64,000 bases of DNA. It comes from Spirochaetales bacterium. GTDB taxonomy: Bacteria > Spirochaetota > Spirochaetia > JABEVK01. The position numbers and the translations under genes are program-made. Below are positions 1-64,000 of this stretch, piece after piece (positions within the stretch are counted from its first letter, which is position 1; every line of letters begins with the position of its first letter). The notes below the pieces were generated by a model that was not told where the DNA came from, searched no databases, and worked only from the letters and a program-made list of their open reading frames with translations. Location of the stretch: contig JBAXAI010000011.1 of the NCBI GenBank assembly GCA_037142615.1, positions 1 through 64,000 on the forward strand, in the 5' to 3' direction.

Positions 1-94
1 TTTCGTACCCAGACATTACTTGTCTGCTTTACTTGTCTCTTTCCCTCCACTACACTCTTCCGTTCGTTTCCTTCGTCAACTCCTTTTTTTTTTG

Positions 95-817
95 CTAGGC
101 TTCGTGAACGGTACTGGTGCCTTGAACGAAGAGCCCGGCCAGCAACGCGAACACGAAGGCCTGCAAGAACGCCACCAGAATTTCCAGAAAATACAGCACG
201 ATTGCAAACGGTACGGCGATCAGCGCCATCCCGGGCCCGAGCACGAAGATGAGGGCCAGGCACGACAGAATGGCCAGGTGTCCGGCCAGCAGATTCGCGA
301 ACAGGCGAAGGCTCAGAATCAGGCCCTTGATGAACAGCCCGGCGAACTCCAGGAACCCGGCAATCAGCGAGATGACGAGCGGGATTCCCTGGGGCGCCAT
401 GTTGCGCAAGAACCCGACGGGCCCCAAAGCGCGCAGACCGACCGCGAACATCAGGCCCAGAACCAGCAGGGCCAGCGACGACGTCACCGCAAGGTTGGCC
501 GTCGGCGACTTCAGTCCTGGCACCAGGCCGGCCAGGTTGGCGACGAGGATGAAGAAAAACAGGCTCGTGAAAAAGGCCAGCCAGCGTTGAATCCCACTTT
601 CCCCGAAAATGGGAACCACCAGTTCATCCTTCAAAAAGACCACGACGGCTTCCAGCGCCAGCGCCGTGAGGCCAGGAACCGGGCCCGAAAAACGAAAAGC
701 GATCGTAGCAGTTGCCACAAAGCCGAGCGACGAGAGTCCGAGAATCACCGCCAAGATGGTCGGGCCACCGGGAAACAGCGGCCCGTCGAGCACGTGGCCG
801 AACAGGACTTCAATCAT
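95..817 (-). CDS. atpB: F0F1 ATP synthase subunit a
   Basis: Hydrophobic 240 aa; NLAGLVP, PTANLAVT, LSLRLFANLLAGH (essential Arg), EILVAFLQAFVF motifs. Confidence 0.93.
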   Translation of the reverse strand: MIEVLFGHVLDGPLFPGGPTILAVILGLSSLGFVATATIAFRFSGPVPGLTALALEAVVVFLKDELVVPIFGESGIQRWLAFFTSLFFFILVANLAGLVPGLKSPTANLAVTSSLALLVLGLMFAVGLRALGPVGFLRNMAPQGIPLVISLIAGFLEFAGLFIKGLILSLRLFANLLAGHLAILSCLALIFVLGPGMALIAVPFAIVLYFLEILVAFLQAFVFALLAGLFVQGTSTVHEA

Positions 818-1001
818 GAGGATGCCCTCAAGTTGAACTCTGGTCCAGGTGGGGACAATTGCAAGTTAATTCGAGTTCAATTCGTTCGACCTAAACGACG
901 CTTGACCGCAAGCCCCTTGCGAACCATGCTGAACCCTAGGAGATTCCGCATGTCGAAGTTCCTTTTTTCCGTGGGTCCGTGGAAACTGCCTGAGGGTAAC
1001 C

Positions 1002-1301
1002 GTGCAAGTGCATGACCTGCTTCCGTTTTGGCCCGACAAGAACACCTACTTTGTGCCTTGGGTCAAGTTCAAGGTCGAAGACGGTTCCAAGGCCGATGGA
1101 CCGATGTTGCGCAAAGCCAGCGTGGGGCAGGAATTGCTCGCTTGGACCACGCATGCGGCCGCAGAAACAGCCGCTTTGGAACTCGTCGCCCAAACCGGCG
1201 GCTCGTTTGTGATAAAGACCATGGATCGCAAGGACCTGTGGGCCCAATGCAAGCAATTTGCCTCGTGGGGTACCCGTGTCGTTGCCGTTGTCCTGAAATG
1301 A
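1002..1301 (+). CDS. hypothetical protein
   Basis: 99 aa ORF with protein-like composition, GAGG upstream, ends 10 nt before the cupin gene; no family recognised. Confidence 0.55.
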   Translation: MQVHDLLPFWPDKNTYFVPWVKFKVEDGSKADGPMLRKASVGQELLAWTTHAAAETAALELVAQTGGSFVIKTMDRKDLWAQCKQFASWGTRVVAVVLK

Positions 1302-1311
1302 GGGGGGAACC

Positions 1312-1635
1312 GTGATCAGCATACGCAAGGACTTGAGTGCCGCGAACCTGGGCAACGGGGTGACCAGAAGAGTGCTCGCGACCGGCGGGGCCCTGATGAC
1401 CGTCGAGTTCGTGTTCGAAAAGGGTTCGGTCGGAGCCCCCCACTCGCACCACCATGAACAGGTGGGGTACGTGGTGGCGGGGCGCTTTGCTTTTACCCTC
1501 GAGGGAGTGACAACCGTGCTGGTCGCGGGCGACAGTTACTACGTGCCCTCGGGGGCCGCGCATGGCGCCGAAGCCCTTGAGGACGGGGTGTTGCTCGACG
1601 TTTTCACCCCCCAACGTGAAGACTTTCTCCGCTGA
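1312..1635 (+). CDS. kdgF: cupin-domain protein, KdgF-like (uronate metabolism)
   Basis: GVTRRVL, PHSHHHEQ, YYVPSGAAHGA and C-terminal LDVFTPQREDFL typical of KdgF. Confidence 0.8.
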   Translation: MISIRKDLSAANLGNGVTRRVLATGGALMTVEFVFEKGSVGAPHSHHHEQVGYVVAGRFAFTLEGVTTVLVAGDSYYVPSGAAHGAEALEDGVLLDVFTPQREDFLR

Positions 1636-1642
1636 GTTTCCG

Positions 1643-3118
1643 ATGCCAAAACTGGGGATCCGGGGCAAGATTCTGGCACTTTCAGGTCTGAGCTTCCTCA
1701 TCGTGTTTTCACTTTCGGCCGTCGCCCAGGTTCTCGCCCATCAAGCCGGAACCGAGTTTGAAACTCGGCTCAACAACTACTATGCGATGCAGTCGCTGCG
1801 GGTTTCGATGACCGAGATCCGAACCAAGACCGAGCTCTACCTGAGGGAATCGGGAGCCACTTTGAGGAGCGAGCTCGAGGCCGAACTGGCGGGGCTCCCG
1901 CAAAAGGCCGACTCGTTGCGGGGGCTCGAGCCTGGTCCCGGCGAAATTGCCTTTCGAGCCATTGCCGCCCGGCGTGGGCTCGAGGAATACCAACGGCGCA
2001 TCCGGGCCTGCTTTGCGGCTTTGGATTCGGCCGGTGCCGACGGGTATCCCCTCTACCTTTCGGCCGACCGGGTCGCCGTGTACGTCGATAGCTACCTGGC
2101 AATTCTGTTGTCGGCGTCGCTGGAAGACGGAACGCTCTGGTACAAAACCAGCTCGGCGCGGAGCGAAATCTGGGGGCAAATCACGTTGGCGGCCAACCTG
2201 TTCGCCCTGGTGGCTGCCAGCATCCTCGCCTTGTTGCTGGCCGCTTCGATCTCGGGGCCGATCCGTCGGCTGGCCCAAAGCTCGGAAAGGATGGCCATTG
2301 GCGACTTCGACGTGGATCCGGTGGTTGCTCACACCGGTGACGAGGTCGAGGTTCTGGCGCGTAACTTTTCGATCATGAGCCAGAACTTGCGCGAGCTCGT
2401 CGGAGGCCTTCACGAAAAGTCCTCGCTGGAACAGCAGGTCCACAGGGACGAATTGACGCTGGTGGCGCTCGACCGCGACCTGAAGGAAGCCCGGTTCTAC
2501 GCCATGCAAAGCCGGATACGCCCGCACTTTCTGTTCAACGCGCTCAACACGGTGTCCCGCACGGCCTTGCTGGAGGAGGCCACACAAACCGAAGAACTTA
2601 CGCACCGTTTGGCGGCACTGATGCGCTATTCCCTTGGGACGGGCGAGGCCTTTGTCACGCTCGAGGAAGAGCTGGGGATTGTCCGTGAGTACCTTCTGTT
2701 TCAGGAAATCCGGTTCGGAGCCCGTTTGAAGTGGGAGCTTCGCGCTGACGCCGAAGTCGTGTCGAGCCGGCTGCCCCGCTTTTTGTTGCAGCCGCTGGTC
2801 GAAAATGCGGTGCTGCACGGCATCGAACCGCTGATCGCGGGGGGACGCGTGGCCGTGCTTGCCCGGGTGCGGCGCAACAGTGTCACCTTGGCCGTGGCAG
2901 ACACGGGCTGCGGAATGGACCGCGACCTCCTGAGGAAGGTCAGGTCGGGGATTGCGGCGACGCGAGAGTCGGAGTTGGGGGTCGGAACCGCCAGTCTCGA
3001 GTCCCGCCTGGCCTACTTGTACCCCGTGGGGGTGCGAGCGTCTTTGTACTCCCAGCCTGGTCGCGGCACCTTGCTGGTGATCCGGTTTCCGTGGGGAGGA
3101 GCAGCCGATGCCAACTAG
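1643..3118 (+). CDS. YesM/LytS-type sensor histidine kinase (HAMP + His_kinase + HATPase)
   Basis: Two TM segments, HAMP (DEVEVLARNF), SRIRPHFLFNALN, LQPLVENAVLHG; ATG at 1643 chosen. Confidence 0.9.
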   Translation: MPKLGIRGKILALSGLSFLIVFSLSAVAQVLAHQAGTEFETRLNNYYAMQSLRVSMTEIRTKTELYLRESGATLRSELEAELAGLPQKADSLRGLEPGPGEIAFRAIAARRGLEEYQRRIRACFAALDSAGADGYPLYLSADRVAVYVDSYLAILLSASLEDGTLWYKTSSARSEIWGQITLAANLFALVAASILALLLAASISGPIRRLAQSSERMAIGDFDVDPVVAHTGDEVEVLARNFSIMSQNLRELVGGLHEKSSLEQQVHRDELTLVALDRDLKEARFYAMQSRIRPHFLFNALNTVSRTALLEEATQTEELTHRLAALMRYSLGTGEAFVTLEEELGIVREYLLFQEIRFGARLKWELRADAEVVSSRLPRFLLQPLVENAVLHGIEPLIAGGRVAVLARVRRNSVTLAVADTGCGMDRDLLRKVRSGIAATRESELGVGTASLESRLAYLYPVGVRASLYSQPGRGTLLVIRFPWGGAADAN

Positions 3119-4358
3119 AATACTCATCGCCGACGACGAAGAGTTGGAGCGCAAGGCTATCCGCAAGATTCTGGAGCGCGAAACCGACTGGGAACTTTAC
3201 GAGGCAGAAAACGGGCTGGAGGCGCTGGCGCTGGTGGGCAAGGTTTCGGTGACCGTCGTGCTGCTCGATATCAAAATGCCTGGCCTCGACGGGATCGCGG
3301 TCGCCGAGCGCCTCAGGGCCGAGTACCCCGACGTGGCGGTGATCTTCCTCACGGCCTACGATCAGTTCGATTACGCCCGGTCGGCCCTGCGTCTCCAGGT
3401 CGATGAGTTCCTGCTCAAGCCGGCCTCGGCCAAAGAAGTGCTGGCTTCGGTCTGGGCTGTCCTTTCCCGGGTCGCCAGCCGCGAGGGTCAACGCCAATCG
3501 AGTCAGGAAGCGTTGCAGAGGCTCGATAGCGCCATCACCTTGGTCGCCGGGCGCCTTCGTGACGACCTGTCGGCGGGACTCACCGATTCGGATCAGGTGA
3601 GCAAGTTCCTCAACCTGCAGAACCTTGCCGGAGGCCCGCTGTTGGTTTTTGAATGCCGGGCCACGGTGGCGGGTTCGCCTTTGAACCCTGTCGCCACGTT
3701 GGCCGAGGCCCTGTTCACGGTGGGCGAGACTGTGGCTTTGGCGGGTGTCCGGGGTCTGACTGTCCGCGTGCTGTGTTTGGGTGAAGACGGCAAGCAGGAC
3801 CCCCTGCCGCTGCTCAAGAGGTTCCGCGAAACCGTGCGCAGCGAAACCGGAGTGTCGCTTTGGGTGGGGGCGGCCGTTGCAGGCGGCGAACCGGTGGGCC
3901 TCGATGCCCTGGTGACGGCAGCGCACCGGGCTGCCACCCTGGCCAACGCCTCCAACCCCATTTTGGTTGTCACCGTGGGGGGCAGGCCGGGACTCGGCGC
4001 TGCGCCAGGACTTCCGTTGGTGGTCACCAAGGCCCTCGCGATGCTGGAGGACCGGATGACCGAGAATCTTTCGCTGGACGAAGTGGCCCTGGCGTTGGGA
4101 CTCTCGCCGTCGCACCTTTCGCGGCAGTTGGCAAGGGCTACCGGAAACGGCTTTGCCGAGTGTCTGGCGCACTTCCGAATCGCCAGCGCCAAGTCGTACC
4201 TCACCAAGGGCAGCCAGACGATCAAGGAAGTAGCCCACCTGGTGGGTTACCACGATCCGGCCTACTTTGCCCGGGTGTTCCGTCGGCTCGAGGGTTGCAG
4301 CCCAGCGGATTTCCGGGCTGGGATCGACCGGCAGGAGGCCTCAAAATCAACCAAATAA
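3108..4358 (+). CDS. YesN-type response regulator (REC + AraC HTH)
   Basis: ILIADDE, LLDIKMPGLDG; C-terminal IKEVAHLVGYHDPAYFARVFRR. Confidence 0.92.
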   Translation: MPTRILIADDEELERKAIRKILERETDWELYEAENGLEALALVGKVSVTVVLLDIKMPGLDGIAVAERLRAEYPDVAVIFLTAYDQFDYARSALRLQVDEFLLKPASAKEVLASVWAVLSRVASREGQRQSSQEALQRLDSAITLVAGRLRDDLSAGLTDSDQVSKFLNLQNLAGGPLLVFECRATVAGSPLNPVATLAEALFTVGETVALAGVRGLTVRVLCLGEDGKQDPLPLLKRFRETVRSETGVSLWVGAAVAGGEPVGLDALVTAAHRAATLANASNPILVVTVGGRPGLGAAPGLPLVVTKALAMLEDRMTENLSLDEVALALGLSPSHLSRQLARATGNGFAECLAHFRIASAKSYLTKGSQTIKEVAHLVGYHDPAYFARVFRRLEGCSPADFRAGIDRQEASKSTK

Positions 4359-5341
4359 GCTCGCTTTGCCGAAAACTTGCCCTGGTGGCGGTCCTGACGC
4401 TGGCCCTGCCGGCGGGCCTGATCTGCGCCGAGTCGAAAACCCTGTACCTGCGGCTGGCCGAACTCCACCCCTCGGACCACCCCACCAGCAAGGGCGACCG
4501 GGAGTTTGCCCGTCAGGTGGCCGAGTTGTCGAAGGGGCGGATCCAGGTTGAGGTGTACGACAACGGGGTGCTCGGCGACGAACTCTCGGTGATGGAGCAG
4601 TTGCGCTTTGGTGCGATCGACTTGGCCCGCGTGTCGATCGCGTCGGTTCAACCGTTCGTCCCTCAGTTGGCGGCCCTCTTCTTGCCCTACCTGTACCGTG
4701 ACGATGACCATTTGTGGAAGGTCCTGTCGGGTCCTGTCGGGCAACAACTGCTGGCCGACCTCAAGGCGGGCGGCCAAATCGGCATCGGTTGGTTCGAGGC
4801 GGGTGCGCGCAGCTTCTACACGGCCCGCACCAAGCTCCAGCGCGCGTCCGACCTGGTGGGTCTTCGAATCCGGGTCCAGGAAAGTCCGCCTATGGTGAGG
4901 CTCGTAGAAACCCTCGGCGCAAAGGCCCTGCCACTGCCTTTCCCGAACGTCTACTCCGGACTGCGGACCGGCGCTCTCGACGGGGCCGAAAACAACCTGG
5001 TGACCTACTACGCTTCGAGCCACTATCAGGTTGCCCCCTTTTTCACTCTCGACGAACACGCCCGGTTGCCCGAACTTCTGATCGGTTCGCCTTTGGCGTT
5101 CTCGCAAATCAGCCAAGCCGACCAAGCGCTGCTTTTGCAGGCTGCCGCTGCGGCCGCCGTCACCCAAAGGGCCGCCTTCCAGAGCTACGAGGCCGAGATA
5201 CGCGACAAGCTCGTGACCGCCGGGGTGACTTTTTTTGAGCCGGTGGATCTGGCCTCGTGGCAGGCCCGCGCCCGGCGAATCTGGAGTGAACAGACCCCCC
5301 AGGTGCGCGAACTCCTCGAGCGGATCCGTAACACCCAATAG
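4346..5341 (+). CDS. dctP: TRAP solute-binding protein DctP (copy 1; start uncertain, ATC at 4346 or GTG at 4385)
   Basis: Signal peptide, LRLAELHP, GLRIRVQES, ALDGAENN motifs; GGAGG at 4334-4338. Confidence 0.85.
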   Translation: MNQISSLCRKLALVAVLTLALPAGLICAESKTLYLRLAELHPSDHPTSKGDREFARQVAELSKGRIQVEVYDNGVLGDELSVMEQLRFGAIDLARVSIASVQPFVPQLAALFLPYLYRDDDHLWKVLSGPVGQQLLADLKAGGQIGIGWFEAGARSFYTARTKLQRASDLVGLRIRVQESPPMVRLVETLGAKALPLPFPNVYSGLRTGALDGAENNLVTYYASSHYQVAPFFTLDEHARLPELLIGSPLAFSQISQADQALLLQAAAAAAVTQRAAFQSYEAEIRDKLVTAGVTFFEPVDLASWQARARRIWSEQTPQVRELLERIRNTQ

Positions 5342-5430
5342 CGCATCAAAGTACCAGACTCCTCGGAAATGTCCTGCTCTGCTTGCGACCTAATGGGCGT
5401 AAAATCGGCAGGACTACCTGAGGAGGTACC

Positions 5431-6420
5431 ATGAAAAAGATTCTGTTTGCGTTGCTGGTGGTGGCGGTGGGGTTCGCGGGAAACCTGTTTGCGGCCGACG
5501 CCAAGATCGTCTTGAAACTGGCAGAAATCCACCCCAAGGGCTACCCGACCGAGCTTGCCGATGAGGAGTTTGCCAAACTCGTCAACAAGTACACCGACGG
5601 CGAAATCCGTATCGACGTGTATCCCGGCGGCGAACTGTCGAGCGACGAAAAGGTGATTATCGAGCAGGTCAAGGTTGGTGTCATCCACTTTGCCCGCGTC
5701 AGTTCCGGCGCTCTGGGAGCGTTCAACCCCCAGATGAACGTGTTCGGTTTGCCCTACCTGTTCGACAGCAAGGAACACATGTGGGCCTTCCTGAACGGCG
5801 CCTATGGCCAAAAGATGCTCACCGACCTGATCCCTTCGGGCTTCTTCGGCCTGACGTGGTACGACGGTGGCGCCCGTTCGTTCTATTCCAAGAACCCCAT
5901 CAAGGGACCGGCCGACATCAAGGGGCAGAAGTTCCGCATGATGGGCAACCCCATCCTGCTCAAGATGGCCGATTCGTTGGGAGCCTCTTCAGTGTCTATG
6001 GCTGCCGGCCAAGTCTTCGGCGCCATCCAGACTGGCGTCTTGGACGGAGCAGAAAACAACGCTCCCTCGCTGATCTCGTTCAACCATTATCAGGTCGTCA
6101 AATACTACACCCTCGACGAACATGCACGCCTCCCCGAAGTCCTGTTCATGAACCGCAGCGCGTGGGACAAGATGAGCCTCGCCCAGCAGACCGCGATCAA
6201 CCGCGCCGCCGACGAAACGGTGAAGTTCCAGCGCGCCGCATGGGATGCCTATGAAATCGAGGCTATGAAGAAGGTCAAGGACTCGGGCGTGATCATCACT
6301 GCCGTGCCCGACAAGAAGGTCTGGCAAGCTGCGGTCAAGCCGGTGTTCGATGCCGAAATGGCCCCCTACGCCGACACCGTCAAGGCTGTCGACGCTGCCC
6401 GGGCGACCCTGAAGAAGTAG
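5431..6420 (+). CDS. dctP: TRAP solute-binding protein DctP (copy 2)
   Basis: Signal peptide, strong GAGGAGG RBS, GARSFY, GVLDGAENN. Confidence 0.93.
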   Translation: MKKILFALLVVAVGFAGNLFAADAKIVLKLAEIHPKGYPTELADEEFAKLVNKYTDGEIRIDVYPGGELSSDEKVIIEQVKVGVIHFARVSSGALGAFNPQMNVFGLPYLFDSKEHMWAFLNGAYGQKMLTDLIPSGFFGLTWYDGGARSFYSKNPIKGPADIKGQKFRMMGNPILLKMADSLGASSVSMAAGQVFGAIQTGVLDGAENNAPSLISFNHYQVVKYYTLDEHARLPEVLFMNRSAWDKMSLAQQTAINRAADETVKFQRAAWDAYEIEAMKKVKDSGVIITAVPDKKVWQAAVKPVFDAEMAPYADTVKAVDAARATLKK

Positions 6421-6429
6421 ATTTTCGCT

Positions 6430-6455
6430 GAGGAGCGGTCGTGAGGCCGCTCCTC
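6430..6455 (+). terminator. stem-loop after dctP (terminator/mRNA stabiliser)
   Basis: GAGGAGCGGTC-gtga-GGCCGCTCCTC followed by GTTT. Confidence 0.6.
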
Positions 6456-6479
6456 GTTTCACGACCAAGGAGGGCCACT

Positions 6480-7001
6480 ATGGCCAAAAAGAAGGGCCGG
6501 ATCGGGCGATTCTTCCTGTTCCTCGACAAGACCATTGAGGCCTACGCGATAGGCCTTTTGGTCTTTCTCATCTTGAACGTCTTCGTCGCCGTCATCATGC
6601 GCCGCTTTTTTGGCCACATGGCGCCCTGGTCGGAAGAGATCTCGCTGCTGAGCCTGACGTGGTTCTCGTTCATGGGCATCGCCATCGGCTTTCGCGAGGA
6701 GCTCCACCTGGGCATGGACCTGCTCGATCACTTCATCCCCGCCAAGGCCCTGGCCGTGTGGGACCGCGTGATCGACGTGGTGGTGATCGCGTTCGGCCTC
6801 TACCTGACCTACTACGGGGCCGAATTCACCCTCAAAATGGGAACCTCAACCCTGGCGATCACCGGGTGGCCCAACATGGTGCAGTACATCGTTATGCCGA
6901 TCACAGGGGTCCTCACCACCATCTATTCGGTGCTCCGGCTCTTGGGGATGGACCTGCGTCGCTACAACCAGGTCGAAGAGGAGATCAAAGCCGATGTATG
7001 A
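6480..7001 (+). CDS. dctQ: TRAP small permease DctQ
   Basis: 4 TM, WSEEIS and HLGMDLL motifs; AGGAGG RBS before ATG 6480. Confidence 0.9.
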   Translation: MAKKKGRIGRFFLFLDKTIEAYAIGLLVFLILNVFVAVIMRRFFGHMAPWSEEISLLSLTWFSFMGIAIGFREELHLGMDLLDHFIPAKALAVWDRVIDVVVIAFGLYLTYYGAEFTLKMGTSTLAITGWPNMVQYIVMPITGVLTTIYSVLRLLGMDLRRYNQVEEEIKADV

Positions 7002-8337
7002 CCCCAACATAGCCATCGCCATCCTCGCGGTCACCTTCGTGGTGCTGCTGTTCCTCCGGCTCCCGGTGGCCCTGACGCTGGTGATCTCGTCGATCGCGAC
7101 GATGTTCTACATGCAAGACCCCTTTATGGGCTATATCGACATTGTCGCTCAGCAGACCTTGCAGGGGGTCAATGCCTTCTCGTTGTTGGCCATTCCCTTC
7201 TTCATCCTGACCGGGCAGTTGCTCGGCGAAGGTGGCCTGGCCAACCGCATCGTGTCGCTCGCCAACCTGTTCGTGGGGCGGTTGCCGGGCGGACTCTCGC
7301 TGGTCAACTCGGTGGCCTGCATGTTCTTCGGCAACCTTTCTGGCTCAGCGGTGGCCGACACCTCGGCGATCGGGTCGGTCATGATCCCGATCATGGTCAA
7401 AAAAGGCTACTCGCCCGAGTACGCCGTGGGCGTCACGATCTCGTCGGCCATTCAGGGCGTGATTGTCCCGCCGAGCCACAACCTCGTCCTGTATTCCATC
7501 GTCGCAGCAGGCGTTGTGGTTCCCGCCGCGGGCGGGGGCATGGAGCGCGTCGGCATCGACGTGGGCAAGCTGTTTCTGGCAGGAATTGTGCCCGGCGTGC
7601 TTTTGCTGATCACGCTGTGTATTGTCGGCCTAACGATCAGCATCCGCCGAGGCTACCCCAAGGGCGACGCCGTCGCGTGGAAGCAGGTTCCGGGCATCCT
7701 CTTCCATGGAATCCTTTCGTTCACACCGGCTTTTGTGATTCTGGGCAGCGTAATCTCAGGGCTGGCGACCGCCACCGAAGCCGGTGCCGTGGCCGTCGTG
7801 TACTCGTTCTTCCTCGGGGCCTTTGTGTACCGCGAACTGAAGTTCAACCGCCTGTGGGCCGTGCTGGTGCGCACCTTCCGCACCGTGCTCATGGTGTTCT
7901 TCCTGATCGGGGCTTCGGGGGCTTTTGGTTATGTGATGACCACCCTCCACCTCCCCGACCTCATCACCCAGGCGTTTCTGTCGGTTTCGCACGAACCGTG
8001 GGTCATTCTGCTCCTGATCAACGTTCTCCTGTTGCTCCTGGGAGGACCGATGGACATGGCGCCAATGATTGTCATCCTGACGCCGGTGCTCTTGCCCGTC
8101 TGCCTGCAACTGGGAATGCATCCGATCCACTTTGGCATCATGCTGGTGTTCAATGCCGGCATGGGACTCTTGACTCCGCCGGTGGGTACCGTGTTGTTTG
8201 TGGGATGCGCCATCGGAAAAGTCTCCGTGCTCGAAGGAACCAAGGCCATGTGGCCGTTCTTCCTGGCAATGATTGTTGCCCTGTTGATCATCACCTTCGT
8301 ACCTGCCGTGAGCCTCTGGCTCCCCGGTTTGCTGTAG
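6994..8337 (+). CDS. dctM: TRAP large permease DctM
   Basis: LLAIPFFILTG, SGSAVAD, IVPPS, GLLTPPVG motifs. Confidence 0.95.
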   Translation: MYDPNIAIAILAVTFVVLLFLRLPVALTLVISSIATMFYMQDPFMGYIDIVAQQTLQGVNAFSLLAIPFFILTGQLLGEGGLANRIVSLANLFVGRLPGGLSLVNSVACMFFGNLSGSAVADTSAIGSVMIPIMVKKGYSPEYAVGVTISSAIQGVIVPPSHNLVLYSIVAAGVVVPAAGGGMERVGIDVGKLFLAGIVPGVLLLITLCIVGLTISIRRGYPKGDAVAWKQVPGILFHGILSFTPAFVILGSVISGLATATEAGAVAVVYSFFLGAFVYRELKFNRLWAVLVRTFRTVLMVFFLIGASGAFGYVMTTLHLPDLITQAFLSVSHEPWVILLLINVLLLLLGGPMDMAPMIVILTPVLLPVCLQLGMHPIHFGIMLVFNAGMGLLTPPVGTVLFVGCAIGKVSVLEGTKAMWPFFLAMIVALLIITFVPAVSLWLPGLL

Positions 8338-8363
8338 CCCCGGGCCGGGATTAGGCGAGACTG

Positions 8364-9305
8364 ATGCTGGCAGCCCTGCTCACCATCGGTCTTGGCCTCG
8401 GTGCCGGTCTCATCCTGGGCCGGTGGCTCGAGCATCGCGGGGCTGTGCGCGCAAAGGGCCGTCTGCGCCGGGGCCTGCAACTTGCGGCGTTGGTGGTGCT
8501 CAATCCCGTGGCCTTTGTGGGCGCCTTATGGTCACTCCCGGCGCTGGATCCCCGCCTGCTCCTGTTCCCGGTTGTGGGCCTCGGCACCCTCGTGGCGGCT
8601 TTTCTGGTGGGTGGTATCACGGCCAGGCTGTTGCACCTGGACCCGCAGCGCGCGCTGCTCTTTCGTACGGGACTCTCGTACACCAACATCGGAAACCTGG
8701 GGGGCTTGGCCGTGTTCCAGTTGCTTGGCGAGGCGGCGTATGCCCTGGTGCCGCTGTACAAGCTTTTTGAGGAACTGTGGTACTACGGTTTTCTTTTCCC
8801 GCACACGAACCCCGGTAAGGCTAGCGACTCGGTTCGCGCGGGCTTGTGGAAGGTGCTCCGGGACCCTTTTGTGCTGCTGGTTCTTGGGGCCCTTGGGGTG
8901 GGCTTTCTGCTCAACCTTTCGCCTTGGGAGCGGCCAGGGTGGTACGGCCCGCTCAATGCCCTGCTGATTCCCCTGAGTACCGGCCTTTTGCTCGTTGCCG
9001 TGGGAATGGACCTCAAGCTGAGCTTGTCGAAGGTCGATACGCGACCGGCTTTCGTGCTGGTCGCCCTCAAGTTGACCCTGTTGCCGCTGGTTTCGGTGGT
9101 GCTCTCGGGACTCATGGGCTTCTGGTCGCTGTCAGTTGTTTGGAAGACCGCCTTGGTGCTGTCGTGCATGCCGATGGCGTTCCTGTCGATGGTACCGCCC
9201 GCGCTGTACGGCCTGGACGGCAAGTTCACCACGACGGCCTGGGCCCTGAGCATGGTTTCGCTGGCAATCACGCTCCCGCTGCTGCTCCTGATTGCCAAAC
9301 TGTAG
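8364..9305 (+). CDS. AEC-family membrane transporter
   Basis: Multi-TM protein; TNIGNLGG, LKLTLLP, SCMPMA motifs. Confidence 0.7.
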   Translation: MLAALLTIGLGLGAGLILGRWLEHRGAVRAKGRLRRGLQLAALVVLNPVAFVGALWSLPALDPRLLLFPVVGLGTLVAAFLVGGITARLLHLDPQRALLFRTGLSYTNIGNLGGLAVFQLLGEAAYALVPLYKLFEELWYYGFLFPHTNPGKASDSVRAGLWKVLRDPFVLLVLGALGVGFLLNLSPWERPGWYGPLNALLIPLSTGLLLVAVGMDLKLSLSKVDTRPAFVLVALKLTLLPLVSVVLSGLMGFWSLSVVWKTALVLSCMPMAFLSMVPPALYGLDGKFTTTAWALSMVSLAITLPLLLLIAKL

Positions 9306-9325
9306 TCGGCAGCGCCAGAAACGCC

Positions 9326-9994
9326 TTACACCCTTTCGACGTCGTACCAGTCGGCGCCGTCAATCTTGAAGTCCTCGACGGCGAGGTCGGTCATCGGGTG
9401 ATTGATCATGGCGTTGAGCACGTCGGCCGAGGCCGTGACGGCGTGGCAGCCCACCATGCTCACGCGGTAAATCTGGTCGACGTTCTTGAAGCTGGCGGCG
9501 AGCACCTTGGTCGCCAGGCCGTAGCGGGCAAAGGTGGTGACGATGTCGCTCACCACCTCGATGCCGTGGCTGACGATGTTGTCGAGGCGATTCACGTACG
9601 GGGCCACAAAATCGGCGCCGGCCTTGGCCGCGATGAGGGCCTGCTGCTGGGTAAAGATCGCCGTCGCGGTGACTTTCATGCCGGCCCGCTTGACCATCTG
9701 GATGGCGCGGAAGCCCTCGTGGGTGACGGGAATCTTCACGTAGTAATTGTCGCCCAGCGAGAAGCGCTTGCGGTAGCTCTGCGCCTCGGCAAGAATGTCT
9801 TCGGCGCTGTCGCTGAGCATTTGGATGTGCATCATCTTGTTGCCCACGATCTCGAGAATGGCCGGCACCGCCTTCGACAGCGGCAACCCACCCTTCGCCA
9901 AAATGGTCGGGTTGGTGGTCACCCCTTCCAGCGGAAAGTTGTAGAACAGCGATCTCAGTTCGTCGAGATTCGCGGTGTCGGCCATGTAAATCAT
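9326..9994 (-). CDS. transaldolase / fructose-6-phosphate aldolase family
   Basis: ADTAN, GVTTNPT, VKIP (Schiff-base Lys), APYVNRLD, LAASFK. Confidence 0.92.
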   Translation of the reverse strand: MIYMADTANLDELRSLFYNFPLEGVTTNPTILAKGGLPLSKAVPAILEIVGNKMMHIQMLSDSAEDILAEAQSYRKRFSLGDNYYVKIPVTHEGFRAIQMVKRAGMKVTATAIFTQQQALIAAKAGADFVAPYVNRLDNIVSHGIEVVSDIVTTFARYGLATKVLAASFKNVDQIYRVSMVGCHAVTASADVLNAMINHPMTDLAVEDFKIDGADWYDVERV

Positions 9995-10003
9995 GTGGGT
10001 CTC

Positions 10004-10393
10004 CTATACTGTCATTTCGTGCAAGTTCGAAATCTTGGCCAAGTGCGGGTAGTCGCGGTCCCGATGGACAACAACCAAGTTGTGCCGTACCGCCAGGGCT
10101 GCAATCTGACAGTCGATGGACGACCGGACCGTGAGGCCCTGACGGCGCGCGGTGCGGAATAACGCGACTGCCTCGAGAAACAGCGACCGGTCGAGCGGTT
10201 CCCCCACCATAACGGCGGCGTCGAGAATCACCCGGACATCCCGAAACTGGGACTCCTCACGGATTCCTTGGAGAATCTCCTGGTAGACCGGAAGGCACAT
10301 CACCCGTTCCTCCGGTGGACAGACCTGCCGCAAATCGAAGGTGTCCTTTTTGCTGAAGTGCGCGATCCAGGCCGAGGTATCAACCAGGTACAC
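10004..10393 (-). CDS. vapC: PIN-domain toxin VapC
   Basis: LVDTSAWI, QEILQG, IDCQIAA, HRDRDY; GTG start overlapping the antitoxin. Confidence 0.88.
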   Translation of the reverse strand: MYLVDTSAWIAHFSKKDTFDLRQVCPPEERVMCLPVYQEILQGIREESQFRDVRVILDAAVMVGEPLDRSLFLEAVALFRTARRQGLTVRSSIDCQIAALAVRHNLVVVHRDRDYPHLAKISNLHEMTV

Positions 10394-10586
10394 GGTGATC
10401 CCGCAGTTCCGCCAAGTCTCCTTCCCACACATCACTCGAGGCGTAGCGGTCGATCTTTTCGAAAGTCTTCCGACGGACCAACTCGCTCAACGCCAAGTTA
10501 ACCACGTCGGAATAGGTCTTGAGCCCCACCGCCAACTGCGCCGCGTCGAGAAGCTGCTCATCCAACACAAGATTTGTGCGTTTCAT
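10380..10586 (-). CDS. vapB: VapB-family antitoxin
   Basis: MKRTNLVLDEQLL...VVNLALSELVRR...WEGDLAELR. Confidence 0.85.
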   Translation of the reverse strand: MKRTNLVLDEQLLDAAQLAVGLKTYSDVVNLALSELVRRKTFEKIDRYASSDVWEGDLAELRDHRVPG

Positions 10587-10649
10587 GTGCATAGGGTACG
10601 CCGTCCCGCAACGGCGTTCAAGGCCCATTTCTCAATTTGTTGAGGCCGA

Positions 10650-10778
10650 GATGCCGTCGCGAGGAGCGGCTTTGGCGAGACCGGGCAGAAGCGACGCGCG
10701 GAGCGTACTATGTGTACGTGAGCACGGAGCGAAGGCCCGGGCGAAGCCAAAGTCGCCCGCAGCAGGCAGGTCGGCATC
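10650..10778. repeat. nested palindromic element (REP/MITE-like)
   Basis: Four nested complementary arms: 10650-56/10772-78, 10666-76/10746-56, 10681-86/10735-40, 10704-08/10714-18. Confidence 0.55.
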
Positions 10779-10785
10779 AACCTAC

Positions 10786-12048
10786 CTAAATATTTGGTGC
10801 GTTGGCCAGCAGATACTTCTCCGCCTCGCCATTCCACAGCATGTTGTTGCGGGCCACGATCTCGGCCAGCTTGGCGTAGAAGGGCTCGGTCTTGCCGCGC
10901 TCGGCGAAGTCGGTGATGGCCACCAGGTCGAGTTTTTTGTGCACGTAGCACAGCTTTTTGCCACCGGGGATCTTGTCGAGCTCGATGGTGGTGTGCGCCA
11001 CGGCGTTCAAACCGCCCACGTGGGTGATCATCATGGCTGGCTTGAGTCGGCCGTCGGTCATCATGGCGAGCGACTCGATCATGTCGTCGGTGTTGCCGCC
11101 CGAGGTGCCGACCAGGTGATGGCTCTCGTAGTGCACGTTGTAGAAGTTCATGTTGGCGTTGAACGCGGTGTCGGTGGGGCCGGCGAAGAAGTTGAGGCAG
11201 CCATCGTTTCCAAGCAGGCGGTCTCCCATCTCGACCACCGGTTTGACCGGGGCGAACACGAACACGTCGTCGTAGCCCTTGCCACCGTTGAGCTTCTTGA
11301 GGTGCTCCACGGGGTCAGCGATGTCCTTGGTGTTGACGTAAATGAGCGTCACGCCGTTCTTTTTGGCTTCGGCGACGCTCAAAATGCTCTCGGCGCGCTT
11401 CAGGCGGGCGTCGTCGATATCGGTGACCACGAGCAGACCGGGTTTGCGATCACAGTGCAGCGCGTAGTCCACCGCGCCAAGGCCCATGGGGCCGACCCCG
11501 GCGAGCAGCGCCATGGCGCCGCCCTTCACAATGCCCATGTCGTGAACGTAGCTGCCGCCCTTGGTGTGGTAGTTGGCGTGGAAGGCGCCCACGATGCAAC
11601 TCACCGGTTCGCTGAGCGAGCCCATGAAAAACACGTCGCTGTCGTAGGGCAGCAGGCAATTGAGTTCCATCACTTCGGCCGGAATCACCACGTACTGGCT
11701 GTCGCCGCCGATGTGCTCGTAGCTATAGCCGGGGGCCCACAGGGTCCCGTCTTTGTTCAGCGCGGGCTGGATGCTGAAGCGGTCGCCGACCTTGAATTTC
11801 TTGGACCACTTTTTGCCCACTTCGACCAGCTCACCGCAGAACTCGTGGCCGATAATGATGGGGTTTTTGGCCAGGTCGTGGCGCACGCGCTTGTGGGCCG
11901 CTCCCTGCATGGCCAGCTTGTGGCTACTCATACAGATGGAGTCCGAGATCACCTTGGCGAGGATTTCGTCGTCCTTGATGGCCGGGAGGTCAAACTCCTC
12001 CAGCCGCAGATCGTTGACGCCGTAGAGGCGGACAGCTTTCGTCTTCAT
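10786..12048 (-). CDS. sorE: L-sorbose-1-phosphate reductase-like Zn-dependent dehydrogenase
   Basis: AVRLYGVNDLRLEEF, SDSICMSS, GHEFCG, GVGPMG, HLVGTSGG as in SorE; substrate not established. Confidence 0.8.
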   Translation of the reverse strand: MKTKAVRLYGVNDLRLEEFDLPAIKDDEILAKVISDSICMSSHKLAMQGAAHKRVRHDLAKNPIIIGHEFCGELVEVGKKWSKKFKVGDRFSIQPALNKDGTLWAPGYSYEHIGGDSQYVVIPAEVMELNCLLPYDSDVFFMGSLSEPVSCIVGAFHANYHTKGGSYVHDMGIVKGGAMALLAGVGPMGLGAVDYALHCDRKPGLLVVTDIDDARLKRAESILSVAEAKKNGVTLIYVNTKDIADPVEHLKKLNGGKGYDDVFVFAPVKPVVEMGDRLLGNDGCLNFFAGPTDTAFNANMNFYNVHYESHHLVGTSGGNTDDMIESLAMMTDGRLKPAMMITHVGGLNAVAHTTIELDKIPGGKKLCYVHKKLDLVAITDFAERGKTEPFYAKLAEIVARNNMLWNGEAEKYLLANAPNI

Positions 12049-12072
12049 AGTAACTCCTTGTGCCGCAATGGG

Positions 12073-13071
12073 CTAGTTAAGCATGACCTGCCCGCCCGTG
12101 ACGGGCAGCGCTTGGCCGGTTTCGTATTCCTGGTCGACAAGATAGCGGATAGCTTTGAGCACGTCGGGGCCGGTGCAGCCTCGGTTCATGGGCACCTTGG
12201 CTTCGTAGAAGGCTTTTACGTCGGCAAGGGTTTTGGCCCCGGGGACCTTGCCGGTTTTCAGGTATTGGGCGAACAGTCCGGTTTCGGGCGTGGACCACAG
12301 CGGGCCGTCGAAAAAGTTGCCCGGGCAGACCGAGTTGACCTTGATGCGGTGCGTGACCAGCTCGAGGGCGAAGCTTTGGGTGAGGCCGATGCCGCCGAAC
12401 TTGCTGCCCGCGTAGCTGCCATTTTTATTGCTGCCCTCGAGGCCGCTCTTGCTGTTGATCTGGATGACGTCGGTCCAACCGCTGGGGTTGCCCTCGGCCT
12501 GGCGCTTCATGACGGCAGCGCAATGTTTGACGCACAGCATGTAGCCGGTGTAGTTGACGCCCGTGACGAACTCCCAAGACTTGAGGTCTTGCTCGAGCAC
12601 CGAGAAGGCCTTGAGCACGCCGGCGTTGCTGACCAGCAGGTCGAGGCCGCCGCATTCGGCGACAATCGTCTCGACCATGGCCTGCACGCTGGGCTCGTCG
12701 GTGACGTTCACCTGCACGGCCAAGGTAACAGCCTTACCTGCCGCCTTGTTGAGTTCATCGGCCAGCTTTTGCGCGCCCGGAAGGTTCATGTCGGCGATCA
12801 CAACGAACGAGCCCTGGGCCACGAGCCCGCGGGTGATTTCCTCGCCAAAGCCCTGCGCGCCGCCGGTGACCAGCGCAATGCGGCCGTTCAGGCTGCTGTC
12901 GGCGGCAACGCTCTCGCTGGCGGTGAACCAGCCGGTGCCCGACAACATCAGTTCGGGCGCGATGCCGCTCGGGGCTACACCCGCATGAAACGTGAACCGC
13001 TGGCGTCGGCCGGCTTCGAGGGCTTTGCCGCGCAACAGCGGCGCGGTGGCCACAACGGGATCAATGGACAT
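12073..13071 (-). CDS. sorbitol-6-phosphate 2-dehydrogenase-like SDR (SrlD/SorD-like) with N-terminal extension
   Basis: TGGAQGFG, IQINSKSG, YAGSKFGGIGLTQS, VTGGQVM. Confidence 0.85.
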   Translation of the reverse strand: MSIDPVVATAPLLRGKALEAGRRQRFTFHAGVAPSGIAPELMLSGTGWFTASESVAADSSLNGRIALVTGGAQGFGEEITRGLVAQGSFVVIADMNLPGAQKLADELNKAAGKAVTLAVQVNVTDEPSVQAMVETIVAECGGLDLLVSNAGVLKAFSVLEQDLKSWEFVTGVNYTGYMLCVKHCAAVMKRQAEGNPSGWTDVIQINSKSGLEGSNKNGSYAGSKFGGIGLTQSFALELVTHRIKVNSVCPGNFFDGPLWSTPETGLFAQYLKTGKVPGAKTLADVKAFYEAKVPMNRGCTGPDVLKAIRYLVDQEYETGQALPVTGGQVMLN

Positions 13072-14359
13072 AGAGTTCCTCCGATTTGCGGTAGTAGGCA
13101 GAAAGGCGTTCACCCAGTGGCTTGCTCGCCAACGGGTTCTGCGGGTGAAACAGGCCCTGCTTGCCGTCCTGGGACGACAGCTTTTCGTGCGCGATGAGCG
13201 CCCACGTGCTGGCGTTGAGGTGCCGGAACTCGGGGCGCAGAATCTCGGGACACTGGAAGCTTTGGCGCGAGCTGTTGATGTCGACCCCCGAGATTTCCAT
13301 CAGCCCGTGGTGGGCACACAGTTTCTGCACGCGCAGCAGCTGTTCCACCGTGTTACGGGGCGGCATGTAGGTCACCGCTTGAAAGCCATACCCGGGCAGT
13401 TCGGCAAACAGCGCGTCGAGGTAGGCGTCCTCGAAGTGCTCGGCCTTTTTGTCGCCCGTGGGGCTTTCGCCCACGTCGCCGAGGTAGGCGTACGCGGGAA
13501 GGGCACCCAAGCTGCGGATGAACGCGGTAACCTCGCGCACGGGCAGGCATTCCGCGTCGGTCGGGTCGACAAACACCTGGTCGATGAGCGTGGTCTTGAG
13601 CAGGCCCACCAGGTCGTAGAAGGCGTGGGGGTTGGCGGTGTCGGTCAGCTGGGTGGCCACCTTGGCGGGCACCTTAACGCCGAGCTTAGTTTCGAGCAGC
13701 GAGACGAGCGAAGGCGACAGACCTGCCTGAGCGATCAACACGTTCGCCGCTCCGGCGAGCAGGTGGCGCTCGGTGACGCCACCGCCGCTTTTCAATTGGG
13801 TGAGCGGTTCCACGTCGCGGTCAAAATCGAGACCCTTGCCACTGGGGCCGGGAATGCCGGCCGCTACGAAAATCTTGCCGATCGCGGTTGCCATCTTGCG
13901 GGTCCGCTCGACGCGCACCGCGCGCAAGGGCTTCAGGTAGGCCTCCGCGTCGTCAATCCGGTTGGCCGGCACGCCGTGGGCCACGATATACGCGCGTCCC
14001 AGGCAATCGGGATAGTTGACCTTGCGCTCGCCGAAGGGCGTTCCTTTCAGGCTGACGCGCAGCTCGAAGCCGACGGTGGTGGCGATGCCCAGGATCTTGC
14101 CCGCCTCGAGCATTTCGCGCGCGGCGCCGATGCTGTCGTGGTCCACCGAACCCACGGCGTCCAGCCCTGCCTCGAAGGCCCGCAGCGCGGCCATCGAGGG
14201 CGTGTAGGGGCTAAAGCTGTAAATGGTGTGAACGTGGTTGTTCACCTCGCCCTCGCGCTTGCCGCGACGCAACTCGGGCGAGGCGGCGAAAGTTTTGAGT
14301 GCGGCGAGGCGGTCTGCGGGCGACTCGGTAGGGTTGTTGATCCGCTCGCGCAGCGTCAT
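13061..14359 (-). CDS. PHP-domain protein (putative sugar-phosphate phosphatase)
   Basis: NNHVHTIYS, VDHDS, GFELR metal-binding motifs. Confidence 0.8.
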   Translation of the reverse strand: MTLRERINNPTESPADRLAALKTFAASPELRRGKREGEVNNHVHTIYSFSPYTPSMAALRAFEAGLDAVGSVDHDSIGAAREMLEAGKILGIATTVGFELRVSLKGTPFGERKVNYPDCLGRAYIVAHGVPANRIDDAEAYLKPLRAVRVERTRKMATAIGKIFVAAGIPGPSGKGLDFDRDVEPLTQLKSGGGVTERHLLAGAANVLIAQAGLSPSLVSLLETKLGVKVPAKVATQLTDTANPHAFYDLVGLLKTTLIDQVFVDPTDAECLPVREVTAFIRSLGALPAYAYLGDVGESPTGDKKAEHFEDAYLDALFAELPGYGFQAVTYMPPRNTVEQLLRVQKLCAHHGLMEISGVDINSSRQSFQCPEILRPEFRHLNASTWALIAHEKLSSQDGKQGLFHPQNPLASKPLGERLSAYYRKSEELYVH

Positions 14360-14362
14360 CGG

Positions 14363-16822
14363 CTAGAGCCCCAACCGGTTCCGGCGCAACATTTCACCGG
14401 CGGTTTGCACCGTGGTGGGGGTGTGACCGGTCAGCGGGATAATGCGTTCGTGGATGGTGTCGAGAATCCAGTCCGTCTGGGGGAAGAACACGTCTTCCAT
14501 TTCGGCGGCGGGGGTGATGAAGTTGCGGCTGCCCACCACGGCAACCGGGGCGTCGAGGTAGTTGAACGCCACCTGGCTGAGCGTGCTGGCCACGGTGTGC
14601 AGGTAGTTGCCGCGTTCCACGGCGTCGCTGGCGAGCAGCACCTTGCCGGTCTTTTTCACCGATTCCACCAACACGTCGTACTTGAGCGGGCTGATAAAGC
14701 GCAGGTCGATGACTTCGGCGTCGAGGTTGTACTTGCTCTGCAACAACTTAGCCGCGTCCATGGCCTTGTACAGCGTGGCGCCCAAGGTGATGATGGTCAG
14801 GTCCTTGCCGGTCTTGCGGACGGCGGGCTCGCCTTCGGGGGTCTCGTAAAAGCCTTCGGGAACACCGGACTTTTCAAAGATCTCGCCCATGTCGTAGAGG
14901 CCCTGGCTTTCGAAGAAGACGACCGGGTCGGTGCCGCGCAGGGCCAGGTTGAGCATGCCCTTGGCGTCGGTGGGGGTGGCGGGGAAGTAGGCCTTGAGAC
15001 CCGGAATGTGCGCTACCAGTGCGCTCCAGTCCTGGCTGTGCTGGGCGCCGTACTTGGCTCCCACGGCAACGCGCAGCACCAGCGGCATCTTGAGCATGCC
15101 GGCCGACATCGACTGCCACTTGGCCATCTGGTTGAAAATCTCATCGCCAGCGCGGCCCATAAAGTCGCAATACATCAGCTCGACCACGGCGCGGCCGCCT
15201 GCCAGAGCGTAGCCGACACCCGAGCCCACGATGGCGCCTTCGCTGATGGGGCTGTTGAACAGGCGTTTGTACGGGAGCGCTTCGGTCAGACCGCGGTAGA
15301 CGGCGAACGCCCCACCCCAGTCGCGGTTCTCTTCGCCCCAAGCCGCCATGGTCGGGTCGATGCTGAAGCGGTGAAGCATGGCTTCAAACAGGCCGTCGCG
15401 GTAGGCGAAAATCTTGGCCTTGGGCAGGGGCTTTCCGTCGGCGTCGAGGGCGTAACGCGCCTTGGTCTTGAGCGCCACGCTGCGGGGGTCGGTCCCCAAC
15501 GGCAGCAGCATCTCGACCGGGCGGTCGTCGAACTTCTCGGCCTTCTGGTTGCTGAACATGACGCTTTCGATAAACGCGCCGCCCTGCAAGCGGGGCGATT
15601 CGGTCATGTCGATCGACAGCTTGTAGATGCTGTTCATCTTGGTGGCCACGCCGGTGCGGATGTCTTCGACTTCCTTGGCCTTGAGCACGCCGCCAGCCAC
15701 GAGGTATTCCCCGTAACTCTTGACGCAGTCAGCATTTTCCCACAGCTCGATTTCTTCCTTGGTGCGGTAGCTCGAGGCGTCGCTGGGCGAGTGGCCGCTC
15801 AGGCGGTAGGTGATGGTGTCCAGCAGCACGGGGCCTTCGCCGGCCAACAGAATCTTCTTTTTGCGTTCCACAGCGTCGAGCACGGCCAACGGATTGTAGC
15901 CGTCGACACGCTCGGCGTGCATGGCGGCGGCGTTGATACCGGCGCCCACGCGGGCCAGGATTTCGTAGGGCATGGTCTCGCCATTGGTCTGGCCACCCAT
16001 GCCGTAGAAGTTGTTGAAGAAGTTGAACAAAATGGGGGGGGCGCCGCCGGCGTCTTTGCCCCACAGCGTGCGGTACTGGTCCATGGCGGCCAGCATCATG
16101 GCCTCCCACACGGGACCACAGCCCATGGCCGCGTCGCCGATATTGCTCACCACGATGCCGGGCTTGCCGTTGATGCGCTTGAACAGCGCTGCGCCGGTGG
16201 CGATGTCGGCCGAACCACCCACGAGAGCATTGTTGGGCATCATGCCGAAGGGGGCAAAAAAGGCGTGCATGGAACCGCCGAGGCCTCGGTGGAAGCCGGG
16301 AGCCTTGGCAAAGATCTCGGCCAGGGCGCCGTAGAGCACAAAGTCATCGGCCAATTCCTTGGTCGTCTTAGCCCCAGCTTTCTCGGCCACCTTGAGCGTC
16401 TCGCCGCCCCAGAAGCCCTTCATCACCTTGAGCAGTTCCTCGTCGGGCAACTGGCTGACGGCCGCGAAGCACTTGCTGATGATCTCGCCGTGGCTGCGGT
16501 GGCTGCCGAAAGTGAAGTCCTCCACGTTGAGGGCAAACGACTGACCGGTGGAGCTAGCTTCCTGACCCATGGACAGGTGCGCGGGACCCTTGTGGTTGTA
16601 GTCGACGCCGTTGTAGCCGCCCTGGGTTTTGACCAGGTTGAGCATGCTTTCGAACTCACGGATGGTGGCCATGGTGTGGAAAATCCGCACCAGCTTTTCC
16701 TTTCCGTGCTTTTTCACTTCGGCGGTGATGTCGCTCTTGTACTGGTTGAGCGGAATGTCCTTGGTCTTGAGCACGCCAGGCTGGCGGACGACCTTGGGAT
16801 CAACGGTAATTGTCTTTGGCAT
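14363..16822 (-). CDS. 2-oxoacid dehydrogenase E1, fused alpha+beta, TPP-dependent
   Basis: [22 protein letters not shown]...[27 protein letters not shown]. Confidence 0.92.
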
Positions 16823-16845
16823 TTCTTATCTCCTGTTTCCTGTGT

Positions 16846-18201
16846 TTAATGAAGTTCCCACAAGGCGTCGCGGATGGCTTCGCCGGTGGTGGGGTGCGGG
16901 AAGATGAGCTCGCGGGCCTCGTGCACGCGCAGTTCCAATTCGATGAGAGCCGCGCCGCCCCAGATCATTTCGCCGACGCCGGCACCGTACATCTGAATGC
17001 CCAGGATGCGGTCGGTGTCTTTGTCGACGATGACCTTGGTGACACCGGGAGCGGTCGGGCCATTTTCGGCCAGAAAGCGCCCCACGTTGCGCAGGGGCAC
17101 GGTGGCGGTGACCACGTTGCGGCCCTGTTTTTTGGCCTCGTCCTCGGTGAGGCCCACGCCGGCCGCCTCGGGGTTGCTGTAGAGCACCCAGGGGATGGCC
17201 GAGTAGCGCATCCGCTGGCGCTTTTCGGGGGCGTCGGTGATGGCGCTGACGGCCACCTCGCCCATACGGCTGGCCGAGTGTGCCAGCAGGCTGCGGCCGG
17301 TGACGTCACCGACGGCGTACACGCCGGGGATGTTGGTCTGCTGGTATTCGTTCACCACGATGCCCTTGGGGCTGAAGTCCACGCCCAGCGCCTCGAGGCC
17401 CAAGCCTTTCACGTTGAGGCTGCGGCCCACGGCCATGAGCACTACGTCGCCTGTCACGGATTTCGGGCCGTCTTTGGCGGTGTAGTGCACCGTGCCGCCG
17501 TCGAGCTTCTCGACCTTGCAGCCGAGCTGGAACTCGATGTTTCCGAGAGCTTTGCGTAGCTGTGGCGCGTGTTCCTTGTCCATGAAGGGGATGATCTCGT
17601 CCATCATCTCGACGACGGTCACCTTGCTGCCCAGCGTGGCAAACAGGCTAGCAAACTCGACGCCGATGACGCCGCCACCGATGACGACCAGACTCTTGGG
17701 AACTTCTTTCAGGTCGAGGAGTCCCGTGCTGCTGACCACCTTGGGGTTGTCTTTTGCCCCGGGGATCGGCGGCATGGCGGGTGAGCTGCCGGTAGCGATG
17801 ATGAGGTTTTTGCCCTGATAGCTCTTGTCGGCCACCTTGACGGTGTTTTTATCGACAAGCTCCGCCGTGCCGCTCACCACCTCGACGCCGAACTTCTTCA
17901 TCAGAAAGGTGATGCCGCCGCGCAGTTTGCCGATCACCTCGCCCTTCCACGCCTGGGCTTCGGTCCAGTTGAGGGTCACTTCTTTGGCGTGGACGCCGAA
18001 ACGCTCGCCGTGCAGGGCATGCGCATAGGTCTTGGCGCTGTTCAGCAACGTTTTGGTGGGAATGCAGCCCCAGTTGAGGCAGGTGCCGCCCAGGTATTCC
18101 TTTTCGATCAGAAGGACTTTCTGTCCCCGGGCCCCTGCCCTTTCGGCCGCGACGTAGCCGCCGGGGCCGCCGCCGATGATGATGATATCGTACATAGTCA
18201 T
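16846..18201 (-). CDS. lpdA: dihydrolipoyl dehydrogenase (E3)
   Basis: GGGPGG, GGTCLNWGCIP redox disulfide, HPTTGE. Confidence 0.95.
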   Translation of the reverse strand: MTMYDIIIIGGGPGGYVAAERAGARGQKVLLIEKEYLGGTCLNWGCIPTKTLLNSAKTYAHALHGERFGVHAKEVTLNWTEAQAWKGEVIGKLRGGITFLMKKFGVEVVSGTAELVDKNTVKVADKSYQGKNLIIATGSSPAMPPIPGAKDNPKVVSSTGLLDLKEVPKSLVVIGGGVIGVEFASLFATLGSKVTVVEMMDEIIPFMDKEHAPQLRKALGNIEFQLGCKVEKLDGGTVHYTAKDGPKSVTGDVVLMAVGRSLNVKGLGLEALGVDFSPKGIVVNEYQQTNIPGVYAVGDVTGRSLLAHSASRMGEVAVSAITDAPEKRQRMRYSAIPWVLYSNPEAAGVGLTEDEAKKQGRNVVTATVPLRNVGRFLAENGPTAPGVTKVIVDKDTDRILGIQMYGAGVGEMIWGGAALIELELRVHEARELIFPHPTTGEAIRDALWELH

Positions 18202-18205
18202 TTCC

Positions 18206-19573
18206 TTACTGGGCCAACACTAAGTCAACTTCGGCGATGGCGTCGCTCAACGCCTTGAGGAACTTCGCGGCGGGGGCGCCGTCGACCACCATGTGGTTGA
18301 TGGTCAGCGACAGGCCCACACTGGGCAAAAACTCCACCCCGGCCTTGCCCTGCACGGGCTTAAGGCTGATGCCACCAACACCGAGGATGGCCACTTCGGG
18401 CACGTTGAGCACCGGCGTGAAGCTGTCGATGCCAAACGCGCCGACATTGCTCACGCTGAAGGTGCTGCCGGTCAGGTCGTCGGGCTTGATGGTGCTGTTG
18501 CGGCAAGCTTCGGCCAGACGCTTCGTCTCGTCGCTGATCTGCTTCAGGCTGAGGCTATCAGCGTTGCGGACGACGGGAACCATGAGACCGCGGGGGGTGT
18601 CACAAGCCACGCCGATGTGCACGTCGCCGAACTCAATGATGGTGTCGCCGACTTTGTGGGCGTTCATGTACCCAAAGCGCCGGAGCGTGCGGGCCGTGGC
18701 GAACACGATCAGGTCGCCAATGGTGACGCCCTGTAGGCCGAGGCTGGCGTCGCTGGCCTTGAGCCGGGCGCGCAGTTCCTGCAGGCGAACGGCGAGCGCG
18801 GTGGCGTTGAGCGTGAACTGCGCCGTTGTGCTCAGGCTCTCGGCCATCCGGTCGGCGATGACCTTGCGGATGCCCTTGATCTTGGTTTCGGTACGGCTGC
18901 CAGGAGCGCGGACAGGAGCAGCAGATGAACTTGGCGCCGCCGAAACTGCAGCTGGTGCATTGCCCACGTCGGCCGCGAGAACCCGGCCGCCCAGGCCGCT
19001 GCCACGGGCGGGGAGCGCCACACCGGCGGCGAGGGCCGCTTCGAGGGCAGCAGCGGTGGCCGGAGCCTTGGCGTCGAGCACCGCGCGCACGTCGCGTTCG
19101 ATCACGCGGCCTTCCGGGCCGGTGCCGGTCAGTGACGTGGCGTCCACACCCTGGGTAGCGGCCAGAAGCCGGGCACGGGGCGAGGAAAAAGAAGCTCCGG
19201 CGGCGGCGATGGAGGACGCTGACGCCGGAGCGGAAGGAGCCGTGGGAGAGGCGACCGACACAGCGGCCGTGGGAGCAGCCGAACCGGTAGCGGGGCTGCC
19301 GCCCGAGGTGGCCAGCAGCGTGGCGATGTCCTCGCCAGGCGTGCCGATGATGGCGATGGGCAACATGACGGGCACGTCGTCGCCGGCGTTACGGACCTGC
19401 TTCAAGATGGTGCCGGCGAAACCGGCTTCGACTTCGAAGGACGCCTTGTCGGTCTCGACGTCGGCCACGATGGTCTTGGCGGTCACTGCATCGCCCTCTT
19501 TCACGCGCCAGGCGATCAGAAGGCACGATTCAACGCTGTTCCCCTGCCGGGGCATGACCAGAACTTCTGCCAT
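18206..19573 (-). CDS. dihydrolipoamide acyltransferase (E2)
   Basis: Lipoyl motif VETDKA, two E3-binding-like segments, catalytic NHMVVDG; ATG 19573. Confidence 0.92.
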   Translation of the reverse strand: MAEVLVMPRQGNSVESCLLIAWRVKEGDAVTAKTIVADVETDKASFEVEAGFAGTILKQVRNAGDDVPVMLPIAIIGTPGEDIATLLATSGGSPATGSAAPTAAVSVASPTAPSAPASASSIAAAGASFSSPRARLLAATQGVDATSLTGTGPEGRVIERDVRAVLDAKAPATAAALEAALAAGVALPARGSGLGGRVLAADVGNAPAAVSAAPSSSAAPVRAPGSRTETKIKGIRKVIADRMAESLSTTAQFTLNATALAVRLQELRARLKASDASLGLQGVTIGDLIVFATARTLRRFGYMNAHKVGDTIIEFGDVHIGVACDTPRGLMVPVVRNADSLSLKQISDETKRLAEACRNSTIKPDDLTGSTFSVSNVGAFGIDSFTPVLNVPEVAILGVGGISLKPVQGKAGVEFLPSVGLSLTINHMVVDGAPAAKFLKALSDAIAEVDLVLAQ

Positions 19574-19588
19574 AGGTCTTCCTTTATG

Positions 19589-19641
19589 GTTTCGAAATGC
19601 TTTCGATTGGCTTACGATATACCTTCCCCTGAATTTTGACA
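19589..19641 (-). promoter_or_regulatory. sigma70-like promoter with three 11-bp-spaced CG(A/T)AA(G/C) repeats (putative DeoR operator)
   Basis: Minus strand TTGTCA...TATATCGT, then CGTAAG/CGAAAG/CGAAAC at 19611-16, 19600-05, 19589-94. Confidence 0.55.
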
Positions 19642-19687
19642 AGAGGAAATTGTCTCTGGGCACGAAAAGTGTCTGCGGATTCACTCA

Positions 19688-19726
19688 ACCTGCCAAATCT
19701 GGACTCGACATCCAGATTTGGCAGGT
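19688..19726. repeat. perfect 16-bp inverted repeat, 7-nt loop
   Basis: ACCTGCCAAATCTGGA-ctcgaca-TCCAGATTTGGCAGGT. Confidence 0.85.
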
Positions 19727-19832
19727 AGCTGCACCTTGAGGAGAATTGGGAGGATTTTGGTTTGGCGCATTCGGTCCTGGTTGCGAGACGCATAACGCAC
19801 CGAGAAACGTATTGGCCAGAGGTCGGGCCACG

Positions 19833-20818
19833 TCAGTCTGCAGCTTGACCCTCGGCGTAGATTTGCTTCTGGAACCTTTGCCGAAAATCCGCAAGCGAGT
19901 AGATGCTTTCCTCGAACAGGCCGTACCCCATGAAGTTGGAGGTGGCGATCCTGATTTCAGCTTTGTGACCTAGGGGGAAATATTCCAGGTCTTCCAGTTT
20001 AGCTAGTTGTTTCTCCAAGATGGAAGATCTAGGGTGCAGGTTCGCAAGTAGCAAGATGAACTCGGGCTTGTCCTCGCTGAACCCAGCGAACCCCTGCGGG
20101 GCGTCGATCAGACTGAGTTCAACCTTCTGCCGAAAGATTGAGACTAACTCTTCCTTGAGGTTTCGAACGGCGGCTTTATCAGCCAGGAACTTGTTGAGGT
20201 CCCGTACATGGTCGACAATTCCCGACTTTCCTTCCTGCAAAGCATCCTTTCCAAACTTCAGCTCCATCAGAGCCAACCTAAGTCCGCTGGTCTTCCTTCT
20301 TGCGTTTGACGTGGATGGCCACTTCACACCCGCCAAATCATACCGCGCCTTACCCTTAACGTACTCGGTATCGCAGATATAGTAGTCCGTGTTCTGACCT
20401 GCGTATTTCTTCGCGTCAGCGTCTTTCTTCGGCTTCGTGCCCCTGTTGTTCTCACGGACAATGAGCTGCTGGCATTCCTTTTCTCGGTTATCACGGATTT
20501 CTGTGAAGTAGAAGTCAATCGTCGACTTGATGAGTGGAATTACCTTAACCCAGCCTGCAACCGCGTCGGGCGTGCCAACCTTCCCAGGCCGAGGCATCCA
20601 GGAAGGCACGAGTTCTCCCTCGAAGTAGTTGCCCGTGTGTTGGAAGCGATAGCCATCGAGCTCCGAAATCTCCAGAAGACTCCCCCCCGGTAATAAATCG
20701 TTACTTGGTTTTCCCGAATCTCCAGATTCAGTGTTGAGTCTTTCTGCACGTACTCCAAGATTGGTTGAAGCACGCCGCCTTTAAGGGCCTCCATAAATGT
20801 CTCACTCAGCTTTCGCAT
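19833..20818 (-). pseudogene. PD-(D/E)XK-like nuclease-fold protein, frameshifted at G7 tract
   Basis: ORFs 20540-20818 and 19833-20609 join (YYRGG-SLLEI...VPSWMPRP) if one G is added at 20682-20688; DTEY...RYDLAGV...LMELKFG motif. Confidence 0.7.
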
Positions 20819-20852
20819 GGTTCACTCCTCGAAAATTGAATCCCTGTTAAGT

Positions 20853-22472
20853 CTAGGCAGATTGCCTCATGAAGGCTACCTGATAGGCCAGCAAACTGTA
20901 GGCGAGGCTATGGCTTTTCATGAACGGTCGCCCTCCGGCCTGGACGAGGCGTTCCCAAACGGGAAGGGCAATATCCACGGCAAAGCCATTCGTGACCGCG
21001 GCTTCGACGAAGTTTGCCTTGGCTGGCTCTAGTGTCGCCGGGACTTGACGGAAAAGGACCCTACGAAGCGTCTCTGCCTCAGCCACGCCCAGCGCTGTCA
21101 GGTGCGCGACGATCTGGAGGACTTGCTCTTGGTAGACAAGAACGCCCCGAGTGCTATCGAGGATTGGAGCCAGCGGATCAGGCGTCTCATCGGGTGATGC
21201 GAGGCTTTTCGGTGCGTCGCAGTAGGCCGAAAAGGCTTCGTCGCCACCGGGTCGACACAGAGCATACACCACAGACAGCTCATCCAGAGTCCTGGGCTGC
21301 ACCTGCCGCAGCCACGCCCTGATTTTCGGAGACTCGAAGCCGAACACGCCTTCGGTTTCGCCATTCGCAAATGCGTTCCAAGTCGCTTGGTCATCCAAAG
21401 GGACCCCAGCCTGTGGTACGTCATCCAGTGCATCGAGGCCGAGAAGGTCGAACTTGATCAACCCGTGCAACTCAAGATCCTGGAAAGCACACTGAGGGAC
21501 CAAGCCTTCATGGGTGGGGTCCCAGAAGGATGCGAACTGGTCACTCAGGGGCCACGCAGAAACAATCACACCGCACCCGTGACAGGCGACATCGGCGACT
21601 CGATCGCGACCCCAGCGCTCTTTGAGATAGGCGACCACTTCGGTCCTTCTAGCCGCGCTCACATCAACATCGATATCGGGGACCACTGAGACACCAGGGT
21701 TGAAGAATCGCTCAAACAGCAACCCGTGGGCGAGAGGGTCGACGGCTGTAATCTTCAGGGCGTAGGCCACCATCGAGCCGGGTGTCGTACCGCGACCGGG
21801 CCCGACCGCAATTCCTTGGCTTCGTGCCCAAGCCAGCATGTCGGCCCAGATGAGCAGGTAGCTCGCCCAACCTCGGACGCAGAGTCCTGCCAATTCAATT
21901 TCAGCCCGCTGCTGAATCTCAGGAGTGACCACCTGGAACCGTTCGGCGAGTCCCAACTGCACAAGCTGGCGCAAGTACTGCTCGGTGGTCCCCACAAACC
22001 CGGGGGGAGGGAGAAACTCCGGCAACTGGATTTTCGGTTGGAGGACCTCCCAGAGGTAGCGCCGGGCCAACTCCTCGACGGTCTGCGGTGACAGGCCCTC
22101 ACTTGTGGTATTTCGCAGGATCACCAAATCGTCGTCTGCGAGCCCCAACTCGTCTTTCGTCAGATGCCGCTCGGACCTCGGATGGCGGGCGAAGTGGGTC
22201 GAAAGCTGCTGAAGGCGGCGGAACCCGGCCTCAGAGTGGACAAGCACCAACGACGTTGTGGGGTCGTCGGGCCCGGTGATCGGGAACTCGCAACCGATGA
22301 GGGGCAAAATGCCGTGCTGTTGGCAGGTGACCACGAACCGTCTGACACCGAACAAGGTGCCCTTGCCGAGGAGTGCGAGGGCTCTCAGACCGTGGGCCTT
22401 CCCGGCGGCGACGAACGGTGGAATCTCCCTGGACCCTTTGTTGACGGAGCTCAAACAGAGTGTGGGTTGCAT
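20853..22472 (-). CDS. miniature DnaE-like (C-family polymerase) protein, 539 aa
   Basis: GPGRGTTPGS, LLFERFFNP, PDIDVD, KFDLLGL, GVFGFES, LVYQEQ, FMKSHSLAY; AAGGAG RBS before ATG 22472. Confidence 0.85.
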   Translation of the reverse strand: MQPTLCLSSVNKGSREIPPFVAAGKAHGLRALALLGKGTLFGVRRFVVTCQQHGILPLIGCEFPITGPDDPTTSLVLVHSEAGFRRLQQLSTHFARHPRSERHLTKDELGLADDDLVILRNTTSEGLSPQTVEELARRYLWEVLQPKIQLPEFLPPPGFVGTTEQYLRQLVQLGLAERFQVVTPEIQQRAEIELAGLCVRGWASYLLIWADMLAWARSQGIAVGPGRGTTPGSMVAYALKITAVDPLAHGLLFERFFNPGVSVVPDIDVDVSAARRTEVVAYLKERWGRDRVADVACHGCGVIVSAWPLSDQFASFWDPTHEGLVPQCAFQDLELHGLIKFDLLGLDALDDVPQAGVPLDDQATWNAFANGETEGVFGFESPKIRAWLRQVQPRTLDELSVVYALCRPGGDEAFSAYCDAPKSLASPDETPDPLAPILDSTRGVLVYQEQVLQIVAHLTALGVAEAETLRRVLFRQVPATLEPAKANFVEAAVTNGFAVDIALPVWERLVQAGGRPFMKSHSLAYSLLAYQVAFMRQSA

Positions 22473-23710
22473 GAGGGTACTTCTCCTTTTTCGAACACGA
22501 TGGGGTCGCCGTCTCGGCAGTTCAAAACCGGAACCCCGAACTGATGGAACCGCCCAGGAGCTTCGGTGTGGATGGGAAGCAAACTCCTCGGCTGCAGCCC
22601 CTGAACGAGGGCCGCCAAAGTTGCGACGTCGGCGTGGCCGCTGGTATGGGCCATTTCGGGGGCAACCCCACGAGAGCCGAGGAAGTCGATCAGAGGCTTT
22701 GTGGAGGGCTCTTCGAGATACCCGGCCCACTGCGACCACAAGAACAACGAACGGGGCCCCACCTCGAGTTTCTGTAATTCCGCGAGCATATTGGGCCTGA
22801 CAAGGACGAGGTAACGGCCGGGGTGAGACTGGAGGTTCTGCATTCGAGTTTTGAATTTCGCCCAGCGCCCAACCCGGGACATCGTGACGTGCCGGAGCGC
22901 CCACGCGGTCAAGCGGCGTGGAAACCAAACACCGAGACCGGGAAACCTGGGAGCCGGAACTGGCAGAGCCGCAAACTCGGCCGCCACGCGCAACACTTCA
23001 GCGGCATACACGTCGATGACAAAGGTTCGGCCGCTGTGGCGTGCGGCCTTGTAGAGCGTCACCATCCGATCGAGGTTTTGGGCTGAGCAGGCCACCAGGG
23101 CAAGCCCCGAGGTGGTACGGAGGCGGTCGTAAATCTGCTCCTCGAGTTCCGTTTCCAAGAGGTTCTGCCCCGTAACCCGCCCAAGCCCCGTGCCCTCCAT
23201 CAGCAAGGCGTCGACGGCTTGCGGAGGCTTGTCCAGCAAGCGCTGGAAAAGTTTGCCCTTGCGTCCGTTACGCCGAAAATCGCCCGAGTAGAAGAGGCGA
23301 GTTCCGCCGGCTTCGACCAGAAACGCATACGAGTCAAAGGCAGAATGGTCCATCGGGAACGGTGTGACGGTGAAAGGGCCGATCGCAAACGGCCGCTGGT
23401 CCGTGAAAGTTGTCCACGTGTCGAGGCTCAACTCGGTCAACCCGAACTCTCGGTTCAAGCGGATCAGGCGGGCGGTGGCTTCGCTGCAGAAGACCGGTGC
23501 CGCAGGGCTCAGGGTGGCCAACAGCCCAAAGTGGTCCGCGTGGGCATGGCTGATCAGAACGGCGTCAAAAGCCGTCCCCACCAAGGCAGGAATCGAGTTG
23601 TAACCCGCAAGCGGCAGACCGCAATCCACGAGAATCCGGGAGTCGCCCTGCCGAAGTTCGACGCACGAGCCGCCTATCTGATGGGTACCGCGATGGATAG
23701 TTACAGTCAT
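22451..23710 (-). CDS. MBL-fold beta-CASP hydrolase, RNase J-like
   Basis: IGGSC, SHAHADH, DHSAFD, YSGDFR, LMEGT, HTSGHA, PIHTE. Confidence 0.9.
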   Translation of the reverse strand: MTVTIHRGTHQIGGSCVELRQGDSRILVDCGLPLAGYNSIPALVGTAFDAVLISHAHADHFGLLATLSPAAPVFCSEATARLIRLNREFGLTELSLDTWTTFTDQRPFAIGPFTVTPFPMDHSAFDSYAFLVEAGGTRLFYSGDFRRNGRKGKLFQRLLDKPPQAVDALLMEGTGLGRVTGQNLLETELEEQIYDRLRTTSGLALVACSAQNLDRMVTLYKAARHSGRTFVIDVYAAEVLRVAAEFAALPVPAPRFPGLGVWFPRRLTAWALRHVTMSRVGRWAKFKTRMQNLQSHPGRYLVLVRPNMLAELQKLEVGPRSLFLWSQWAGYLEEPSTKPLIDFLGSRGVAPEMAHTSGHADVATLAALVQGLQPRSLLPIHTEAPGRFHQFGVPVLNCRDGDPIVFEKGEVPSCNPHSV

Positions 23711-23719
23711 CTTGGCGCG

Positions 23720-23747
23720 ACTGTACCACGGAACGTGCAGTTGTCAA
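23720..23747 (-). promoter_or_regulatory. sigma70 promoter, near-leaderless transcript
   Basis: TTGACA-16 nt-TACAGT with extended TG, 9 nt upstream of ATG 23710; no SD. Confidence 0.6.
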
Positions 23748-23776
23748 GCTTTGGCGGGAAATCCGAAAATCTCCCC

Positions 23777-24532
23777 CTACACCAACCTGACGTCGAGCCC
23801 CAGTTCCTGCAACGCCGGGATCTGAGCGGCGGGAAAGTCGGTGTCGGTGATGAGCAGGTCGATCTTTTTGAGCGGCATGATCGACACAAAACCCGAGCGG
23901 CCGAACTTTGACGAGTCGACCACCAGGATGCGCTTTTCGGCCTGTTCGGCCATGGTCTTCACCATTTCGGCGCCCTCGACGAGGTGGGTGGTCAGGCCCT
24001 TTTCGAGCGTGAAGCCGTCGGTGCCCAAAAAGGCGAGTTTGACGTTGAAGCGGCGGATGGTGTCGAGCGCCAGGGGGCCGACAAACGACTCGTTGGCGCT
24101 GCGGAACTCGCCGCCCACCATGGTCACCTGCAGCGACGGGTTGGCACGCACGTAGGGCAGCACCAGCGTCGAGTCTGTCACCAGGTGGATGTGCCCCTTG
24201 CCCAGCAGATACTTCACCACCAGCGCCGTCGTGGTTCCGGCCACCAGCATGACGGTGTCGCCGTCGTTCACCAGGTCGGCTGCCGCCTTGGCAATGCGGT
24301 TCTTTTCGTCCACACGGTAGCTTTGCCGCTCGAGAACGCTGCGGTGAAAGGCCAGGTGGGCCCCCCCGTGCGAGCGCACGATGACGCCCCGCGAGGCGAG
24401 ATCCTTCAGGTCGGCCCGGACGGTGACATCCGACACCGCGAGAAGCTTGCCCAGTTCGGTGACCGACACGTTGGGCTGTTCGGTGAGCGTCTGGAGAATA
24501 AGCTTTTCGCGGGCGGTCAGGCTTTCGAGCAT
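23777..24532 (-). CDS. DeoR/GlpR family transcriptional regulator
   Basis: VSDVTVRADL HTH, RSHGGA, EKNRIAKAA, AGTTT, DSSKFG. Confidence 0.93.
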   Translation of the reverse strand: MLESLTAREKLILQTLTEQPNVSVTELGKLLAVSDVTVRADLKDLASRGVIVRSHGGAHLAFHRSVLERQSYRVDEKNRIAKAAADLVNDGDTVMLVAGTTTALVVKYLLGKGHIHLVTDSTLVLPYVRANPSLQVTMVGGEFRSANESFVGPLALDTIRRFNVKLAFLGTDGFTLEKGLTTHLVEGAEMVKTMAEQAEKRILVVDSSKFGRSGFVSIMPLKKIDLLITDTDFPAAQIPALQELGLDVRLV

Positions 24533-24609
24533 GGCCCTAGTATACGCAAACCGGGTTGCCATGGAACCCCCGCTTGCCCGGGCGCCCTCGGTTCCACTAT
24601 GTTGGGAAC

Positions 24610-25827
24610 ATGCAAAGTTACCTGGACCGACTGAATCAACTCTGGAAGTTCGACGACCTGTTCAGCTTCGGAGACCACTGGGAGAGCCTGGCCGTGTGGG
24701 CCACGGCCCTGGTTGCGGTGGGTGTGCTGGCCTACGCGCTGGGCTGGATTGTCCGCGCTGTCATCGGCGGGCTCATTGCTGGTCTGGCCCGCAAGACCGA
24801 GACCAAGTGGGACGACTACCTGTTCGACAAGAAGTTCTTCCATCGTTTGGGCAACCTGATTCCTTCGGTCGCGAGCTACTTTTTGTTCCTGTCCATCGTC
24901 GCCCCGGGAAAAGTCGGCACGCTCGACGGCGCGCTGTACCCTTTGGTGACCAAGGTGCTTCTGTTGTGGATCTGCTGGGCAGCGACCTCGTTCTTCGTGC
25001 AACTCTCGACCAACTGGGAACGGGGCTACCGCGAGGTAAGGGGTGTACGCCAGATACCGATGCGCAGCTATGTGCAGGTGGTGCAACTATTTGTGTACAT
25101 GCTGGGCGGGGTTCTCGCTGTCTCGGTTGTGCTCGACCAAAACCCGTTGGGTATTCTCGGCGGTTTGGGCGCCATGACTGCGGTGCTGCTGCTCGTGTTC
25201 AAGGACACGCTCCTGGGCCTTGTGGCCTCGCTGCAGGTAAGTTCGAACAAGCTGGTGCAAGTCGGCGACCGGGTGGAGTTTCCGAGCCTGAACATCGAGG
25301 GCGAAGTGGTCGACATCGCGCTGAGCGTGGTCAAAATCAAGAGCGGTGACAACACGGTGTATTCGATGCCCACGTACAACCTGGTCTCGCTGCCGTTCAA
25401 AAACTGGAGCCATGTGGCCGACGTGGGGGCCCGCCGCCTAAAGCTGGCGTTTCCCGTCGATGCGCTCACCATTGCCCCCCTCGCCTCTGGGCAGGAAAAA
25501 GCCCTGCGGACCACCGGCCTGTGGAAAGTCCCCGAGGACCTCAAGGGCGTAAGCAACGCCGAAGCGTTCCGGTTCTGGTGTCAGGATTATCTGGACGGCC
25601 ACGCGCAAGTGCACAAGGGCGAGGCCCGCTTGGTCAAACTGGGGCAACCGGTCGGCCGCGGCCTGCCCTTCGAAATGGTCTTTTATACCCAACTCACCAC
25701 CTACCCCGACTGGGAGCACCTGAGTTCGCGCCTGCTCAGCCAGTTCCTGGCAACCCTACCCGAGTTCGGACTGCGGGTGTTTCAGGAGCCTGTGGGCGTG
25801 GTTTCGGCCCCAGCGGTGGCGACTTAG
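24610..25827 (+). CDS. small-conductance mechanosensitive channel (YbdG/MscM-like)
   Basis: LGAMTAVLLLVFKDTLLGLVASLQ, VGDRVE, FKNWS. Confidence 0.9.
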   Translation: MQSYLDRLNQLWKFDDLFSFGDHWESLAVWATALVAVGVLAYALGWIVRAVIGGLIAGLARKTETKWDDYLFDKKFFHRLGNLIPSVASYFLFLSIVAPGKVGTLDGALYPLVTKVLLLWICWAATSFFVQLSTNWERGYREVRGVRQIPMRSYVQVVQLFVYMLGGVLAVSVVLDQNPLGILGGLGAMTAVLLLVFKDTLLGLVASLQVSSNKLVQVGDRVEFPSLNIEGEVVDIALSVVKIKSGDNTVYSMPTYNLVSLPFKNWSHVADVGARRLKLAFPVDALTIAPLASGQEKALRTTGLWKVPEDLKGVSNAEAFRFWCQDYLDGHAQVHKGEARLVKLGQPVGRGLPFEMVFYTQLTTYPDWEHLSSRLLSQFLATLPEFGLRVFQEPVGVVSAPAVAT

Positions 25828-26774
25828 CTCAAACTGACCGCGTTGAACACGTAGCCCGTTATCATGATTCCCAAAGAAACCACGGCGATGAAGGCCCCGA
25901 GCAACCGCGGCTTGAGCACCTTTCGCAAAATGACGAACTCGGGGAACGACAACGCGGTGACGGCCATCATGAAGGCAAGCGCCGTACCCAGCGGCACGCC
26001 TTTTTCAAACAGCGCGCTGATGATGGGAATGATGCCGGCCGCGTTGGAATACAGCGGAACCCCCAGCAAAGTCGCCAGCGGGACCGAATACCATTGGCCC
26101 TTGCCCAGATACTGCACAAAGAAGTCTTCGGGCACGTACCCGTGGATAAACGCCCCGATGGCGATGGCCACCAACACGTAAAGCCATACCTTGTAAAGAA
26201 TATCGGTCGTCTCACCCCAGGCGGTTTTGGCGCGTTCCTTCCAGGAGGGTTTCACTTCGGCCAGTGAGGGGCCTTCTTTGCCAAACACAAACCCCTCCAC
26301 GCTCGACTCCAGCTTCAGGGCTCCGATCACCAGGCCGGCGACAATAGCGATGAGCAGGCCGGTGCCGATGTAGATCAGCGCGATCTTCCAGCCAAACAAC
26401 CCCGCCAGCATCACCAGCGCCACCTCGTTGATCATCGGCGAGGCGATCAGGAACGAAAAGGTCACCCCCAGTGGAATGCCGCCGCGCACAAACCCGATGA
26501 ACAGGGGTACCGCCGAGCACGAACAAAAGGGCGTCACGATTCCCAGGAGCGCTGCCAGCACGTTGCCGACGCCGGGTGGCAGTTTCGAGATCAGTCGCTT
26601 GGTCGTCTCCACGGGAAAGAACGTGCGCAAAAACGAAATGACAAAAATGATGGTAACCAGAAGCAAGAAGATCTTGCCGGTGTCGTAGATGAAAAACTCC
26701 AGCACGGCCCCCAGCGGCCCCTGGGGCACAGCCAGCACCGTGTAGACCCACCACGCGATGTAGGTTTCGATCAT
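25824..26774 (-). CDS. ArsP/UPF0718-type permease
   Basis: FFIYDTGKI, TPFCSCSAVP, SPMINE, GTALAFMMAV. Confidence 0.88.
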   Translation of the reverse strand: MIETYIAWWVYTVLAVPQGPLGAVLEFFIYDTGKIFLLLVTIIFVISFLRTFFPVETTKRLISKLPPGVGNVLAALLGIVTPFCSCSAVPLFIGFVRGGIPLGVTFSFLIASPMINEVALVMLAGLFGWKIALIYIGTGLLIAIVAGLVIGALKLESSVEGFVFGKEGPSLAEVKPSWKERAKTAWGETTDILYKVWLYVLVAIAIGAFIHGYVPEDFFVQYLGKGQWYSVPLATLLGVPLYSNAAGIIPIISALFEKGVPLGTALAFMMAVTALSFPEFVILRKVLKPRLLGAFIAVVSLGIMITGYVFNAVSLS

Positions 26775-26776
26775 CG

Positions 26777-27010
26777 CTAAACCGCGAGCAGGGCTTTCAC
26801 CTGGTCCTTGGTGAGCACCTTGCCCGACGACCGGATGACGCCGTTGACGCCGAGCGCCGGCGTGGTCATCACGCCCATGGCTGCGATGGTACCAAAGTCG
26901 CTGATCTTTTCGACGCTCGCCGAAAGACCCAGTTCGGCGATAGCCTCGCGGGTGGTCTTTTCGAGCAGGTTGCACTTGGCGCAGCCGCTCCCCAGAATCT
27001 GAATGGTCAT
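26777..27010 (-). CDS. small thioredoxin-like redox-active disulfide protein (MTH895-like)
   Basis: ILGSGCAKC, GVMTTPAL. Confidence 0.9.
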   Translation of the reverse strand: MTIQILGSGCAKCNLLEKTTREAIAELGLSASVEKISDFGTIAAMGVMTTPALGVNGVIRSSGKVLTKDQVKALLAV

Positions 27011-27022
27011 GGCGGTCTCCTA

Positions 27023-27044
27023 TAGTTTCCATTATAGGAAACTA
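27023..27044. promoter_or_regulatory. inverted repeat operator upstream of thioredoxin/permease operon
   Basis: TAGTTTCC-attata-GGAAACTA. Confidence 0.6.
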
Positions 27045-27103
27045 AGAGCGGACGTCAAGGTCTGGCAAAGTTAACCGGGGGGAACTATGCTTGACCGCAT
27101 ATC

Positions 27104-29998
27104 ATGGCAAAGGCACCAAAAAAGAAACCCGTTCGAACCGAAGTTGCCGACCTGCTGGTAGTCGGAATCGGAGCCTCCGCCGGGGGCCTCGAGGCCCTGC
27201 AGGAGTTCTTCAAGGCCGTTCCTCTCGACACGGGGCTGGCCTTCGTCGTCATCCAGCACCTGTCACCCGACTACAAAAGCCTGATGGACGAGCTGCTGGC
27301 ACGGCAGACCAAACTCAAGATCCTGGTCATCGAAGACTCCATGCCGCTCGAGCCGAACACCATTTTCCTGATTCCACCGCGTAAGGACCTGTCGATTTTT
27401 CACGACAAACTGATCTTGCAGGAACAGAGCCTCAAGCGCGGGCTGCATCTGCCGGTCGATGTGTTTTTCGCGTCGCTGGCCGCCGAAAAGGGCAAAAACG
27501 CCATTGGCATCATCCTTTCGGGCACGGGCAGCGATGGCACTTTGGGCACCCGCGCCATCAAGGAAGCCGGCGGCATGGTGATGGTGCAAGACGAAAAAAC
27601 CGCCAAGTTCGACGGCATGCCGCGTTCGTCGATCTCCACCGGCTTGGTCGACTACATCTTGCCGCCGAACCAAATGCCCGAGGCTCTGGTCACCTACGTG
27701 CACCACCCCTTTGTGCAAAAAGGCACCAGCCTCGAAAACACCCTCGCCCAGAACTTCGATCCGCTGAGCAAGATCATGCTGCTGCTGCGCGACCACAGCG
27801 GCATCGACTTTTCGTACTACAAAGAAAACACCGTCATCCGCCGCCTGGAACGCCGCGTGAGCATCAACCGCTTCGACACGCTCGACGAGTACCTGGTGTA
27901 CCTGGCTGACTCTGACAAAGAGAAAAGCAGCCTTTTCCGCGAAATGCTCATCGGCGTGACCCGGTTCTTCCGCGATACCGAGGCCTTCGACGCTCTGCAA
28001 AAAAAGGTGTTCCCGCTGTTGGCGCACAAGCGCCATTTACGCATCTGGTCGGCGGGGTGCTCCACCGGCGAGGAGGTGTACTCGCTGGCCATTCTGGTGC
28101 TGTCGTATCTGGAGCAGAACAAACTCACCTGCGAAGTCACGATCTTTGCCACCGATGTCGATCGCCATTCCCTCGAAGTGGCGGGGCGAGGCTTCTACGC
28201 CGACAGCGTCGTGGCCGACGTCGATCCGGCCCTCATGAACCGCTACTTCCACAAACAGGAAGACGGCTACCAGGTCACCGAGGCCGTGAGGCGGATGATC
28301 GTGTTTGCCTCCCACAACGTGCTCAAGGATCCGCCGTTTTCCAAACTCGACCTGTTGGTCTGCCGCAACCTGTTCATCTACTTCAAGCCCGAGCTGCAGA
28401 CTCGGCTCTTGAGCTCGTTTTATCACAGCCTGTCGCCCGAGGGCTTCCTGTTCATGGGCTCTTCCGAAAGCCTGGGCGAGGTTTCCGAAGGCTTCGAGCC
28501 CCTCGATTCGAAGTGGAAGATCTACCGGTACCGTCCCGGCTTCCAGGTTTCGCTCGCCAAGACGTTGCCGCTCACGGTGTCGGTGGACGAGACCGAGTCC
28601 AGGCTGACGGGCGCGAGGCAAAAGGAATTGGCGCGGTGGGACCACATGATGAGCCAAGTGCTCTCGCTGTACCTGCCTCCGTCGGTGGTGGTCGATGCCC
28701 AAGACCAGGTGCTGCAGACCATCAACGACATGAGCCGTTTCCTCAAAATCCCGAGCGGTCGATTCTCGCAGAACCTGTATGACCTGTTGCCCCACGAACT
28801 GGGACTCCTCGTCAGCTCGTTGCTTCGCAAAATCAAAAAAAGCGGCGAGAGCTTCTTGCTCGAAAACCTGGTCGGCATCAAAGGCTTCGAAGGCGAACTT
28901 CTGAGCCTCCAGGGCCATGTGCTCAGCTCCGACCGGTCCACCTACTACTTGCTGTGCTTCCGCACCAACGCCGCGACCGCCGCTGTTGCGACCGACGTTT
29001 CGCCTCCGCAGGAAGTCAACCAACTGTACGCCGGGCGGGTCGGCGACCTCGAAAGGGAGTTGCAATTTACCCGCGAAAGTCTTCAGGCGACCGTCGAAGA
29101 GCTCGAAACCTCGAATGAGGAGCTCCAGTCGAGCAACGAAGAGCTGATTGCCAGCAACGAGGAACTTCAGAGCACCAACGAAGAGCTCCAGTCGGTGAAC
29201 GAGGAGCTGTACACCGTCAACACCGAGTTCCAGAACAAGATCGAGGAACTGACCACCCTCAACAACGACGAAGTGAACCTGCTGCGCAACACCGAAATCG
29301 GTGCCCTCTACCTCGACCACCGCCTGTGCATTCGCAAGCTCACGCCGCGGGTGACCGAAATCACGCGCATTGTGGCCGCCGATGAAGGGCGCCCGCTCGA
29401 CCACCTTTCGGCACTGCCGGGCTATCCTCAGCTGATCGAAGACATTCACGCGGTAAGCGACACGCTGCGGCCTCTCGACCGGGAAATCGTCGGCGTTGAC
29501 AAAAAAACCTACTTGGCCAGCATCCGGCCGTTTCGCACGGGGTTCAACTCGATTGAGGGCATTCTGGTCACCTTTGTCGAAATTACCAAACTCAAGCAGG
29601 CGCAGGAGTTGGCCTCGCAGGCGCGCCACCGGCTCGAAGACGCGCTCCGCATGGGGCAGATGGCCTGGTGGGAATGGGACTACCAAACCGGCGAAGTGCG
29701 TTATGACCCGCTGAAAGCCACGATGATCGGCTACACCGTAGACGAGTTCCCGCATCACGTCGATGACGTGTGTGCCCTGATTCACCCCGAGGATTACGAC
29801 AAGACCATGGAGGCGATGACCGATCACCTGCGGGGCAAAACCGACCTGTGGGAAGTGAGCTACCGCATCCGGCGCAAGGACGGAGACTACGCCGTGTACT
29901 ACGATCGGGGGACCATTTCCGAGCGGGATGCTGCCGGCAAGCCTTTGCGCTTGGTCGGCACCGTCATCCGGATGCGCGAAGGGCTGTACCGTGGGTGA
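27104..29998 (+). CDS. CheB/CheR fusion protein with PAS domains
   Basis: GASAGG/QH/SGTGSDG CheB triad; [10 protein letters not shown] CheR; EELQS.NEEL coiled coil; C-terminal PAS. Confidence 0.93.
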
Positions 29999-32063
29999 AA
30001 CGAAGATGCTGACCCCGGAGGAGCTCAAACGGGCTATCGCCCAGGTGCTGGCGGGCAAGGAACCGCCGCAGGTCCGCGATGTGGAATAGCTGTTTGAAAA
30101 GTTCAACATTTATCATCAGGAGCTCGAGTACCAGAATGAAGAGTTGCGGCGCATCACCACCAAACTGGAAGAAACCGAGCTCTATTACAGCGACCTGTAC
30201 GAAAACGCGCCGGTAGCGTATGTCACCTTTGATCAGGGCTTTGCCATTCGCTCCGGAAACCGGGCCTTTCGAGCCCTGTTCGGCCTCGATCGGCTGGAAC
30301 TGACCCGGCAACCTGTTACCGCCTACCTGGCCCCTGCCAGTCAGGACGAGTTTTACCTTCACACACGCCCGCTCTGGAAGGGGAACCCCGTAGCGGCCTG
30401 CCAGGTTGAAATCACCCATGGAACGAACAGGCGCTATTTCAAGGTGGAGAGCAATCTGTCCAAGATCGGCGGTGAGGCGCTCATCCGCAGCCTGTTCGTC
30501 GATGTGACCAAAGAGGTAGAAACTGAAGCGCTCCTTCGCGTCAGCGAGGAAAGGTTCGTGAGTGTGGTCGAGGCCGCCACCGATGGCATTCTGATCGCTG
30601 ACAGCCACGGCAGGCTCCTCGTGTGGAACGCGGCGATGGAATCAATCACCGGCTTTGGCCATGAGACCATGGTAGGCGCGTTCGTTTGGGATGCCCAATA
30701 TGCGATGGCCCCCAAGGCCCTGAAAATCCCCGGCGGCCTGGCAAAACTCGAGGAGCAGAACCGGGGCTTTCTGGCCGCCCTCAAGGAAGGGGCCCCGCCT
30801 GTCGCCCACGAACAGAAGATCGAGAAGGCCGACGGTTCGGCCGCAGTCATCGAGTTCACCGTGTTCCCCATGAAGCTCAAAGGCGAAGTGCTGTTCGGTG
30901 GCCTTTTCCGCGACCTGACGTATTCGCGAGGGCTCGAGGTGCAGTTGGCCGAGGCTAGGAAAAACGAGGCCATCGGACTGCTGGCGGGGGGCATCGCCCA
31001 CGACTTCAATAACCTTCTCGGGGGAATCCTGGGGCGTGTCGAGCTCGCCAAGACCCGGGAAGGGCTCTCGGAAACACTCGAGAAGGACCTGAGGCAGATT
31101 GAGCAAGCCGCCAAACGCTCTGCCGCCATTACGGGTCAGTTGCTGGCCTACGCCCGCAGGCAAATCGCCACACCGATGGTCGTCGACTTAGGTGAGGTGG
31201 TGCACGGCCTGCTGCCAGCCCTGAGGCGGCTACTTTCACCCCAAATCCGCTTGGAGTTTGTGGCTCCGCCAGGGCCAGCCACCATCCTGATGGACACCGA
31301 CCAGCTTGACCAGATCGTCACGGCGGTGTGCCGCAACGCGTCCGAGGCCATCCGAGGCGCCGGCAAGGTCACTCTGGCCGTCCGCTTGAATGCAGGTGGC
31401 GATAAGGCTCTGCTCACGGTTACCGACACGGGCCACGGCATGGACGACGCGACGCTCAAGAGCGCGTTTGAGCCGTTCTTCTCGACCAAACCCATGGGCC
31501 ACGGCGTGGGGCTCGGGTTGGCCACAGTGCAGGGAATTGTGTTCCAAAACGGCGGCGGGGTTCAGCTCAGGAGCGCACCCGGGCAGGGCACGACGGTCGA
31601 GTTCAGTTTCCCGGCGCACGCCGTACCGCCCGATACCCCCAGCTCGTCCGCAATACAGCCAGCCGACATTGACCGCCCAACCCAGGGGTCCGAGGCCTTG
31701 CAACGGGTCCTGATCGTCGATGACGAGCCCGACATTCTCGAGTTTCTCGTCGAGATCGTCGCGTCGCTGGGGTTTGCGGTTTCCGGGGCAGAGAGTGCCG
31801 AGGCGGCTCTGTCGCTGGTGAGCGCCGACGGCGGCAAGTTTGACCTGCTTGTCACGGACGTGATGATGCCGGGCAAGAATGGCCACCAACTGGCCCAGGA
31901 ACTCGTGGCCGCCAGTCCGGGTCTTGCCGTTCTGTACATGTCGGGCTTTTCGGGCGATGTGCTGGCCGAAAAAGGTATTCTTGCCGCCGAGCTCAACTTC
32001 CTGCAGAAGCCGTTCACCTTGGCCGAAGTGTCCAGAAAAGTGGCGGGCGTGCTGCAACATTGA
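29991..32063 (+). pseudogene. PAS hybrid sensor kinase/response regulator with in-frame TAG at 30087-30089
   Basis: Frame continuous from GTG 29991 through TAG to QELEYQNEELR; GIAHDFNN, PFFSTK, C-terminal REC domain. Confidence 0.75.
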
Positions 32064-32094
32064 CTTGGTTTCCAAATGTTGCAACAATGGAGCT

Positions 32095-32427
32095 GTGGAT
32101 GCCGCCCAAACCGCCCGGCTCGAGCAAAGTGCCGAGCTTTTCAAAGCCCTTGGCCACCCTATGCGCTTGGCCATGCTCGAAAAACTCAAAGGCCAGCCTT
32201 GGTGCGTCTGTGACATCGCGAGCTCGCTGGGTCTGAACAAGTCCATCGCGTCCAAGCACCTTTCGCAACTTCACGATGTTGGTCTGCTCGACGTGGAAAA
32301 GCAGGGCACGAAGGTCATTTACACCCTGGCGGCTCCCGAGCTTGTCGATCTTGGGGCGATCGGCCAAGAGGCCCTTGCGAAGCAGAAGCTGCGTCGCGAG
32401 GGCCAAAGGTCGACTGCTCCGGCCTAA
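32095..32427 (+). CDS. ArsR/SmtB family regulator
   Basis: FKALGHPMRL, CVCDI, SKHLSQL, KQGTKVIY. Confidence 0.88.
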   Translation: MDAAQTARLEQSAELFKALGHPMRLAMLEKLKGQPWCVCDIASSLGLNKSIASKHLSQLHDVGLLDVEKQGTKVIYTLAAPELVDLGAIGQEALAKQKLRREGQRSTAPA

Positions 32428-32945
32428 CTTCGGCCGTTGCCACCACCATTGCCACCGCCGTTCCCGCCGCCGCCTTGAAACGCGCGCAGGTGGTTTTCCG
32501 AGCCGCGCTTGAGTTCCTCAAACACGGTGCGAACCTCTGCAGGGAGCGTGGCCTTCAGGAACTTGTCGTACATGGCAATATTCAGCTGCTCGGCTTCGAC
32601 TCCCACAGCCAACGCCTTGGCCCAGTCAGCGGGCGTCAGCGTGACGGCCTTGGGGGCAACAGGCATCGGCAGGCCGTTGCCCGCGAACAGCGGTGTCAGC
32701 CAGGTGATGTGGTTCTGTTCCGTGGTCACGATGTTGGCGAACGGGCGCTGGTCGGGCCACTTCTTGAGGATGGCTTCGTACTCGGCCTTGGCGGCCCACT
32801 CGTCTTGGATGGCGTAGGTCAGCATTTGCGCCAGAGTAGGGTTTTTCACCTCGGCCGCTGCGGCCCAACCGGTTTTGTCGGCCCCGAACAGGGGCAAGGT
32901 CGCCAGCAGCAACGCTGCGGCAAGGTTCAGTCTTGTGGTCTTCAT
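32424..32945 (-). CDS. exported ferritin-like (DUF2202-like) protein
   Basis: Signal peptide; YAIQDE, PFANI..EQNH, NIAMY, SENHLRAF; Gly/Asn tail. Confidence 0.8.
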   Translation of the reverse strand: MKTTRLNLAAALLLATLPLFGADKTGWAAAAEVKNPTLAQMLTYAIQDEWAAKAEYEAILKKWPDQRPFANIVTTEQNHITWLTPLFAGNGLPMPVAPKAVTLTPADWAKALAVGVEAEQLNIAMYDKFLKATLPAEVRTVFEELKRGSENHLRAFQGGGGNGGGNGGGNGRS

Positions 32946-32962
32946 GATTCGTTCCTTCCTTT

Positions 32963-34189
32963 TCACTTCATTTCCGTTTCGGCGCTGACGTAGCCTTGGA
33001 TTCCCAGCTTTTCGGCGACAAACACGCGCACGTCGCCGGTGGCAAACGTTCCCAGCGCATTGGCGGAGTCCTTGATGGGCTTTTCGAGGTCAGCCTCGGT
33101 GATGCCGAACTTTTCGACAAAGGCATGGCGTTCGATGCCGGTCAGGTCGGCGACCTCGGCGAACGTGTTCTTGCCCTTGATCAGGTCGGGATCAAACGCA
33201 GGCATCTCGACGCTGGCAGCCAAGGTTGGGCCGCCGGAGCCACGCGCTTCTTCGGCTAAACTCAACGTGCTCGTATGGAACCACCCGGGAATAGCCGTCA
33301 GCGCGACGACGCCGAAGAACACGACGACAGTCGCCAAGGTCAGGAACAGCGGACTGATCTTGGTGTTCTTCGGGCCAGCAAACGCGAGGGTATCCTTGAC
33401 GGGGCAAGCGTTGACGCAAAGCCCGCAGGCCAGGCATTCGGCGCTGGTGACGTCTTTCACCTTGGACACGGGAAGGTCGACGGGGCAGACTTTGTCGCAC
33501 TTGCCGCAGTCGATGCACTTGGTTTCGTCGCGGCGCACCCGGTACAGGCCCAGTTTGCTCACCAGACCGTACATGGCGCCCATGGGGCAAAGGTACTTGC
33601 AGAAGAAGCGGTCGTAGAACAGGCTGGCGATCAGCGATCCGATCAGGATCAGCGCGCCGACCCAGAAGCCTGTCCAAACCTCGGCACTGCTCAGGTGCAT
33701 GAACGCCACCCAAGGGTCGTAGGGGCGAACCACGAGCGTGCCCGCTATCCAGGTCAGTGCGGTAAGGCCGGCCAAGACCACGTACTTGAGCCAGCGAAGC
33801 GGCATGTCGACGACGGCGGGCAGCTTGAACTTGCGGCCGAAGAGCTTTTTGCCGATGCCGGCCGAAGCACCCTGCAGGGCACCGAGCGGGCAAAGTTGGC
33901 CGCAGAAAGCGCGGCGAAACAAGATGGTGATGCCGATCGAGGCGACCAGCAAGATGAAACTCGAGGCCGCAATCTTGGTCATCAGGTCGCCGGTGGTGGC
34001 GAACATCCACAAGGCTTCCAGGCCGCCGAAGGGGCACAGTGCGTCGACGCCCGGTGGGGTCATCCCGAACAAGGGATGCTGGTGCAGATAACCAACGGTG
34101 GCGAGCAAAACCGTCACGGAGCCGAGGACGATCCAGCGCACCCAGCGGTGGCGGCTTTGTCGGGCTTTGTAGGTTTGGATGGGTGTCAT
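32963..34189 (-). CDS. membrane polyferredoxin (YccM/NapH-like 4Fe-4S protein)
   Basis: CPFGG, FCGQLCP, FCKYLCP, two CxxCxxCxxxCP motifs. Confidence 0.88.
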   Translation of the reverse strand: MTPIQTYKARQSRHRWVRWIVLGSVTVLLATVGYLHQHPLFGMTPPGVDALCPFGGLEALWMFATTGDLMTKIAASSFILLVASIGITILFRRAFCGQLCPLGALQGASAGIGKKLFGRKFKLPAVVDMPLRWLKYVVLAGLTALTWIAGTLVVRPYDPWVAFMHLSSAEVWTGFWVGALILIGSLIASLFYDRFFCKYLCPMGAMYGLVSKLGLYRVRRDETKCIDCGKCDKVCPVDLPVSKVKDVTSAECLACGLCVNACPVKDTLAFAGPKNTKISPLFLTLATVVVFFGVVALTAIPGWFHTSTLSLAEEARGSGGPTLAASVEMPAFDPDLIKGKNTFAEVADLTGIERHAFVEKFGITEADLEKPIKDSANALGTFATGDVRVFVAEKLGIQGYVSAETEMK

Positions 34190-34404
34190 GGTGAAACTCC
34201 TGCCTCCACCTTGCAACCGGCGTGCCAAAAGTTGATCTGCATGAACATCTATCTTTGATGAATATACAACTTTTGGTATATTACCAATCTGGTCGGGTGT
34301 GAAAAACCTTCCGAGCGTCGGCGTGTCGGGAAGTTTTTGCCCATGAAGGGTAGTGGTGGACGGGCGCCGGATCGAAGCCTATGCTGGGGACAAGGAAGGT
34401 GGCC

Positions 34405-34821
34405 ATGATCGAACGCCGTCAAAAGCACTCGTTGTTCAGTTCGCTCCCCCGTCGTCTCATCAGCTGGTCGGAATCCTTCGGCTTGGGGGTGGTGTTTGTG
34501 GCCACCATGATCTCGGTGGGTCAGGAAGTCTGGCACATGATCGAAGCCCAAACGGTCGCGCTGGGCGACCTGCTGCTGCTATTCATCTTCCTCGAGGTCA
34601 TCTCGATGGTGGGAATCTACTACATGTCGCACCGGGTTCCGGTCCGCTACCCGATCTACATCGCCATCACGGCCCTCGCGCGCTACCTTATCCTCGACGC
34701 CAAGTCACTCGACCCTTGGGGACTCCTGGCGGTGGGGGGCACGATTCTGGTGCTGGCCGGCACTGTCTTGCTGATCCGGTACGGCCAAACCAAGTTCCCC
34801 TACAAGGAAGAAGAGTCCTGA
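34405..34821 (+). CDS. psiE: phosphate-starvation-inducible PsiE family protein
   Basis: DLLLLFIFLE, PVRYPIYIAITALAR. Confidence 0.85.
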   Translation: MIERRQKHSLFSSLPRRLISWSESFGLGVVFVATMISVGQEVWHMIEAQTVALGDLLLLFIFLEVISMVGIYYMSHRVPVRYPIYIAITALARYLILDAKSLDPWGLLAVGGTILVLAGTVLLIRYGQTKFPYKEEES

Positions 34822-34824
34822 GCC

Positions 34825-36171
34825 TCATTTGTGCAGGCGACTGAGACTGTACACCGCGGCCAAGCCCAAGACGGCAGCGGCGACCAGATAGATGGCGGTC
34901 GCGCTGGTGTAGAAGGCCGAAACCTCCAGCGTCGAAGCGGGACCATGAAGCCAGACAAACGCCGTTCCCGACAGCGAGATTCCGGCGGCCGTTCCCAGGT
35001 TGCGCGCCAATTGCGTGAACCCGGTGGCCGAACCCAAGAGGTTCTTCGGGGCCGCGCCCATGAGAGCGCTGTTGTTCGGCGACTGGAACACGCCCATCGA
35101 GAAGCCCATGAGGGACAGACCTCCGATGACCGCGAAGGGCGACCACCACGGGCCGACGAGGGCCAGAAGGAGCAGGCCCACCGCCCCGACGAACAACCCC
35201 AGCGTGGCGAGCTTCACCGAGCCGAAACGGTCCGAGAGCTTGCCGCTCACCGGTGACACCACCGCCATCACGATGGGAAACGCCATCATCGCCAGCCCAG
35301 TGACCGCCGGACCCCACCCCTGCACCACCTGAAAATAGAACGGAACAAGCACGGTGGGCGTGTACAGCGCCAAAAAGGCAACCAGCGAGAGCCCCCACGA
35401 CGAGGAGAACTTCGGGTTGGCGAACAGTTCCAGCCGCAAGATGGGGTGCTTGGCGCGGCGTTCCCAGACCAGAAAGACCACCAGCAGCGCCAGGGCCACG
35501 AGTTCCCACTCCCACTGGTTCAAGCCCAAGCCGAAGCTGACGATGGCCGCCGCCAGCAGGGCCGCCCCGAACCAGTCGAGCGCAAACTTCGCCGTCGCGA
35601 CTTTGGCGTCGTGAGGAATGTGGAACGCCGAGGCTGCCCAACCCGCTGCGGCCACGGCCGCCGACAGATAGAACACGCTGCGCCAGCCGGCCGCGCCGAT
35701 GAGCAGGCCGCCCAGAGCAGGGCCGAGGATGCTCCCCAGCGCCCCCACGGTGGTCAGCAGACCCAGGTTCCGCCCGCGTTGCGAGGCCGGGTGGTGCTCC
35801 GTCGCCAGCGCCATCCCGTTGGCAATGATCATGGCGCCCCCCAAACCCTGCAAAATGCGGGACACGACAAGCAGCGGCAAGTTCGGCGCCCAGGTGCTCA
35901 GCAGCGAGAACAGCGAGAGGAGCAGAAAACCCAGGTTGAAGATCTTCTTGCGTCCAATCTGGTCGGCCAGACTGCCGAGCAAGGGCAGCAACGCCGAGAT
36001 CGACAGCAGGTACACCGACGCCACCCACTGGATGCCGCCGGGGGTGGTGTGAAACTCGGCAGCCATCGACGGCAGCCCGACGTTGACGATGCCGGCGTCG
36101 AGCATCGAGAGAAAAGGCCCAAACATGATGGTGGGCAAAATCCAGCGGTTCACAGGTTTCTCTTCAGACAT
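34825..36171 (-). CDS. MFS transporter, DHA2 (EmrB/QacA-like), copy 1
   Basis: LDAGIVNVGLP, LADQIGRKK, SRILQGLG, GPALGG, FQSPNN. Confidence 0.9.
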   Translation of the reverse strand: MSEEKPVNRWILPTIMFGPFLSMLDAGIVNVGLPSMAAEFHTTPGGIQWVASVYLLSISALLPLLGSLADQIGRKKIFNLGFLLLSLFSLLSTWAPNLPLLVVSRILQGLGGAMIIANGMALATEHHPASQRGRNLGLLTTVGALGSILGPALGGLLIGAAGWRSVFYLSAAVAAAGWAASAFHIPHDAKVATAKFALDWFGAALLAAAIVSFGLGLNQWEWELVALALLVVFLVWERRAKHPILRLELFANPKFSSSWGLSLVAFLALYTPTVLVPFYFQVVQGWGPAVTGLAMMAFPIVMAVVSPVSGKLSDRFGSVKLATLGLFVGAVGLLLLALVGPWWSPFAVIGGLSLMGFSMGVFQSPNNSALMGAAPKNLLGSATGFTQLARNLGTAAGISLSGTAFVWLHGPASTLEVSAFYTSATAIYLVAAAVLGLAAVYSLSRLHK

Positions 36172-36217
36172 GGACTTCTCCATCGTAAGAATATAATATA
36201 TATCCTATATAGGAGAA
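36172..36217. promoter_or_regulatory. AT-rich divergent intergenic region with TCCTATATAGGA palindrome
   Basis: Near-identical segment at 43040-43088; palindrome overlaps the rhodanese RBS. Confidence 0.55.
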
Positions 36218-36607
36218 ATGATGAAGTACCTTCAACTTGTGGCCTTGCTGCTTCTGCTGCCGTTTGTCCTCGCGGCCCAAGCCAAGATCGACGAGCCCGC
36301 GCTCAAGGCTCTTTTGGCCAAGGACAAAGCAGTCGTCGTCCTCGATGTGCGGACGCTTGACGAGTACGTGGCAGGCCACCTGGAGGTGGCCAAGTTGCTC
36401 CCCTACGACGCCATCGACGCGAAGTCGGCGGCGCAGGTGGTCCCCAAGAAGGCGACCACCGTCGTCGTGTATTGCCACTCGGGCCGCCGAAGCGCGCTCG
36501 CGGCACAAACTCTCAAGGAGCTCGGTTATACCAACGTGCTCGACATCGGCGGTCTGGCCAACTGGAAAGGTAAACTGGCGACCGGCGCGCCGGCGAAGGC
36601 GCGCTAG
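36218..36607 (+). CDS. exported rhodanese-like protein, copy 1
   Basis: Signal peptide; LDVRT..EY..GHL, YCHSGRRS active-site loop. Confidence 0.9.
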   Translation: MMKYLQLVALLLLLPFVLAAQAKIDEPALKALLAKDKAVVVLDVRTLDEYVAGHLEVAKLLPYDAIDAKSAAQVVPKKATTVVVYCHSGRRSALAAQTLKELGYTNVLDIGGLANWKGKLATGAPAKAR

Positions 36608-36621
36608 ACTGGCCTTTGGCC

Positions 36622-38565
36622 CTACGGGTACGTCGTGACGTCGCTGGCCGACAGCGCAGTTACCCCCAGCGCCGAGGCTTCGGCGTCGAGCTGAGCCTGG
36701 GCAAGCCCGGTGGCCTGGCGAGCAAGGGCGGTGGCCGCCAAGTCACCGAGCGAGGCATCGACGGTCGCGAGCAGCGTGGCGGTGGCGGTGTCGGGCAAGG
36801 CAAACCCCGGGGGAATCGCTGCCGTGGTGCTGACGACGTACGAAGCCGTGCTGCTTCGGGTCTTGGTCGAGGCGTCCCAGGCCCAGAAGGTCTTGTTGTG
36901 CAAGGCGTTCGACACTTCCAGGTCGCCGAGCCACGGAGCAAACCCCACATCGGTCGTCCGCAACGACGTGCCCGTCTGCGGTTTCTCGAGCCAGTACTGG
37001 AAAGTCGATACCGTCGAGCTCGAGCCGCTGGGACCAGTCACCGTCTCGGTACCCTTCTCCTGCTGGCGAATCACGTAGTTAAGGCTGGTGAGCGCCGCCG
37101 AGAGGCGGAGTGTCTTCAGCGGGAACACGCTGTGCTGAAAGTAGGTGCCGCTGTCGCCGGTGTAGCCCGAGCTGGCCGCCGCGCTGTTGGTAAAGTCCAG
37201 GCTGTAGGTGTAGTCGGTGTAGCCCGAACCGGCGTTGTAGTTGCTGCCGTCGGATTCCGAACTGAAGTACACCCGGTCGCCTTGTGCCCAGGGTGAAGCG
37301 GTGCGGTATACCACGATCCACGGCACGAGATGGGAGTTGCCCGACGAGAAGAGCGTTGTCCACGGGTCGGCGCTCGAGGCGCGGTAGAGCAACTGGGTAA
37401 CCGTGCGAGCCCCGGCCGTACTCCCGGACGTACTCCAGCTCTCGGACGCGCGGAGCTGGAACGTGTCCGCAGGCGATATCGAGTAGTCCTTGAGGTTGAG
37501 AAACTTCTGGTTGGCACTGACGCCGTCGTCGAGCTTGTCGAGAAAGCCGAACTCGCTGCCACGCGCACTCGAGGCGATCTTTTCGCGCAGCAGCTCACCG
37601 GTGCCGTCGTACACTTCTGACCGGTACTGCGTCAGGTCGGTGTTGCCATCGGTCCACGAGCCCTTGGCCAGCACGCCGCCCTGAGCGCCGTCGCCCCAGG
37701 CCGCATTGAACGAGTCGGCGGTGACCTGCACGTACGAGGTTCCGCTCGAACCCATTGTCACTTTTTGGTACTGGCCCGAAGTCTGGTTGGCGACGCTGTT
37801 GCTGTTGGTGACAGGGTCGAACACCACCGTTTGGGTACCGGTGGAGGCGTCGTACAGGCCCCGGAGCGAAACCGTGAATACCGTGCCGCTGGGGTAAGTG
37901 TTCCCGTTGCCGTCGTCGGCCGAAGTCGTGAGCGTGCGGGTACCAAGGAAGGCCACCTTGGCAACCAAGCTAGGCGGTGTGTTGGCCGAGGTGAGCACCA
38001 AATGCAGGTAGTAGTCGTAGGTATCGGCGGCGGCGGCAGCGCTCGAATCGGGCAACCGGCAGTGGCCGTCGCCGCTGAAGTGCCATTTGATGGCGAGCTG
38101 ATCGCCGTCACTCGTGATCTTGGTAACTACCAGCTTGCCGGCGCCGAACTTTTTCGGGACGCCAAGGATGGCGGCCTGGTCCTCGGTGACGGTAACATCC
38201 CCCAGGCTCACGGTCGAGTCGTAGGTCATCTCGGTGAGGCCAGCCATCCCTTGCTGGAACGCCAACAAGATGTTCGACAGCACGCTCTCGGCGAGTTCCT
38301 TCTGGAGCCGGACGTAACCCTCGGAGCGCACTCCGGGCAACGCGGTGGGGTCGAGCGTCGACACGTCGCCGACGGCCCGCAGGGCGGATTTCGTCCAGGC
38401 GGTGGTACCGTCACGCAGGCTGACAGGTAACAGCGCCTGGCCGACGGGGATCGAATTGATGGCCGCCGTCAACGTTGAAAGGGCCGTCGAGTTGCCTCCC
38501 AACGAGCAGGAACTCAGGGCCAGAGCGAGGCCAAAGAACAGGGTAAGGGTCTTGGAAAACTGCAT
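36622..38565 (-). CDS. Ser/Thr-rich hypothetical lipoprotein, copy 1
   Basis: Lipobox ALSSC; 647 aa; homologous copy at 43479-44895. Confidence 0.8.
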   Translation of the reverse strand: MQFSKTLTLFFGLALALSSCSLGGNSTALSTLTAAINSIPVGQALLPVSLRDGTTAWTKSALRAVGDVSTLDPTALPGVRSEGYVRLQKELAESVLSNILLAFQQGMAGLTEMTYDSTVSLGDVTVTEDQAAILGVPKKFGAGKLVVTKITSDGDQLAIKWHFSGDGHCRLPDSSAAAAADTYDYYLHLVLTSANTPPSLVAKVAFLGTRTLTTSADDGNGNTYPSGTVFTVSLRGLYDASTGTQTVVFDPVTNSNSVANQTSGQYQKVTMGSSGTSYVQVTADSFNAAWGDGAQGGVLAKGSWTDGNTDLTQYRSEVYDGTGELLREKIASSARGSEFGFLDKLDDGVSANQKFLNLKDYSISPADTFQLRASESWSTSGSTAGARTVTQLLYRASSADPWTTLFSSGNSHLVPWIVVYRTASPWAQGDRVYFSSESDGSNYNAGSGYTDYTYSLDFTNSAAASSGYTGDSGTYFQHSVFPLKTLRLSAALTSLNYVIRQQEKGTETVTGPSGSSSTVSTFQYWLEKPQTGTSLRTTDVGFAPWLGDLEVSNALHNKTFWAWDASTKTRSSTASYVVSTTAAIPPGFALPDTATATLLATVDASLGDLAATALARQATGLAQAQLDAEASALGVTALSASDVTTYP

Positions 38566-38601
38566 AGTTTGCTCCTTACCCTCAAGGCTAAAATCGCAAT
38601 G

Positions 38602-39897
38602 TCACAGTTCCGTCGCATCGGGTTCCAAAGTTGGTCGCCGAAGCGTGAACTCAATGACCGTGCCTCGCCCCACTTCGCTCTGCAGAATCAACTCACCGCC
38701 GTGAGCCTTCACCAGGACCCGGACAATCCGCAGACCCAATCCGCTGTGATGGTCTTCGGGGTTCCGGGCCAAGTCGGCACGGTAAAAGGCTTCTCCCAAA
38801 AAAGGCAGGTGCTCGGCGGCGATGCCGCGTCCGGTGTCAGCCACCCCAAGGGTCACCACACTCCCGACCTCGAGGGTGACAGACACCTTGGCGCCCGTCC
38901 CGGCGTGCGAGATCGCGTTCGAGAGCAGATTCTCGAAGACTTGGGCCAAACGATCGGGGTCGGCCAGGACGAGCACCGGCGGACCCCCGGGAACCGGCCG
39001 CAAGTCGATCCCGGCCTTGAGGGCCGGCTCCGCGTAGGCCGCCCGGCACGAGACCGCCAGTTCCCTCGCGTCGACGGTTTGTAGCGTCAGCGGAAGTTCA
39101 TGCAGATCGAGCCGGGCCAGCTCGAGCATGTCGGTGACCAGGCGAAGCAGGCGTTCGGAAGTCGCCACGATGGAGCGCAGGGCCCTCGAACGGCGCACCG
39201 GATCGTCGGCCAAACCGTCCTGCAGGGCCCCCGTCATTGTCCTCAAGGTAGAAAGCGGGGTGCGGAACTCGTGCGCAACGTCGGCGAGAAACTGCCGCCG
39301 GGTTTGAGTCTCTCTTTCCAGGTCGCCAATCTGCTTCGAAACGCGGTCGCCCAGGAAGGTCAACGTGCGTCCGAGTTCGGCAAACTCGCCGGCGCCCTGA
39401 ATCTGGAGGTCGGGCCGAAAGTTCCCCTCGGTCATCGAGTGCGCCGCCTTCATCAACTTGGCCAGAGGCCGCGTGAACAGCAGGCTTGCCCAAATACCAA
39501 AAAGGAGGGCGATCACCAGGGCCATCACCGCCGACAGCGCCAAGTTCTTCGACTGCACCGCGATCTGCTCCGCCGAGAGGGGTTGAGGACCGTCGCGGGT
39601 GGCGGTGTCGAGGGCAGGCACGGTCGCGGTCAATGTGGATTCCCCGGGCAGCGACTTGTCGGGAGCGGGCAACCGGGCGGGATAGCCCATGAAGAACTCG
39701 GCAAGGCCGAACATTGGCTCGGCGAGTGGACGGGTGTACAACTCGGGGTGTTCGACCATCTGAGCGCGGTACGACATCAGCTGCAGGTAGGTCAAAAAGT
39801 GTTCTACACCAGCGCTCACCACCCAAGTCGAGACGATGGCAAGAACCAGCGCCGTCACCACTTGGGTGCGCACATCAATTTTGGGGACGAAACGCAT
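38602..39897 (-). CDS. HAMP sensor histidine kinase (BaeS-like), copy 1
   Basis: ADVAHEFRTPL, NLLSNA, DTGRGI, SGLGL. Confidence 0.92.
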   Translation of the reverse strand: MRFVPKIDVRTQVVTALVLAIVSTWVVSAGVEHFLTYLQLMSYRAQMVEHPELYTRPLAEPMFGLAEFFMGYPARLPAPDKSLPGESTLTATVPALDTATRDGPQPLSAEQIAVQSKNLALSAVMALVIALLFGIWASLLFTRPLAKLMKAAHSMTEGNFRPDLQIQGAGEFAELGRTLTFLGDRVSKQIGDLERETQTRRQFLADVAHEFRTPLSTLRTMTGALQDGLADDPVRRSRALRSIVATSERLLRLVTDMLELARLDLHELPLTLQTVDARELAVSCRAAYAEPALKAGIDLRPVPGGPPVLVLADPDRLAQVFENLLSNAISHAGTGAKVSVTLEVGSVVTLGVADTGRGIAAEHLPFLGEAFYRADLARNPEDHHSGLGLRIVRVLVKAHGGELILQSEVGRGTVIEFTLRRPTLEPDATEL

Positions 39898-40567
39898 ACC
39901 CTACCCCCCGAATGGTCACAATAGGAAAGTTCGCCAGGCCTGCCATCTCGAGCTTCTCACGCAGCCGGTAGACGAGGTTGTCGACCTGCCGGGAACCCAC
40001 GTGGTAGGTCTCGCCATCACCCCACGCCTGGTCGATCAGCACCTGGCGGGTATGGACCCGCTGCGGCGCCTTCACCAGGGTCACCAACACGTCGAACTCA
40101 AGGTTGGTCAGGACCACGTCTTTGCCCAACACGAGCACCCGATGTTCGCCCACCCAGATCTCGAGCGTCGACCAGCGGTAGGTCGCTTGCGCTAAAGGCA
40201 CCTGCGACGAGCGACGGAGCAGCGCCTTGATCCTCGAAACCACCTCGGCGGCCGAAAAAGGTTTGGTGACGTAGTCGTCGGCGCCTTTGTCGAGCGCCCT
40301 GACCTTGTCGATTTCCCCGTCCTTCGCCGACAGCATGAGGATGGGTACCTGGGAACGCCGACGAAGCTTTTCGCAGACGGTCACGCCATCGACCAAGGGC
40401 ATCATGATATCGAGAATGACGAGGGCGGGCTGCTCGGCGTCGAACCGGCGCAGCGCTTCGGCGCCGTCGGCGGCCAGCAGAACCTCGAAGCCAGCGGCCT
40501 CGAGGTACCAGCTCAGGCCCTCCGCAAGGTCGGTGTTGTCGTCAGCGACAAGGATGCGTTGGGACAA
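39875..40567 (-). CDS. OmpR-family response regulator, copy 1
   Basis: ILVADD, LDIMMP, GADDYVTKPF, TIRGVGY. Confidence 0.93.
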   Translation of the reverse strand: MSQRILVADDNTDLAEGLSWYLEAAGFEVLLAADGAEALRRFDAEQPALVILDIMMPLVDGVTVCEKLRRRSQVPILMLSAKDGEIDKVRALDKGADDYVTKPFSAAEVVSRIKALLRRSSQVPLAQATYRWSTLEIWVGEHRVLVLGKDVVLTNLEFDVLVTLVKAPQRVHTRQVLIDQAWGDGETYHVGSRQVDNLVYRLREKLEMAGLANFPIVTIRGVGYAFRPQN

Positions 40568-40587
40568 GGCTTTCCTCCTGTCGGGGC

Positions 40588-41139
40588 TCAGGGCCGCTTT
40601 TGAGAGAATACCGACTCGGGTCGGGTGTACACAACGCTCAGGCTCGCCTCGGCGAGAACACGGCCCCTCATAGCGTCGAGCAGCACCTGTCGCGTCACCC
40701 GCGAAGAGGGAACCGCCGGTTCGATCGTCGACGAAAGGGCGTACAGCGTCAGCACGTACGTCTTGGGACCAGGGCCCTTCGACATCGGAGGAGCGTACGA
40801 GGGAAGATCATTTTCGTTGTTCTTCCCCCACTCGCCAAGGTCTTTTTGGCCAGACGCCAAGCCCGTGGCGGAGGCAGGGAGGTTGTACAGATTCCAGTAC
40901 TCTTTGATGAGCCCCTGAGGATCGACGTGGTGCATGATGAGCGCCAGCGACTTCGTTCCCGAGGGAACGCCTGACCAGCGGAGCGGCGGCGATGAGCCGG
41001 AGCCGTCGCCGGTGAACTCAGCCGGGAGAGCGCCACCGTCGGAAACCACGGGACTTGAAAGCTGGAACGGCGACTGGGCCGACAGCGCGAGCGAAGGCAG
41101 GAGCAAGAGCAAGAGCGCAGTGACGCGAGGAAGTGTCAT
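40588..41139 (-). CDS. YbhB/YbcL (PEBP/Raf kinase inhibitor-like) exported protein
   Basis: SPPLRW, KSLALIM, YAPP, YVLTLYAL; signal peptide. Confidence 0.85.
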   Translation of the reverse strand: MTLPRVTALLLLLLPSLALSAQSPFQLSSPVVSDGGALPAEFTGDGSGSSPPLRWSGVPSGTKSLALIMHHVDPQGLIKEYWNLYNLPASATGLASGQKDLGEWGKNNENDLPSYAPPMSKGPGPKTYVLTLYALSSTIEPAVPSSRVTRQVLLDAMRGRVLAEASLSVVYTRPESVFSQKRP

Positions 41140-41170
41140 GAAACCCTCCGTCACCAAGCTACCACGCCTG

Positions 41171-41210
41171 TGTCGCACGGCCATCGGAGTTGTGTCGCAC
41201 GTTGGTCGCA
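41171..41210 (-). promoter_or_regulatory. TGTCGCA-like direct repeats at 11-bp period (putative OmpR-family boxes)
   Basis: tgtcgca 41171, catcgga 41182, tgtcgca 41193, ggtcgca 41204; same layout at 46327-46366. Confidence 0.6.
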
Positions 41211-41217
41211 GGCCCGC

Positions 41218-41622
41218 CTAGCTGAGGTCGGTCTCCCAGGATTCGGCAAGGGGCACCATCGCCCGCCGCCCCGAAATGATGGGATACTGCCCCAGGTTCT
41301 GGCTGCGGAACACCAACACCGCCAAGCCCAATCCAATGATGACTCCTGCCACGGTGAACCAGGTTCCGACGAGCAGGCCGACCAGCGCCAGCACGCCCGG
41401 CAAGACCAAAAACAGGCTGCCGGCGAGCATCATACGTCCCAGTCCGTCGGAAATATCGACCGCTTCGCCTGGCTGAAGGTCCAGATGGTAGGGATTGCTG
41501 ACCTCCATCCGCACTGACATCACCGAGCAACAAGCCGCACCGCCTCCGGGAGGAGTGTCCTCCCCTACCGACACGAGCACTTTTTCCACTCCGGGTTCGA
41601 TGACGCAGGCTTCTCGATTCAT
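41218..41622 (-). CDS. RseC/MucC-like membrane protein
   Basis: N-terminal beta segment with Cys pair, L.PGEAVDI, two C-terminal TMs. Confidence 0.55.
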   Translation of the reverse strand: MNREACVIEPGVEKVLVSVGEDTPPGGGAACCSVMSVRMEVSNPYHLDLQPGEAVDISDGLGRMMLAGSLFLVLPGVLALVGLLVGTWFTVAGVIIGLGLAVLVFRSQNLGQYPIISGRRAMVPLAESWETDLS

Positions 41623-41650
41623 AGCACTTCCTTCTCGAGGAACAGGGCGA

Positions 41651-43039
41651 CTAGATGAACAGGGTCGCGCGGCTCGAGTCAGCGGCTTCGAGCATCGTGG
41701 CCACACCGCCGGATTCGACGCCGTCCACCAGTTCTTCCATTGTGACGCCCATGACGTCCATGCTCATGTTGCAGGCCACGAGACGCACGCCACTCTGAAT
41801 GGCACTGTCGAGCATTTCCTGCAGACTGTCAATCTTGAGGCTCTTCATGCGGCCCTTCATCATCCAGCTGCCCATGCCCACCATATGGAGTTTCGACAGC
41901 GCGAGCTTGTGAAGGCTGCTTGGCATCATCAGGCCGAACATGAGCCCGAGGAAGTCCTTCTTGGCCAACCCCATGAGGGACAGACCTCCGACGACAGCAA
42001 ACGGCGACCACCCCGGACCCACGAATGCCAAAACCAGCAACCCCCCTGCGCCGACGAACAAACCCATGGTCGAGAGTTTCACCGAACCCCAGCGGTCGGA
42101 AAGTTTACCGCTGAGGGGTGACACCAGCGCCATCGTGATGGGAAACGCCATCATCGCCAGGCCCGTGACCGCTGGGCTCCAGCCCTGCACCACCTGGAAG
42201 TAGAACGGGACCAGCACGGTGGGCGTGTAGAGCGCCAAGAAGGCGACCAGCGAAAGGATCCACGGCGACGAAAACTTCGGGTTCGCAAAAAGCTCCAGGC
42301 GGAGAATCGGGTGCTTGGCACGACGCTCCCACAGCAAAAAGGCCCCCAAGAGCGCGGCGGCCAACAGCTCGAACGCCCAACCCGAAGCCAGACCCAAACC
42401 AAACGCGACGATCGCCGTGGCGAGGAGCGCAGCGCCCAACCAGTCCAGGGCGAACTTCGTGTGGGCCACTTTGGCGTCGTGGGGGATGTTGAGCGCCGAA
42501 GCCAGCCAACCGCCGGCCGCAACCGCCGCCGAAAGGTAGAACACGCTGCGCCAACCGGCCGCGCCAATCAGAAGGCCGCCCAGCGCTGGTCCCACGATGC
42601 TCCCCAGGGCTCCCACGGTGGTGAGCAAACCCAGATTGCGTCCGCGCTGCGACGCCGGGTGATGTTCGGTAGCCAGGGCCATCCCGTTGGCAATGATCAT
42701 GGCGCCGCCCAAACCCTGAAGGATGCGCGAAACCACGAGCACCGGCAAATTGGGCGCCCACGTGCTCAACAGGGAAAAAACGGACAGCACCAAGAAGCCG
42801 AGGTTGAAGATCTTTTTGCGGCCGATTTGGTCGGCGAGGCTGCCGAGCAGGGGCAAGAGCGCCGAGATCGACAGCAGGTACACCGAGGCGACCCATTGGA
42901 TGCCGCCCGGCGTGGTGTGAAACTCGGCGGCCATCGAGGGAAGGCCCACGTTGACAATGCCGGCGTCGAGCATCGACAGAAAGGGCCCAAACATGATGGT
43001 GGGCAGAATCCAGCGGTTGACAGCTTTCTCTTCAGGCAT
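41651..43039 (-). pseudogene. chimeric ORF: truncated MFS copy 2 fused in frame to the C-terminal part of a DsrE/F-like domain
   Basis: Matches MFS copy 1 to LSLMG (~41970), then LSKLHMVGMG...LVACNMSMDVMG...GGVAT...TLFI. Confidence 0.75.
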
Positions 43040-43088
43040 GGACTTCTCCTTGGCAAGAATATAATATATATCCTATATAGGAGAAACA

Positions 43089-43466
43089 ATGAAGTACTTG
43101 CCCCTGCTTGTCCTGTTTCTGTTGCCGCTGGGTCTCATTGCCCAGGCGAAGATCGACGAACCGGCGCTCAAGGCCCTGCTGGCGAAGGACAAATCCGCCC
43201 TCGTCCTTGATGTGCGCACGGCCGAAGAGTACGCCGCTGGCCACCTCGAAAAGGCTCTTCTGCTCCCCTTTGACGCCATCGACGCCAAGACTGCGGCCCA
43301 GTTCATTCCCAAGAAGACCACCAAAGTGGTGCTGTACTGCCATTCCGGACGGCGCAGCGGTCTGGCAGCCCAGACCCTGAAGGATCTGGGCTACACCAAC
43401 GTGCTCGACTTTGGTGCCCTGTCCAACTGGAAAGGAAAACTGGCGACAGGGGCACCGCCAAAGTAG
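43089..43466 (+). CDS. exported rhodanese-like protein, copy 2
   Basis: Paralogue of 36218-36607; YCHSGRRS intact. Confidence 0.9.
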   Translation: MKYLPLLVLFLLPLGLIAQAKIDEPALKALLAKDKSALVLDVRTAEEYAAGHLEKALLLPFDAIDAKTAAQFIPKKTTKVVLYCHSGRRSGLAAQTLKDLGYTNVLDFGALSNWKGKLATGAPPK

Positions 43467-43478
43467 AGCACACGACCG

Positions 43479-44895
43479 TTAGGGGTACGAAGTCAGTTCT
43501 GCGGCCGCGAGAGTTCCGAGCGCCGTTTCGACGGTGGAAAGCTGCGTTGCCGTCGCAGTATCGGGCAACGCGAAGCCGGGGGGGAGGTCGGCTGTGGTGC
43601 TCACCACGTACGAGGCTACACCGCTGCGGGTCTTTGTGGTGGAGTCCCACACCCAGAAGGTCTTGTTGTGCAGGGCATTTGACACTTCGAGGTCACCAAG
43701 CCAAGGAGCAAAGCTCAGCGGCGTGGTGCGCATGGTCGTGCCGGTCTGGGGCTTTTCGAGCCAGAACTGGTAGGTCGGCACCGACGTCGTCGAACCGTCG
43801 AGAGCCGTGACGGTTTCGGAGGCCTGTTCCTGCTGCCGGATCGCGTAGTTCAGCGCACTGAGGGTGCTGTCGAGCCTGAGGGTCTTGAGCGGGAACACCG
43901 AATGCTGGTAGTAGGTACCGCTGTCGCCCGTGTAGCCCGAAGCGGCCGCAGCGCTGTTGGTGAAGTCGAGACTGTAGGTGTAGTCGGTGTATCCGGTTCC
44001 GTCAGCCTTGCAGTTGCTGCCGTCGGACTCGGAGGTGAAGTACACGCGGTCGCCCACGGCCCAGGGTGAAGCGGTGCGGAAGACGACGATCCAAAGCACA
44101 AGTTCGTAGGCCCGGAGCTGGAAGGAGTCGGGCGGCGTGGTGGTATACAGCGACGGGTGGTCGTTGAGGTTGAGGAACTTTTGGTGGGCGCTCACGCCGT
44201 CGTCGAGCTTGTCGAGAAAGCCGAACTCGCTGCCCTTGGCCAGCACGCCACCCTGGTTGGCATCGCCCCAGGCCACGTTGAAGGTATCGGCCGATGCGAG
44301 TACGAACGAAGTTTCGCCCGAAGCCGTGGTCACCTTTTGGTACTGGCCGGTGGTCTGATTGGCAATGCTCTTGTCGTTGGTGACAGGGTCGAACACCACG
44401 GTCTGGCTGCCCGTCGTGGCGTCGTAGAGCCCGCGGAGCGAGAGCGTGAACACGGTTCCGACCGGATAAGTGTTGCCGTTACCGTCATCGCCGGCGACGG
44501 TAAGCGTTCGGGTTCCATAGAAGCTCACCTGAGCCACGAGGCTGGCCGGCGTGTTGGCCGACTTCAGAAGCAGGTGCAGGTAGTAGTTGTAGGTATCGGC
44601 CACGGCAGCGGCGCTCGAGTCGGGCAGGCGACAGTTGCCATCACCGGTGAAGTGCCACTTGATGTCGATCTGGTCGTAGTTGAGGGTGGTCAAGCCCGCC
44701 ATGCCCTGCTGAAACGCGGTCAGGATGTTGGAAAGCACGCTTTCGGCGAGCTCCTTTTGCATGCGGACGTAGCCTTCCGAGCGCACGCCGGGCAACGTGG
44801 CAGGATCGAGCGTCGAGACGTCGCCCGCCCAACGAACAGGAACCGAGTGCCAAGGTCAGCCCCAGAATCAAGGTAAGTCCCACGGATAACTTCAT
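43479..44895 (-). pseudogene. lipoprotein copy 2 with a frameshifting and several in-frame internal deletions
   Basis: Signal peptide ALGSC in ORF 44641-44895; body in ORF 43479-44795 lacks blocks present in copy 1. Confidence 0.8.
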
Positions 44896-44931
44896 TTATT
44901 ACTCCTTACCGATGACTCTAGCGAGGGATTG

Positions 44932-45814
44932 TCACAGTTCGGTGTAATCGGGTTCCAAAGTTGGTCGTGGCAGGGTGAACTCGATGGTCGTCCCGCGGCC
45001 TTCCTCGCTTTGCAGAATGAGCTCTCCGCCATGGGCCTGCACAAGCACGCGCACAATGCGGAGGCCGAGGCCGCTGTGGTGGTCGTCAGGGGTTCTCACG
45101 GCATCGGCGCGGTAGAAGGCCTCGCCCAGAAACGGCAGGTGTTGCGACGGAATGCCTCGTCCGGTATCGGCCACCGCCAGGGTCACCTGGGCTCCCACAG
45201 AGAACGCGAACGAGACCTTGGCTCCCCGCCCGGCGTGAGCAACGGCGTTCGATAGAAGGTTCTCCAAGATCTGGGCCAACCGGTCGGGGTCGGCCAGAAC
45301 GAACACCGGAGGGCCGGACGGTACGGGCAACAGTTCAATCTCAGCCGTCAGAGCCTGTTCGACGTAGACGGCTCGGCACCAGACCGCCAGTTCGCGGGCA
45401 TCGACCGTCTGGATGGCGAGCGGAACTCGTGCGCCACGTCAGCCAGAAACTGGCGGCGGGTCTGAGTTTCGCGCTCGAGCTCGCCAAGCTGCTGGGCGAC
45501 GCGATCACCACCGCCATCACAGCCGAAAGGGCGAGGTTCTTCGACTGCACGGCGATCTGTTCCTGCGAAAGCGGCTGGGGCCCCTCGCGCGAAGCGGTGT
45601 CGAGGGGGGGCGTGGTCGGCGTAACGGCGACCGGGGTCACAAGATCGGGCGCAGGCAGACGGGCCGGATACCCCATGAAGAACTCGGCCACCCCAAACAT
45701 GGGCTCGGCCATCGCCCGGCTGTAAAGTTCTGGATGGGCGGTCATCTCAGCACGGTACGACATGAGCTGACGGTAGGTGAGGTAGTGTTCCACACCGGCG
45801 CTGAGCACCCACGT
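44932..45814 (-). pseudogene. sensor kinase copy 2, fragmented
   Basis: Segments homologous to 38602-39897 in three pieces; N-terminus, HAMP and part of the DHp missing. Confidence 0.8.
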
Positions 45815-46294
45815 GGTAGGTCTCACCGTCACCCCACACCTGGTCGATCACCACCTGCCGGGTGTGAACGCGCTGGGGCGACTTGATCAAAGCGATTTCC
45901 AGCTGTAATTGGCCTGCACCAGCGGCACCTGCGGCGAGCGGCGCAGCAGGGCCCGGATGCGCGACACCACCTCGGCCGCCGAAAAAGGTTTGGTGACGTA
46001 ATCGTCGGCGCCTTTGTCGAGGGCACGGACCTTGTCGATTTCGCCATCGCGTGCCGACAACATGAGAATGGGAACCTGGGAACGTTTGCGCAGCCGCTCG
46101 CAAACCGTCACACCGTCGACCAAGGGCATCATGATGTCCAGAATCACGAGCGCGGGCTGGTCGGCCTCGAACCGGCGGAGCGCCTCGGCACCGTCGGCGG
46201 CGAGCAGCACTTCGAACCCTGCGGCTTCCAAATACCAGCTAAGGCCTTCGGCGAGGTCGGTGTTGTCATCAGCGACAAGGATGCGCTGGGTCAT
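45807..46294 (-). pseudogene. OmpR-family regulator copy 2, truncated
   Basis: REC domain nearly identical to copy 1; DNA-binding domain broken at ~45893 and ~45810. Confidence 0.8.
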
Positions 46295-46326
46295 GCGGCT
46301 CCCCCCCTGTCAAACTAACACGGAGG

Positions 46327-46366
46327 TGTCGCATGTGCATCGGAGTTTTGTCGCAGCTTTGTCACT
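46327..46366 (-). promoter_or_regulatory. TGTCGCA-like direct repeats, copy 2
   Basis: tgtcgca 46327, catcgga 46338, tgtcgca 46349, tgtcact 46360. Confidence 0.6.
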
Positions 46367-46390
46367 GAGCCTGATCGCCCAGGGTCCTGG

Positions 46391-46858
46391 CTAGCTGTGA
46401 CTCGACCCCTCGGCCACGAACCGTTCGTACTGCCCGAGCTCAAAGGCCTGCTGTGAGATCAGGCCGTCTTTCATCGTCAGCACGGCCTTGACGATGTCGC
46501 CGATCGACACGATACCGACGATTTTGCCGTTTTGTGTCACGGGAAGGTGGCGGAGGCGCCGTTCGGTCATCAGGTTCATGCAGTCCGAGAGTGAAGTCTT
46601 GGTTTCCACGTTGAACATTTCGGTCGACATCACTTCCCTGACGGTGGTGTTGTCGCAGTCTCGTCCCTTGAAGACGATTTTGCGCACCACATCACGCTCA
46701 GAAAAAAGGCCGCACACCTTGCCCGAGGCGTCGATGACCAGGAGGGCGCCGACGTTGCGCTCAACCATTTTTTCGAGCCCGCGGAACAGCGACACCTCGG
46801 GATCAATGCTCAGAACCTCGCTTCCTTTGGTGGCCAGAATGTCTTTGACAGTTTCCAT
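46391..46858 (-). CDS. CBS-domain protein
   Basis: NVGALLV, SERD, RHLPV, GIVSIGDIVK. Confidence 0.92.
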   Translation of the reverse strand: METVKDILATKGSEVLSIDPEVSLFRGLEKMVERNVGALLVIDASGKVCGLFSERDVVRKIVFKGRDCDNTTVREVMSTEMFNVETKTSLSDCMNLMTERRLRHLPVTQNGKIVGIVSIGDIVKAVLTMKDGLISQQAFELGQYERFVAEGSSHS

Positions 46859-46947
46859 AATCGCTCGTCCTCCTACCTGAGTTTAGGCTAGGCCCGCAGG
46901 TCCGAAACTGTCAACAAAGAAAACTTTACCCCCATCAACTATTTCTC

Positions 46948-46983
46948 TTGACAAATCAATCTTACAGTTCAACAATCGTTGAA
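46948..46983 (+). promoter_or_regulatory. promoter of mbx-like operon with overlapping inverted repeat
   Basis: TTGACA 46948-53, 17 nt, AACAAT; TTCAAC-aatc-GTTGAA at 46968-46983. Confidence 0.6.
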
Positions 46984-47024
46984 GTAATGAATTTCGTTGA
47001 TCATCCTTATGGAAAGGAGGCTTC

Positions 47025-47522
47025 ATGAAGTCCCTTTGGAGTCGTCTGGTCGCTGGTGCGGCCGTGATGCTGCTGTGGATCATGTTGACAAGTCCCGCCG
47101 GCGTTCAGGAGCTTGGCACCGCCGTGGTGCTGGGAATCCTGGCCGCAATTGTTCCGCTGCCGGGCAGGCAGGTGTGGGGTCAGATCCGCTTTATGCCCAA
47201 ACGCGTGGGGTACGCCTTCGTGTATTTCTTCGTCTTCTCGTGGGCGCTGCTCAAGAGCACGCTCGACGTCGCCTACCGCGTCGTGGCCCCCAGCCTGCCG
47301 ATCAATCCGGGGTTCGTCACGGTCAAAACCCGCCTCAAGAGCCCGCTGGGGCGCATGTTCCTGGCCAACTCGATCACGCTCACCCCGGGCACGATCACCG
47401 TCGATATCGACGGCGAAACGCTGGTGATCCATTGGATTTACCGGGGTACCGACGACATGGAAGTCGCCACCGCCGAGATCGTCGGAACCTTTGAAAAGTA
47501 CCTGGAGGTGATCTTTGACTGA
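47025..47522 (+). CDS. Mrp/MnhE-like subunit (MbxA)
   Basis: PINPGFV, LANSITLTPGT. Confidence 0.92.
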   Translation: MKSLWSRLVAGAAVMLLWIMLTSPAGVQELGTAVVLGILAAIVPLPGRQVWGQIRFMPKRVGYAFVYFFVFSWALLKSTLDVAYRVVAPSLPINPGFVTVKTRLKSPLGRMFLANSITLTPGTITVDIDGETLVIHWIYRGTDDMEVATAEIVGTFEKYLEVIFD

Positions 47523-47775
47523 CCTCATCCTTTCGATCGCCGGGGGCATCACTCTGCTCGCAATGGCCCTCACCATGGTGCGTTTTGTCGTTGGAAAAGG
47601 CTTCGTGAACCGCGTGGTGGCGCTCGACGTGCTCACCATCATGGCCGTGTCGGTGATCGTGATGCTGTCGTGGCTGCTCGGTCGCGTGTTGTACGTCGAT
47701 GTGGCCCTCGTCTATGGCGTGCTGAGTTTTCTCGGGGTCGTGGCCATCGCCCGTTACCTCGAAGGGGGCCTGTGA
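47515..47775 (+). CDS. MnhF-like subunit (MbxB)
   Basis: NRVVALD, DVALVYGVLSFLG. Confidence 0.9.
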   Translation: MTDLILSIAGGITLLAMALTMVRFVVGKGFVNRVVALDVLTIMAVSVIVMLSWLLGRVLYVDVALVYGVLSFLGVVAIARYLEGGL

Positions 47776-48128
47776 TGGATCTTTTTGGCGCCTTCCTTGT
47801 TTTGGCGGGTTCGCTGTTCTTTTTGCTCGCGAGCGTGGGGCTGCTGCGCATGCCCGACGTGTACAACCGCATGCAGGCCGGCACCAAGGCGACCACCCTG
47901 GGTTCGGTGCTGTTCCTTTCGGGCTTCGCCGTGCTGATGCCGTCGGTGTGGCCGAAAATCGTCGTGCTCATCGTGTTCCTGTTTGTCACAAACCCGCTGT
48001 CTTCGCACGCTCTGGCCCGGGCAGCCCGCAAGCGGGGTCTGGTGGCCGAGTTGGGTCCCGACAAAAAAGCGGTGCCTTCGAACGACGAGCTCATGAACTC
48101 TGAAAGCGCAGAAGGAGACGACGCATGA
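47775..48128 (+). CDS. MnhG-like subunit (MbxC)
   Basis: GLLRMPDVYNRMQAGTKATTLG, NPLSSHALARAA. Confidence 0.9.
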   Translation: MDLFGAFLVLAGSLFFLLASVGLLRMPDVYNRMQAGTKATTLGSVLFLSGFAVLMPSVWPKIVVLIVFLFVTNPLSSHALARAARKRGLVAELGPDKKAVPSNDELMNSESAEGDDA

Positions 48129-48388
48129 TCCTCGCTCTTGTCATCGTATTCGGCCTGATCATGGTGGGGGGTGCCGTGGCGGCGCTCTACACCAAAGACA
48201 TGGTCAGCGCCATCGTCGCCTCGGGCATCGTTTCGTTGCTCGCGAGCGTGCTCTACCTCGTGTACGGCGCCCCCGATGTGGCCATGACCGAAGCCGCCAT
48301 CGGCTCGGCGCTTACCACGGTCGTCTTTCTGTACGCCTGGAACCGCATCGTCAAGCAACGCCAGAAGGACAAGGAGGACCACAAATGA
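48125..48388 (+). CDS. DUF4040/MbxD-like subunit
   Basis: APDVAMTEAAIG. Confidence 0.88.
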   Translation: MILALVIVFGLIMVGGAVAALYTKDMVSAIVASGIVSLLASVLYLVYGAPDVAMTEAAIGSALTTVVFLYAWNRIVKQRQKDKEDHK

Positions 48389-49098
48389 TCAAGCGACTTC
48401 TGCTGATCGCCGTGTTCGCCGGCGTGGTCCTGAGCTTTTTGCCGCTGACGAGCCTTTTGCAGACCCGCACCGGAGTAACGTCCTTGGCGCAGCAGTATCT
48501 GAACCGCGCGCCGACCGACTACAACATCCCCAACATCGTTACCGCCATCGTCGTGAGCTACCGCGGCCTCGATACGCTGGGTGAGGTGACCGTGCTGTTC
48601 GCTGCCGCCGTGGGCGTCAGCCTGGCGCTGGGCTTCCGACGCAAAGCGCGGCCTGGCAAGGACGAACCCGTTCACGCCGAACCGACCAAAGTGCCCGCCT
48701 CCGAAATCTTGCAGACTGGCGCGGGCCTGTTGCTGCCGCTGATTCTGGCCTTTGGCGTGTACATCTTTTTGCACGGGCACCTCACTCCGGGTGGTGGCTT
48801 TCAAGGTGGCGTCGTGATCGCCTCGGGCCTGCTGCTGGCCCTTTTGGCCGGAACGTTCGCCGATGTGCCGCACGGACTGCTTCAGGTGCTCGAAATGCTC
48901 TCGGGCGCATCGTACGTGGCCATCGGCGCCCTCGGCCTGTGGTTGGGAGCCGGCTTCCTCGACCCGCGCTTTTTGCCCGCCGGTGAGTTTGGCCAGGTGT
49001 ACAGCTCGGGGGCCATCCCGCTGATCTACTCGTTGGTGGGCATCAAGGTGGGTTCCGAGCTCGCCACCGTCATCAGCGACCTCAGGAGGAACTCATGA
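48385..49098 (+). CDS. MnhB-like subunit (MbxE/F)
   Basis: NIVTAIVVSYRGLDTLGE, HGHLTPGGGFQGG. Confidence 0.9.
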   Translation: MIKRLLLIAVFAGVVLSFLPLTSLLQTRTGVTSLAQQYLNRAPTDYNIPNIVTAIVVSYRGLDTLGEVTVLFAAAVGVSLALGFRRKARPGKDEPVHAEPTKVPASEILQTGAGLLLPLILAFGVYIFLHGHLTPGGGFQGGVVIASGLLLALLAGTFADVPHGLLQVLEMLSGASYVAIGALGLWLGAGFLDPRFLPAGEFGQVYSSGAIPLIYSLVGIKVGSELATVISDLRRNS

Positions 49099-49454
49099 TC
49101 GGTCCCGCCCTGTTTGTCTTGGCCTTCGTCATCATGGCCATCGGCGTCTGGGGACTCCTCGTCCGCCGCAACATTTTCCGCATGATCATCGGCTTTTCGC
49201 TGCTCGACACCGGGGTTCACATTTTCATGGTGGCTGCCGGCTACCGTGAGGGGGGCACCGCTCCCATCGTCGACGCCCAGGCCACCGCTGCGCAAGTGGC
49301 CGCCAACGGTGTCGATCCCGTGCCGTCGTCGCTGGTGCTCACGGCCATCGTCATCGGCTTGGCCGTCACCGCGCTGATGCTGAGCTACGCGGTGCGTCTG
49401 CACGCAAGGTCAAAAAGCCTCATGGTCGACAAGAACAAGGAGCTGAAATGGTAA
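49095..49454 (+). CDS. MnhC/NuoK-like subunit (MbxG)
   Basis: DPVPSSLVLTAIVIG. Confidence 0.9.
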   Translation: MIGPALFVLAFVIMAIGVWGLLVRRNIFRMIIGFSLLDTGVHIFMVAAGYREGGTAPIVDAQATAAQVAANGVDPVPSSLVLTAIVIGLAVTALMLSYAVRLHARSKSLMVDKNKELKW

Positions 49455-52400
49455 ATCCCCTCCTGTTGATCGCTCTGCCGCTGGGCTGGGCTTTTCTGTA
49501 TCCGCTGATCGCCAAGACGGGCAAATGGGCCTCGGGTCTGTTGTCGGTGGGTGTGATGGTGGTAATGACGGCCAGTTCGGCGGTTTCGCTGGTGGCGCTG
49601 CTGCTCGGCGCTGCCCCGGTGATGATCCAGACCGGTGGCTTTGCGGCCCCGCTCACCATCAACCTGCTGCTCGACACCGAGTCGGCGTGGCTGGTCACCA
49701 TTCTTGGGCTGGCGGGCGCCGGTACGCTGGCGGGCCAGGTGTTCCGCACGCAGTTCGCCTGGAACACCAAGCAAGTCATCCTCTTCTTTGTGCTGATGCT
49801 GGGCGCCTACGGTCTGGTGCTCACCCGCGACCTGTTCAACGTGTTCGTGTTCCTCGAAATCAGCGGCATCGCCGTGTTTGGCCTTTTGAGCACTTCGCGC
49901 GACGGTCGCGTGTTCGAAGCCGGCTTCAAGTACATGGTAGCCGGGGGGCTGAGCTCCACCTTCTTTCTGCTGGGAGTCACCATCCTGTACCTGGCCGGCG
50001 GTACGCTCAACATTGACGGCATGGCCGCCGAAGCCGCCAAGGGAAGCTTCCAAAGCCCGCTTTCGCTGCTGGGGCTGGCCTCGTTGCTGGTTGCCCTGCT
50101 GATCGAGGCAAAGCCTGTGCTCGCCAACGGTTGGGCCATGGACGCCTACGAAGCGGCCGACCCGGGCATCGCCGCGCTCATGTCGGGCGTCGCCGCCACT
50201 GCCGTCGTGGCCGTGCTTGCCAAGATTCTGCCGCTGTACAACGCCATCGGGCCCACCATCGCGGTGGCCTTGATGGTGCTCGGGCTCATCGGCTTCGTGC
50301 TGGGCAACCTGCAGGCCCTCACCCAAAAAAGCCTTCGCCGCACCTTGGGCTACTCGTCGTCGGCGCAAGTGGGGCTCATCGTCGCGCTGTTCGGACTGTT
50401 GAGCACGCCGCTGGCCAACGTGGTCGGCACGCTTCCCATCATTTTTGTGCTGCTGATGAGCCATGCCCTGGCCAAGAGCGGCTTGTTTTGGCTGGCTGAT
50501 CACGTCGGTGACGCCACCGGGACCAAGGATTCGCCCACCCGCTCGCTGCGAAACCGGCCTGTGCTGCTGGTCCTCGCGGCGATCTTCGTGCTGGCTCTCA
50601 TCGGCCTGCCACCCTTCCCGGCTTTCGGTGCCAAGTGGAGCCTGATGGTCAACCTTGCCAATCAGGGCCTGTGGCTGCCCATGGGCCTCATTTTGGTCGG
50701 CAGCCTGCTCGAGGCCGCCTACCTGCTGCGCTGGTTCACTTCGGTGAGCCGAAAAGACAGCGATCCGGGCACGGTCGACGGCCCCCTCCTGCCCGAAGAT
50801 TGGCAGCCCGACCAGTCGGCCCTCGACGTGGCGCCGGTTTCGGCTAACGCCGTGGCCGCGGAGCGCGAAAGCGACCCACCCAGCCGCGCCAACCTGTTGA
50901 TGGCCTTTGTGCCCGCGTTGGCGCTGGTGGGCGGCGGTTTGTTCCTGCTGGGCCAAATGGGCGTTTCACTGCTGGTGTTGCTGCCGGTGGGAGTGCTCGG
51001 AGCCATCGCCCTGCTCGATGTGGCGCGCTTGCCGGTCAAGGTGCAGGTTCCGGTGGCGATCGCCGGCATCGGCGCCCTGGCGTGGTGGGTGCTGCCCGGC
51101 CTGGACTTGCTGCGCCAGATCTTCGGCCTGATGTTCCTCGCCGGTTCGGCCCTGCAAATGGTGGCCCTGATGAACCGCAGGGGCCGGCAACCGGGTGTCG
51201 TCGCTCTGGTGGCGACGCTGGTCGCCGCCCTGACCGGCCTGCTGGTGGCCACAACCAGCCTCGAGTTCTTCGTGTCATGGGAACTCATGACCCTCGCGTC
51301 GTTCTTTTTGGTTCTGCGAGGCCGCCGTGCCAGCGCGGGAGCCTTGTCGTTCATCCTGTTTTCGCTGGGCGGCGCCTTTCTCATCCTGTTTGGCCTGACC
51401 ATCTTGCCCGGGTTGCCGAGCCTGAGCCAGGCTGGAGCGATGCTGATGCAAACCCGTATGGGTGGTCCCCTCGGTCTTGTGGCCGGGCTCGCGCTGGGGC
51501 TGGGCCTGCTCATCAAGGCAGGCGGTTTGGGGCTTCACGTTTGGCTGCCCTCAACCTACGCCGAGGCTGACGACGACATTTCGCCGCTGCTGAGCTCGGT
51601 GCTCAGCAAGGCCGGCGTGCTCGGCCTCTTCTTGGCGGCCGGCTTTTTCGCCCAACCGCTGCTGGCCAACCTCGGTTACCTGCCGGGCGTGCTCGGTGGG
51701 TCCAAGCTCGAAGCCGCGACGCTGGCCGACATTCTGGGCTGGGTCGGGGTGGCCACGGCGGTGGCGGGAGCGCTTTTGGCGCTGTTCCAAGAAGACATCA
51801 AGTACTCGCTGGCCTATTCCTCGATGAGCCAACTGGGCTACATCGTGCTGAGTTTTGCCATGATGACGCACCTGGGCTGGGTCAGCTCGCTGTACTTGTC
51901 GGTGACGCACCTGTTTATCAAGGGGATGATCTTTTTGGCGGTGGCCGGCATCATCCAGCGCACCGGCACACGCTACATGTACCAGATGGGGGGCCTGATC
52001 AAGCGCATGCCGATCAGCTTTGTGTCGGTGCTCATCGGCATTATTGCCCTGTCGGGTGTGCCTCCCCTGGCGGGCTTCGGCGGCAAATGGCTGATGTACA
52101 CCGCCCTGCTCGAAAAAGGCTGGTACCTGCAAGCGGGCCTCGCGATGTTCTCGTCGGCCGTGGCCTTCCTGTATCTGTTCCGCCTCATCCATTCGATGTT
52201 CCTGGGGCAACTCAAAACCCGGCACCGCGAGGTGAAAGAAGCCTCGTTCTGGACCCTGCTGCCGCAGGTGGCGTTCATGCTGCTCATTGTGGGCTTCTCG
52301 ATGTTCCCCACCTACCTCATCCAACCGCTGCAAGCCGCCGTGGAACCCTGGTTCACCTCGACCGTGCATTGGGAAGGGTACACGGTGATTTCGAGCCTCG

Positions 52401-52765
52401 GGTACTGGAACGGCAACTGGGTGATGTACGCCACCATGGGCGTGTTCCTGATTCCGCTGGCATGGCTGATGCTGGCCAAGGGCCGCACCTACTGGGTGAA
52501 GCAGTTCAACATCGTGTTCGCGGCCGAGCGCCCGTACAAGCCCGAAACCACGCATTACGCGTACAACTTCTACGGCCATTACCAAAAGGCTCTCGGCTTT
52601 TTGGCCAAGCCCTTCGTGCGTAATTTCTGGACGCGCGTCGGTAGTGTTGTCCACACGCTTTCGGACGGTTTGCGGCGCTGGAACACCGGCAACGCCCAAG
52701 GCTACGCCCTTCAGGTTTTCGCTTACCTCATCCTCGTCTACCTCGTCTTGAAGGGAGGGTTCTGA
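49448..52765 (+). CDS. fused double antiporter-like subunit (MbxH+MbxH'-like)
   Basis: Two MrpD/NuoM-like repeats: DLFNVFVFLE...LGYSSSAQ and EFFVSWELMT...HVWLP...LAYSSMSQLGY. Confidence 0.88.
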   Translation: MVNPLLLIALPLGWAFLYPLIAKTGKWASGLLSVGVMVVMTASSAVSLVALLLGAAPVMIQTGGFAAPLTINLLLDTESAWLVTILGLAGAGTLAGQVFRTQFAWNTKQVILFFVLMLGAYGLVLTRDLFNVFVFLEISGIAVFGLLSTSRDGRVFEAGFKYMVAGGLSSTFFLLGVTILYLAGGTLNIDGMAAEAAKGSFQSPLSLLGLASLLVALLIEAKPVLANGWAMDAYEAADPGIAALMSGVAATAVVAVLAKILPLYNAIGPTIAVALMVLGLIGFVLGNLQALTQKSLRRTLGYSSSAQVGLIVALFGLLSTPLANVVGTLPIIFVLLMSHALAKSGLFWLADHVGDATGTKDSPTRSLRNRPVLLVLAAIFVLALIGLPPFPAFGAKWSLMVNLANQGLWLPMGLILVGSLLEAAYLLRWFTSVSRKDSDPGTVDGPLLPEDWQPDQSALDVAPVSANAVAAERESDPPSRANLLMAFVPALALVGGGLFLLGQMGVSLLVLLPVGVLGAIALLDVARLPVKVQVPVAIAGIGALAWWVLPGLDLLRQIFGLMFLAGSALQMVALMNRRGRQPGVVALVATLVAALTGLLVATTSLEFFVSWELMTLASFFLVLRGRRASAGALSFILFSLGGAFLILFGLTILPGLPSLSQAGAMLMQTRMGGPLGLVAGLALGLGLLIKAGGLGLHVWLPSTYAEADDDISPLLSSVLSKAGVLGLFLAAGFFAQPLLANLGYLPGVLGGSKLEAATLADILGWVGVATAVAGALLALFQEDIKYSLAYSSMSQLGYIVLSFAMMTHLGWVSSLYLSVTHLFIKGMIFLAVAGIIQRTGTRYMYQMGGLIKRMPISFVSVLIGIIALSGVPPLAGFGGKWLMYTALLEKGWYLQAGLAMFSSAVAFLYLFRLIHSMFLGQLKTRHREVKEASFWTLLPQVAFMLLIVGFSMFPTYLIQPLQAAVEPWFTSTVHWEGYTVISSLGYWNGNWVMYATMGVFLIPLAWLMLAKGRTYWVKQFNIVFAAERPYKPETTHYAYNFYGHYQKALGFLAKPFVRNFWTRVGSVVHTLSDGLRRWNTGNAQGYALQVFAYLILVYLVLKGGF

Positions 52766-52767
52766 TC

Positions 52768-53697
52768 GTGACTGACATCCTGATCAAAGCCGGCTTTCTG
52801 TTCATTTCGCTCATGGTGATCTTGAACTACTCGCTGGTGCTCATCGGCACGATGGCGCGCATCCGGGCCAAGGTGCAGGGTCGCATCGGCCAGCCCTTTT
52901 ACCAGCCCTACATCGACATCATCAAGTCAAACGCCAAGCGCACCACCATCTCGCACGGCGTGATGTTCTACCTCGGACCGGTGTTCCGGTTGGCGGGCGG
53001 CCTGGGCACCTACATGTTCATTCCGGCCATTTACGGTTCGGTGATCTTCTCGAACCTGGCGTTTTCGGGCGACCTGCTGCTGGTGATGTACTTCATCTTT
53101 TTCGGTCAGCTCGGCATGGCGCTGGGCGCCGGCGAAAGTGGGCACCCCCACTCGCCGCTGGGGGTGGCGCGCGGCTTGGCTCAGATGACAGCCTTCGAAC
53201 TGCCCTTCGCGCTGGCCGTGATTTCGATCGCGGCGCAGTTCCATACGCTGTCGATCACTGAAATCGTGGCGCAGCAGCAGGGGGGCTGGCAGCACTGGGT
53301 GGCGTTCACCAACCCGCTGGCCATGGCGGCCGGCATGCTGGCCTTTTTGGGCATGAGCATGAACAACCCGTTCTCGGTGGTCATCGCGCCGCAAGAGATT
53401 CCCATCGGACCGCCCACCGAGTATCAGGGCAGCTTTTTGGGCATGTTGCAGACCAACCGGGCCATCTTTAACGGTGCCAAGATGGTGCTGTTCATGAACC
53501 TGTTCTGGGGCGGCGCCGCGCACGAAATCCTGCTGGTCGCCATCCTCATCATGGTGCTCAAGACCTTCTTGATTTACCTGTACGTGACCATCGTGGGAGC
53601 CAGTTTTCCGCGCTTCCGCACCGAACAGTCGATCCGCTTCTTCCTCGGGGTTCCCACCCTGCTGGGCTTGGCGGCCGTGATCCTTCAGATGCTGTAA
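52768..53697 (+). CDS. NuoH-like subunit (MbxM)
   Basis: QGRIGQPFYQPYIDIIK, APQEI..GPPTEY, PRFRTEQ. Confidence 0.9.
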   Translation: MTDILIKAGFLFISLMVILNYSLVLIGTMARIRAKVQGRIGQPFYQPYIDIIKSNAKRTTISHGVMFYLGPVFRLAGGLGTYMFIPAIYGSVIFSNLAFSGDLLLVMYFIFFGQLGMALGAGESGHPHSPLGVARGLAQMTAFELPFALAVISIAAQFHTLSITEIVAQQQGGWQHWVAFTNPLAMAAGMLAFLGMSMNNPFSVVIAPQEIPIGPPTEYQGSFLGMLQTNRAIFNGAKMVLFMNLFWGGAAHEILLVAILIMVLKTFLIYLYVTIVGASFPRFRTEQSIRFFLGVPTLLGLAAVILQML

Positions 53698-53709
53698 AGG
53701 GAGTACCCG

Positions 53710-54465
53710 ATGAGCGACGAACTGAACAAAACAAGCGAATGGGGCGAGCTCGGCGCTCCGGCCGGAACCCCGGTCCGGAATCCTGATCCGCGCACCATCC
53801 CGGGCTCGCCCGAAGCCGACGAGTACTCGGTCGGTCAGCTGCGCATTCTGACCAAGGAACTGACCCTGGCCAACGAAGGCCTGGCCGACGAGGACAAGTA
53901 CCTGTACTGCGACCAGGCGCCTGACGTGATCAAGCCCTTCCGGGGTTTCTGGGAAGACTTTCTGAACTGGGCGCGCGCCGAGAGCCTGTGGATTCTGGGC
54001 TTTGGCACCGGTTGTGGCGCCATCGAGTTGCGCCCCTTGATGACCAGCCGGTTCGACATGTACCGCTTCGGCATTCAGCCCCGGCCCACCCCGCGCCAAT
54101 CGTCGGTGTTCGTCATCGGCGGCTACGCTTCGGTGAAGACCGTGAAGCGCATCGTGCGCAGCTACGAGCAGATGCAGGGACCCAAGTTCGTGGTCGCGCT
54201 GGGCAGCTGCACCATCAACGGCGGCATGTACTGGGACAGCTACAACACCATCAACCGGATCGACCACTACATTCCCGTCGACATTTACATCGCCGGTTGC
54301 ATGCCGCGCCCCGAAGCGCTTCTGGCCGGCTTCAAGAAACTCAAAGAGATGATCAAGGACGGGCAGTGCGAGGGTGCCAACCGCTACGCCGAGCACTTTG
54401 AGTGGTACAAGGGCAACCAGAAGCGCGTCATCAAAGACTGGAACATGCCGGACTACAACTGGTAA
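53710..54465 (+). CDS. NuoB-like Fe-S subunit (MbxJ)
   Basis: GTGCGAIE, PTPRQS, GSCTINGG, IAGCMPRPEA. Confidence 0.92.
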   Translation: MSDELNKTSEWGELGAPAGTPVRNPDPRTIPGSPEADEYSVGQLRILTKELTLANEGLADEDKYLYCDQAPDVIKPFRGFWEDFLNWARAESLWILGFGTGCGAIELRPLMTSRFDMYRFGIQPRPTPRQSSVFVIGGYASVKTVKRIVRSYEQMQGPKFVVALGSCTINGGMYWDSYNTINRIDHYIPVDIYIAGCMPRPEALLAGFKKLKEMIKDGQCEGANRYAEHFEWYKGNQKRVIKDWNMPDYNW

Positions 54466-54476
54466 GGGGAACACAC

Positions 54477-55028
54477 ATGAACGATATGGAAAGGCTTCTG
54501 GAAGAGCTGGCCAGGCGTTTCGGCGCCACCAACCCCCTTCAGGTCAAGATGAACCAGTACTACGTGTCGGTGCCGTCAGCCCAGGCTGTGGCCGCGCTGA
54601 CCCAGCTCAAGACGCTTGAGGGCTTCGGGCACCTCTCGTTTTTCACCTGCGTCGACTACCTGGAAGAAGACCGCTTCGAGCTGCTGTACCTGCTGCACTC
54701 GTACACCCGGGGGACAGACCTCGGCGTGCGTGTGTCGATTCCGCGAACCTTGCCGGTGCAGATGGAAGGCATTCACCACCTGTGGGCCGCCGGCGAAACC
54801 TACCAGCGCGAACTACGCGAAATGTACGGCATCGAGTTTCCAGGCTCGCCCCGGCTCCACGACGACTTCGCGCTCGAAGGCTGGCAGGAAATGCCCCCCA
54901 TGCGCCGCGACTTCGACACCAAGGAATACAGCCTGCGGACCTTTGAGGCGCGGCCCGGGCGCGCGAAGATCGACAACCGTGAGCATATGAAAAAAGAGCT
55001 TTACCCCAGCGAGGCCGAAACATGGTAA
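54477..55028 (+). CDS. NuoC-like subunit (MbxK)
   Basis: YQRELREMYGIEFPG, PPMRRDF. Confidence 0.9.
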   Translation: MNDMERLLEELARRFGATNPLQVKMNQYYVSVPSAQAVAALTQLKTLEGFGHLSFFTCVDYLEEDRFELLYLLHSYTRGTDLGVRVSIPRTLPVQMEGIHHLWAAGETYQRELREMYGIEFPGSPRLHDDFALEGWQEMPPMRRDFDTKEYSLRTFEARPGRAKIDNREHMKKELYPSEAETW

Positions 55029-56257
55029 ACGCCCCCAAAATTTCGCCCAAGGCGGCCCGTGGGGTCGACCTTCGCCGCCGCAACCAGGCCCACATCAACG
55101 ACAACCCGCTGATGCCGCCCATTGTGAACGGCAAGGCGGTGTTCGAGCTCGAGAGCGGCAAGTACCTCAAAACGTGGCAGGGCCCCCAGCACCCCGGCAT
55201 CACCGGCAACATGAGCCTCGAGCTGGTCATCTGCGGCGACGAGATTGTCGAGTGCAAAACCCACGTTGGCTACCTGCACCGCGGGTTCGAAAAGCTCCTG
55301 GAGCGCCGCAAGTACATCCAGTGCTTTCCGGTGGTGTGCCGCATCGCGGTACCCGAGCCCGATTTCAACGAATACCTGTTTGCCGAAACGCTCGAATCGC
55401 TCTCAGGCATACAGATTCCCGAAAAGGCGCAGTGGATCCGCACCATGCAGCTCGAAATGGCGCGGCTGGCGAGCTTTTTCATGTGGTTGGGCGGCCAGGG
55501 TGGCGCCTTCGGCATGGAGACGCAAGGCCAGTGGACGGTCACCATGCGCGACTACCTGCTCGACCGCTTCGAGGAGTTGACTGGTCACCGCATCTACCAC
55601 ATGTACATGTTGCCTGGCGGCGTCCGCTCCGACCTCCCCGAAGGGTTCTTGGGTCGGCTTCGCGACACCCTCGACACTTGCCAGACCACGCTTGACGACG
55701 TGGAACGCACCATGTTTCACAACGCCGTGTTCAAGATGCGGGCCAAGGGCTTGGGCGTGATCAATCCCGCCATCGTCGAAGAGTTTGGCATCACCGGGCC
55801 CAACGCCCGCGCCGCTGGTTTTGCCCGCGACCTGCGCAAGGACGAGCCCTACGGCGTTTACCCGCAACTCGACTTTGCGGTGATCACCCGCACCGATTCC
55901 GACGCCTACGCCCGCGCCGAAGTGCGGCTTGAGGAGATGTACCAGGGCATCAGCCTCTTGCGGCAGATCTGCGACCGCATGCCCAAGGACGGTCCGTTCT
56001 TCACCCCGCTGCCCAACGTGCTGCATTGGCAGGTGCCCAAGGGCTTCATCTACACCAAGGCCGAATGCACCCGGGGCGAGTACGGGTACTACTTGGAGAG
56101 TGATGGCAGCGACAAGCCGCGACGCCTGTACGTTCGGGGCCCGAGCTACACCCACGCTGTGAGCCTGATGGAACACTTGTCGATTGGCTGCAACATTGCC
56201 GATACCGCGGGGCTCATGGTGAGCCTCCACACCTATCCGCCGGAAGTCGAGAGGTAA
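55022..56257 (+). CDS. NuoD-like subunit lacking NiFe ligands (MbxL)
   Basis: GPQHPG, GYLHRGFEK, RIAVPEPD, TRGEYG, C-terminal TYPPEVER. Confidence 0.9.
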   Translation: MVNAPKISPKAARGVDLRRRNQAHINDNPLMPPIVNGKAVFELESGKYLKTWQGPQHPGITGNMSLELVICGDEIVECKTHVGYLHRGFEKLLERRKYIQCFPVVCRIAVPEPDFNEYLFAETLESLSGIQIPEKAQWIRTMQLEMARLASFFMWLGGQGGAFGMETQGQWTVTMRDYLLDRFEELTGHRIYHMYMLPGGVRSDLPEGFLGRLRDTLDTCQTTLDDVERTMFHNAVFKMRAKGLGVINPAIVEEFGITGPNARAAGFARDLRKDEPYGVYPQLDFAVITRTDSDAYARAEVRLEEMYQGISLLRQICDRMPKDGPFFTPLPNVLHWQVPKGFIYTKAECTRGEYGYYLESDGSDKPRRLYVRGPSYTHAVSLMEHLSIGCNIADTAGLMVSLHTYPPEVER

Positions 56258-56260
56258 GTC

Positions 56261-58048
56261 ATGAGCCTGAGAGATATTGTTCAACCCTTTACGGTGTGGA
56301 AGCGTGCCCTCGACAAGCCCTACACCAGCCTTAAACCCCTGGAAGAACGCCCGGGAGCCCCGCGCTACCGGGGGTTCCACATCAACAACACCGCCAAGTG
56401 CATCGGGTGTGGCACCTGCGAAACCATCTGCCAAAACGAGGCCATCGACCTGGTGGCGGTGCTCGGCCAAAAGACCAAGCACGGCGACTCGGGCCTGCGC
56501 CCGCAGATCGACTACGGCCGCTGTTGCTGGTGCGCGCTGTGCGTCGATATGTGCCCCACCTCGAGCCTCGGCATGTCGAACGAGTACGTCTGGATCGAGA
56601 CCGACCCCGAAAAGTACCGGTTCGTGCCTGGGGTCGACGACAAGTCGTGGAACGACTGTGAGCTGGGCTACCGACGTTCCGAGGGTTACGACCTTTTGAC
56701 GGCCAAACGCGTCGAAATGCCCATGCTGCCCTTCGCCGAAAGCCAAAAGAGCTTCGTCGAGATGGTGCAGGGCTACAGCAAAGAGCAGGCCATGAAAGAG
56801 GCCGACCGCTGCATCGAGTGTGGCCTCTGCATCGCCACCTGCCCCGCCCACATGAATGTGCCAGCCTACATCGCGGCCATCCGCAAGGACGAGGTCGAAG
56901 AGGGCCTGCGCATCGTGTACGAGGCCAACCCCCTGCCCGCCAGCTGTGGCCGCATCTGCTCGCACGCCTGCGAATACGTGTGCGCCATGAAGCACCGGGG
57001 CGAGGCGCTGAGCATCCGCTGGCTCAAGCGCTACATCGTCGACCAGATCTACGCCATGGACTACAAAAAGGTGCTCAAGACCGCCGAACCCGACAACGGC
57101 AAGACGATCGCCATCATCGGTTCGGGCCCCGGGGGCCTGGCGGCGGCCTACTACCTGCGCATGCTCGGTTACGGCGTCACCATCTACGACAGCAAAGACA
57201 AAGCCGGCGGCATGTTGCGCTACGGCATCCCCGAATATCGCTTGCCCTACGACCAGATCGACAAGGACATCAACTGGCTCAAGGAGCTCGGCGTCAGCAT
57301 CAACCAGAGCGTGCGCATCGGCCGCGACATCTCGTTTGAGCAGCTGCACCGCGACAACGACGCGCTGTTCTTCTCAACGGGCTTGGGCAAGCCCTTTGGG
57401 CTCGAAATCCCCGGCGACGACCTGCCGGGCGTCAAGGACGGCCTCAAGGTGCTCGAAGACGTCACCAACGGCGTCGACGCCGACCTGGGCGACTCGGTGG
57501 TGGTGGTCGGCGGCGGCAACGTCGCCATGGACGCCGCGCGGACCAGCCGCCGTTTCAATGCCGCCGTGACCATCCTGTACCGTCGCCGCATCGAAGACAT
57601 GCCGGCCGATGTCGAAGAGGTTCACGAAAGCCAGGGCGAGGGCTGCGTCATCCGCGCTCAAGCCATCCCGCTGCGCGTCGAAAAGGGCACCACCAAGCGC
57701 CTGCGCCTCGTGTGGGGCAAGGCCGACATGGTCACCGACGGCAAGGGTGGCCGCCCCGTCCCGGTGCTGATTCCCGGCAGCGAGGAAGTCATCGAGTGCG
57801 ACACCGTGGTCGCCGCTATCGGCCAGGGCGCCGAGTACGAGTTCATTCCGCAAGACATCGCGGCGAAGCTGCAGTTCAACAAGGGCAACGTCGTCGTCAA
57901 CGAGTTCAAACAGACCGGCGACCCCAAAGTGTTCGCGGGTGGCGATATTGTGAATCCGAAGAAAGATGCCATCTCGGGCATCGCCAACGGCCATTCTGCT
58001 GCCAAAGGCATTGACATCTGGCTGACGAACTTCAAGGATAAGGCATGA
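56261..58048 (+). CDS. NuoI-like 2x[4Fe-4S] domain (MbxN) fused to a GltD/NfnB-like flavoprotein
   Basis: RYRGFH, CIGCGTC..C, CCWCALC..CP, then EADRCIEC, CGRIC, GSGPGG, GGGNVAMD. Confidence 0.9.
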   Translation: MSLRDIVQPFTVWKRALDKPYTSLKPLEERPGAPRYRGFHINNTAKCIGCGTCETICQNEAIDLVAVLGQKTKHGDSGLRPQIDYGRCCWCALCVDMCPTSSLGMSNEYVWIETDPEKYRFVPGVDDKSWNDCELGYRRSEGYDLLTAKRVEMPMLPFAESQKSFVEMVQGYSKEQAMKEADRCIECGLCIATCPAHMNVPAYIAAIRKDEVEEGLRIVYEANPLPASCGRICSHACEYVCAMKHRGEALSIRWLKRYIVDQIYAMDYKKVLKTAEPDNGKTIAIIGSGPGGLAAAYYLRMLGYGVTIYDSKDKAGGMLRYGIPEYRLPYDQIDKDINWLKELGVSINQSVRIGRDISFEQLHRDNDALFFSTGLGKPFGLEIPGDDLPGVKDGLKVLEDVTNGVDADLGDSVVVVGGGNVAMDAARTSRRFNAAVTILYRRRIEDMPADVEEVHESQGEGCVIRAQAIPLRVEKGTTKRLRLVWGKADMVTDGKGGRPVPVLIPGSEEVIECDTVVAAIGQGAEYEFIPQDIAAKLQFNKGNVVVNEFKQTGDPKVFAGGDIVNPKKDAISGIANGHSAAKGIDIWLTNFKDKA

Positions 58049-58923
58049 AGCACACCCCACACACCATCACGGGCAAGAGGCAATTGTCTGCCGACGTTTA
58101 CCGGATGACCTTTTTGGCGCCGTACATTGTCGAGGCCCGCAAGGCCGGTCAGTTCATCATCATCCAGATCGACAGCAACTTTGGCGAGCGCATCCCGCTC
58201 ACCATTGCCGACGCCGATCCCGTGGCCGGATCGATCACCATCATCTTCCAGGCTGTGGGCAAAACGACCCTCAACCTGGCGGCCAAAAACGTGGGCGATG
58301 TGCTGGGCAATGTGCTAGGGCCTTTGGGCAAACCCACCGAAGTGCACCGCTATGGCACCGCCGACAAACCGGGCACCGTGGTGTGCGTCGGCGGCGGCAT
58401 CGGCGTGGCTCCCATGCACCCCATCGTGCAGGCTCACCACGCCATCGGCAACAAGGTCGTCACCATCATGGGCGCCCGCAACAAGGATCTTTTGATTCTC
58501 GAAGACGAAATGAAGGCCATCAGCAATGAGCTGATCGTGTGCACCGACGACGGCAGCTATGGCCGCAAAGATCTGGTCACGATTCCCCTCATCGAATGGT
58601 GCAAAACCGGCGAAGTCAGCGAAGTGATCGCGATCGGCCCGCCCATCATGATGAAGTTTGCCGCCGAGGCCACGCGCCCCTTTGGCGTCAAAACCATGGT
58701 GAGCCTGAACACCATCATGGTCGACGGCACCGGCATGTGCGGCGGCTGCCGGGTGAACGTCGGCGGCGAAACCAAGTTTGTGTGCGTGGATGGGCCCGAG
58801 TTCGACGGCCACAAGGTCGATTTTGACAACATGATGATGCGGCTCAAGGCATACAAGGGCCAGGAAAGTGAGGCGGCGCACAAATGTCGTGTTGGGGCAA
58901 CTCCGGCCGGAGCCGCGTCGTGA
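58045..58923 (+). CDS. nfnA: NfnA/SudB-like flavoprotein subunit
   Basis: GERIPLTIAD, GGGIG, MVDGTGMCGGCR, CVDGPEFD. Confidence 0.9.
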   Translation: MKHTPHTITGKRQLSADVYRMTFLAPYIVEARKAGQFIIIQIDSNFGERIPLTIADADPVAGSITIIFQAVGKTTLNLAAKNVGDVLGNVLGPLGKPTEVHRYGTADKPGTVVCVGGGIGVAPMHPIVQAHHAIGNKVVTIMGARNKDLLILEDEMKAISNELIVCTDDGSYGRKDLVTIPLIEWCKTGEVSEVIAIGPPIMMKFAAEATRPFGVKTMVSLNTIMVDGTGMCGGCRVNVGGETKFVCVDGPEFDGHKVDFDNMMMRLKAYKGQESEAAHKCRVGATPAGAAS

Positions 58924-60437
58924 GCGAACACCACCACCGCACCCTGGCCGAACTCGACAGCGAGGCCGTCGCCGTCTGGAACGAATACGAGCCCCAAGTG
59001 GCCGCTGGTACCCTCAAGGCCAAGGACCGCGCCAAGATTCCGCAGATGGATATGCCCAGCCAGGACCCGTCGGTCCGTCGTCACAACCAGGGCGAAGTGG
59101 CCCTGGGCTACACCGAGGCGCAAGTGCGCGTCGAAGCGCTGCGCTGTCTGGACTGCAAGAACGCCCCCTGCGTGGCGGGTTGCCCCGTCACCATCGACAT
59201 TCCCGGCTTCGTCAAGTTGGCCGCCGAGGGCAAGTTCCAGGAATCGATTGACCTGATCAAGCAGTCCAGCGTCCTGCCTGCGGTTTGTGGACGCGTGTGC
59301 CCCCAGGAAAGCCAGTGCATGGAACTGTGCACCGTGGGCAAAGTTGCCAAGGACCGCATGAAGTCGGTGGCCATCGGCCGCATCGAGCGCTTTGTGGCCG
59401 ACAGGGAGCGCGAAAGCGGAGCCGTCAACGTTCCTGCCATCGCAGCGCACACCGGCTGCAGCGTCGCCATCATCGGCTCGGGACCCGCGGGGTTGACGGC
59501 TGCCGCCGATTTGCGCAAGGCCGGTCACGAGGTCTCGATCTTCGAAGCCTTCCACAAGGCCGGCGGCGTCATGGTGTACGGCATTCCCGAGTTCCGTCTG
59601 CCCAAGGCCATTGTCGAGCAAGAAATTGCCACGCTGGCTGCCATGGGGGTCGAGTTTCACCACAACTTTTTGATCGGGCGAACGCGTACCATCAAAGACC
59701 TCATCGAGAAGGACGGGTTCGACGCCATCTTCATCGGTTCCGGCGCAGGCCTGCCGCAGTTCATGAACATCGAGGGCGAGAACCTGGTCGGCGTGTTCAG
59801 CGCCAACGAGTACCTCACCCGATCGAACCTGATGAAGGCCTACGACCGCGCCAACGTCGATACCCCCATCTTCCAGTCCAAAAAGGTGGCCGTGCTCGGT
59901 GGTGGCAACGTGGCCATGGACGCCGCCCGCATGGCGTTGCGCCTGGGTGCCGAAGAGGTCAACATCATCTACCGCCGCACCCGCGACGAAATGCCAGCCC
60001 GCGCCGAAGAGGTCGAGCATGCCGCCGAAGAGGGCATCACGTTCCACTTTTTGTCGAACCCGGTGAGGATTTTGGGCGACGAGACCGGCCGCGTGAAGGC
60101 CGTCGAGTGCCAGCGCTACGAACTGGGCGAGGCCGACGCCTCGGGTCGCCGCAAACCCTTGCCCATCGAAGGGGCATTTTTCACCCTTGAAATGGACACC
60201 GTGATTCCGGCGCTTGGCAACGTGTCGAACCCGCTGATCAAGCAGACCACCATCGAACTCGAAACCAACAAGCGGGGCAACATCGTGGTCGATGACCAAA
60301 AGCGCACGTCGATGCCGCGGGTCTACGCGGGCGGCGACATCGTGCTCGGCGCTGCCACGGTCATCCTGGCGATGGGCGAAGGTCGCACCGCCGCCGCTGC
60401 CATCACCAAGGACCTGGCCGAGCGGCGCTGGGGCTGA
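58920..60437 (+). CDS. nfnB: NfnB/SudA-like subunit (bifurcating transhydrogenase)
   Basis: EALRCLDCKNAPCVAGCPV, CGRVCPQESQC, YGIPEFRLP, SANEYLTR, ATVILAMGEG. Confidence 0.9.
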   Translation: MSEHHHRTLAELDSEAVAVWNEYEPQVAAGTLKAKDRAKIPQMDMPSQDPSVRRHNQGEVALGYTEAQVRVEALRCLDCKNAPCVAGCPVTIDIPGFVKLAAEGKFQESIDLIKQSSVLPAVCGRVCPQESQCMELCTVGKVAKDRMKSVAIGRIERFVADRERESGAVNVPAIAAHTGCSVAIIGSGPAGLTAAADLRKAGHEVSIFEAFHKAGGVMVYGIPEFRLPKAIVEQEIATLAAMGVEFHHNFLIGRTRTIKDLIEKDGFDAIFIGSGAGLPQFMNIEGENLVGVFSANEYLTRSNLMKAYDRANVDTPIFQSKKVAVLGGGNVAMDAARMALRLGAEEVNIIYRRTRDEMPARAEEVEHAAEEGITFHFLSNPVRILGDETGRVKAVECQRYELGEADASGRRKPLPIEGAFFTLEMDTVIPALGNVSNPLIKQTTIELETNKRGNIVVDDQKRTSMPRVYAGGDIVLGAATVILAMGEGRTAAAAITKDLAERRWG

Positions 60438-60441
60438 CGCC

Positions 60442-60789
60442 ATGGAAACCCGCGAGCTGGTCGCCTCGGTCAAGGAACGCTTTCAAGACATCCGGTGTCT
60501 GCAGGTCGAGCACTACCTGGGCCTGATGTCGAGTCCGTTGCGGTTCCACATCCTGTGTGCGCTGAACACGCACTCGTTCTCGGTGGGCGAACTGGTCGAG
60601 ATCTGCGAAGGCACGCTGTCGAACGTCAGTCAGCAGCTCAAGCTGCTCTGGATGGGCGGCTTGATCACCAAGGCCCGCCAGGGCAAAACCATCGTCTACT
60701 CGCTCGGTGACCAGCGTGTCGCCCAGCTCATCGCCACGCTCGAGGAGCTGTTCGCCAAAGAAGTGACAGCCTGCGTGGACGAGGACTAG
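60442..60789 (+). CDS. ArsR-family regulator (Cys-containing)
   Basis: LRFHILCAL, SVGEL, SNVSQQLKLL, RQGKTIVY. Confidence 0.88.
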   Translation: METRELVASVKERFQDIRCLQVEHYLGLMSSPLRFHILCALNTHSFSVGELVEICEGTLSNVSQQLKLLWMGGLITKARQGKTIVYSLGDQRVAQLIATLEELFAKEVTACVDED

Positions 60790-60815
60790 GAGACTTCAGC
60801 GGCCACCGCGCCTTC

Positions 60816-62162
60816 CTACAGGTCCAGCGCGACGCTCGCACTCACACTGCCCTGCGATTGCGCGCGCTGGGCGGCAGTCATTGACCCGTAGGTGCCCAGT
60901 TCGTAGGCCAAAAGCAGCGGCAAAGTTGCTGACACCGAGGCCCTCACCACCAGGAGTTTGGTGCTGAACCCGGCGGTGACGGCACCGAGCAGGGGGTCGA
61001 AGGTCGAGATCATGGTGCGATACTCACCGGGCAGAGGTTGCTGGTAGCCCAACCGTAAGAGCGCCTCGAGGCCGCTGGCCTTGATTCCAGCTTCGACTCC
61101 GGCCGCCAGTTGGCGAAGATTGACGTCACCCACCCGCGAAAGATCCAAGTCGGCGGCGAGCCAAAACGGGTTCGTGGTATCTGAGAACTTGTCGTCGGAA
61201 GGCATAACAGAGAACCCGACGGTGGTGGTGCTGAGCAAGGCCGTGGCCAACTCGCCGTTATAGGCCTTGTCCAAAAAGGGCAGCACGTTGGCGTTGTAGG
61301 CCGCCGCGTTGAGGATGCCAAGGGTGAACACCACGCCGAGGCCGACCTGAAGGCTTGAGTCGGCACCGAAGTTCGTTTGAGACGGGCCCAGAACCGAAAC
61401 GAGCGACGGACCGCCAGGGTTGGAGAGTTCCTTGAGTCCCAAGAACGCGTCGTAGTGGCTGGTGGTGAAGTACCGAAGGTTCGCCCCCACCGCGACGGGC
61501 CCCAGAGGCAGACCAAGTCCGGCCACGGCGCCCAGCGTGCGCTGCACCGAAACTTCGATCGGGGTGTCGAGCCCCGCGTAGCCGGTCGGCAAAAGCGCCA
61601 CGTGGTAGTCGCCGAGCAACGCAAGCCCCCAGAAACGCCCCCCCAGCAGCACGCGGGGCCTGAGGTCCAGCGGACCGAAGTTGCTCAGGTTGTCGTAGGC
61701 CGAGTACGACGCGTAGTACTGCCGGTAGAGCAGGTACTTGTCGCCTGGGCTCAGCGAATCGAAACTCGCGGCGTCCCTGCCCAGTTCGGTCATCAACGCG
61801 GTCAGCTCGGTGCGGTACACGGCAAAATCAACCGGGATCCAGGCTCCCAAAAAGTTGTCCCAGTACGCGTAGTGTTTGGCATTATCGGCGTACGCGAACC
61901 CGGTGCGTTCTTGCACATCGGGCAACGAGGGAATACCGAGTAAACCCTTGTTGAACGAGGCCGAGGCGTTCAGCTCAGTGTCGAAAAAGCCCTTGCGCAA
62001 ATACGCCAGCCCGGCGGGGTTGTAAAAAAGGGTGTTCATGTCGTCGCCCAAGGCGGTCATCGCCCCGGCCATTCCCTGAGCCCTGGTGTCGCCCGTTTGG
62101 GCCGAGAGCGCGAGCGGGAGCGTCAAGATGAGCGACCCAACGGTTCTGAGGATGTATTTCAT
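60816..62162 (-). CDS. putative outer-membrane beta-barrel protein
   Basis: Signal peptide; RAQGMAGA..A..DD...FYNPAGL N-terminal motif seen in FadL/PorV/TraF-like barrels; amphipathic C-terminal strand. Confidence 0.65.
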   Translation of the reverse strand: MKYILRTVGSLILTLPLALSAQTGDTRAQGMAGAMTALGDDMNTLFYNPAGLAYLRKGFFDTELNASASFNKGLLGIPSLPDVQERTGFAYADNAKHYAYWDNFLGAWIPVDFAVYRTELTALMTELGRDAASFDSLSPGDKYLLYRQYYASYSAYDNLSNFGPLDLRPRVLLGGRFWGLALLGDYHVALLPTGYAGLDTPIEVSVQRTLGAVAGLGLPLGPVAVGANLRYFTTSHYDAFLGLKELSNPGGPSLVSVLGPSQTNFGADSSLQVGLGVVFTLGILNAAAYNANVLPFLDKAYNGELATALLSTTTVGFSVMPSDDKFSDTTNPFWLAADLDLSRVGDVNLRQLAAGVEAGIKASGLEALLRLGYQQPLPGEYRTMISTFDPLLGAVTAGFSTKLLVVRASVSATLPLLLAYELGTYGSMTAAQRAQSQGSVSASVALDL

Positions 62163-62743
62163 TGTGAAACCTTGACTTGAACGAAGTTCGACTTGCCCTG
62201 CCCGTCAGGCAGCGTGTCGCGGAACGTGACGCCTTCGACGATGTACCCGGCAGGACCGTAGCCCCACCAGCCATCGGAAGAGACCAAACCATAGCCGGTG
62301 AGTTTGTCAGCCGTCAGGCCAAACATCGAGTCCTTGAGCCATTCGAGACCTTCCCGATGGTCGTTCATCTTGAGCTCGAGAAGGTCAAAGGAGCCCTCGT
62401 AGTGAAGGACGCTCAGGTCTTTCGACAGGGGGAGTTGGTAAATGGCCCGGTAGGTGTCGTTGCCCATCAGGTCGTAAGCGCCGCTTTTCGACTGGGCGGC
62501 GAGCCAGAAGTACAGCACCTCGGGCGAAAGGTAGTCCGACCCGAGTTCCCTCTGGAGCTCCTGGCGAGCCGCAGCGTTGATGTCAACCTGAAACAGAACG
62601 GTCGAAGGCTGGCCCGGCAGCTGGGAGGAACTGAGGGTGTAGATGGCGCGTCCAGGCAGACCTGAATCATTCCCTTGGTTGAGCGAGCACGAGAAAAGGG
62701 CAAAAAAGACAAGCGGTAGAACGCAAAGAGGTTTGCGGCGCAT
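62159..62743 (-). CDS. hypothetical lipoprotein
   Basis: MRRK...FALFSC lipobox; GGAGG RBS; ATGA overlap with next gene. Confidence 0.75.
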   Translation of the reverse strand: MRRKPLCVLPLVFFALFSCSLNQGNDSGLPGRAIYTLSSSQLPGQPSTVLFQVDINAAARQELQRELGSDYLSPEVLYFWLAAQSKSGAYDLMGNDTYRAIYQLPLSKDLSVLHYEGSFDLLELKMNDHREGLEWLKDSMFGLTADKLTGYGLVSSDGWWGYGPAGYIVEGVTFRDTLPDGQGKSNFVQVKVSQ

Positions 62744-62846
62744 AGAAGCCTCCTGGGAGGACAACTTTTAGCTGATAGGGTGTTTATACACCTTAAACTC
62801 CGAAATTTCGGGGATTTCGCAAACAATTGTGGATTTTTTGGAGAAA

Positions 62847-63239
62847 TTATTCTTGGACCGGCTCGCGTGAGCGTGTCGCGGCCAATTCCCGCTCTTCGAC
62901 CGTAGCGGGAAACAGGCGCTGTTCGCAACCAGCGAGGGTCACAGCCATGTGCTGGCCGGCGACGGTGAGCGAAAGGACCTTGCGGCGGCCGTCGCCCCGG
63001 CTGAGGTCACGGAAAATGAGGCCCTTGAGGTCGAGAGTCTTGATGACCCGCGAAAGGCTGGCACCGTGGATTCGCAGCTCGTCGGCGAGATCACCTGCGC
63101 TGAGCGGACCTTTGGCCAAGCAACACAGGGCGAAGCTCTGGTTGAGATTCAGGCCGGTCTCCGTGCGCAGCGACGACTCCAGCTGCACCACCGTCGCCAT
63201 GAGATCCTTGACCTGACACAGATCCTTGAGGTTCAGCAT
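62847..63239 (-). CDS. MarR-family regulator
   Basis: GLNLNQ..L, SLSRVIKTL..KGLI.R, DGRRK..SLT..G. Confidence 0.85.
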   Translation of the reverse strand: MLNLKDLCQVKDLMATVVQLESSLRTETGLNLNQSFALCCLAKGPLSAGDLADELRIHGASLSRVIKTLDLKGLIFRDLSRGDGRRKVLSLTVAGQHMAVTLAGCEQRLFPATVEERELAATRSREPVQE

Positions 63240-63258
63240 GCGCCCATCCTAACGCCCA

Positions 63259-63290
63259 AGAAAGCCCTCGCCAACCTGCGTTGGCGAGGG
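63259..63290 (-). terminator. intrinsic terminator after sqr
   Basis: CCCTCGCCAAC-loop-GTTGGCGAGGG followed by CTTTCTT on minus strand. Confidence 0.7.
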
Positions 63291-63298
63291 GTCAGCCT

Positions 63299-64000
63299 CT
63301 ACTTCTTGAAGGTCTTGTAGCCCATCATGCTCAGGCCCATCTTTTCGTAAAAGGGCGCGGCAACCCCGTTGCGGATCTTACGGATGAAGTACTTTTCGAA
63401 AATGATCTTGCCCCAATGCACCCAGATTCCCTTCTTGGCGATGGTGACGTTGCGGGGAGGAATCTGCGGAATGGCCACGAAGCCCATGCTGTTGCCGTCG
63501 CCGGTATCGGCCGCACACAGCGCGTTCCACTCGGGAACCCTGGTCGGAGCCTGACCGTCGAGCTGCGAGCGGATGTTCACCGCGCTGGCAGCGGCCATCG
63601 ATTCGATCATCACGCCCGTTTTGGGGATGCCGGTGGGAACCGCCGTCGGTTCCTTGGGAGCGATGGCCACGCACACCCCCACGCCGTAGATGTTGGGGAA
63701 CTTAGGGTTCTGTTGCTGCGCGTTGATCAGGATGAACCCACGGGGGTTGGTGAGGCCTTCGATGCCCCTTACCGCGTCAACGCCAGTAAAAGCAGGCAGG
63801 ATCATGGAATGCTTGAACGGGAGCTCGTGAACCTTTTTGTCCTTGCCTTCCTCGTCGCATTCCATCACCGTCATTTTGCCGTCTTCGACCTTTTGGATCT
63901 TGGCGTTGGTGATCCAGCGGACGGTGCGGTCGCGCATCATGCCTTCCATCATCCCCTTGGAGTCGCCCACCCCACCCAAGCCGAGGTGCCCGATGTAGGG
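63299..64000 (-). CDS. sqr: sulfide:quinone oxidoreductase (type I-like), 5' part outside window
   Basis: YIGHLGLGGVGDS, GVCVAI, PKTG.MIESMA, WNALC.AD.GD, PQIPPRN, FEKYF. Confidence 0.88.
   Translation of the reverse strand, partial: PYIGHLGLGGVGDSKGMMEGMMRDRTVRWITNAKIQKVEDGKMTVMECDEEGKDKKVHELPFKHSMILPAFTGVDAVRGIEGLTNPRGFILINAQQQNPKFPNIYGVGVCVAIAPKEPTAVPTGIPKTGVMIESMAAASAVNIRSQLDGQAPTRVPEWNALCAADTGDGNSMGFVAIPQIPPRNVTIAKKGIWVHWGKIIFEKYFIRKIRNGVAAPFYEKMGLSMMGYKTFKK

Follow-up and report, generated by a model that had tools for sequence, protein, structure and literature searches.

Three kinds of enzyme offer the closest described comparisons for the locus considered here. The first is the replicative polymerase Pol III alpha (DnaE1), a protein of about 1160 residues solved from E. 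coli (2hnh), T. aquaticus (2hpi) and M. tuberculosis (7pu7), together with DnaE2 (ImuC), its non-essential paralogue in the ImuA-ImuB-DnaE2 mutasome, which is encoded in an accessory operon and has an inactivated PHP site. The second comprises the beta-CASP metallo-beta-lactamase (MBL) enzymes, among them EF2904 (2az4), RNase J, SNM1A, Apollo, Artemis, and Cas14 of type VII CRISPR. The third is formed by the PD-(D/E)XK effectors of defence systems (HamA of Hachiman, NucC of CBASS, SduA of Shedu, and Cas4), which carry an E...D...D...ExK signature.

In the window, by which we mean the whole 64,000-nucleotide stretch of a freshwater spirochaete contig that was analysed, relatives of all three are encoded by co-oriented genes on the minus strand of an insert of about 4.1 kb (Table 1), where the first-pass annotation had placed them. 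That annotation had taken the cassette for an acquired unit of a polymerase and two nucleases matching no described system, and this interpretation is supported. In the PADLOC comparison it had called for, no system model was matched, with no family of PADLOC-DB v2.0 (2023) reaching E ≤ 0.1 for any of the four open reading frames; 33 homologues of the PD-(D/E)XK partner gave just weak PDC-S11 or Cas4 matches, in at most 3 of the 33, and literature searches returned no named system corresponding to the cassette or to its nuclease pair.

Table 1. Features of the cassette and its flanks, in window coordinates
Feature	Coordinates	Strand	Basis or remark
Inserted segment: whole cassette plus 3′ spacer of ~200 nt	19625..23776	-	Empty sites in relatives, flank homology
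DeoR-family regulator (flank; host gene outside cassette)	23777..24562	-	
Promoter-like site TTGACA-16-TACAGT, TG before the -10	23720..23747	-	10/12 consensus matches only
Beta-CASP MBL-fold hydrolase, 419 aa (P0003)	22451..23710	-	Pfam, NCBIfam
Mini-DnaE, 539 aa (P0001): PHP stump, palm, inner fingers	20853..22472	-	Pfam, alignment, model
Third gene, N-terminal part in starting frame, MRKLSETF...IYYRGG	20689..20818	-	Aligns with N-termini of intact homologues
G7 run (C7 on plus strand), frame break	20682..20688	-	Sequence
Third gene, C-terminal part in shifted frame, PD-(D/E)XK core	19833..20681	-	Open frame, five invariant residues
Perfect 16-nt inverted repeat, 7-nt loop	19688..19726	.	~107 nt past stop of third gene
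E2 acyltransferase of 2-oxoacid dehydrogenase operon (flank; host gene)	18206..19684	-	

An acquired insertion between host genes

The cassette is a horizontally acquired insertion, because relatives have the empty site: deoR is followed directly by the E2-E3-E1 genes in all three same-genus genomes that carry the locus (G402, G403 and G404), and likewise in G030, of the same class. The left boundary of the insert is the deoR stop, at 23777, and on the right the homology with the G403 flank resumes at about 19624. The placement proposed earlier, between a DeoR regulator and a sugar operon, is thus correct for the regulator and not for the operon, which is a 2-oxoacid (acetoin/pyruvate-type) dehydrogenase set composed of E2, E3 and a fused E1. 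The GC content is 0.51-0.53 over positions 19600-20999, in agreement with the third gene having been described as AT-richer, and rises to 0.57-0.63 across the MBL and mini-dnaE genes and to 0.60-0.73 in the flanking DNA.

Within the insert the genes are tightly arranged, as had been noted, with the ATG of mini-dnaE overlapping the end of the MBL gene by 22 nt, and the third gene starting 34 nt after the polymerase stop, at an ATG (20818) preceded by a GAGGAG ribosome-binding site 7 nt upstream. The promoter that had been attributed to the cassette is found as a putative site, recognised by its match to the consensus; the region holds five sites of such quality against a mean of 1.0 in shuffles, and just 9 nt separate the end of the -10 element from the MBL ATG, which would leave room for a very short leader at most. 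The inverted repeat beyond the third gene, which is not followed by a T-run, is possibly a terminator or an operator.

All three genes also co-occur elsewhere, since a sister Logan/ENA contig of 12,093 bases carries homologues of the MBL (72% identity), of mini-DnaE (64%), and of the PD-(D/E)XK protein (47%), the last being intact at 328 aa.

The nuclease pair

The MBL protein matches Lactamase_B_2 (E 9e-19) and RMMBL (E 6.6e-6) in Pfam, and it carries both the MBL motifs 1-4 (HxHxDH, H, D, H) and the beta-CASP motifs A (D/E), B (H) and C (H/V, here His); across 15 family members the residues H55, H57, D59, H60, H122, D144, D167/E172, H355 and H381 are invariant. In profile comparisons its best solved relative is 2az4 (E 4e-40), followed by RNase J (E 2e-31), with matches also to CPSF73, Cas14, Apollo and SNM1A. 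The fold implied by the earlier label “RNase J-like MBL” stands, and the protein is not itself an RNase J, as it scores below the curated cut-offs (49 bits against 400 for TIGR00649; 40 against 820 for RnjA). It is moreover shorter than RNase J (419 against about 550 residues), has no C-terminal dimerisation domain, and belongs to a family paired with a PD-(D/E)XK gene.

The third gene is split over two frames, as a 92-aa open reading frame (20540-20818) and one of 258 aa (19833-20609), by a homopolymer previously given as G8, which reads G7. One extra G would restore the frame, because intact homologues read IYYRGGS, or YYRGGI, through the run. All 33 sequences compared from the partner family share five residues (E122, D147, D158, E183 and K185, that is, E, D, D, ExK), and the window gene keeps each of these in its shifted frame (EKECQQ, ICDTE, RYDLAG, MELK), the catalytic D...(D/E)xK and the upstream acidic residue included, from which the assignment to PD-(D/E)XK proteins made at first reading appears sound. 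Pfam holds no family for the window or the sister protein. The AF2 model of the latter (pLDDT 89) has mostly PD-(D/E)XK nucleases as its best Foldseek matches, none of them at E ≤ 0.001 in the PDB, with a weak resemblance (prob 0.4-0.7) to SfsA, FokI, NucC and HamA, and a few family members give weak profile matches to SduA_C, HSDR_N_2 and Cas4. The signature is common to HamA, NucC, SduA and Cas4; unlike them, the partner possesses its own N-terminal beta-rich domain, and its companion is an MBL enzyme instead of a helicase or a cyclase.

With this gene out of frame at G7, the system would be switched off, phase-variable, or mis-assembled at that point. A further explanation is that the cassette was transferred and is here a decaying, non-functional remnant, of which the frameshift is the first visible lesion; this would agree with the lower GC of the third gene, with the same truncated product being on record from two assemblies, and with the sole contig covering the run, which also has G7. 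However, we consider it highly doubtful, firstly, because the lesion is single and lies in a homopolymer, with the five invariant residues intact downstream of it, and also because the other two genes are intact, the changes in a strain variant are mostly synonymous (17 synonymous against 10 non-synonymous codons in mini-dnaE), and near-identical contigs come from runs of three studies (P1-P3), run X1 possibly being the source sample.

Together, the MBL and PD-(D/E)XK genes are a conserved, widespread and unnamed two-gene module. Among 80 MBL loci drawn from many phyla, 39 have the partner directly alongside in the same orientation, and unfiltered HMM scoring of neighbouring open reading frames adds six pairs (45 of 80); the pair is also found in G204 and G409, and the partner profile reaches 4158 cluster representatives (50% identity) at E ≤ 0.001. 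To judge by the sister contig, the partner diverges faster than the MBL. The distribution is patchy: an MBL homologue is absent from four of four congeners (80-99% complete) and present in one of 11 genomes of the family, while 400 other Spirochaetota genomes yield 18 family-type matches (20 at E ≤ 1e-30, two of them RNase J-like). Family-level MBL genes (30-40% identical to the query across 91% or more of its length) are present on some ten plasmid records, in one case adjoining restriction-modification genes, and on an Ochrobactrum plasmid an AddAB-like pair adjoins the module. No close MBL homologue was found in 50,697 phage records, and IMG/VR gave only 11 loci. In a neighbour tally made without a matched background, the pair is accompanied by Wadjet, DISARM, MADS, PARIS-like and BREX-related proteins, by integrases and resolvases, and by WYL regulators (3 of 145 neighbours), DnaB_C and RNase_T (twice each). 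The pair recurs in places beside defence-related genes, a point that the first-pass annotation had asked to be checked; in the window the flanks of the insert are housekeeping genes, with no defence island. That a pair so common and plasmid-borne should yet have neither a Pfam family nor a PADLOC system model gives it an interest of its own.

The polymerase core and its repeated capture

What is new in the cassette is the gene between the two nucleases, which adds to the pair a Pol III alpha core in reduced form, and the short DnaE reported in the first-pass annotation is indeed such a core. Its Pfam matches are DNA_pol3_alpha (E 1.5e-45), the finger domain (E 8e-30) and a partial PHP, with no match to PF14579 or PF01336. 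The predicted model (pLDDT 85.6) aligns in Foldseek with the solved Pol III alpha structures at E 5e-31 to 5e-29 (TMq 0.80-0.85; 0.85 for 2hnh), with which it shares a homologous PHP-palm-fingers core, the dNTP-binding basic residues and the catalytic Asp triad, which in E. coli we take to be D401, D403 and D555. In the numbering of that protein, both the window and the sister copy retain D401, D403, D555, K553, R390, R362, R709, R710 and K758. For the GPGRGS and K-x-D-x-LGL motifs, which together with the Asp triad mark the palm of C-family polymerases, G363 is also present and S364 is replaced by T. This conservation, the fit of the model and the synonymous excess in the strain variant indicate that the gene is not a decaying fragment. 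What has been lost, in contrast, is (i) the thumb, presumably about 433-510 in E. coli, as nothing in the window or sister copy aligns to 431-508, which should weaken the binding of duplex; (ii) half of the PHP domain (122-242), the metal ligands being gone, with two of ten ligand columns kept; and (iii) everything from 778 to 1160, the protein ending at position 777, before the outer fingers and the clamp-binding, HhH, OB and tau-binding parts. Judging from its sequence, this 539-aa core with intact active-site residues would be a natural minimal C-family polymerase, which may help to clarify the roles of the thumb and PHP domains, and which is possibly a useful enzyme.

Unlike Pol III alpha, mini-DnaE is the product of an acquired insert, where its gene is flanked by those of two nucleases, and the host keeps its own dnaE. 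It resembles DnaE2 in being accessory, in the loss of the PHP site and in a possible link with damage. However, it lies outside the DnaE2-like clade of the tree, its neighbours are the MBL and PD-(D/E)XK genes and not imuA and imuB, and it is much shorter, scoring 218 bits against a cut-off of 939 for the NCBIfam error-prone polymerase model; identity with DnaE2/ImuC was accordingly rejected.

C-terminally truncated DnaE copies stand beside the MBL in at least four other cases, namely the sister contig and three spirochaete genomes, with lengths of 785 aa (L022), 776 aa (G032) and 828 aa (G126), and all of them end at E. coli positions 777-794. They have separate origins: the G032 and G126 copies are closest to the dnaE of their own hosts (74% and 69% identity, SH-aLRT 100), and a single clade for the two is rejected (p-AU 7.5e-33). 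The L022/G401 copy has lost D401, D555, K553 and R390, so that polymerase chemistry is not essential in every version, and of the ten PHP columns nine are kept in G032, three in G126, four in G401, two in the window and four in the sister copy. The polymerase is a lineage-restricted add-on, absent from 79 of the 80 loci and from 15 of the 17 spirochaete loci; the nuclease pair forms the conserved core. The separate and repeated capture of host dnaE at one truncation point constitutes a rare and clear case of convergent recruitment, in which an essential replication gene enters an accessory system.

The common end of these copies lies near the FNKSH motif, presumably where cyanobacterial dnaE is split, and in L022 the MBL is followed by a DnaB_C-like gene; the copies could, on these grounds, be N-terminal halves of a split (intein-type) dnaE, or part of the replication module of a mobile element. 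We give almost no credence to this, as the copies end in ordinary stops, their last residue lying 14-31 residues past the KSH motif, and carry no intein sequence, every genome examined has a full-length dnaE of its own, the window insert holds no replication initiator or integrase, and the near absence of the MBL from phage and IMG/VR records does not suggest such an element.

Possible functions of the cassette

Our tentative interpretation, held with slightly less than even confidence, is that the operon, built on the two-nuclease module, is a self-contained DNA-processing system of plasmid or defence-island type, acting on foreign or abnormal DNA. We infer the order of the enzymatic steps, the substrate, a physical association among the three proteins and a role in defence as follows. 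The PD-(D/E)XK enzyme would make a cut, the beta-CASP enzyme would then resect from the end, and the mini-polymerase would bind or extend the 3′ end at the primer-template junction, either sensing such junctions or carrying out short fill-in synthesis. Since it has kept the nucleotidyl-transfer site, and has no proofreading site, thumb, or clamp- and tau-binding parts, it would work off the replisome.

The same components could instead form a damage-induced module for the repair or tolerance of DNA damage, in which incision by the PD-(D/E)XK enzyme is followed by beta-CASP exonuclease digestion beyond the lesion or crosslink, and the gap is filled by the proofreading-deficient core, by analogy with XPF/SNM1A plus a translesion polymerase, or with the mutasome. 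The induction would come through the HTH-WYL-WCX regulators that L022 and L131 carry within their DnaE-nuclease operons, as WYL fits a DNA-damage response equally well; the retained polymerase site, with the PHP proofreading ligands lost in four of the five truncated copies as in DnaE2, points in the same direction, and so do the AddAB-like, DnaB_C and RNase_T neighbours. But WYL regulators control defence systems too (CRISPR-associated in PADLOC), the window cassette has no WYL gene, the G401 copy is catalytically dead, and mini-DnaE falls outside the DnaE2-like clade, to which must be added the strain-specific distribution and the Wadjet, DISARM, MADS and restriction-modification neighbours. 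Repair thus seems to us possible, if on balance unlikely.

The capture of host dnaE raises a question that can be tested, whether the polymerase serves for synthesis, for the sensing of DNA ends, or as bait. As a bait mimicking the host replicative polymerase, in a form of abortive infection, the truncated DnaE would be bound by a phage protein directed against Pol III alpha, releasing both nucleases. We regard this as quite improbable, because the window and sister copies are just 25-41% identical to the DnaE of the window host, which makes for poor mimicry, and keep catalytic residues that a bait would not need, because the nuclease pair works without a polymerase in most genomes, and because no phage product that inhibits Pol III alpha is known to us. 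A broader version, also improbable though a little less so, is that the nuclease pair of spirochaetes has repeatedly domesticated a host-polymerase core as a bait or sensor guarding Pol III alpha, the copy being cut from the replisome at one boundary each time and kept similar to the host gene, once by gene conversion, so that the nucleases would be triggered when replication is attacked or when a primer-template end is abnormal; if true, this would make a C-family replicative polymerase, for the first time, the basis of an immune or surveillance system. In favour of a bait are the constant removal of the replisome-tethering domains, the dispensable catalysis of G401, the closeness of the G032 and G126 copies to the dnaE of their own hosts, in separate clades, and, in G126, a stretch of some 160 codons with 97-99% nucleotide identity to the host gene 6 kb away, beyond which the truncated dnaE is 58-90% identical to it.

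The insertion between deoR and the dehydrogenase operon

Comparison with related genomes shows that the cassette is an insertion, that is, an acquired operon. In three genomes of the same genus (G403, G402 and G404), whose DeoR orthologues are 65–80% identical to that of the window, and in one of the same class (G030, 54% identity), E2-E3-E1 stand directly after deoR with nothing between; the first-pass annotation had proposed looking in relatives for an empty deoR-E2 site, and the site is empty in each of these genomes. Homology of the flank with G403 restarts at ~19624. A homologue of the MBL (the beta-CASP metallo-beta-lactamase-fold protein) is present in none of four congeners (genomes 80–99% complete) and in one of 11 genomes of the family, G409, accompanied there by the partner gene and not by the polymerase. 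A search of the insert ends revealed neither a target duplication nor terminal inverted repeats, and the flanks of the window are of the housekeeping kind (MscS-type channel, ArsP permease, thioredoxin, CheB-CheR-PAS protein).

Arrangement of the cassette and its neighbours, in the direction of transcription
Feature	Position or length	Strand	Remarks
deoR	23777-24562	minus	upstream flank gene
deoR-MBL spacer	66 nt	minus	contains promoter-like site
beta-CASP MBL gene	22451-23710	minus	419 aa
DnaE-like gene (mini-DnaE)	20853-22472	minus	539 aa; ATG 22 nt inside MBL gene
mini-DnaE-third gene spacer	34 nt	minus	bears GAGGAG ribosome-binding site
Third gene (PD-(D/E)XK)	start 20818, stop 19833	minus	frame change at G7 run 20682-20688
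Third gene-E2 spacer	~150 nt	minus	bears perfect hairpin 19688-19726
E2, E3, fused E1 of 2-oxoacid dehydrogenase	after third-gene spacer	minus	downstream flank operon

The first description of the cassette holds except on two points, since the G run of the third gene, counted as eight, has seven residues, and the downstream genes, taken for a sugar operon, are those of a 2-oxoacid dehydrogenase; its remark that the third gene is AT-richer is borne out by a GC content of 0.51–0.53 vs 0.57–0.63 in the MBL and mini-DnaE genes. The spacer after deoR holds a promoter-like site, TTGACA-16-TACAGT (23747-23720, 10 of 12 matches); the ATG of the MBL lies 9 nt past the end of the putative -10, no Shine-Dalgarno is visible, and if this site is used the MBL gene would be nearly leaderless. 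The inverted repeat before E2 (perfect, 16 nt, with a 7-nt loop) lies inside the insert and is followed by no T-run; it may be a binding site for a protein, or a terminator that shields the dehydrogenase operon. Upstream of E2, a 35-nt block (19590-19624) is 86% identical to that of the congener G403 (locus L177, 7283-7317), where it includes the palindrome TTCGAAAcgaTTTCGAA, a possible operator for DeoR at the dehydrogenase operon; through the insertion, 4 kb separate deoR from this block.

The third gene begins in a frame that encodes MRKLSETF...IYYRGG and passes to another that encodes SLLEISELDG... up to the stop, at a position across which intact homologues read ...YYRGGS/I... uninterrupted. 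The sole Logan contig spanning the run (sequencing run X1, possibly the source sample) agrees with seven G residues; sequencing runs X2, X3 and X6 have no coverage at these positions. With its PD-(D/E)XK gene out of frame, the window genome may have the system switched off, and the frameshift itself may represent phase variation, decay or assembly error. In run X6, from another lake study, the contigs of a diverged strain turn into unlike sequence at 19686 and 20445-20489; thus, the third-gene region and the E2 junction are different or rearranged in that strain.

The pair of nuclease-fold proteins

The MBL belongs to a large family (3974 of the 8000 candidates scored reached E<=0.001), mostly of 410–440 aa, ~40% identical and spread over many phyla; across the 15 members aligned, every one of the MBL and beta-CASP motifs is invariant. 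Among solved structures the uncharacterised EF2904 (2az4) is the nearest; RNase J, CPSF73, Cas14 and Apollo/SNM1A come after it. The window protein falls far short of the RNase J family cut-off (49 bits against 400) and, to judge by its sequence, is a beta-CASP enzyme outside that family.

For the third gene, word-based search retrieved only 32 relatives, and a profile of 33 diverse members retrieved 4158 representatives at E<=0.001, with 1173 at E<=1e-30, among 1.84 billion proteins; its E, D, D and ExK residues are invariant in 33 of 33 sequences. The AlphaFold model of the intact third protein of the sister contig is confident (pLDDT 89); most of the PDB structures nearest to it are PD-(D/E)XK nucleases (SfsA, NucS, FokI, NucC, HamA), with no match reaching E 0.001. 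No Pfam family was found for this protein and its neighbours in the ESM Atlas are unnamed; it is an unnamed PD-(D/E)XK family.

A genome-wide scan gave at least 579 confirmed relatives of the MBL, and 80 loci were retained. An ORF was matched by the first third-gene-family HMM in 27 of the 80 loci and by the iterated one in 39, always on the strand of the MBL (39/39) and abutting it in 35; unfiltered scoring of neighbouring ORFs in the remaining 41 loci added six more, and most of the others carry an unassigned ORF of 250–350 aa at the partner position. Among the 17 spirochaete MBL loci the partner HMM matches two, so that partners there lie beyond its reach or are of another kind; in L131, a spirochaete DnaE-nuclease operon, the 240-aa protein at this position aligns with the partner family in just the D...ELK motif (hhalign probability 0.15). 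These counts show that two proteins of predicted nuclease fold, with their catalytic signatures intact, travel together across bacteria.

Truncated DnaE proteins in spirochaetes

A search of 5.8 billion clusters gave a single full-length relative of mini-DnaE, P0004 (540 aa, 64% identity, 99% query cover), the matches after it being pieces of ordinary DnaE. For each of P0004, P0123 (a relative of the MBL, 72%) and P0243 (an intact relative of the third gene, 47%, 328 aa) the recorded source is a single Logan/ENA contig 12,093 bases long, and given the identical size and sources this is, most simply, one and the same contig. GTDB representative genomes gave no match to this sister, and the search of JGI metagenome contigs returned only L193, a 100%-identical piece of the window organism. 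Besides its own dnaE the host carries a DnaE2-like gene, and mini-DnaE is 28–42% identical to the two.

Mini-DnaE was aligned to E. coli DnaE for residue numbering, with domain limits and catalytic positions as in the E. coli protein. The window and sister copies span E. coli 11-121, 243-305, 316-430, 509-567 and 587-777; half of the PHP, the entire thumb and all past 777 are therefore missing. Both retain D401, D403, D555, K553, R390, R362, G363, R709, R710 and K758, and two of the ten PHP ligand columns survive in the window copy. The model of mini-DnaE (pLDDT 85.6, pTM 0.83) matches the Pol III alpha of E. coli, T. aquaticus and M. tuberculosis with TMq 0.80–0.85. The alignment shows what is by prediction a polymerase core without processivity and proofreading parts, whose active site is conserved; because three parts that define Pol III alpha were looked for and are lacking, it is a homologue and not a full member of that family. 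In the diverged strain of run X6, 27 codons of mini-DnaE differ, 17 of them silently, and two of the MBL, both silent, as read from low-depth contigs of one run. Mini-DnaE is a slimmed, conserved protein and not a fragment. A complex prediction for the MBL and mini-DnaE scored 0.00, which is uninformative either way.

Most of the ~780-aa DnaE matches resemble ordinary DnaE1 proteins shortened by a frameshift or by the end of the contig. Two DnaE-like proteins of 782 aa on contigs of 47–68 kb, P0021 and P0091, end shortly after FNRSH, the same motif as in the truncated copies, and have the top local identity to mini-DnaE (52% over 27% of the query).

Such polymerase cores are, as the following loci show, repeatedly associated with this MBL in spirochaetes. 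L022 (Spirochaetes bacterium RIFOXYC1_FULL_54_7, genome G401) carries on a single strand a 785-aa DnaE, an HTH-WYL-WCX regulator, a 249-aa PD-(D/E)XK protein, the MBL and a DnaB_C-like gene; genome G032 carries a 776-aa DnaE, a WYL regulator, a 240-aa protein and the MBL; and genome G126 an 828-aa DnaE (pieced from two contigs through 107 identical overlapping bases), a BspA-type LRR protein and the MBL. A truncated DnaE thus stands at the MBL in two of 17 spirochaete loci in addition to the window, and in one of the 80 loci across phyla, that one also a spirochaete. All the truncated copies end at E. coli 777-794, just past the FNKSHxxAY motif, and the sole feature common to them is the loss of the replisome-docking C-terminus: the G032 copy keeps nine of ten PHP columns and the whole polymerase site, that of G126 three of ten and the polymerase site, and that of L022 is without D401, D555, K553 and R390. 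A split-intein dnaE was rejected, as the genes end in ordinary stops without intein sequence and a full-length dnaE is present in every genome examined.

The maximum-likelihood tree was calculated without two short rows, a partial piece of the G401 host gene and the C-terminal piece of G126. In it, the copies of G032 and G126 are each sister to the dnaE of their own genome (74% and 69% identity, SH-aLRT 100), and those of the window, the sister and L022 group together on long branches, a grouping to be read with an explicit long-branch warning. With groups chosen after the tree had been seen, topology tests rejected a single clade of all five truncated copies (p-AU 0.00087) and the joining of the G032 and G126 copies (p-AU 7.5e-33). 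A tract of ~160 codons in the G126 copy is 97–99% identical in nucleotides to the host dnaE, vs 58–90% in the rest of the gene, which indicates recent gene conversion; thus, the likeness between truncated and host genes may be due to independent duplication or to concerted evolution, the two not being fully separable. In the boldest reading, which we consider improbable, the polymerase copy would be a bait guarding Pol III alpha. This would fit the likeness of the G032 and G126 copies to the dnaE of their respective hosts, as well as the inactivated catalytic site of L022; it would not fit the window copy, which has diverged and is catalytically intact.

In G126 the nuclease system adjoins the host's own dnaE (L019 = G126:C75, L142 = G126:C67): on one contig the third-gene homologue lies ~2.6 kb, and the host dnaE ~4.5 kb, from the start of the truncated copy, and the contig break lies inside the ~160-codon repeat. 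Locus L157 (G244:C28) encodes, in an open frame of 917 codons, a further DnaE paralogue (913 aa) that groups with the other dnaE of genome G244, the MBL of which is on a different contig.

Surroundings of the pair and its possible working

The cassette proteins have no match in PADLOC-DB v2, in line with the first-pass annotation, which had recognised no named system in them, and their NCBIfam and Pfam names stay at superfamily level. A search of the literature over listings and abstracts found nothing on the nuclease pair or on truncated DnaE in defence or accessory systems. According to a 2026 survey of bacterial polymerases, truncated C-family sequences were discarded before phylogenetic analysis (PMC12926913). 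Taken as a whole, the cassette stands among nuclease-based accessory systems as a novel form.

The same-strand neighbours of the pair loci (n=145) are spread over 145 different Pfam families, and just AAA (5) and WCX/WYL (3) recur, followed by families seen twice (integrases, resolvases, methyltransferases, REase-ARP, AAA_21, DnaB_C, RNase_T). PADLOC matches among them (E<=1e-10) comprise WYL, MADS mad2 and mad3, PDC-S48, JetC/JetD, DrmD, BrxH and HEC-05, as well as AriA-, IetA- and DolB-like ATPases; as a raw tally without matched control, these defence-gene neighbours are no more than suggestive. About ten plasmid records have a family-level MBL match, among them Rhizobium phaseoli pRphaN671a, where restriction-modification-type genes are followed by the pair, annotated merely as "MBL fold metallo-hydrolase" and "hypothetical protein." Sequenced phages gave no family-level match and 21 weak records, six of which cover at least 80% of the MBL query at identities of no more than 24%; IMG/VR contains 11 MBL loci. 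A phage replication module was rejected as an origin, there being no close MBL homologue in 50,697 phage records.

We tentatively propose, at somewhat under an even chance, that the pair is a machine of the mobile or defence-island type that would cut and resect DNA (less likely RNA), to which the polymerase core has been added; mini-DnaE would recognise a 3′ end or primer-template, or carry out short fill-in synthesis. The main rival, which we hold to be somewhat less likely, is a damage-induced module of repair or tolerance; it would agree with the presence of WYL regulators and with a loss of proofreading like that of DnaE2.

On alphaproteobacterial plasmids (L102, 7516-7992; L103, 7092-7953), one or two small hypothetical ORFs of 131–159 aa stand directly before the MBL and overlap its start, and could belong, as a third component, to this branch of the pair. 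Brachyspira-like genomes carry a solo homologue of the third gene at a variable site, bounded by metK and recF, that looks like a defence hotspot. At this site (L017, L020 and L021, of genomes G194, G199 and G179) the solo homologue is joined by differing cargo in each genome: in L017 a 436-aa ATPase and a 169-aa protein, and in L020 paralogous proteins of 356 and 269 aa together with a 404-aa protein that has a nuclease-like N-terminus and a HEIGH motif.

Follow-up and report, generated by a model that had tools for sequence, protein, structure and literature searches.

We identified, in the window (the whole 64,000-nt stretch of Spirochaetales DNA that was analysed), a gene for a miniature DnaE that retains the catalytic palm and the index and middle fingers of a C-family polymerase and lacks the thumb, most of the PHP domain and everything beyond the fingers. 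That this mini-DnaE is real and evolutionarily maintained, being a product of neither decay nor misassembly, is well supported. It is encoded beside two nuclease-like proteins on a horizontally acquired island (Table 1), and on balance we favor, with modest confidence, its being a functional DnaE1-derived mini-polymerase that serves as the clamp-independent nucleotidyltransferase of an accessory polymerase-nuclease module. It probably works with the island nucleases and not in chromosome replication.

Table 1. Features of the mini-DnaE gene and of the island that carries it (positions refer to the window)
Feature	Position	Strand	Evidence or remarks
Accessory island, ~4.2 kb, three-gene operon	19625..23821		Missing from three same-genus genomes
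Promoter-like site, TTGACA-16-TACAGT with TG extension	23720..23747	-	10/12 consensus matches; consensus match only
Beta-CASP metallo-beta-lactamase-fold (MBL) nuclease, 419 aa, first operon gene	22451..23710	-	Lactamase_B_2 8.9e-19, RMMBL 6.6e-6
Mini-DnaE, 539 aa	20853..22472	-	PHP stub 1 to ~130, palm ~131-350 without thumb, index/middle fingers ~351-539
Codons of catalytic D266 and D268 (PDIDVD)	21669..21677	-	Aligned to E. coli PDFDVD and M. tuberculosis (Mtb) DnaE1 PDIDID; invariant in P0003
Thumb-deletion junction, codons 295-298 (V-A-C-H)	21579..21590	-	E. coli ~437-507 / Mtb 450-529 unmatched
Codon of third catalytic Asp, D342 (KFDLLGL)	21447..21449	-	Aligned to KFDFLGL and KMDFLGL
Third gene, 5' piece, ~46 meaningful codons, PD-(D/E)xK-like	20540..20818	-	N-terminus matches intact P0391 and homologues in L076, L086 and L058
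7-G run, frame change of third gene	20682..20688	-	Intact homologues read YYRGG(S/I/N) through
Third gene, 3' piece, 282 codons, other frame	19833..20681	-	D..E / RxD / ExK motifs
Perfect 16-nt inverted repeat, 7-nt loop	19688..19726		Between operon end and E2 gene start

A DnaE core without thumb or clamp-binding parts

The longest reading frame over the gene begins at a TTG and spans positions 20853-22928 (691 aa); the ATG at 22472, which is preceded 8-14 nt upstream by an AAAGGAG ribosome binding site and coincides with the start of the orthologue P0003, yields the 539-residue protein. When aligned to solved structures, residues 131-300 and 294-536 corresponded to residues 261-436 and 508-776 of E. 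coli Pol III alpha, and residues 141-300 and 291-536 to residues 291-449 and 530-796 of M. tuberculosis DnaE1, leaving the thumb without a counterpart. The same gap appeared in Pfam DNA_pol3_alpha, where residues 165-296 matched positions 1-133 of the 260-position profile, a second stretch matched positions 210-260, and positions 134-209 were unmatched. The finger-domain profile was covered nearly to its ends (residues 355-496, positions 23-166 of 166). The chain stops 3 residues past the last aligned position, at E. coli position ~776, and no HHH_6 or OB Pfam match was found in the protein. A stretch resembling a clamp motif (QLPEF, residues 149-153) is unconserved, the orthologue having LSLPHF in its place.

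At the N-terminus, Pfam PHP matched residues 9-107 (positions 9-109 of 164), and only ~130 residues are present of the ~270-290 found in a full domain, ~145 being absent between residues 65 and 141 (residues 70 and 291 of the M. tuberculosis enzyme). The metal-ligand motifs HxHxH and TDHG are replaced by LCLSS and LLGKG, and this degenerate stub was probably kept for folding. In the palm, D266, D268, D342 and the GPGRG loop match the motifs of the E. coli, Taq and M. tuberculosis enzymes and are invariant in two alignments (A1 and A4, the latter with 61 sequences); at the D342 codon, the strain variant from run X7 carries a synonymous change (GAC to GAT). The FERF, YQEQ, RR (470-471) and KSH (519-521) motifs are likewise retained.

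Among NCBIfam models, the top match was DnaE1 (PRK05673; 362.4 bits against a cut-off of 1002), with TIGR00594 at 344.9 bits (cut-off 434.35) and the DnaE2 model NF004225 at 218.3 bits (cut-off 939), and phmmer linked the protein to the solved structure 5lew at 2e-74. The AlphaFold model was confident (pLDDT 91.7, pTM 0.90, no region with pLDDT below 50) and superimposed on both E. coli 2hnh and the Taq ternary complex 3e0d with a query-normalised TM-score of 0.85. The original prediction had described a 539-residue frame with a good ribosome binding site, three catalytic aspartates and GPGRG intact, a shortened PHP domain without its His/Asp ligands, a thumb missing before CHGCGVIVS, and a chain ending short of the clamp-binding, HhH, OB and tau-binding parts; these points were borne out, and the structure prediction that it had called for returned this confident fold.

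Because the thumb, the HhH/beta-clamp domain, the OB fold and the tau-binding part are missing, mini-DnaE is unable to act in the replisome, and by analogy with established DnaE structure we read it as non-processive. The source genome retains a full DnaE1 and a separate DnaE2-like gene (reading frames of 1248 and 1103 aa, respectively, each with a full PF07733 match), which serve replication and mutagenesis.

The gene is intact and evolutionarily maintained

The orthologue P0003 (540 aa) is identical to mini-DnaE at 341 of 536 positions (64%) with 0 gaps, and the identity is even across the domains (0.58, 0.68, 0.66 and 0.63). Of 102 positions conserved in at least 90% of 58 canonical DnaEs, 74 are kept in both members, including D266, D268, D342, K340, GPGRG, R255, YQEQ, RR and KSH. 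In the strain variant from X7, of which 362 codons are covered, 17 codon changes are synonymous and 10 are non-synonymous, which gives a dN/dS of roughly 0.19. The proposal that the trimming was not random decay, which was to be judged by a homologue of the same architecture and by dN/dS, was upheld by these results together with the confident fold.

The assembly was checked with contigs rather than raw reads, a contig being taken to bridge the thumb junction if it extended 31 nt beyond it. The Logan contig of run X1 (21276-21713) spans the junction with zero differences, and the metagenome contig L015 is identical to the window over 21376-29108; these are the only bridging contigs, and both may come from the sample that yielded the window. 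No contig of X2, X3 or X7 bridged the junction by 31 nt, the one from X7, an independent study, covering 21372-21602 and only ~12 nt beyond it.

We consider it very improbable that the gene is a decaying remnant or an assembly artefact of a full-length dnaE, a reading to which the frameshift in the adjoining third gene, the very small family and the reliance on contigs that may share the sample of the window would lend themselves. It is already largely refuted by the gap-free orthologue of equal length, the low dN/dS in a variant from another study and the compact, confident model. Moreover, identical pieces of the gene occur in runs X1, X2 and X3 (two studies), and 93-99%-similar pieces in X7 (a third), and no DnaE-like coding remnants were found downstream of mini-DnaE, where the adjoining gene is unrelated.

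In 5.8 billion clustered proteins (1.84 billion representatives), the family amounts to two sequences and their strain variants, and no member was found in 40 relatives, in GTDB species genomes with family-specific patterns, in IMG/VR or in PLSDB. Searches with the two-member alignment gave 23 matches to family-specific patterns in GTDB species genomes, 0 of them relatives, and in metagenome contigs only L015. In IMG/VR viral contigs, 471 of 546 stretches were relatives, the best 80 of the 471 all being at most 41% identical; in the viral rows that cross the junction, the matched DNA exceeds the corresponding part of the query by ~93-109 codons, which indicates that the thumb is present in them. 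A tblastn search of PLSDB returned 2252 records, all below 60% identity, and the 15 matches listed align in two pieces.

An accessory island with a nuclease operon

The site of the island is empty in 3/3 genomes of the same genus in which a single contig holds both flanks, the segments homologous to the flanking E2 and DeoR genes lying 105, 67 and 105 bp apart (G002, G003 and G001, respectively) compared with 4.2-4.3 kb in the window. Genes of the island have a GC3 of 0.61-0.72, as compared with 0.78-0.85 for the E2 and DeoR genes, and no convincing direct repeats or att-like sites were found at the island flanks. The island, and mini-DnaE with it, was acquired horizontally.

The three genes lie in the order beta-CASP MBL nuclease, mini-DnaE and a PD-(D/E)xK-like gene, behind a promoter-like site that was the best of 5 in positions 19500-24000, where shuffled sequences averaged 1.0. 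The last 22 nt of the MBL gene are also the first 22 nt of the mini-DnaE gene, an arrangement which suggests that the two genes are co-transcribed and probably translationally coupled. Among the 20 runs listed, no RNA data set contains the sequence. The inverted repeat at the operon's opposite end was not scored by the terminator scan because it is not followed by a T-run.

The MBL protein carries HxHxDH, further MBL metal motifs and what we take to be the beta-CASP motifs A (acidic), B (His) and C (His), with H55, H57, D59, H60, H122, D144, E172, H355 and H381 invariant in a 20-member alignment; NCBIfam RNase J and aCPSF1 models matched it weakly, under their cut-offs. The third gene is frameshifted in the assembly at a 7-G run, and the module may therefore be crippled here. 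The X1 contig over 19700-21273 has the identical 7 G, and X2, X3 and X7 have no contig over 20522-20795. The orthologue of this partner, P0391, is intact (328 aa, 47% identical), and D142, E144, D154, E181 and K183 (numbering of the L058 homologue) are invariant in 19 sequences, 4/19 of which are weakly matched by each of Pfam HSDR_N_2 and PDDEXK_9. Foldseek with the partner fold returned nothing below 1e-3, and VIA-align on the predicted L058 fold gave top Z-scores of 7.5 to 5, mostly to PD-(D/E)xK enzymes over residues 112-300, an assignment to this class that is suggestive only.

The orthologues of all three proteins, P0271 (MBL, 72% identical), P0003 and P0391, are encoded on contigs that agree in length (12,093 bp) and in their sources; by this agreement the three probably share a single contig, on which they may be adjacent. 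Prediction of a complex between mini-DnaE and the MBL protein, made without controls, gave an ipSAE of 0.00 twice and provides no answer either way. No family in PADLOC-DB v2.0.0 matched the three proteins of the window at E-values up to 0.1; among their homologues, PADLOC matched 0/20 MBL proteins and two of 19 partners (one HEC-02B, 3.2e-4, and one PtuB, 6e-3).

Candidate activities of mini-DnaE

The analysis shows the architecture of mini-DnaE, the selection on it, the island, the layout of the operon and the recurrence of truncated DnaEs by this MBL family; its catalytic activity, its substrate, its physical association with the nucleases and its biological role are set out here as we infer them. 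Mini-DnaE would be a distributive, clamp-independent nucleotidyltransferase. The partner nucleases would make or expose 3' ends or short gaps, at which mini-DnaE would add nucleotides, either filling in short patches or tailing the ends; the DNA grip that was lost with the thumb would come from the partners. The module as a whole might have an accessory role, either of conflict type (defence) or in the response to damage. From the letters alone, the original prediction had suggested a non-processive or template-independent nucleotidyltransferase, or else a decoy or sensor for phage proteins; it did not take in the context that we regard as decisive, namely the operon with two nucleases, the inserted island and the repeated link of truncated DnaEs with one beta-CASP MBL family.

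Both members of the family also depart from canonical DnaEs, at 21 conserved positions that include the R of NPER (V261), the Q of VFQLES (G/S378), GKK (RQ/GQ at 475-476), a Y replaced by R (515), a T replaced by P (326) and others. Judged from sequence, these changes could abolish normal primer-template synthesis, and they raise the rather doubtful alternative of a pseudo-enzyme: a non-polymerising regulator that binds nucleotides or DNA ends, a scaffold, or a decoy that mimics the replicase for phage binders of Pol III, in each case controlling the neighbouring nuclease or nucleases. Several of the altered positions (Q378, K475/K476, Y515 and N518) fall in finger motifs by the active site, neither the duplex-binding elements (thumb and HhH) nor an active PHP site remains, the stem branch is long, and the context is of conflict type, given the island, the variable partner family and the presence, close to some of the homologous cassettes, of toxin-antitoxin (TA) and Wadjet genes. 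However, the three catalytic aspartates, GPGRG, FERF, YQEQ, RR and KSH were kept across that long branch in both members, which counts against a pure scaffold, as a scaffold needs none of them. A decoy would be expected to keep a clamp, tau or epsilon surface, yet it is the parts for binding the clamp and tau that are gone, and more than half of the PHP domain has been lost.

If mini-DnaE is a polymerase rather than a pseudo-enzyme, it may, as a tentative possibility, be the active nucleotidyltransferase of an undescribed polymerase-nuclease immune or conflict module, built on a cassette of a variable PD-(D/E)xK-type partner and a beta-CASP nuclease. This would make it the first replicative-polymerase core of the C family to have been taken over and pared down for a role outside replication, possibly a template-independent one, with the 776-785-aa truncated DnaEs that occur with WYL proteins as its less reduced relatives. 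AbiK and the DRT-type reverse transcriptases are template-independent or specialised polymerases of anti-phage systems. They too are polymerase-fold enzymes in accessory islands with effectors, which could be a functional analogy, although they belong to another polymerase superfamily.

Comparison with known C-family polymerases

C-family polymerases are known as replicases (DnaE1, DnaE3 and PolC) or as the DnaE2 subunit of the mutasome, and to our knowledge all described forms retain the thumb and the HhH/clamp region. DnaE1 (2hnh/4jom, 2hpi/3e0d and 5lew) is the best match to mini-DnaE by both sequence and fold, sharing the palm with three aspartates, the GPGRG loop and the YQEQ, RR and KSH finger motifs. 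Mini-DnaE differs in its length (539 aa versus ~1150-1220), its halved PHP domain without ligands, the absence of the whole thumb, the ring and little fingers, the HhH/beta-binding domain, the clamp motif, the OB fold and the tau-binding domain, and its location on an accessory island beside nucleases. Like DnaE2 (ImuC), it is an additional, non-essential DnaE paralogue whose PHP site is inactive and whose gene sits in an accessory operon, but DnaE2 (~1000-1100 aa) retains the thumb, HhH and OB, and mini-DnaE has no ImuA- or ImuB-like neighbour, unlike DnaE2 in the ImuA-ImuB-DnaE2 cassette.

A natural precedent for shrinkage of the PHP domain and thumb is provided by Thermotogae DnaE3, PolC and Bacteroidetes DnaE2, in which both are described as reduced (Timinskas et al. 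2014, PMC3919608). According to the same survey, these enzymes lose only the helix-loop-helix of the thumb (Taq 513-552) and keep the HhH/clamp region, and C-terminal truncations either follow the OB domain or remove the OB and the CTD, sparing the HhH region (PMC3919608). Fragments were removed from this survey (PMC3919608) and truncated sequences were discarded in a 2026 one (PMC12926913), so that neither would have reported a form such as mini-DnaE, although their supplements may list such sequences. In the mainly open-access literature that we searched, no description of a thumb-less or HhH-less DnaE or of a DnaE-MBL-WYL operon was found. Defence modules in which MBLs resembling DNA-uptake nucleases pair with proteases have a different arrangement and were not equated with the operon (PMC12799240).

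The 539-residue core is a selected, minimal unit of the C-family fold kept by evolution, and as a small, tractable protein it allows one to ask what a palm and fingers do alone.

Truncated DnaEs recur beside the same MBL family

Together, the partner and the MBL form a widespread, unnamed two-gene cassette. Of 599 pattern matches in GTDB species genomes, 582 code for MBL relatives, and the partner family adjoins the MBL in 19 of 80 MBL loci. Sequences within the partner family vary greatly, and its position is also taken by other partners unrelated to it. No DnaE-like gene lies within the retrieved flanks of 79/80 MBL loci.

A truncated DnaE recurs beside this MBL family. The L017 locus encodes a 785-aa C-truncated DnaE, a WYL/WCX protein, a 249-aa protein and an MBL, and the G071 locus, in the same phylum, a 776-aa C-truncated DnaE, an HTH-WYL-WCX protein, a 240-aa protein and an MBL, both MBLs being of the same family as that of the window. 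That truncated DnaEs occur repeatedly with one beta-CASP family and with WYL regulators suggests an accessory system for DNA processing that has gone unrecognised. Two polymerase surveys would have missed it because they drop truncated sequences (PMC3919608, PMC12926913), and it is not modelled in PADLOC. The L017 gene was also considered as a frameshifted full-length dnaE, a possibility rejected given that the next reading frame encodes the WYL/WCX protein.

Some WYL proteins control damage responses, and beta-CASP enzymes include 5' exonucleases of DNA repair (SNM1/Artemis). The operon might, accordingly, be a damage-response kit for end-processing and gap-filling rather than a conflict system, with mini-DnaE as an accessory repair polymerase and a logic like that of LigD/NHEJ or ImuABC. 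Apart from this family membership and the WYL regulators that flank the two larger truncated DnaEs, such a role agrees with homologous cassettes that adjoin a UDG and a Y-family polymerase (one), an XPB-type helicase (one) and MutS2 (one). We nevertheless regard it as unlikely, given the patchy, strain-specific distribution (missing from 3 same-genus genomes and not found in 40 relatives), the island-like composition, the high variability of the partner family, with unrelated partners in the same position, and the lack of a ligase or Ku-type gene in the operon. This alternative concerns the biological role, and its mechanism overlaps with that of the clamp-independent nucleotidyltransferase that we favor.

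In the tree, mini-DnaE and P0003 group with the L017 DnaE (SH-aLRT 96), a grouping that joins long branches and drew a warning from the tool, the stem of the mini pair measuring 1.0-1.3 changes per site. When either the pair or the L017 DnaE is removed, the other falls beside the 782-aa truncated P0020/P0090 family. The C-truncated DnaEs are scattered in the tree, with that of G071 and P0134 near the phylum's own DnaE1, and the association with the MBL may therefore have more than one origin or be due in part to chance.

All of these C-truncated DnaEs (L017, 785 aa; G071/L182, 776; P0020/P0090/P0022, 782; P0004, 783; P0134, 670) stop, like mini-DnaE, within ~10-25 residues past the KSH..AY helix. 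Unlike mini-DnaE they have a full-size PHP domain and, in all but P0134, which also lacks most of the thumb, a thumb, and they do not form one clade. A search of 401 genomes of the phylum with P0020 found no 782-aa orthologue, the best match (42%) being a full-length DnaE1; the same search turned up the 776-aa gene of G071. At the level of motifs, the mini pair and the L017 DnaE have FMKSHSLAY in common, and mini-DnaE and P0020 share NPG..VVPDIDVD.

A compact DnaE core without thumb and C-terminal domains

The original prediction had described a DnaE-like protein of 539 aa with intact palm motifs, a short PHP domain devoid of ligands, no thumb and an early end, and Pfam together with structure alignments confirmed every element of this description. 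The gene, which we call mini-DnaE, lies on the minus strand, and the first 152 codons of its longest open frame overlap the upstream gene in a different frame. Since the ATG at 22472 is preceded by AAAGGAG, and since the sole orthologue, P0003, begins at the same position, this ATG is most likely the true start.

Residue alignments to solved structures place residues 131-300 and 294-536 on residues 261-436 and 508-776 of E. coli Pol III alpha, and residues 141-300 and 291-536 on residues 291-449 and 530-796 of M. tuberculosis DnaE1. Because both skip the stretch in between, the equivalent of E. coli residues ~437-507 has been excised; judging by domain limits of 433-510 in 2hnh, this segment amounts to the whole thumb. 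The PHP domain has lost ~145 residues and its metal-ligand positions are replaced, and the chain ends three residues past E. coli position ~776, so that the ring and little fingers, the HhH/beta-binding domain, the OB fold and the tau-binding end are absent. Intact are PDIDVD (D266, D268), KFDLLGL (D342), GPGRG, FERF, YQEQ, RR and KSH.

Positions of mini-DnaE, its domains and the surrounding features
Feature	Position	Strand	Detail
Mini-DnaE gene	20853-22472	-	539 aa
Longest open frame	20853-22928	-	691 aa from TTG
Thumb-deletion junction	21579-21590	-	codons 295-298
Partial PHP domain	residues 9-107		Pfam
DNA_pol3_alpha, N-terminal half	residues 165-296		Pfam; profile 1-133 of 260, then short match to profile 210-260
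Finger domain	residues 355-496		Pfam; profile 23-166 of 166
MBL gene	22451-23710	-	419 aa
Third gene	19833-20818	-	overlapping ORFs 20540-20818 and 19833-20609
Seven-G run	20682-20688		within third gene
Inverted repeat	19688-19726		16-nt perfect arms, 7-nt loop
PHP-type ORF	13061-14359	-	432 aa
CheB-CheR-PAS fusion	27104-29998	+	964 aa

The reduced protein is maintained by selection

P0003 (540 aa) was the one orthologue among 5.8 billion clustered proteins, aligning to mini-DnaE with 341 identities in 536 positions (64%) and no gaps; a HMMER pass over 1.84 billion representatives returned nothing further above 41% identity. Identity between the two is evenly spread (PHP stub, 0.58; palm, 0.68 and 0.66; fingers, 0.63). 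Of the aligned columns, 102 show conservation of 90% or more among 58 canonical DnaEs; both members keep the residue at 74 of these, both change it at 21 and one changes it at 7. An AlphaFold2 model from a 61-row alignment was confident, with no disordered stretch (pLDDT 91.7, pTM 0.90), and superimposed on E. coli 2hnh and on the Taq ternary complex 3e0d with a query-normalised TM-score of 0.85.

Pieces of the gene occur in Logan contigs from four freshwater or lake metagenome runs belonging to three studies. One of these runs, X7, which comes from a different study, holds a diverged strain in which 27 codons differ (17 synonymously, 10 non-synonymously), giving a dN/dS of 0.19 over the 362 covered codons, a value that is only approximate because the contigs are of low depth. 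The earlier claim that random decay does not account for the protein is thus upheld by the gap-free P0003, the rough dN/dS and the confident fold. As for an assembly deletion at the junction, assembled contigs rather than reads speak to it: a contig of run X1 and the metagenome contig L015 both cross it without difference, although both may share the source of the window. Mini-DnaE is neither decay nor artefact, explanations to which we assign only a very slight probability.

Mini-DnaE is distinct from the replicases of its genome

The window's assembly, which is 96.7% complete, carries two further PF07733 loci with open frames of 1248 and 1103 aa, both matching the full profile. The 1167-aa product of the first groups with the DnaE1 sequences of the phylum in our tree, and the second we take to be DnaE2-like because of its length and its outgroup branch; genome replication does not need mini-DnaE. 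Mini-DnaE scored far below the curated cut-offs for both DnaE1 (362 versus 1002 bits) and DnaE2 (218 versus 939); it is homologous to DnaE1 but lacks most of the features that define that replicase, and lacks those that define DnaE2. Among 40 relatives, all matches outside genome G000 fell into separate pieces with a break near residue 295-300, within frames mostly of ~1000-1300 aa, and are ordinary DnaEs.

Reduced thumb and PHP domains have been described in Thermotogae DnaE3, PolC and Bacteroidetes DnaE2, as have forms that stop behind the OB domain or lack both OB domain and CTD; the available text of the same study, from whose set fragments were removed, describes no loss of the HhH region or of the whole thumb (Timinskas et al. 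2014, PMC3919608). A 2026 survey, in its available text, recognises four C-family groups and discards truncated sequences (PMC12926913). Our literature search, which covered article texts, found no account of such a thumb-less or HhH-less DnaE or of a DnaE-MBL-WYL operon, and the module around mini-DnaE is a candidate new system.

An operon with two nuclease-type neighbours on an island

Mini-DnaE is the second of three co-directional genes. The upstream gene, which overlaps its start codon by 22 nt and is directly preceded by a strong promoter-like site matching the consensus (TTGACA-16-TACAGT), encodes a metallo-beta-lactamase-fold protein with an RMMBL tail (MBL); no sequence in an alignment of 20 members deviates from its HxHxDH motif, the further metal ligands or the three beta-CASP positions. 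The two ORFs downstream belong to a single gene whose frame shifts within a run of seven Gs; intact homologues, including P0391 (328 aa), have YYRGG there and stay in the same frame. Such a homopolymer might reflect a sequencing error or a fixed lesion, or might be an on/off switch of the slipped-strand type.

The third protein matches no Pfam family. In a 19-member alignment of its relatives the D..E, RxD and ExK residues are invariant, and a few members weakly touch HSDR_N_2, PDDEXK_9 or SduA_C. The model of a homologue is confident (pLDDT 90.5), and its residues 112-300 align to XisH-like, Upx, NucS, restriction-enzyme, HamA and Can2 nuclease domains with Z of at most 7.5; a Foldseek search gave no match below 1e-3. 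On the invariant residues, the weak family matches and the model alignments we class the protein as PD-(D/E)xK-like, the fold being only suggestive. After this gene, beside the start of the E2 gene and at the island edge, lies the inverted repeat, which could be a binding site for a protein or else a terminator lacking a T-tract.

In the three genomes of the same genus in which a single contig carries both flanks, the genes for 2-oxoacid dehydrogenase E2 and the DeoR regulator are 67-105 bp apart, versus 4.2-4.3 kb between the homologous segments in the window. GC3 is 0.61-0.72 in the three operon genes versus 0.78 and 0.85 in the flanking E2 and DeoR genes, and 0.74-0.88 in most other long ORFs of the window. 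The operon is, by this comparison, an island; flanking repeats and an integrase were not seen at it. At the end of the row of 2-oxoacid dehydrogenase genes, a 432-aa ORF weakly matches the PHP domain (E 0.004) and a 3',5'-nucleoside bisphosphate phosphatase (3e-5); it is a second PHP-type protein close to the island, to which it looks unrelated. A further ORF fuses a CheB methylesterase, a CheR methyltransferase and two PAS domains.

A conserved trio and a widespread MBL cassette

The best homologues of the three proteins are P0271 for MBL (72% identity), P0003, and P0391 for the third protein (47%, intact), all from the same sources and each on a contig of 12,093 bp, the agreement concerning contig size and source, not gene order. 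The MBL family itself is large, with at least 3972 proteins at E <= 1e-5 among 8000 candidates examined, across many phyla; among GTDB species genomes, 582 of 599 pattern hits encode MBL relatives. In the best 80 MBL loci, a same-strand gene ends within 150 nt upstream in 58 and starts within 150 nt downstream in 28. This neighbour belongs to the family of the window's third gene in 19 loci (15 upstream, 4 downstream), and other unnamed partners form clusters of 8, 6, 5 and 3. A small unnamed gene almost always abuts MBL in these loci, drawn from at least five partner families that are unrelated to one another. PADLOC has no model for MBL, mini-DnaE or the partner. MBL and its partner thus form a widespread two-gene cassette whose partner lacks a Pfam or PADLOC name.

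Truncated DnaEs in other loci

Only one of the best 80 MBL loci, L017 from a Spirochaetes MAG, holds a DnaE-like gene. Its product (785 aa) has a full PHP domain, full pol3_alpha and fingers, and ends ~20 residues past the KSH helix; the remainder of dnaE as the next ORF was ruled out, that ORF being a WYL/WCX protein. A 249-aa partner, MBL and a 248-aa DnaB_C-like gene follow (L017:1585-8059), the last hinting at a replication or mobile-element link. A phylum-wide search found a second DnaE frame of 777 aa in G071, beside a normal DnaE1 (1149-aa frame). Its operon (L182:7885-13104, G071:C33), flanked by an IS66 fragment and a PIN gene, encodes a 776-aa DnaE truncated C-terminally with PHP, thumb and fingers full, an HTH-WYL-WCX protein, an unnamed protein of 240 aa and an MBL of 404 aa with 32% identity to that of the window (E 3e-74).

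Database proteins P0020, P0090 and P0022 (782 aa) and P0004 (783 aa), a family from contigs of 47-151 kb, stop at that same place, directly behind the KSH helix, as does P0134 (670 aa), likewise from a long contig, which is thumb-less with PHP nearly intact and is an independent-looking second case of a thumb-less, C-truncated DnaE. In a palm-and-fingers tree of 66 rows, mini-DnaE and P0003 sit on a long stem that joins the L017 protein (SH-aLRT 96, with a long-branch warning); removing either places the other beside c_P0160 and the pair P0020/P0090 (with support of 85 for the mini pair). FMKSHSLAY is common to mini-DnaE and the L017 protein, and NPG..VVPDIDVD to mini-DnaE and P0020. The G071 protein and P0134 are placed near the phylum's own DnaE1, and truncation therefore probably happened more than once.

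Possible function

These comparisons show a selected compact DnaE core with a full catalytic and dNTP-binding set that is unable to join the replisome. It is encoded together with two nuclease-type proteins on an acquired island, and belongs to an association of truncated DnaE with beta-CASP proteins that recurs, often in the company of WYL regulators. Mini-DnaE would still transfer nucleotides; without thumb and HhH it would have to be distributive, and would rely on its partners, or on a special substrate, to bind DNA. At 21 positions both members share departures from the canonical residue, among them R to V261, Q to G/S378, loss of the GKK lysines and Y to R515, which suggests that the relationship to substrate or template has changed. 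The PHP stub that remains may play a structural part, as the E. coli PHP domain reportedly does (PMC3666897).

With the catalytic set intact, mini-DnaE is probably, at modest confidence, an active nucleotidyltransferase that works with the neighbouring nucleases. A non-catalytic regulatory or decoy subunit, for which such departures leave room and the full set of catalytic residues does not speak, we consider rather unlikely, and the remaining probability falls to some explanation outside these and decay. Near 12 cassettes we found BrnT/CopG, HipA and PIN toxin-antitoxin genes and Wadjet JetC/JetD-like genes; a group II intron, a transposase and T5orf172; and UDG plus a Y-family polymerase, an XPB-type helicase, MutS2 and plain housekeeping genes. 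A repair role, which would keep the chemistry of the nucleotidyltransferase and change its biological role, is a minority possibility that overlaps those just weighed. We lean weakly towards conflict or defence rather than dedicated repair, given that the island is strain-specific, the partner variable and the third gene interrupted by poly-G, and that toxin-antitoxin and defence genes lie near some cassettes.
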